Shown: in pieces, positions 1-20,000 of the stretch
How the letters are laid out: every line of letters starts with the position of its first letter
Position numbering within the stretch: the stretch's first letter is position 1
Source of the DNA: an uncultured virus (IMG/VR IMGVR_UViG_3300042328_000542)
Lineage: Duplodnaviria; Heunggongvirae; Uroviricota; Caudoviricetes
Length of the DNA: 20,000 nt
IMG/VR virus record: IMGVR_UViG_3300042328_000542
Strand: one strand, 5' to 3'
Notes under the pieces: generated by a model
Database searches by the model: none
The model's input: only the letters and a program-made list of their open reading frames with translations
What the model was told of the DNA's origin: nothing
Translations under genes and position numbers: made by a program

Positions 1-1709
1 AGCAAACGGCTCAAAAAATGCGAGCAACAGGATCTGGAGTTGATGATACTAATGTATCGACAGTTAAAGATGCTGATAGAGGTAAAGATAACTCTATGTT
101 ATGGGATGTAGCGGAAGGAGTGGCAGCAGAACATGCTATGGAATGGGCTGGTAAAAAAATATGGAAAAAATCTCGATGGGGTAAAAAAGCCGCTAAGACT
201 GGTAGTACATTATCAATGACTGAAAAAATGGCAGATAGTGTTAAATCTACAGCTGCTCCAGTTGCAGAAGGTGGTGCAGAAGGTGGATCTAATATACTAA
301 AAAAGATGATGGGTAGTAAAGCTGGTAAATTTGTAACAGGAGCAGCAGTTGCATCTAATTTATATGATGTTGCTACGGGACAAAGTGAAAGTCCTGCGTT
401 AGACTTAGTTGAAACGGGATTAATGATGACTCCACATCCAGCTGCAAAAGCAGCTGGATTATCATTAGGATTAAGTAGAACTGCTAGTTCACAAATTCCA
501 CTATTAGATATCGTATATGGAAAAGATGGAGTTCGTGTGATTAAAAAATTACTACAATCTGGTGATATTGAAATGGGTTGGAACACTACATTGAATATCC
601 AAAATGCTGCTGGATGGAATAGTATTTCAAACCTACCATTAGCTGATATGAAACATTTGTATTATTCAGGTGCATTAAAATTTGCAGATAATTTAAGATT
701 GAAAAAAATCATAGAAGCTATTGAGAGTAATAAATCTAAAAAGATACCAGAAATATCAAAAGAAAAAGCTACAAGTTTCTGGAGTAGTGTTACAGATTCA
801 GAAAGCACTCAATTAGATATTGAAAACCCATCAATGAAAAAAGCACCTACATTATGGGAAGCTATTAAGTCTACAGCTAGTAATGTATTCTCTCCAAAAT
901 CTGAAGCTGAGAAAACTCAAATATCTAAAGAACGACCATCAACTAAAATTAAAGCATCATCAGAAGGTTCTAGTGAAAGAGAAAAGGCTGGAATGAATAT
1001 TTTAGTAGAACAAGGTTGGTCAAAAGAAGATGCAGCTGCTATTATGGGCAATCTAAGAGCTGAGAGTTCATTAGATCCCACAGCAATAGGAGATAGTGGT
1101 AAAGCTGTGGGTGTTGCACAATGGCATCCAGATAGACAAGCAACGTTTAAAAAAATCATGGGTAAAGATATTAAAGATTCTACATATGAAGATCAAGTGT
1201 TATTTGTTGATTGGGAATTAAAAAATACTCACAAAAAAGCAGGAGAAAAAATAAAAAGTGCTAAATCACTAGAGGAAAAAGCACAAGCTGTTGAAGGCTC
1301 ATATGAAATTACAGCTAGATCTCTAAAAGGTCAATATGAAGATAAACGAGCAAAAACTGCTGAACGATTAATGTCTATGGAGTTAGGTGGGGAAGAAGTT
1401 GCTAAGAAAGATTTAGCACCAACTGTTGAGAATGCATCTAAGATGAGCGAAAGTACATCAAATATGGCTTCTCCAATATTAGAAGAAAGACAATCTCTAG
1501 ATCAGGAATTAAAACAACCTAGTGAAGTTCGAGAAATACCACAAGCTATGAATCCGGTAGTTCCATCTGCACCAATAGTGGTAAAAACCCCAACGTCTGC
1601 TACAACAACGCAATCTAGAGATTCGACTCCGGTCGGTGGAATAATGAATGTTAGGAATGATGATCCACTAATATTAAATTTACAATACGGTATGATTCGA
1701 ACAGTATAA
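1..1709 (+). CDS. Virion baseplate hub/tape-measure-like protein with phage tail lysozyme domain (probably 5'-truncated)
   Basis: The frame is open from the window edge (caa acg gct caa aaa atg), so the start at 18 may be internal. Segment GWSKEDAAAIMGNLRAESSLDPTAIGDSGKAVGVAQWHPDRQ...QVLFVDWEL matches phage tail lysozyme (Phage_lysozyme2-type) motifs. Ala/Gly/Lys-rich N-part and Pro/Thr-rich tail resemble T4 gp29-like proteins. Confidence 0.7.
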   Translation, partial: QTAQKMRATGSGVDDTNVSTVKDADRGKDNSMLWDVAEGVAAEHAMEWAGKKIWKKSRWGKKAAKTGSTLSMTEKMADSVKSTAAPVAEGGAEGGSNILKKMMGSKAGKFVTGAAVASNLYDVATGQSESPALDLVETGLMMTPHPAAKAAGLSLGLSRTASSQIPLLDIVYGKDGVRVIKKLLQSGDIEMGWNTTLNIQNAAGWNSISNLPLADMKHLYYSGALKFADNLRLKKIIEAIESNKSKKIPEISKEKATSFWSSVTDSESTQLDIENPSMKKAPTLWEAIKSTASNVFSPKSEAEKTQISKERPSTKIKASSEGSSEREKAGMNILVEQGWSKEDAAAIMGNLRAESSLDPTAIGDSGKAVGVAQWHPDRQATFKKIMGKDIKDSTYEDQVLFVDWELKNTHKKAGEKIKSAKSLEEKAQAVEGSYEITARSLKGQYEDKRAKTAERLMSMELGGEEVAKKDLAPTVENASKMSESTSNMASPILEERQSLDQELKQPSEVREIPQAMNPVVPSAPIVVKTPTSATTTQSRDSTPVGGIMNVRNDDPLILNLQYGMIRTV

Positions 1710-1710
1710 C

Positions 1711-1744
1711 AAAAAAATGGAGGGGTTTTACCCCCTCCATTTTA
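1711..1744. terminator. Bidirectional rho-independent terminator
   Basis: AAAAAAATGGAGGGG-TTTTAC-CCCCTCCATTTT: a hairpin with A- and T-tracts on both sides, between convergent stops at 1709 and 1747. Confidence 0.85.
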
Positions 1745-1746
1745 AT

Positions 1747-2679
1747 TTAGTCACCAATAAGATTATTGAAATATGCTAAATCATCATCTTCTTCATCAAT
1801 AGTTCCCGCTGGAATTTTAATTGATTCTTTAGGTACTGATGTAACAGATTTCATAAATTGCTCATCTTCAACTTCATCTAAAGTTTTTGCTGTATAATCT
1901 TCGGCCGTTTTATATTTAGCTTGAGATGCAGTCAAACCTAAAACACGTTTCAATCTAGCATCTAATTCTGCATATGATTTGAAATTTTTAGGATCAACAA
2001 TTTCCAATAAAGAATATTCAGATTTCCAAACTTTCTCTAATTCAGCATCATCTTCAAATAATGGTGCTGGAGTATCAAATTCTGCTAAATCATAATTTTG
2101 ATATCCATCAACTTTACGAATTTTCAATTTGAAATTTGCACCCTCCCACAAATCAAATGGATCAACGGGTTTATCATCTTCAAACTGTGGATTCATGGCT
2201 TGAGTAATCTTTTCAAAGATTTTCTTACCATATGTGAATTTTAAAGTTTTACCTTCATTTTCTGGATGTTTTGAATCTTTTACAACATAGATGTTAGAAA
2301 CATAATGTAATCTACGTTTTTGTTTTCTAACTAACTCTTTATTAGATTCAATACCAGTTTCCCACAATTCGCTATTGTATTTTGAACATGGATCATCTTG
2401 ACCGATAGAGGTTAGTGATTTTTCAATATACCAACCACCTGGACCTTGAAATCCGTGGTCATAAAATTTTACCCATGGTAAACCATCAGCCTCTACGTCC
2501 TGTGGAGGTGTAGGAAGAAATCTAATAATAGCATAGCCATTTCCAGATTTATCTAATTCACATTTCCAAAATTCATCAGAATTATCTGATTGATTATTAT
2601 TACTTGCAGCAGCTTCTACTGCTTTAGATAATTTTGCTAAATTATTACCGCTACTTCTTTTTAATGAACTAAAATCCAT
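1747..2679 (-). CDS. gp32: Single-stranded DNA-binding protein (T4 gp32 family)
   Basis: Motifs DKSGNGYAIIRFLP, HGFQGPGGWYIE, YGKKIFEKI, PFDLWEGANFKLKIRKVDGYQNYD and an acidic C-tail. Start moved to MDFSSLKRSS (ATG at 2679, AGGTG SD) from the ORF-track start at 2805. Confidence 0.97.
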   Translation of the reverse strand: MDFSSLKRSSGNNLAKLSKAVEAAASNNNQSDNSDEFWKCELDKSGNGYAIIRFLPTPPQDVEADGLPWVKFYDHGFQGPGGWYIEKSLTSIGQDDPCSKYNSELWETGIESNKELVRKQKRRLHYVSNIYVVKDSKHPENEGKTLKFTYGKKIFEKITQAMNPQFEDDKPVDPFDLWEGANFKLKIRKVDGYQNYDLAEFDTPAPLFEDDAELEKVWKSEYSLLEIVDPKNFKSYAELDARLKRVLGLTASQAKYKTAEDYTAKTLDEVEDEQFMKSVTSVPKESIKIPAGTIDEEDDDLAYFNNLIGD

Positions 2680-2734
2680 ATAAACACCTATATAAACAAT
2701 TTTATTAACAAATGTATTAACAACGTATACACAA
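2679..2734 (-). promoter_or_regulatory. Periodic A/U-rich repeats in the gene 32 leader, candidate translational operator
   Basis: Plus-strand 9-mers TATAAACAC (2679), TATAAACAA (2691), TATTAACAA (2703), TATTAACAA (2715) and TATACACAA (2726), about 12 nt apart, running into the RBS and start codon. Confidence 0.5.
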
Positions 2735-2740
2735 CTTATT

Positions 2741-3337
2741 TCACCGAGTAATATTAACAATACTATTTTTAAGTATTGTTTTACATTTACTCTTATCATA
2801 CTCAATAAACGGCTTGTATTTAATCAATTTAGATTTAACACGCGGCCATATGAAATCATCTTTAATATCTTGTTCCCATTTGGGAATAAAATTTAAAAAC
2901 TCATTCATAATTATAACAGTTTCTAAAGAAACTTCATTTCTAAGCATTTTCGTTAATAATAACGGAAAATCATTAGAACTAGATTTAAATATCTGTTTGT
3001 GATCACTTTCACTAAAGATATTTAATAAATCATTTTCAAATATATAAGATATAGACTGAATCTTTTTATTATATTTAACATACAATTCGTAAGATTCTTG
3101 AGATAGTAAATCTTGAACCCACACATTTTCATTTTGAATGAAATTAGCAATTAAAAAATTTAATAAATTATTGCCAGAATACTTCTTATGTATCTTCTCA
3201 TAAACAAATTTATGTTTATTTTTTTCATATTGAGCTACCGAATAATTGATTCTACCATTATACTTAGAATAATCATAATCAGTAGTAAAATGTAATTTTA
3301 ATGCTCTGTATAAACAACATACATTGTATCCAGACAT
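2741..3337 (-). CDS. gp59: Loader of gp41 DNA helicase (T4 gp59 family)
   Basis: YRALKLHFTTDYDYSKYNGR N-terminus, FLIANF, VSLETVII and KLIKYKPF motifs; lies between gp33 and gp32 as in T4-like phages. Confidence 0.92.
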   Translation of the reverse strand: MSGYNVCCLYRALKLHFTTDYDYSKYNGRINYSVAQYEKNKHKFVYEKIHKKYSGNNLLNFLIANFIQNENVWVQDLLSQESYELYVKYNKKIQSISYIFENDLLNIFSESDHKQIFKSSSNDFPLLLTKMLRNEVSLETVIIMNEFLNFIPKWEQDIKDDFIWPRVKSKLIKYKPFIEYDKSKCKTILKNSIVNITR

Positions 3338-3373
3338 AATATCACCATAAACAAAATCTAATACTATACCAAA

Positions 3374-3598
3374 TTAAAATGTCAAGCGAGGATTTGCCTT
3401 AACTAACCTAAGAGCAATCGCTTCTTCTTCCATTTTAGATTTTAAAGCTGGAGAAATTAGAGATATGATTGAATCAATATCTAATTCTTGCTCATCACAA
3501 TAAGAAACTATTGCATCTATATACTCAATTTTACCAGAATTAACTTTATCAAAAATAACATTAGAAAATTCATACATCGCATCAAAATTATCCATCAC
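3374..3598 (-). CDS. gp33: Late transcription coactivator (T4 gp33 family)
   Basis: YIDAIVSYCDEQELDIDSIISLISPALKSKMEEEA signature; synteny with gp59 and gp32. Confidence 0.92.
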   Translation of the reverse strand: MMDNFDAMYEFSNVIFDKVNSGKIEYIDAIVSYCDEQELDIDSIISLISPALKSKMEEEAIALRLVKANPRLTF

Positions 3599-4092
3599 AC
3601 ACTCTTTCTATAATAAAAATTACTATGACCCAATCTAGCAACGAATTTAAAATCTTTACCAAACCCTCGCTTACTGTATATACTTCTAAAGAAAAGTACA
3701 TTATCATTAAAGTTGGGTAGTGATACTCTACGAGTTAAAATATCTTCAGATAATATTAAACTATCGTTCCATGGACCCACCTCAATTTTCTTAGATCTAC
3801 TACAGACCCAAGAAAATTGACATAGTTTTTTGCCATTGTTATACTCTACTTGATTTACAACACCGCAAATGGTTTTTGGATATTTCTGATGATTTTTTCT
3901 ATTTAAGACTACTTTAGCTACAGCTCGTTTACCGATCTCGGGTTCACCTTTTGCTTCATGATATATTGCTTTAGCTAAACATATTTTTTCAGATTGATTC
4001 GTTTGGGTATTTTTAGCGAAAGTTACTGTTGGAATTAACAGTAAAATTAAAAGAATAATAAATCTTTTCGCTCTGTTGACGTTCGAATACAT
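3595..4092 (-). CDS. Cell wall hydrolase, SleB/Hydrolase_2 family, with N-terminal signal or TM segment
   Basis: CLAKAIYHEAKGE, AVAKVVLNR, YPKTICGVV, CQFSW and GHSNFY motifs; hydrophobic FIILLILLLIPTVTFA. Start at 4092 follows an AGGAG SD. Confidence 0.9.
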   Translation of the reverse strand: MYSNVNRAKRFIILLILLLIPTVTFAKNTQTNQSEKICLAKAIYHEAKGEPEIGKRAVAKVVLNRKNHQKYPKTICGVVNQVEYNNGKKLCQFSWVCSRSKKIEVGPWNDSLILSEDILTRRVSLPNFNDNVLFFRSIYSKRGFGKDFKFVARLGHSNFYYRKSV

Positions 4093-4206
4093 CTTTCTTC
4101 TCCTGTTAGGACTCATACAACATGATTGAGTCGGTTCATTTGAAAGTAGGACTTTTTCTTAGGTTTTAAGAAGCTACTATCTTTTCAAAAATTAATACTA
4201 AACAAG

Positions 4207-4241
4207 TATTTAGTATACTACAAAAACACACTTTTGTCAAG
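4207..4241 (-). promoter_or_regulatory. Sigma70-type promoter with an overlapping late-promoter-like CTAAATA
   Basis: Minus strand TTGACA (4240-4235), 17 nt, TATACT (4217-4212); CTAAATA at 4213-4207. Confidence 0.7.
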
Positions 4242-4249
4242 ATTTAATA

Positions 4250-4588
4250 TTAGTTGGATAAGTATTTTACACCTAAATGCCAAATACCAACAAAGAAATC
4301 GTGTAATTTATTATCTTTTACAGAATTCTTAAAATTAGTATATTGGATATTATCCACCTCACGTAATACAAATAATTGTAATTCTTGTTGTGTTAAATAC
4401 ACTCGATACTCATAATCAGAATATGGATATTCAAATATAAGTTTTTCATTACCAAATGCTTGAATGAGATGAGATTTTTGTCTAGCTCGAACTGCAAAAA
4501 TCTCATCTAGTTTATTATCACCACTATCAGCATATCTAGGATCAACTTTAACAACACTAAAAAATCCATAATTTAAACATAACCACAT
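4250..4588 (-). CDS. Conserved phage hypothetical protein
   Basis: 112-aa ORF with AGGAG SD; the MWLCLNYGFFSVV...VRAR...SDYEYR...I.YTNFKNSV pattern recurs in phage hypotheticals. Confidence 0.75.
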   Translation of the reverse strand: MWLCLNYGFFSVVKVDPRYADSGDNKLDEIFAVRARQKSHLIQAFGNEKLIFEYPYSDYEYRVYLTQQELQLFVLREVDNIQYTNFKNSVKDNKLHDFFVGIWHLGVKYLSN

Positions 4589-4629
4589 AACATTAACTCC
4601 TAATAGATTGAGAGTTAATTATACACTAA

Positions 4630-5349
4630 TCATCGCGTTGCGTCAAGCATTTTTTTATGTCGTTCTAAAAAATTCTTATGTAAGTCTTCCCAATTATCCA
4701 ATCCAGAAGTTCTGAATGTGTGATGAACTGCATCTAAATCTAAATTTTTTAGTGTATTATGAACGTGTTTAACAACATGTGGGTTAGACATTGCTGCGTT
4801 GATAAATTTAGCACCTTCAGACATAGAGGGATCTCTTAACGAATCTTTCTCTCCAATATCAGTACCATATTCTTTATGTCCACCTTGCGCTCTAAAATTA
4901 AATGACCCACCTTGATCAGTTGATACTAAATGTCCATGTTTTTTATCTAAAGATACATTACCCTCACCGTAATCTATACCTGAACCCAAAGCATCCCAAT
5001 TTTTAGTAAGAACGCCAGCAGCATAAATTTTACCTAATTGAATATGATGATCATCAGTTAAATGTGGTAAATGTTTTGATGTGATAGGTTCAAGATTATG
5101 ATTAAACTTAGATGAAACTGAAGGTTTATCTCCATTAACATTTACCAATTTTGGATTTAATGTATTAATACCCATTAGTCCATGAAGTTTAGCAGATAAT
5201 ACTTCAGTCTTAGCTTGATCAGGATTGATAGGATGTTTAATATAATGATGCGATTCATCATCTGAATCTTTGTAAACGCCACCTGGATTACTACCTCTAG
5301 AACCAGATATTTTAACTAACTCTTCAGTTAATTGTTTAAATGTTTTCAT
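4630..5349 (-). CDS. Putative virion internal protein with HipA/PI3-4-kinase-like fold
   Basis: N-terminus MKTFKQLTEE; Gly-rich GSRGSNPGGVY, YIK (ATP-binding Lys), KTEVLS (helix C Glu), NWD...GN, and STDQG (DFG-equivalent). Confidence 0.65.
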   Translation of the reverse strand: MKTFKQLTEELVKISGSRGSNPGGVYKDSDDESHHYIKHPINPDQAKTEVLSAKLHGLMGINTLNPKLVNVNGDKPSVSSKFNHNLEPITSKHLPHLTDDHHIQLGKIYAAGVLTKNWDALGSGIDYGEGNVSLDKKHGHLVSTDQGGSFNFRAQGGHKEYGTDIGEKDSLRDPSMSEGAKFINAAMSNPHVVKHVHNTLKNLDLDAVHHTFRTSGLDNWEDLHKNFLERHKKMLDATR

Positions 5350-6200
5350 GTTTTAATAATCTCCGATTTTGGAATTCTACGAACATGGTGTACAGCATAA
5401 GTTAAATCGTCATCTTTATCATAATATTTTGTAGTACCCACATGCTCATAATGTTCATCTCTAGGCATCAATGTTTCTTGTTCAGAGGGAAATACACTAT
5501 GTGAACCAATAGCTGCAATTTTTTGACCAGGTTTAGTTTCAATATGTAAAATGTGTGCATGTGGTTCACCCGCTGACCGCGCATCTACGGCAAATCTTCT
5601 AGCAACACGAGTATTATGTGTACTCGAAATATATGTTGGTGATTGGAATACAGGATTTCCTGCAGCACTTTTACCAGCCTGGACAACATTTGCAGGATTA
5701 AATCCTATACCAGAGTAGGTATGTAAAGTTGTTTTTGATGGTGTAAACGATGAATCTAAACCTTCAACATCATGTTGACCAATCGTTTTAGGTACAGGTG
5801 TACCATTCTCTTTAGCAGTCAACAATCCTTTATTTAAATCTCTACTATAATTTGTATATTTGAGTAAATGTCTCTTGGCAGAATCTGTTAATGGATGGAG
5901 TTCATGCAAATGATCCATTTTAGTGTCATGAGTTTCTCCATTAAGATGTTCGCGATTTAGATTACTATTCAAAAACTCTGATATTGGTTTATGTTCAATA
6001 TCTTCGGTTATATCGGATTTAGCATGTGAACCATGCGAGTTAAATGCATACTGGGGTTTAAGTTGATCTTTAGAAGCTATATCGGGTTTAGCTTTAGCGT
6101 GTGAACCATGTGAATTAAACGCATACTGTGGTTTAACATTACTTGTAGTGTCATTACTGGATGTAACAGGATTTTTAATAAATTGTTTAAATGTTTTCAT
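5346..6200 (-). CDS. Putative ADP-ribosyltransferase (VIP2/Alt-like fold), virion internal protein, paralog 1
   Basis: N-terminus MKTFKQFI; YTNYSRDLNKGL, LHTYSG, YISST, ILHIE, and SEQETLMPR (E-x-E). Confidence 0.8.
   Translation of the reverse strand: MKTFKQFIKNPVTSSNDTTSNVKPQYAFNSHGSHAKAKPDIASKDQLKPQYAFNSHGSHAKSDITEDIEHKPISEFLNSNLNREHLNGETHDTKMDHLHELHPLTDSAKRHLLKYTNYSRDLNKGLLTAKENGTPVPKTIGQHDVEGLDSSFTPSKTTLHTYSGIGFNPANVVQAGKSAAGNPVFQSPTYISSTHNTRVARRFAVDARSAGEPHAHILHIETKPGQKIAAIGSHSVFPSEQETLMPRDEHYEHVGTTKYYDKDDDLTYAVHHVRRIPKSEIIKT
6018..6134 (-). repeat. Duplicated KPQYAFNSHGSHAK peptide, 25-aa period
   Basis: Residues 23-36 and 48-61 of ORF 5346..6200 are identical. Confidence 0.9.
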
Positions 6201-7018
6201 TTTTTGATAACTTGTGAAGGTGAAATACGTCTAACATGATGTACTATATATGGAGTAGTGCTGTTACCCATGTGCGTAGTTGAACCTATATATTCATAGT
6301 GTTCATCTCTAGGCATAGTAGTTTCTTGTTCATGTGAATATTTACTATGATCTCCAATCACACCAATACGTTGACCAGGTTCAGTTCTAATATGTAATAT
6401 ATGATAAGCATTTTCGCCATGATATGGTTTATTATCTTCAGCAAAACTAGATGCTGTTCCTTTATTATGTGATGTTGACAAATATGTAGGAGATTTAAAC
6501 ACTGGATTTCCAGATTCACTTTTTCCAATCATATCCAACTTACTAGGATTAAATCCTATACCAGAATACGTATGCAAAGTAGTTTTTGATGGTGTAAACG
6601 ATGAATCTAAACCTTCAACATCATGTCCACGAATAGATTTTGGAGGAAGAGTATTTGTATTATGTGCTCTTATTAAAGTTGCATTTAACCCAGAACTGCC
6701 CGAACTATAAGTTTGTAGATGCGACTTTGAATGTTCATCTAATGGATGCAATTCATGCAGCTTATCCATTATAGAATCATTGTTATCGCCAAGATGTTCA
6801 TTCTCATTAGAATTCCAGAAATCGGATTTATCAGATTCTGTAATTTCAACAACATATGGATTATGTTTAGCATGAGTTCCATGTGCATTAAATGCAACTT
6901 TTGGTGATTTAGATTGCATTCGACTTGAATCTAAATCGTGTTTAGCATGAGTTCCATGTGCGTTAAATGCAACCTTTGGCGGCTGAACATCTCTGACATA
7001 TTCTTTAAATCTTTTCAT
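6197..7018 (-). CDS. Putative ADP-ribosyltransferase (VIP2/Alt-like fold), virion internal protein, paralog 2
   Basis: N-terminus MKRFKEYV; YSSGSSGLNATL, LHTYSG, YLSTS, ILHIR, HEQETTMPR; clear paralog of 5346..6200. Confidence 0.8.
   Translation of the reverse strand: MKRFKEYVRDVQPPKVAFNAHGTHAKHDLDSSRMQSKSPKVAFNAHGTHAKHNPYVVEITESDKSDFWNSNENEHLGDNNDSIMDKLHELHPLDEHSKSHLQTYSSGSSGLNATLIRAHNTNTLPPKSIRGHDVEGLDSSFTPSKTTLHTYSGIGFNPSKLDMIGKSESGNPVFKSPTYLSTSHNKGTASSFAEDNKPYHGENAYHILHIRTEPGQRIGVIGDHSKYSHEQETTMPRDEHYEYIGSTTHMGNSTTPYIVHHVRRISPSQVIKK
6863..6979 (-). repeat. Duplicated PKVAFNAHGTHAKH peptide, 25-aa period
   Basis: Residues 14-27 and 39-52 of ORF 6197..7018 are identical. Confidence 0.9.
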
Positions 7019-7030
7019 TTATAATGTTCC

Positions 7031-7678
7031 TTATAATTGATCGAACGCACGTTTACGTTCAATTAAATCTTTGATATACGGTCTGATTGGTTTAACGAAA
7101 AATTGGGGTTTATCATTTTCTACAGCTATAATAATCACAACTTGGTGGACTTTAATTCCAGTTATTTCCATATAAGCTAAAGCGTAAAAACATGTTTGTA
7201 GAAAATAATCATGAATATCATCTTCACGTTTTAATCTACGGGAATTCTTAAAATCTATAACAGATAACACACTATCAAACTCAGCAACACAATCAACACT
7301 ACCAGCAACTTGTAACTTTTCACTGTATAAACATGCTTCCTGAGCATTGATGTTATTAATCCTATTGAGAATCGGTCTCAAGGAATAAAACATCTCAAGT
7401 GCATCTGGCATTTTAACAGATAACGATTTATTATTCAGATAATCTTCACACATTTTATGTAAATTAGTTCCTCGTCCAGCAGAATTAGCAGTAATTTTAT
7501 CGGCTGCATCATGGCCAATACGATCTCGCCATTCTTTTAGATAAGTTTTATCTGATGTAGAACCCAAGACAGTGGTTATAGATGGAAAGTGTTGATGACC
7601 TATTTGGTAATAACGCTTTCCATCAATATTCACTCTTGGATAAGTTACAAGTTCAACGGGTACATGATTAAAATTCAT
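7031..7678 (-). CDS. PD-(D/E)XK exonuclease (T4-like cyanophage-type, Cas4-like fold)
   Basis: FPSITTVL, WRDRIG, RGTNLH, AGSVDCVAE, VIDFKNS and YFLQ...Y motifs; usual neighbour of phoH in T4-like phages. Confidence 0.9.
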   Translation of the reverse strand: MNFNHVPVELVTYPRVNIDGKRYYQIGHQHFPSITTVLGSTSDKTYLKEWRDRIGHDAADKITANSAGRGTNLHKMCEDYLNNKSLSVKMPDALEMFYSLRPILNRINNINAQEACLYSEKLQVAGSVDCVAEFDSVLSVIDFKNSRRLKREDDIHDYFLQTCFYALAYMEITGIKVHQVVIIIAVENDKPQFFVKPIRPYIKDLIERKRAFDQL

Positions 7679-7680
7679 TT

Positions 7681-8562
7681 TTATCTATAGTATGCATTTT
7701 GCTGTTTGTCTCTAGAACGCTTTCTTAATTCTGCATAACGTTTAGATACACTATTACTGAATCCATAATCACTAACAACTGGATATTCTTTTCCTGTTAC
7801 AGGATGATGGAAAATTCCCATATTTCTAGGTGAAATATCACCTGGATGATTTCCGGTATTTAACATCCAACTATGATAATTATCAACCCATGGATGCGAC
7901 ATAATATGTTCGTGGTGATCATCGTCTAGAGTTTTACCTGAATATGTCTGACCATGTGCATCAGAATATTCTTTATTCAGTGCATGATACATGTCATCAA
8001 ACGAAATACCTTTAGGATGAGTCTCAGTAACTGTTAAACGTTTAAAATCGCCTTTTTTCATAGGCGTAATTTTATGCATTTCTAACCAGTGATTATCTTT
8101 ATGTGATGAATAAACTGGAGCTAATACACCATGATGTTGTGTTGTATATGCACCTGGAGATTCTTCTTTCAGTACAGAATGCTCATTATTATAACCATCA
8201 GATTCAACTTCATTTTGATGTTCACCCAATAAAGCTTCCCCTGATGTGCGGTGTTTATCTAACGTACCAGGAAATGCAGTTTTGACTGCAGTGGGTACTG
8301 CAGTTTGACGACCATCTACTGTAACAGGTTTATGTTCACTAGGAAATAATACAGCTCTAGAACTACCTTTTTTAGGTTTACCTTCTTGGATACCAGTATC
8401 AACACCACGTTTAGCAAGATCACGTATTTTTTTAGAAACCGTATTTAATTTACTAGGCGAATGCGGTTGATTATCTAAAATATCTTGAATTTCACTATGA
8501 ACAGCTTCTATTAACTGTTCGGGTATATTATGTTCTAATAAGAACGATTTAAAAGTTTTCAT
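7681..8562 (-). CDS. Putative protein-kinase-fold virion internal protein
   Basis: Start moved to MKTFKSFLLE (ATG 8562, AGGA SD). Kinase-like motifs KKGSSRAVL, AVK, QNEVE, WLEMH, HPGDISPRNMG and VVSDYGF. Confidence 0.75.
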   Translation of the reverse strand: MKTFKSFLLEHNIPEQLIEAVHSEIQDILDNQPHSPSKLNTVSKKIRDLAKRGVDTGIQEGKPKKGSSRAVLFPSEHKPVTVDGRQTAVPTAVKTAFPGTLDKHRTSGEALLGEHQNEVESDGYNNEHSVLKEESPGAYTTQHHGVLAPVYSSHKDNHWLEMHKITPMKKGDFKRLTVTETHPKGISFDDMYHALNKEYSDAHGQTYSGKTLDDDHHEHIMSHPWVDNYHSWMLNTGNHPGDISPRNMGIFHHPVTGKEYPVVSDYGFSNSVSKRYAELRKRSRDKQQNAYYR

Positions 8563-8584
8563 AAGTTTTTCCTGTAAATTATAG

Positions 8585-8592
8585 TATTTATT
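8585..8592 (-). promoter_or_regulatory. Putative T4-type late promoter
   Basis: AATAAATA on the minus strand (T4 consensus TATAAATA), about 23 nt upstream of the 8562 start. AT-rich background limits confidence. Confidence 0.5.
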
Positions 8593-9301
8593 ATAATCCA
8601 AGTTTCTCTTTTGCAATAATATAATTTTTAACTAAACCAGATCGCACTATATCATCTGGTGTAAATTCAACCATAGCAAATTCATTTAAATGTGTTAATA
8701 TTTGCATAAAATCTTGAATACCACTTGTTTCTTTTTTAGTATTGAAATCACACTGTTTAATATCACCGGCAAATATAATTTTTGAACTATCGTGTAATCT
8801 AGTCAGAATCGTATCTAATTCTTGGAAATTCATATTTTGAATTTCATCTACAAACAATAAACAATTTTCATATGTCAAACCACGTAAAAAAGAAGTAGAC
8901 TCGAATTCAATAATAGATTTATGTTTCATTATATCATAAGCATCATCTCTGCAATATAAATCATTAACAATTGCTCTGTATGGAGCTTCATAAACTTCAA
9001 CTTTTTCTTTATCGGTTCCGGGTAAAAAGCCGAGATCTCTTGATGCAACTGCACTACGAATAATAACAATTTTACTAAAAGTTCCATTTTCCATCATATC
9101 TCGTAGTCCAAGATACAATCCTACCATAGATTTACCAACACCTGCGCTTCCATACAATACAAGATTCTTTCCACTTTCATACAATTCAAAAACACGTTCT
9201 TGATTATACGTGATAGGTTGTATTTTTGTCAAGTCAAAATTTAATCCAGTTGCTCTTGGAGATTTTTGAGTTTTTTTATTTCTTTTGTTAGGTTTTAACA
9301 T
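8591..9301 (-). CDS. phoH: PhoH-family ATPase
   Basis: Walker A GSAGVGKS, RDLGFLPG, FLRGLT, VDEIQN, GDIKQCD, DIVRSGLVK. Confidence 0.96.
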   Translation of the reverse strand: MLKPNKRNKKTQKSPRATGLNFDLTKIQPITYNQERVFELYESGKNLVLYGSAGVGKSMVGLYLGLRDMMENGTFSKIVIIRSAVASRDLGFLPGTDKEKVEVYEAPYRAIVNDLYCRDDAYDIMKHKSIIEFESTSFLRGLTYENCLLFVDEIQNMNFQELDTILTRLHDSSKIIFAGDIKQCDFNTKKETSGIQDFMQILTHLNEFAMVEFTPDDIVRSGLVKNYIIAKEKLGL

Positions 9302-9321
9302 AAGATCCTTTTATGGCTAGT

Positions 9322-9366
9322 AAAAAAGAAAAACCCGCTAACCATATTTTTATGGAATCGCGGGTT
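9322..9366 (-). terminator. Terminator-like hairpin directly upstream of phoH
   Basis: Minus strand AACCCGC-GATT-CCATA-AAAA-TATGG-TTA-GCGGGTT followed by TTTCTTTTTT. Confidence 0.7.
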
Positions 9367-9389
9367 CTGGTTATATTATAATATAAAAG

Positions 9390-9653
9390 TTAAAATTCAC
9401 GTGGTATAGAAAATTTTCGATCTGATAATGTATTTCCTGGTATACTATCTTTCATTCTACCAATAACACCTTTCATAAAATCGGTAGGGGGTTTTTTCAC
9501 TGATAGTCTAACGGAATCTCCTATATTTGGAGCATTACCAAAATATCGTTCAATGTGTGGATTAGCAATCAAATATTGTTCATAATCAGAAATCTTCAAC
9601 ATCACATCAAAGATTTCATCTGTATCTTTATTTCTAAGAGAATAAATAGGCAT
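9390..9653 (-). CDS. FmdB-like small protein conserved in T4-like phages (Cys-less variant)
   Basis: MPIYSLRNKDTDEIFD...YLIANPHI...IGDSVRL...KPPTDF pattern; typical position upstream of phoH. Confidence 0.7.
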   Translation of the reverse strand: MPIYSLRNKDTDEIFDVMLKISDYEQYLIANPHIERYFGNAPNIGDSVRLSVKKPPTDFMKGVIGRMKDSIPGNTLSDRKFSIPREF

Positions 9654-9683
9654 AGTATTAAATGTGTTAGTATATTAAAATAT

Positions 9684-10028
9684 TTATTCTGTAATATTAG
9701 CTGCTGTATATTCTTTATACGCGGTTGTACGCTTATCAACATAACCTGTTGGCAATCTTGGTAGATGTGCTGGATACTGATCTAAATCTTTATATAGATC
9801 AGTTGTATTAGTTTGTGAACCAGGAATACCTAAATGTTCCATTACAGTTTTGGGTTCACTAGGTAAAAATTGAACTTTAAATGAATCAAACGGCTCATTA
9901 ACTGAAAATACTTCACCAGTTGAAAGTGTGACCACGGTTGTAGTGCCACCAAATCCAGTAGCTAATTTTGCAACATATTTTGTATTAATTAAAAAATTAC
10001 CATCATTAGTATTTACTTGTAAAAACAT
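9684..10028 (-). CDS. Hypothetical protein with FlbD/SwrD-like N-terminal domain
   Basis: MFLQVNTNDGNFLINTKYVAKL...TVVTLSTGEVFSVNEPFD resembles the FlbD pattern (LN...I...T.I.L..G....V.E). Start at 10028 after a GGTG SD. Confidence 0.55.
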   Translation of the reverse strand: MFLQVNTNDGNFLINTKYVAKLATGFGGTTTVVTLSTGEVFSVNEPFDSFKVQFLPSEPKTVMEHLGIPGSQTNTTDLYKDLDQYPAHLPRLPTGYVDKRTTAYKEYTAANITE

Positions 10029-10052
10029 TATAATCACCAAAAATTAAAATTG

Positions 10053-10111
10053 TATAAATATGCTATTATAACAAAAAAGTTCTTGACAAAATCAAAAAAG
10101 TGTGTTAACAT
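10053..10111. promoter_or_regulatory. Divergent promoter cluster
   Basis: Rightward: TTGACA (10083-10088), 17 nt, TAACAT (10106-10111) with an extended -10 TG, plus a perfect late consensus TATAAATA (10053-10060). Leftward: TGT-TATAAT extended -10 (10073-10065). Confidence 0.75.
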
Positions 10112-10117
10112 AGCAAA

Positions 10118-10630
10118 AATTAGAGAATAGATATCTCTTAATAATTACTTAGTATGTAATTTTACTGATAGAAAATAAAGGTTGGTAGGCCGATTGTAAT
10201 TCTACTAGACACGTTGCCGCTAAGGATAACCGCTGTTTAATTCTCTGTTCTATCCAGAGACCTCCACTAGCTGCAATGAGCTTAAACGCCATCTTGTGTA
10301 TATCACTTGAGGAATATTGTTTTAAGTATAAAGGCAGTCCATAAAAAGACCTTGACGAAATCCAAGGGATTATTGCTGGTTGTATATGGTTTGATTATAG
10401 TAATATAATCCGGTTTAATTGTTATACAGAAGATCCTGTATAGAGAATTGAATCAAAAATAGAAAGATTCTGATATATTGAAGCACTGAAGGCGGAGCTT
10501 CATTAAAAGTTTGAGAGGTACAGGTAAGTCAAAGCCTAATATCAGATTTAAATCTTTCAAGTAAATCCTCCCTTCATCAAAATTCTACTTTGGTGGTTGT
10601 CCGATTTTTCGGATGGCCTTCATCGCTTAA
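10118..10630 (+). ncRNA. Putative long structured non-coding RNA, family unassigned
   Basis: No ORF of 60 aa or more between 10040 and 10826; directly downstream of a strong promoter. Dense helices include TCTCTG/CAGAGA, CCTTG/CAAGG, GATTATA-GTAA-TATAATC, TATACAG/CTGTATA, GAAAGAT-TCTGATAT/ATATCAGA-ATCTTTC enclosing TGAAGC/GCTTCA, and GGTTGTCCGA/TCGGATGGCC. Boundaries approximate. Confidence 0.55.
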
Positions 10631-10666
10631 AGAAACGTTAAAATAAAATCTAAATAAAAATAAACG

Positions 10667-10801
10667 CTTTGAGCGAAGCGAAAAGAACGAACGAAGTGAG
10701 TTTAAATTAAGTGAAAATTAGATTCAAATTTGATTAATGTTAATATTATATAACACTAAATTAGTTTTCTACGCTTCGCTCCGAAAACCTGCCTTCGGCA
10801 G
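10667..10801. other. Opposed GAA-triloop/tandem-GA DNA hairpins around an AT-rich core, candidate replication origin
   Basis: Plus: CTTT-GA-GC-GAA-GC-GA-AAAG and AAC-GA-AC-GAA-GT-GA-GTT. Minus: CTGCC-GAA-GGCAG and GTTTTC-GGA-GC-GAA-GC-GTA-GAAAAC. The intervening 10703-10763 has 8 G/C in 61 nt. Confidence 0.5.
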
Positions 10802-10825
10802 TACATTAATTATAGGATTTATATT

Positions 10826-11122
10826 ATGACGAAAAAAATTTACTCTAAAAAAACATTTGATGAATTAGCTAAAGAAATTACTAATTCTAAATCTACATTG
10901 GTACCAAAAGATGTTCTTCTAGCAGATCTCTATAGAAGTTATAAAAGTATTACTTTAGAATATGATAATGATCAATTTAAATATAATAAGAAATCTACTA
11001 ACAGTAAAAAGAATTCATCTATCACTAAAGTTAAATCTAATAAAAGTTCTACCAACAGTAAAAAGAAATTTACAAATAAAAAATCTACAAAGAGTATTAA
11101 ACAAAACTCTAATAGACTTTAA
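10826..11122 (+). CDS. Small basic Lys/Ser/Asn-rich hypothetical protein
   Basis: 98-aa ORF with AGGA SD; C-terminal KKSTNSKK-type repeats. Confidence 0.55.
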   Translation: MTKKIYSKKTFDELAKEITNSKSTLVPKDVLLADLYRSYKSITLEYDNDQFKYNKKSTNSKKNSSITKVKSNKSSTNSKKKFTNKKSTKSIKQNSNRL

Positions 11123-11126
11123 TGTA

Positions 11127-11174
11127 ATTTTACTTTCACTCGCTTTGCTCGTTCAGTAAAATCTGCTTCGCAGA
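11127..11174 (-). other. Second minus-strand triloop/tandem-GA hairpin pair
   Basis: Minus strand TCTGC-GAA-GCAGA followed by ATTTTACT-GA-AC-GA-GC-AAA-GC-GA-GT-GA-A-AGTAAAAT. Confidence 0.55.
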
Positions 11175-11189
11175 ATTCTTATTTAGTGC

Positions 11190-11218
11190 TTGACAAAACT
11201 GCATCTTTAATGTATAAT
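11190..11218 (+). promoter_or_regulatory. Consensus sigma70 (early) promoter
   Basis: TTGACA (11190-11195), 17 nt, TATAAT (11213-11218). Confidence 0.88.
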
Positions 11219-11267
11219 AATTTTACTAGTCTAAATAAAAATGTTACTAACATTATGGAATTATATT

Positions 11268-11426
11268 ATGGACAAACAAAAAGTAGAAAAAGCTGTTGAA
11301 ACTCTTAAATCTTACAATAAATGGCGTAGAGGATTGATTAAAGAATCGCCTAATGCATCATTAATAGGTGAGTCTATTGATTTTTTAACAGATTTAATTA
11401 CAACTGAATTATTAACTAAAAACTAA
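11268..11426 (+). CDS. Small phage hypothetical protein
   Basis: MDKQKVEKAVETLKSYNKWRRG...IGESID. Start at the second Met, after a GGA, preferred over 11241. Confidence 0.65.
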   Translation: MDKQKVEKAVETLKSYNKWRRGLIKESPNASLIGESIDFLTDLITTELLTKN

Positions 11427-11430
11427 TTTT

Positions 11431-11856
11431 ATGATAAAAAATATCTATGAAATATTGACCGAGATTGAAGCTGCTGAAACTCGTCAACAAAAGAAAACAG
11501 TGTTACAAAATAACAACTTACATCACTTTAAAGAAGTGTTAAAGTATACATTTAATCCTAGTATTGAATTTTATGTAGATAAAGAGTTTCCTGTAGATTA
11601 TATTAAACCTGATACTTTACCTGGAATTCGTTTTGCGGGTATTGAAAGTGAAATTCGTCGAGCATATTTGTTTATTAAAGGTAATGAGACTGCAGATACT
11701 TTAACTCAGGAAAAACGTAAAATTTTATTATTGCAGTTATTAGAATCATTTGAGCCACAAGAGGCTATTGTATGGTTTAATATGATGCGAAAAGATTTAA
11801 AAACTAAGGGTTTAACAGAAGCACTTGTTCGAGAAGTGTATCCGGAATTATTTTAA
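11431..11856 (+). CDS. Conserved T4-like phage hypothetical protein (DUF6433-like)
   Basis: IYEIL...KK.VL...LKYTFNPSIEF...KR..L..QLLES..PQEA...K.KGLT..LV.E.YP pattern, recalled from environmental T4-like phages. Confidence 0.7.
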   Translation: MIKNIYEILTEIEAAETRQQKKTVLQNNNLHHFKEVLKYTFNPSIEFYVDKEFPVDYIKPDTLPGIRFAGIESEIRRAYLFIKGNETADTLTQEKRKILLLQLLESFEPQEAIVWFNMMRKDLKTKGLTEALVREVYPELF

Positions 11857-11861
11857 ATACT

Positions 11862-12026
11862 ATGAAAAACATTATTAAATATTATCCTGAAGAATTTGAA
11901 GAATATTCTCCAACTAAAGTAAAAATCACTAAAAAATCTAATCGAGTATCGTTTAGAGAATTTGATGATATGAAATCAACGTCTAGCCAAAAAAAGAAAC
12001 CATATGTCGATTTTAAGCGATCTTAA
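11862..12026 (+). CDS. Hypothetical protein, 54 aa (not in ORF track)
   Basis: MKNIIKYYPEEFEEYSPTKVKITKKSNRVSFREFDDMKSTSSQKKKPYVDFKRS; begins 5 nt after the previous stop. Confidence 0.55.
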   Translation: MKNIIKYYPEEFEEYSPTKVKITKKSNRVSFREFDDMKSTSSQKKKPYVDFKRS

Positions 12027-12168
12027 AGATATTTACAGCTCTTTGCCGAAACAACAACCTCCAACTCAACCGATTACACCAATTGATCCTGATTTAATGA
12101 GTAGTGTAATTGATGCTTTGAATAAGCAACCAATTGTTGCTCCTAATATCAATAGGAAAGAATCATGA
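12004..12168 (+). CDS. Hypothetical protein, 54 aa (not in ORF track)
   Basis: MSILSDLKDIYSSLPKQQPPTQPITPIDPDLMSSVIDALNKQPIVAPNINRKES; stop overlaps the next start (ATGA). Confidence 0.6.
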   Translation: MSILSDLKDIYSSLPKQQPPTQPITPIDPDLMSSVIDALNKQPIVAPNINRKES

Positions 12169-12380
12169 TACCAGAAGATTCTATGTTACGCAGACATTAT
12201 CTTACTGAACTGAAATACAAACAAGAAGCTAATTTTGAGGATTTTATTTCTGTTGCCACTTACGGGAAAGGAACTAAAGTTGCTAAATTATCATCATTTC
12301 CGGATGCTCCAGCTTCTATTCCTATGTTACATTATGTGGCTGCTGGATTTTTTGTATTATTATTGGTAATTTTATTTTAG
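12165..12380 (+). CDS. Small membrane-anchored hypothetical protein
   Basis: 71 aa with C-terminal TM segment YVAAGFFVLLLVILF; AGGA SD and ATGA coupling. Confidence 0.7.
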   Translation: MIPEDSMLRRHYLTELKYKQEANFEDFISVATYGKGTKVAKLSSFPDAPASIPMLHYVAAGFFVLLLVILF

Positions 12381-12395
12381 TTGGTAACAGTAAAA

Positions 12396-14264
12396 ATGAC
12401 AAAACATATTCAGCAAACATATCAAGTTCTTGATGAAATTGACCATATTAGAAAACGAACTGGAATGTATGCCGGGTCTACTTCAATTCAAACCAGTCAA
12501 GAATGGATTTTCAATGATAACTTGAAAAAGATGGAAAAGCGTGATATTTCGTATATTCCATCTTTTATCAAAATATTCTCTGAAATTCTTGATAATGCTA
12601 TCGATGAAGGTAAACGTGCTCCTGATATATTAAATCAAATCAAAGTTGATATTACATTTGATGAGATTTCGATTCAGGATAATGGTAGAGGTATTCCCGT
12701 TGAAATCCACGAGCAAACTGGGACGTATATCGCGGAAACTGTATTTTCAAATCTACGAGCTGGTTCAAATTTTAACGATGATGAAGATCAATCATTGATT
12801 GGTACTAATGGTGTTGGTTCAACATTAACTAATGTTCTTTCTACAAATTTTAGAGTGGAATCTTGTGATGGTAAGAAAAAACTTACTCAAGATTTTTGGA
12901 ATGGTATGCGTGAACGTTCTGAACCGACTATTAAACAGTTTTCTAAGAATGGTACTAAAATAACATTTACTCCTGATTATGAATTTTTTAAGTTGAGTGG
13001 TTTAGATGTGGATCATCAATTAAAAATTCAAAAGAAAGTTATAGATGCTGCTGCTAATAATTTAGGTATTAAATTTTATTTTAATGGTGAATTAATTAAA
13101 TTTAAATCATTTGATGATTATATTGGATTATATTCTAATACATATTTCACAGATAATACCGATGATTGGAAAGTTGGTATAAGCGAGTCTGACGGATTTG
13201 AGCAGATATCTTTTATCAATTCTGTTGAAACTTATCAGGGTGGAACTCATGTTGATTATGTTGTAAATCAAATTACAGCGAAATTGCGTGAATACTTTAA
13301 GAAAAAGTATAAAGTAGATGTTAAGCCTAGTGATATTAAAAATCATTTTAGAATTTATATTGCAGGTACAGTAAATCGTCCAAGATTCTCTAGTCAGACA
13401 AAAGAGAATATGATTAGTCTTCCTTCTGAATGGAAGACTAGTTGGACAGTTAGCGATAAATTTATTAAAAATATTTTAAAATCTGAGATTATACAATCTA
13501 TTTTAGATTGGGTTCAAGCAAAAGAGAGAGCTAATGAAGCTGCAGAATTGCGTAAAGCCAATAAGAATTTAGATAAAGCAGATCCTCGTAGAGTTGAAAA
13601 ATTTCATGATGCTTCAACTAAACAACGAAATGAAGCTGTGTTATTTTTAGCAGAAGGTGATTCTGCATTATCCGGTTTATTATCTGGTCGCGATCCTAAG
13701 ATAATGGCAGCATTTCCGTTAAGAGGGAAACCTATCAATGTTTATCCTATGGAATTGAAAGATATCCTTGAAAATAAAGAATTCAAAAATATTATGACAA
13801 TTACCGGATTACAATTTGGTATTCAAGTTAAATCTGTTGAAGATATTCGTTTTGGTAAAATTGTATTATCTACTGACCAAGATTTAGATGGATTTGGTAT
13901 TCGAGCTTTACTGTTAAATGCGTTTTACAAATTCTGGCCAGAGTTATTCTCGTTGGGAGTTATTCATATTTTAAATACACCGATTGTTAAAGTTAAGTAT
14001 AAAAAAGATACTTTAAGTTTTTATGATTTAAGTGTATTTGAACGATGGAAAGAACAATATGTTGGTGAGAAATATGATTCCAAATATTATAAAGGATTAG
14101 GAACTTCTTCTAGTAAGGAATGGAAAGAATATTTATCCGATTTAAGTAATAATTTGGAAAAAGTTACAACAGAATTTGGTGATAGTGATATTTTCAAGTT
14201 ACAGTTTTCGAAAGAGATTGGTAGCACAGATAAACGTAAAGAATGGTTGGGGATCGAAGGATGA
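12396..14264 (+). CDS. gp39: DNA topoisomerase II large subunit (gp39 and gp60 fused)
   Basis: HIRKRTGMYAGS, EILDNAIDE, DNGRGIP, GTNGVG (GHKL ATPase); EGDSA, PLRGK, DQDLDG (TOPRIM); YYKGLGT. ATG at 12396. Confidence 0.96.
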   Translation: MTKHIQQTYQVLDEIDHIRKRTGMYAGSTSIQTSQEWIFNDNLKKMEKRDISYIPSFIKIFSEILDNAIDEGKRAPDILNQIKVDITFDEISIQDNGRGIPVEIHEQTGTYIAETVFSNLRAGSNFNDDEDQSLIGTNGVGSTLTNVLSTNFRVESCDGKKKLTQDFWNGMRERSEPTIKQFSKNGTKITFTPDYEFFKLSGLDVDHQLKIQKKVIDAAANNLGIKFYFNGELIKFKSFDDYIGLYSNTYFTDNTDDWKVGISESDGFEQISFINSVETYQGGTHVDYVVNQITAKLREYFKKKYKVDVKPSDIKNHFRIYIAGTVNRPRFSSQTKENMISLPSEWKTSWTVSDKFIKNILKSEIIQSILDWVQAKERANEAAELRKANKNLDKADPRRVEKFHDASTKQRNEAVLFLAEGDSALSGLLSGRDPKIMAAFPLRGKPINVYPMELKDILENKEFKNIMTITGLQFGIQVKSVEDIRFGKIVLSTDQDLDGFGIRALLLNAFYKFWPELFSLGVIHILNTPIVKVKYKKDTLSFYDLSVFERWKEQYVGEKYDSKYYKGLGTSSSKEWKEYLSDLSNNLEKVTTEFGDSDIFKLQFSKEIGSTDKRKEWLGIEG

Positions 14265-15580
14265 GTATGAAAGAAATTACAATTGATAGATTATTTCAGG
14301 AACAATATCGTCCATATGCCAATTATGACAACGAACGTTCATTACCAAATTTAATTGATGGATTAAAAATTACTCAACGTAAAGTTTTGTATACTTGTTT
14401 GTTGAAAAATACAACAAGTGAAATGAAAGTCGCTCAATTAGCGTCCTCAGTTGCGTTTGAGACGCATTATCATCATGGTGAAGCGGGTATCGGTGGTGTA
14501 ATTTGTAACCTTGCACAAGACTTTGTTGGTTCTAATAATTTAAATTGGTTGGAACCTATTGGACAATTTGGTTCTAGATTAAGTCCAATTCCAGCTGCAC
14601 ATCGTTATATCTTTACAAAATTATCTAAAAACTTTAGGCAATATTTTCGTAAAGAAGATGATATTATTTTGGAACATTTGTACGAAGATGATTTTAAGAT
14701 TGAACCTAAATTTTTTATTCCGATCTTACCTGGTATTTTATTAAATAGTTCACAAGGTATAGGTACAGGTTTTGCGTCAAATATTCTAGCTAGAAATCCT
14801 AAACAATTAGTTGCGTATATTAATGATCAACTAGCTAAAGTTGATAACTCACATACTATTTTACCGTATTTTGATGGGTTTAAAGGTACTGTTGAACAAT
14901 CTGAGTTAGATGATAACAAATATATTATCAAAGGTTGTATAACTAGAGTTGATAGCACAAAAGTTAAAATTGTTGAGTTGCCTGTTGGTATGTATCTTGA
15001 TGATATTAAAAAACAGTTGAATAAATTAGTTGAGTGTGATTATATTAAAGATTATGATGATAATTCTACAGAAGATGCTTTTGATATTGATGTATATTTC
15101 ACTCGCGGATATTTGTCTACTGTAGATGATGCTACATTGTTGGATAAATTAAAATTGGTGTCAACTGTTACTGAAAATTTAACATGTTGGTTACCTACTG
15201 GCAAATTGCGTAAATTTTCATCTGTGTATGAAATACTTGATTATTTTATACAGTGGAGACTACAGCAATATTCCACTAGAATAAATGTGTTAATAGATAT
15301 GTTAGGTAATAATATAACATCTTTAAATGAAAAAGTTAGATTTATTACTTTCTATTTAAATAATGTTTCAGAATTTAAAAATTCCAGTAAACTTGAGTTG
15401 TTATCGCTCTTGACAGAAAACAACTTTTCTGATACTATGTTAGACATGAAAATCTGGAACCTAACTGGTGATAAGATAGCAGAGTTGGAAAATGCTGTTA
15501 AAGATTTGATTAGTAAAAAGAAAGTGTTAGAAAAAACAACAAATATTAATTTATATATTAAAGAATTGGAGACCTTATGA
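14261..15580 (+). CDS. gp52: DNA topoisomerase II medium subunit
   Basis: RSLPNLIDGLKITQRK, YHHGE, GQFGSR, AAHRY (catalytic Tyr), GIGTGF; ATGA overlap with the gp39 stop. Confidence 0.96.
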   Translation: MSMKEITIDRLFQEQYRPYANYDNERSLPNLIDGLKITQRKVLYTCLLKNTTSEMKVAQLASSVAFETHYHHGEAGIGGVICNLAQDFVGSNNLNWLEPIGQFGSRLSPIPAAHRYIFTKLSKNFRQYFRKEDDIILEHLYEDDFKIEPKFFIPILPGILLNSSQGIGTGFASNILARNPKQLVAYINDQLAKVDNSHTILPYFDGFKGTVEQSELDDNKYIIKGCITRVDSTKVKIVELPVGMYLDDIKKQLNKLVECDYIKDYDDNSTEDAFDIDVYFTRGYLSTVDDATLLDKLKLVSTVTENLTCWLPTGKLRKFSSVYEILDYFIQWRLQQYSTRINVLIDMLGNNITSLNEKVRFITFYLNNVSEFKNSSKLELLSLLTENNFSDTMLDMKIWNLTGDKIAELENAVKDLISKKKVLEKTTNINLYIKELETL

Positions 15581-15765
15581 GTGTAAATTTCACACAGCAA
15601 GAATTAACTGAATTGAAAAACAGATTTTCTAGTATTGTAGTAAATGAAAATGTAGATCGTGAAGTTATTGTTCATACATTATCTAGTGGTAGAATTATTA
15701 AAGGTGTTGTAACGTTAGAAGGTGTACTACAAGTAAAATCTGTTACCAATTTCTTATGTGAGTAA
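15577..15765 (+). CDS. Hypothetical protein
   Basis: 62-aa ORF, GGAG SD, ATGA-coupled to gp52. Confidence 0.7.
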   Translation: MSVNFTQQELTELKNRFSSIVVNENVDREVIVHTLSSGRIIKGVVTLEGVLQVKSVTNFLCE

Positions 15766-15768
15766 TAA

Positions 15769-16617
15769 ATGGCTATATTATTAGATTTGAATCAGATTGT
15801 AATCAGTGGATTACAATCTCAAGTTAGAGCTTGTAGGATTAATGTTTTAGATAAAGATTTGTGTAGACATCTAGTGTTGAATTCTATACGAGCAGTTGTG
15901 CATAAATTTAAAGCTGAATACGGTGAAGTAATTGTTTGCTGTGATTCTAGAAAGTATTGGCGCAAAGAAGTTTTTCCACACTACAAAGCTAGTAGAAAAA
16001 AAGCTAGAGAAAAATCGGATTTAGATTGGAATGTGATTTTTGAAGTGTTGGATGAAGTTAGAGCTGATTTAAAAGCAGTTTTTCCGTATAAGGTTATTGA
16101 TGTTGAACGAGCGGAAGCGGATGATGTTATTGGCACATTGACACCACGATTAGCAGCACATGAATCTGTTATGATTTGTAGTTCTGATGGCGATTTTAAA
16201 CAATTACATCAATATGCTAACGTTAAGCAGTATAATCCAATGTTGGATATTTATGTAAAATGTGAAAATCCTCAACTAGAATTAAAAGAAAAGATTCTGC
16301 GTGGTGATTCAGGAGATGGAATTCCATCTATATTGTCTAATGATGATGTGTTTGTTCTAGGTATAAGGCAAAAACCTTTAACAGCAAAAAAGAAAGCTGC
16401 TTTATTATCTGAAGATTTTAATGATCCTAATATTGAGTATTATCGTAATATTCAACGCAATAAATTGTTGATTGATTTAACTCAAACTCCCAGAGAGATT
16501 AAAGATTGTATTATAGAACAATATGAAATGCCAAAAGTTGGATCAAAACAATTAATGATGAAATATTTTATTGAAAAACGATTAAATCGATTGCTTGAAT
16601 GTATTGATGAGTTTTAA
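15769..16617 (+). CDS. rnh: T4-type RNase H / 5'-3' exonuclease
   Basis: ILLDLNQI, YWRKEVFPHYKASRKK, EADDVIG, SSDGDFKQL, GDSGDGIPSI. Confidence 0.95.
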   Translation: MAILLDLNQIVISGLQSQVRACRINVLDKDLCRHLVLNSIRAVVHKFKAEYGEVIVCCDSRKYWRKEVFPHYKASRKKAREKSDLDWNVIFEVLDEVRADLKAVFPYKVIDVERAEADDVIGTLTPRLAAHESVMICSSDGDFKQLHQYANVKQYNPMLDIYVKCENPQLELKEKILRGDSGDGIPSILSNDDVFVLGIRQKPLTAKKKAALLSEDFNDPNIEYYRNIQRNKLLIDLTQTPREIKDCIIEQYEMPKVGSKQLMMKYFIEKRLNRLLECIDEF

Positions 16618-16836
16618 ATGAAAATATATAATTACAATTATACTGGTGAGTGTGATGGAGTACCTAATATGAAACATGTAGACACGTTTAATTCAGACTT
16701 TACAGAAATTGATAATACTGTAGAGTTGCTACCAGAAGATGCTTTTAATGATGATTATATAGAATCGTATGATCCTTATATTGAACAATTAAAACATGAT
16801 TACTTACACCTTAACGAATGGCAAAATTATGAATGA
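16618..16836 (+). CDS. Acidic hypothetical protein
   Basis: 72-aa ORF abutting the rnh stop. Confidence 0.6.
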   Translation: MKIYNYNYTGECDGVPNMKHVDTFNSDFTEIDNTVELLPEDAFNDDYIESYDPYIEQLKHDYLHLNEWQNYE

Positions 16837-16978
16837 TGCATTATATGAATATGCAAAAAAACAATTTGGTTTTATGATTTGTACAGTAGATACTCATGAA
16901 AAAATTGTTGCTGATAAAGATCAATTTGAAAAGTTTATTGATTATATTATATCGGAAGTTAAGAAGCAAAATAATTAG
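16829..16978 (+). CDS. Hypothetical protein
   Basis: MNDALYEYAKKQFGF...FEKFIDYIISE; internal Met overlapping the upstream stop preferred over 16796. Confidence 0.55.
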   Translation: MNDALYEYAKKQFGFMICTVDTHEKIVADKDQFEKFIDYIISEVKKQNN

Positions 16979-17285
16979 AGAATTTTTTTAATTCATCTTC
17001 TGATAAATCGTTTTTTGCTCGATTTGCTCTAAAGGATATTACTTGAATGTTTCCTGCTATATATCCTTTAGATGAATCGATTCTGTCAAAACTGTAACTG
17101 TCATCATCAGGTTTACCTCTATGCCATTTTAATGGTATATTTAATATCGGACATGTTATAGGAAAACTTAATTCATTTAAATCTGCCATAGTTAATGTAA
17201 ATTGTATATTACGTTTTTTTGCTGAACTCTTCAAGTGGTTGTATAATTCTTTAGTTTCTGGTGGTTTGATTCTACAAAGTGTCAT
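16959..17285 (-). CDS. Small HNH-type (His-Me finger) endonuclease
   Basis: KSSAKKRNIQFTLT, CPILNIPL, SFDRIDSSKGYIAGNIQVISFRANRAKND; opposite in orientation to its neighbours. Confidence 0.8.
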   Translation of the reverse strand: MTLCRIKPPETKELYNHLKSSAKKRNIQFTLTMADLNELSFPITCPILNIPLKWHRGKPDDDSYSFDRIDSSKGYIAGNIQVISFRANRAKNDLSEDELKKFSNYFAS

Positions 17286-17286
17286 T

Positions 17287-17478
17287 ATGTATATTTTAAT
17301 CCTTATTATGTCTTTAAAATCTCAATTTAATCACGCATTAGATATACGTGTGGTTGAAAATATTTATTCGCATCAATCATGCTTAGATTTAGGTAAGACT
17401 ATCACGCAAGATTTGAAATCTTTTAATCGTGAAGTTGAGACTAAATACTCATGTGAATTAAATTCTAAGGACAAATAA
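17287..17478 (+). CDS. Small hypothetical protein with hydrophobic N-terminus and two Cys
   Basis: MYILILIMSL...QSCLDLG...KYSCE; start at 17287 avoids overlap with the HNH gene. Confidence 0.55.
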   Translation: MYILILIMSLKSQFNHALDIRVVENIYSHQSCLDLGKTITQDLKSFNREVETKYSCELNSKDK

Positions 17479-17480
17479 CA

Positions 17481-17858
17481 TTGAAAAATTATATTAAAGA
17501 GATTTATGATGAAGCGGAACATGATGGTTTTATGTTTATATTGGATGATGCCAATCAATTAGATATTTCAGCATTCACATATAAAACTAGATCTAAACCC
17601 ATAGAAATTCATCCCGATTTGGGGTATAAATATCACATAATAACTTATCGCGAGTTAATTGATGGTAGAATTGTTGATCCTGATGTGTTTGAAGCTGTTA
17701 TAGGTAATCCATATCATTATGTTGACAATTTATTATCATGTGGATTTTTTGGATCGATTAGTAAAAAGACTAAATCGTCCTCTAAATTTGTTAAATCTAT
17801 GTATAACGATTTACTACAGTCTATAAAAGATCAAGGACCATATGAAGAACAAAATTGA
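17481..17858 (+). CDS. Hypothetical protein
   Basis: 125-aa ORF, TTG start with AAGGA SD. Confidence 0.7.
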   Translation: MKNYIKEIYDEAEHDGFMFILDDANQLDISAFTYKTRSKPIEIHPDLGYKYHIITYRELIDGRIVDPDVFEAVIGNPYHYVDNLLSCGFFGSISKKTKSSSKFVKSMYNDLLQSIKDQGPYEEQN

Positions 17859-18087
17859 AGTTTTAGTACATGAGTTTTTTCCAAATGATACTATAAAAGC
17901 TAATGAGTTATTAAGTGAATTTGGTAAATTGATCGTTAAAGATATCGAAGGGTATGCAGAATCTCAGTATCGTAAATATGTGTCTAGTACAAATTATTCA
18001 ATACGAAATGATGATTGGATCCTTGGTACGAGTGAAGGAGCTGATCATTGTGTTAAATTATTAGAAAAAATGCTTGACAAATCTTGA
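17842..18087 (+). CDS. Hypothetical protein
   Basis: 81-aa ORF with AAGGA SD. Confidence 0.65.
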   Translation: MKNKIEVLVHEFFPNDTIKANELLSEFGKLIVKDIEGYAESQYRKYVSSTNYSIRNDDWILGTSEGADHCVKLLEKMLDKS

Positions 18088-18102
18088 ATGTTGTATTATA
18101 AT
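18074..18102 (+). promoter_or_regulatory. Consensus sigma70 (early) promoter
   Basis: TTGACA (18074-18079), 17 nt, TATAAT (18097-18102). Confidence 0.88.
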
Positions 18103-18134
18103 GATTATATGTTAATTGAAAATGGTAAAAGCTA

Positions 18135-18503
18135 ATGTGTAAAATAAAATTTGTGGAAGTGTCTCAGATTGTTGAAGATGGCAAAGCTGTTGGTATGAAA
18201 TACCTTGATAATTGGATGGTTATTACTAATTATAAAGATGTTGATGAAGCATTTTTAAATTTTAAATTTGTAATTAATACTGTTGTAACAGATAAACAAT
18301 CAATTATATTATGTCGGGATGATGTAAAACGTTTTTGTAAGGCTATCCAAACAAATGTTGGTGATTGTGGTTCCAAAAAAACTATTTTTGGTAAATTAAA
18401 AGAATTTTTGCATGATAATTATGAAGTAAAACGTATTATTATGAATCCAAGAACTCTAGAATATTATCCGCAAAATAAAGCATTTATTGTTAACAAGCTA
18501 TGA
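18135..18503 (+). CDS. Hypothetical protein
   Basis: 122-aa ORF just downstream of the promoter. Confidence 0.7.
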   Translation: MCKIKFVEVSQIVEDGKAVGMKYLDNWMVITNYKDVDEAFLNFKFVINTVVTDKQSIILCRDDVKRFCKAIQTNVGDCGSKKTIFGKLKEFLHDNYEVKRIIMNPRTLEYYPQNKAFIVNKL

Positions 18504-18763
18504 AACAGATTTATTGGGTAGAAGTATTAGAACGGGAATATGGTACTTTAAATTCACATAAAGTTATCCAAGAATATCCATTTCCAGATGTTGAATTTGA
18601 ACCCTTTGGATTTGATTTAGCGTTATTTGAGCAACAAATATTTAAGATTGAAGATAAATTAACTAGATTTGCTACGCATAGGAGATTTAGATTTATTATA
18701 GATATCTGGCATCCTAAAAATTATTTTAGGATAGTTATTAAACCATGGAAATATAAAACGTGA
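18500..18763 (+). CDS. Hypothetical protein
   Basis: 87-aa ORF, ATGA-coupled to the previous gene. Confidence 0.65.
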   Translation: MKQIYWVEVLEREYGTLNSHKVIQEYPFPDVEFEPFGFDLALFEQQIFKIEDKLTRFATHRRFRFIIDIWHPKNYFRIVIKPWKYKT

Positions 18764-18769
18764 GGAATT

Positions 18770-18949
18770 ATGGCAACAATTTCAAAAGCAAGTAGAAAAG
18801 CAAATCCAATGAAAACACGGAATGAGCGACCAAGATTGGGTAATTATTCTACTACAACATTGCGTGAAATGGCTGAAAAAGCTAGTTCAAAAAAGCAAAA
18901 ACATAAAATTGAAAATCGTATTAAATACAATGTTAAAAGAGGTGTATAA
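18770..18949 (+). CDS. Small basic protein, 59 aa (not in ORF track)
   Basis: GAGGA SD; MATISKASRKANPMKTRNERPRLGNYSTTTLREMAEKASSKKQKHKIENRIKYNVKRGV. Confidence 0.75.
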   Translation: MATISKASRKANPMKTRNERPRLGNYSTTTLREMAEKASSKKQKHKIENRIKYNVKRGV

Positions 18950-19098
18950 TGAGTGGTGTTGATGTTAAAAAATGTAATTGTTCAGGAACTCCTGCTGCTG
19001 AATTTCAGGATAAACAATATGGAAAGAGTATGAGGGTAATGAACATGGACGCTAAAAAAGGTTATTCTTGTACAGTTTGTGGAACTAAACACAAATAA
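18949..19098 (+). CDS. Small putative Zn-binding protein, 49 aa (not in ORF track)
   Basis: GAGGTG SD, TAATG coupling; MSGVDVKKCNCSGTPAAEFQDKQYGKSMRVMNMDAKKGYSCTVCGTKHK (CxC...CxxC). Confidence 0.75.
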   Translation: MSGVDVKKCNCSGTPAAEFQDKQYGKSMRVMNMDAKKGYSCTVCGTKHK

Positions 19099-19124
19099 TT
19101 AAAGATATATCCTAATCATAATAT

Positions 19125-19177
19125 AAAAATCCGGAAAATAACTACAAATCAGTTTATTTTCCGGCTTCTCTTTTCTT
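19125..19177. terminator. Probable terminator between convergent gene blocks
   Basis: CCGGAAAATAA (19131-19141) pairs with TTATTTTCCGG (19154-19164); pyrimidine/T-rich tail on the plus strand, A-run on the left. Confidence 0.65.
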
Positions 19178-19265
19178 GTTGATCGAGTTGTGTTCGATTT
19201 TTAGATTTAATACAGAATATCAATCTCTGTAAAAATTCTTCGTAAGATTTTTCTCAAATTACTTG

Positions 19266-19562
19266 TTATTTTTTCGCAGCTTTCGCAACGTTTTTAGCAA
19301 CTTTTGCAACTGATGTAGATCCTTCAGATTCAGCTACTTCACCTAATGTTTCAGCTACAACGCCAACCACATTATCTGTGTCAGCTAATTCTTGTCCTAT
19401 TTTAACAGCTGCAGCTCCAGCTTTTTCTGTTAAAGGAACTAATTCTTCATTTCCTGTTATAATTTCTACAGTTGTTGCTGCTTTTGTTAAAAATGGTGCA
19501 AATTTACCAAGACCAACAAATCCCATTTTAATTTTTGATAATATATTTGTTAAAAAATTCAT
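19266..19562 (-). CDS. Ala/Val-rich hypothetical protein
   Basis: 98-aa ORF with AGGAG SD; amphipathic N-terminus. Confidence 0.75.
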   Translation of the reverse strand: MNFLTNILSKIKMGFVGLGKFAPFLTKAATTVEIITGNEELVPLTEKAGAAAVKIGQELADTDNVVGVVAETLGEVAESEGSTSVAKVAKNVAKAAKK

Positions 19563-19583
19563 TTCATACTCCTTTTTAGTTAT

Positions 19584-19793
19584 TTAAAATTTAATATCAG
19601 TTTCTGGTGCAGCTTCTTTAAAGAATACTCCAAGGATACCGAATACAACAGCAGCACCGTTCATTGCTGTATTCCATTGTTCATCAGGGATTTGTTGACC
19701 CACTAAAGCAAATAGTGTGGCTAGAGATGCGTGCGTACTAGGTTCTCTTAGTCTTTTAAATACATATAACAATTTTCCTACTATATTTCCCAT
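19584..19793 (-). CDS. Holin-like small membrane protein (2 TM)
   Basis: RLREPSTHASLATLFALVG...AAVVFGILGVFFKE; AAGGAG SD. Confidence 0.6.
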   Translation of the reverse strand: MGNIVGKLLYVFKRLREPSTHASLATLFALVGQQIPDEQWNTAMNGAAVVFGILGVFFKEAAPETDIKF

Positions 19794-19828
19794 TTATTAT
19801 ACTCCTTAAAGTTTTCCATATATGAGTT

Positions 19829-20000
19829 TTATCTATTTCTATTAGGATGTCCAGCTGCTACATTTCTAACAACCTCATCTTGATCATTTATTGCTTTATC
19901 TAAATGTTCCTTAGTTGCATTAGGATGTCCAGCTGCTGCCCGTCTAACATACTCATCTTGATCATTTATTGCTTTATCTAAATGTTCCTTAGTTGCATTA
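19829..20000 (-). CDS. C-terminus of a 26-aa HEAT/LRV-like repeat protein (truncated by window edge)
   Basis: Minus-strand translation NATKEHLDKAINDQDEYVRRAAAGHP NATKEHLDKAINDQDEVVRNVAAGHP NRNR-stop; 78-nt near-perfect tandem repeat. Confidence 0.8.
   Translation of the reverse strand, partial: NATKEHLDKAINDQDEYVRRAAAGHPNATKEHLDKAINDQDEVVRNVAAGHPNRNR

Follow-up and report, generated by a model that had tools for sequence, protein, structure and literature searches.

Among the RNAs catalogued so far, the nearest described motif to the element reported here is Polynucleobacter-1 (RF01718), which Weinberg et al. 2010 regard as probably an RNA and mark in their table with 'y' for cis-regulatory and '?' for switch (PMC2864571). 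With respect to replication, the oriE, oriF and oriG origins of T4 have been described near switches of gene strand (PMC3016281), and RNA-based phage origins have a precedent in the prophages discussed in PMC7157519. In addition, GNA mini-hairpins are reported to be far more stable in the DNA form than as RNA and to be present at the priming sites of G4, St-1 and RSF1010 (PMC13037366).

The locus compared here with these systems lies in the window, by which we mean the whole analysed stretch of 20,000 nt from an uncultured Caudoviricetes virus (IMG/VR IMGVR_UViG_3300042328_000542). The window is a section of a T4-like phage encoding gp32, gp59, gp33, topoisomerase II and a T4-type RNase H (15769-16617, + strand, PF09293 and PF02739), together with PhoH and an exonuclease, and lake and freshwater metagenomes contain DNA near-identical to it. 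The initial annotation had drawn attention to a gap poor in ORFs, and indeed no ORF of at least 50 aa is present at 10041-10825 and the genes diverge around this gap. Gene strands diverge at the element in the relatives L007 and L055-L059 as well. Among near-identical strains, none of the 22 listed substitution sites (13 on main contigs) falls inside 10178-10620, where the sole change is a 1-nt deletion within an A-run, a weak hint of constraint.

The gap is bordered by a gene (9684-10040) from a 118-aa protein family, which is divergent from the RNA in the window and in L055-L059, carries the invariant C-terminal motif LPRLPTGYVDKRT and has no match in Pfam or PHROGs. The 98-aa ORF at 10826-11122 is rich in lysine and asparagine, contains internal repeats and lacks a Pfam match. 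Its match in L059, in the equivalent position, is the N-terminal portion of an ORF of 124 aa (39% over 80 aa), and L055 lacks the ORF; lying between two hairpin clusters, it has the appearance of a decayed insertion. At 4630-8616 there are four minus-strand ORFs whose starts are alike (MK(T/R)FK type) and which have no PHROGs match; two of them are paralogues with internal repeats that resemble ADP-ribosyltransferase domains. Gene order varies among the phages: the RNase H gene is directly 5' of a 141-aa phrog_461 gene in L004 and L006, and in the window and L007 the 141-aa phrog_461 gene comes after the RNA region.

Relatives and structure of the RNA

A relative of the window, L007, was reached through PhoH (60% identity); it is syntenic and has a 23-nt word in common with the window at the equivalent position. 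Scanning for this word yielded 11 viral matches (one being the window's own phage and one a duplicate) and 27 metagenome matches, among which L042 is partial and four (L024, L026, L030 and L047) were set aside as chance; its 4 matches in cellular genomes were all chance. Independently, L055-L059 were found through the 118-aa neighbour protein family. They are fully syntenic with the window and harbor a shorter version of the RNA (~290 nt) at the equivalent position, for which the evidence is position, P1 and a complete 3' domain, since their 5'-model score of 14 bits is within the chance range. A pattern containing only the 3' domain gave 86 viral matches, and all 80 loci returned by the 3' motif, which include a few contigs from the first set, carry, upstream and in the same orientation, a 5' domain scoring 28.6-172 bits. 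These 80 loci represent 63 distinct sequences, every one with helix B. Under model R1, which was built without the window, the window scored 52.2 bits (E 4e-15) at 10176-10331, whereas 7 chance carriers of the search word scored only 10.6-19.1 bits, and the window was recovered as a type A member by both its 5' domain and its 3' domain. Overall, approximately 100 viral and metagenome loci carry the RNA, with more than 60 distinct sequences and lengths of 290-480 nt. Sequence comparison therefore strongly supports that the segment 10178-10620 (+ strand) belongs to a widespread RNA family of freshwater phages.

Neither synteny nor a model match was found for L002-L006, and blastn of the window region and one relative against 50,697 phage records returned chance matches only. 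Model R1 gave no credible match in RsoM2USA, RaK2, Phosso, Atu_ph07, 2.275.O, X1 or MW202484, the best Atu_ph07 score (E 0.13) lying inside a gene, and the RNA is absent from every cultured phage tested. No gene neighbour is common across the family, the flanking genes being as varied as host-metabolism genes, RNase H and nucleases. Some individual members depart from the usual layout. In L042 (2499-2594) the first part of the RNA stands alone, is interrupted and gives way to unrelated sequence, so that this copy is possibly truncated or chimeric, and in L133 about 140 extra nt separate the 5' and 3' domains. Permuted two-piece tmRNA genes of betaproteobacterial type are located ~1 kb from the RNA in L144 (2685-3027) and L136 (2597-2926), hinting at the hosts of those two members.

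The conserved structured core of the window (10178-10620, + strand, ~443 nt) is that of a type A member of this Polynucleobacter-1-like phage RNA family. Its 5' part (10178-10206) comprises the 5' strand AAGGUU and the 5-bp helix P1, which encloses the conserved 13-nt loop GCCGAUUGUAAUU and in which 4 of 5 pairs change on both sides in relatives. It is followed at 10206-10263 by P2 (TAGACA/TGTTTA in the initial annotation), P3 (TCTCTG/CAGAGA) and GACCU, which may pair with the 5' strand, and at 10264-10376 by a diverged interior, in which the P4-P6 region, with an insertion and the helix CCTTG/CAAGG inside, is ambiguous in register. At 10377-10410, a conserved block that may pair with the P1 loop in a 3-bp pseudoknot precedes the GNRA hairpin GAUUAUA-GUAA-UAUAAUC, which is present at the equivalent place in 10/13 type A members. 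The variable insertion at 10412-10454 is a long hairpin predicted by folding only; comparative support among the relatives was found neither for it nor for CCTTG/CAAGG.

In the 3' half, a bipartite long-range helix (10462-10558), described initially as a multibranch closure, pairs U (10462-10476) with D (10539-10558). Its energy in the window, -15.2 kcal/mol, was reached by 0/200 shuffles, and 12 of 15 members are at no more than 10/200 shuffles, with a sequence that varies from member to member. The 3' pseudoknot core (10487-10576) consists of helix A (UGAAG/CUUCA), an A-rich linker, helix B (in the window, 4 of its 6 pairs form) and the 3-bp hairpin C (AGG/CCU). The 3' strands at 10566-10576 cross U-D, and helices A and B thus make a pseudoknot around hairpin C; the CATCAAA helix proposed earlier overlaps the 3' strand of the conserved helix A by 2 nt. 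Terminal hairpins occupy 10575-10620; as an alternative, 10614-10620 may form 7 bp with the 5' strand. In a type B subfamily the 3' half is unlike that of type A.

All ten of the ten helix halves named in the initial annotation exist with full pairing, with 7 G-U pairs across 4. Folding z-scores are -2.21 (+) and -0.91 (-), or -2.47 (+) and -1.5 (-) for the core; however, 5 of 14 control folds of coding DNA reach z -2.05 to -4.53. Because these coding controls are equally low, folding energy was rejected as evidence, and the support for the fold is drawn from covariation among relatives. For the 5' domain, 20 relatives were aligned with the window left out, and RNAalifold predicted 27 pairs, 24 of them with compensatory changes. 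In a 31-pair model of this domain, 97.4% of cells pair and 20/31 pairs change on both sides; 0/500 shuffles were as good, and slid controls pair in 27-48%. The pairings of the 5' strand with RRCUU and of the P1 loop with UYG are nearly invariant, so these pseudoknot-like pairs are candidates only. In the 3' comparison (type A, 14-15 members, window included), 85.7% of cells pair and 8/16 pairs change on both sides, the two-sided count of 8 being matched by 26/500 shuffles and the covariation score by 0/500. Compensatory changes among homologues are accordingly found in both domains. The stretch almost certainly encodes a real structured RNA on the + strand, and the earlier proposal of a large phage non-coding RNA on that strand is strongly backed by homologues and covariation, with the conserved core beginning at 10178.

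The kinship of this RNA with Polynucleobacter-1 emerges from the relatives. The window itself has no match to RF01718 at E<=10, but 6 of 10 relatives score 20-36 bits (best 36.1) and 4 of 20 further loci score 24-29 bits, and the gathering cut-off of 37 bits is reached by neither the window nor any relative. The matches extend across the full model (1-141), covering P1, P2, P3 and P4, which encloses a CACUA/GGAYG hairpin; of this 5' architecture, P1-P3 are present in the window and the P4-P6 register is ambiguous. Longer Polynucleobacter-1 rows (~280 nt) in PMC2864571 contain a 3' helix enclosing a 3-bp hairpin, similar by eye to B and C, and both RNAs come from fresh water. By contrast, the phage RNA is 290-480 nt long against a 141-nt model, differs in the P1 loop and the 3' pseudoknot, and was found here only on phage contigs, whereas the 16 examples listed in PMC2864571 are from Burkholderiales or environmental sequences. 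Since the relatives lie below the RF01718 cut-off and the window has no match, the RNA is filed as a longer variant: by sequence comparison it is a diverged, longer, phage-borne variant of Polynucleobacter-1 and not a member by score. The initial view of the element as unannotated thus stands for the window, which has no Rfam match and so no strong Rfam identity, but does not fully hold for relatives that reach 20-36 bits. Rfam and ARAGORN likewise found no tmRNA, RNase P, intron or tRNA in the window, as the initial annotation had judged by eye, and GOLLD, ROOL, OLE, raiA and HEARO also gave no Rfam match there, the best intron-clan score being 15.4 bits (E 1.3). Readings as an HDV-like 3' pseudoknot, as SRP-like or as a sigma28-promoter 5' part were considered and dropped since key bases or spacing misfit.

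Promoters, downstream hairpins and carriers

Both promoters noted initially are present on the + strand upstream of the RNA, namely the T4-late-type word TATAAATA at 10053-10060, just upstream of the point where the element was first drawn to begin, and a sigma70-type promoter with an extended -10 (TTGACA-17-TAACAT with TG, 10083-10111), from which transcription would start near 10118. An AT-rich 5' leader with two small hairpins (10118-10177) is absent from the relatives compared. A scan of 9000-12000 recovered 19 promoter sites against 16.8 ± 4.2 in shuffles, a count that is not persuasive alone. A sigma70-like site occurs in the matching position in the syntenic L055 and L059 and, by eye, in L007, and such sites precede the RNA in 11 of 25 loci (17% background). 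Of 25 relatives, 12 have TAAATA no more than 140 nt upstream (10% background), and only 10 of 62 loci do in the second set, which was fetched by the 3' motif.

Downstream, the RNA leads into an A-rich tract without a sense-strand terminator (10621-10670, + strand, 52% A, 22% GC) and then into two DNA-type tandem-GA mini-hairpins with GAA triloops (10667-10702, + strand), the first of which doubles as a terminator on the - strand (10680-10665). Next are a 15% GC tract that is a candidate unwinding element (10706-10765), GAA-loop mini-hairpins on the opposite strand (10770-10801) and, past the 98-aa ORF, a second opposite-strand mini-hairpin cluster (11125-11175). In L007, mirrored twin-hairpin units flank AT-rich repeats. 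Elsewhere in the family, too, the RNA often leads into an A-rich tract and into hairpins that combine tandem GA pairs with a purine triloop. Across the first set, the strict mini-hairpin form right after the RNA is found in sense orientation in 13/22 loci and in antisense in 0/22. In the second set, the hairpin core occurs in 17/60 loci in sense against 1/60 in antisense, equivalent to 17 matches in 24,000 nt versus 3 in 153,611 nt, with the qualification that the motif was defined after the first loci had been seen and that at least 3 of the 17 second-set matches come from first-set contigs. As 43/60 loci lack the strict core, the module is enriched but not obligatory, and in L093 and L114 the RNA runs straight into an apparent convergent gene. 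Terminator-like readings were obtained in sense in 1/22 loci and in antisense in 10/22, and a further promoter word is frequently found after the hairpins, ahead of the next gene. Weak matches (E>=0.5 among those listed) were all that a plasmid blastn search with the hairpin region returned; they lie upstream of the Lactococcus repB gene, do not contain the core motif and were not counted.

The RNA is carried by phages of two size classes. Completeness is 90% or more for 9 of the records, of which 4 come from jumbo phages (320-372 kb) encoding gp43 and 5 from small phages (33-37 kb) that lack it. One copy is present in 21 of 23 records and two in the remaining 2, both jumbo records with two diverged copies each (G010, 131062-131228 and 272525-272688; G016, 24860-25036 and 162607-162780). 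The small phages (G003, G006, G007, G021, G023 and G024, including loci L062-L063, L071-L073 and L177-L182) are 21-37 kb with their own virion genes, and three of the six have direct terminal repeats. PHROGs and Pfam scans of their ORFs (44 of G003; 24/39 of G007; 22/26 of G006; 66/102 of G021, G023 and G024 combined) revealed no polymerase, primase, helicase or initiator, many ORFs being unannotated, and the sole sigma-factor match, a weak one (E 0.0016), fell on a small-terminase ORF. Although only 7-21% of their DNA is intergenic, [CA]TAAATA is intergenic in 9/15, 10/12, 7/8, 7/11, 4/7 and 9/14 cases; permuted control words gave lower counts, yet these too were partly intergenic. A -35-like TTG precedes 1 of 32 TAAATA sites in the small phages, T4 late promoters being expected to lack a -35. 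MW202484, related through its portal (45%) and carrying Cro, ERF, SSB and RusA genes and a lambdoid module, is without the RNA, and TAAATA precedes 1 of its 61 ORFs. The small phages are accordingly candidate satellites of T4-like jumbo phages, as judged from gene content and promoter words.

Some genes recur near the RNA. In the small phages these are a GNAT-like acetyltransferase and a protein of 135-156 aa (L016:1181-1750 and L016:3113-3580), and Dps/ferritin and GroES genes recur as well. A 190-aa neighbour in the small phages was considered as a sigma factor and rejected, being GNAT-like.

Possible functions of the element

The reading we favour, with a probability of roughly 0.43, is that the RNA acts in cis as an origin pre-primer, perhaps common to the helper-dependent small phages. 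We prefer it because the DNA-type hairpins are strand-specific, a terminator is missing, the element sits at a strand switch and small phages that lack replication genes have kept it; moreover, a helper-dependent phage would need no copy of its own of a trans-acting RNA, which counts for action in cis. Transcription and all later steps of the mechanism are inferred. Host RNA polymerase would start at the sigma70 or late-type promoter and read through, no terminator intervening. The folded body would be bound by a replication protein or would keep the 3' part of the RNA on its template across the A-rich tract, and the 3' end, trimmed possibly by the phage RNase H, would then prime the leading strand. 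The displaced sense strand would fold the GA mini-hairpins, which would resist SSB and mark the place for helicase or primase loading, and the mirror hairpins on the opposite strand would serve the other fork. In the small 33-37 kb phages, the identical module would work with the replisome and late sigma factor of the T4-like helper. That RNA and DNA mini-hairpins together form an origin common to T4-like jumbo phages and undescribed 33-37 kb helper-dependent phages borrowing the replisome and late sigma is the more demanding proposal, and we consider it rather unlikely as a whole.

The initial suggestion of an R-loop primer gains circumstantial support from the strand-specific mini-hairpins, the scarcity of terminators and the small phages without replication genes, but other observations fit it poorly, namely the many loci without a strict hairpin core, those that abut a convergent gene, and the account of T4 origin R-loops in PMC3016281, in which no specific sequence is needed. 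The many invariant unpaired bases better suit a folded RNP or a catalyst and also count against an R-loop primer. The pre-primer reading is further weakened because two jumbo records carry two copies, because the many unannotated ORFs of the small phages could hide an initiator, and because the hairpins read as antisense terminators in 10/22 loci; a GC-skew switch at the element was not seen in G002 or G003.

A stable RNA of GOLLD/ROOL type, produced in the course of infection and acting in trans, away from its gene, as an RNP scaffold, decoy or ribozyme, is nearly as likely as the origin pre-primer, and both are held tentatively. On this account, the downstream hairpins would guard the 3' end or halt antisense transcription, consistent with their terminator-like antisense reading in 10/22 loci. 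The elaborate fold, which covaries and in both domains keeps loop and junction bases invariant, the lack of a conserved gene neighbour, the late-type promoter word upstream in 12/25 loci, the double copies in 2/23 records and the members without a hairpin module all agree with it, and GOLLD and ROOL offer a precedent as phage-borne RNAs described as of unknown function (10.1101/2024.12.08.627333). It leaves unexplained, however, why DNA-type GA/GA pairs and purine triloops lie on the sense strand, why a sense-strand terminator is almost absent and why the RNA is kept in small, apparently helper-dependent phages. The table entry for Polynucleobacter-1 ('y' for cis-regulatory, '?' for switch; PMC2864571) and a downstream gene that is often on the same strand would instead fit a 5' leader or riboswitch, which we regard as improbable given that the downstream genes are unrelated, that a new promoter word often precedes the next gene, that in some members the downstream gene is convergent and that no expression platform was seen.

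The scattered genomic contexts, together with HNH or GIY-YIG genes near 4 loci (79 neighbours scanned) and also near G003 and G006, bring to mind a mobile or selfish RNA element, or its relic, moved by homing nucleases; such an origin is about as improbable as a leader, since genes are uninterrupted, no partner ORF is constant, HEARO and introns score below the Rfam cut-offs and the element is syntenic among the window's relatives. A role as packaging or virion-assembly RNA, or as a DNA recognition site of helper and small phages, draws on the late-type promoter words and on carriers that may co-infect, and it too is very unlikely: the portals and terminases of the carriers are unrelated, and GNRA loops and G-U pairs indicate that the body is RNA and not DNA.

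Whichever function applies, a 141-nt motif with 16 examples is extended to a two-domain phage RNA of 290-480 nt with a testable structure. To our knowledge, most origins in T4-like jumbo phages have yet to be mapped, and a conserved module of RNA plus hairpins would therefore be a searchable marker for them. Small complete phages with T4-late-type words and without replication genes hint at what may be a new kind of helper-parasite relationship. Should the RNA act in trans instead, it would remain a large, structured RNA of phages, new and amenable to cryo-EM and activity screens. A literature search, mostly outside subscription journals, found neither the family nor such satellites, and the candidates of Fremin et al. 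2023 (PMC10690425) may include parts of it; within the literature searched, no publication was found that reports the distribution in phages, the complete length, the 3' pseudoknot, the hairpin module or the link to small phages.

Comparison with known phage RNAs and origins

GOLLD and ROOL are likewise described as large, pseudoknotted phage RNAs (10.1101/2024.12.08.627333). The window RNA differs from them in being smaller and in having no Rfam match, and the window is without tRNA. The ColE1 RNA II pre-primer is arranged similarly, with a promoter leading into a folded RNA of several hundred nt, followed by an A-run and by a core of GA-triloop type in the sense of the RNA. In ColE1 the GA core word occurs once, on the RNA II strand, and fails the strict hairpin test; it lies ~140 nt past the A-run that we take to be the origin and is presumably the primosome assembly signal (pas). 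On the other hand, there is no sequence likeness to RNA II, neither RNA II nor RNA I gave Rfam homology in the window, no equivalent of RNA I or Rop was found, no conserved G-tract was seen, and the phages here have their own replisome.

Cluster A mycobacteriophages without repA, as described in PMC7157519, require a transcribed non-coding region for replication and have RNA-based prophage origins. They are temperate plasmid prophages in which this region is beside parABS (PMC7157519), whereas no parABS cassette was recognised here. The T4 origins oriF and oriG differ in being ~100 bp long, in using MotA middle promoters and in needing no specific RNA sequence or fold, according to PMC3016281. 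They resemble the present locus in combining a promoter and an AT-rich tract near a strand switch, and the phage of the window likewise has gp32, gp59 and RNase H.
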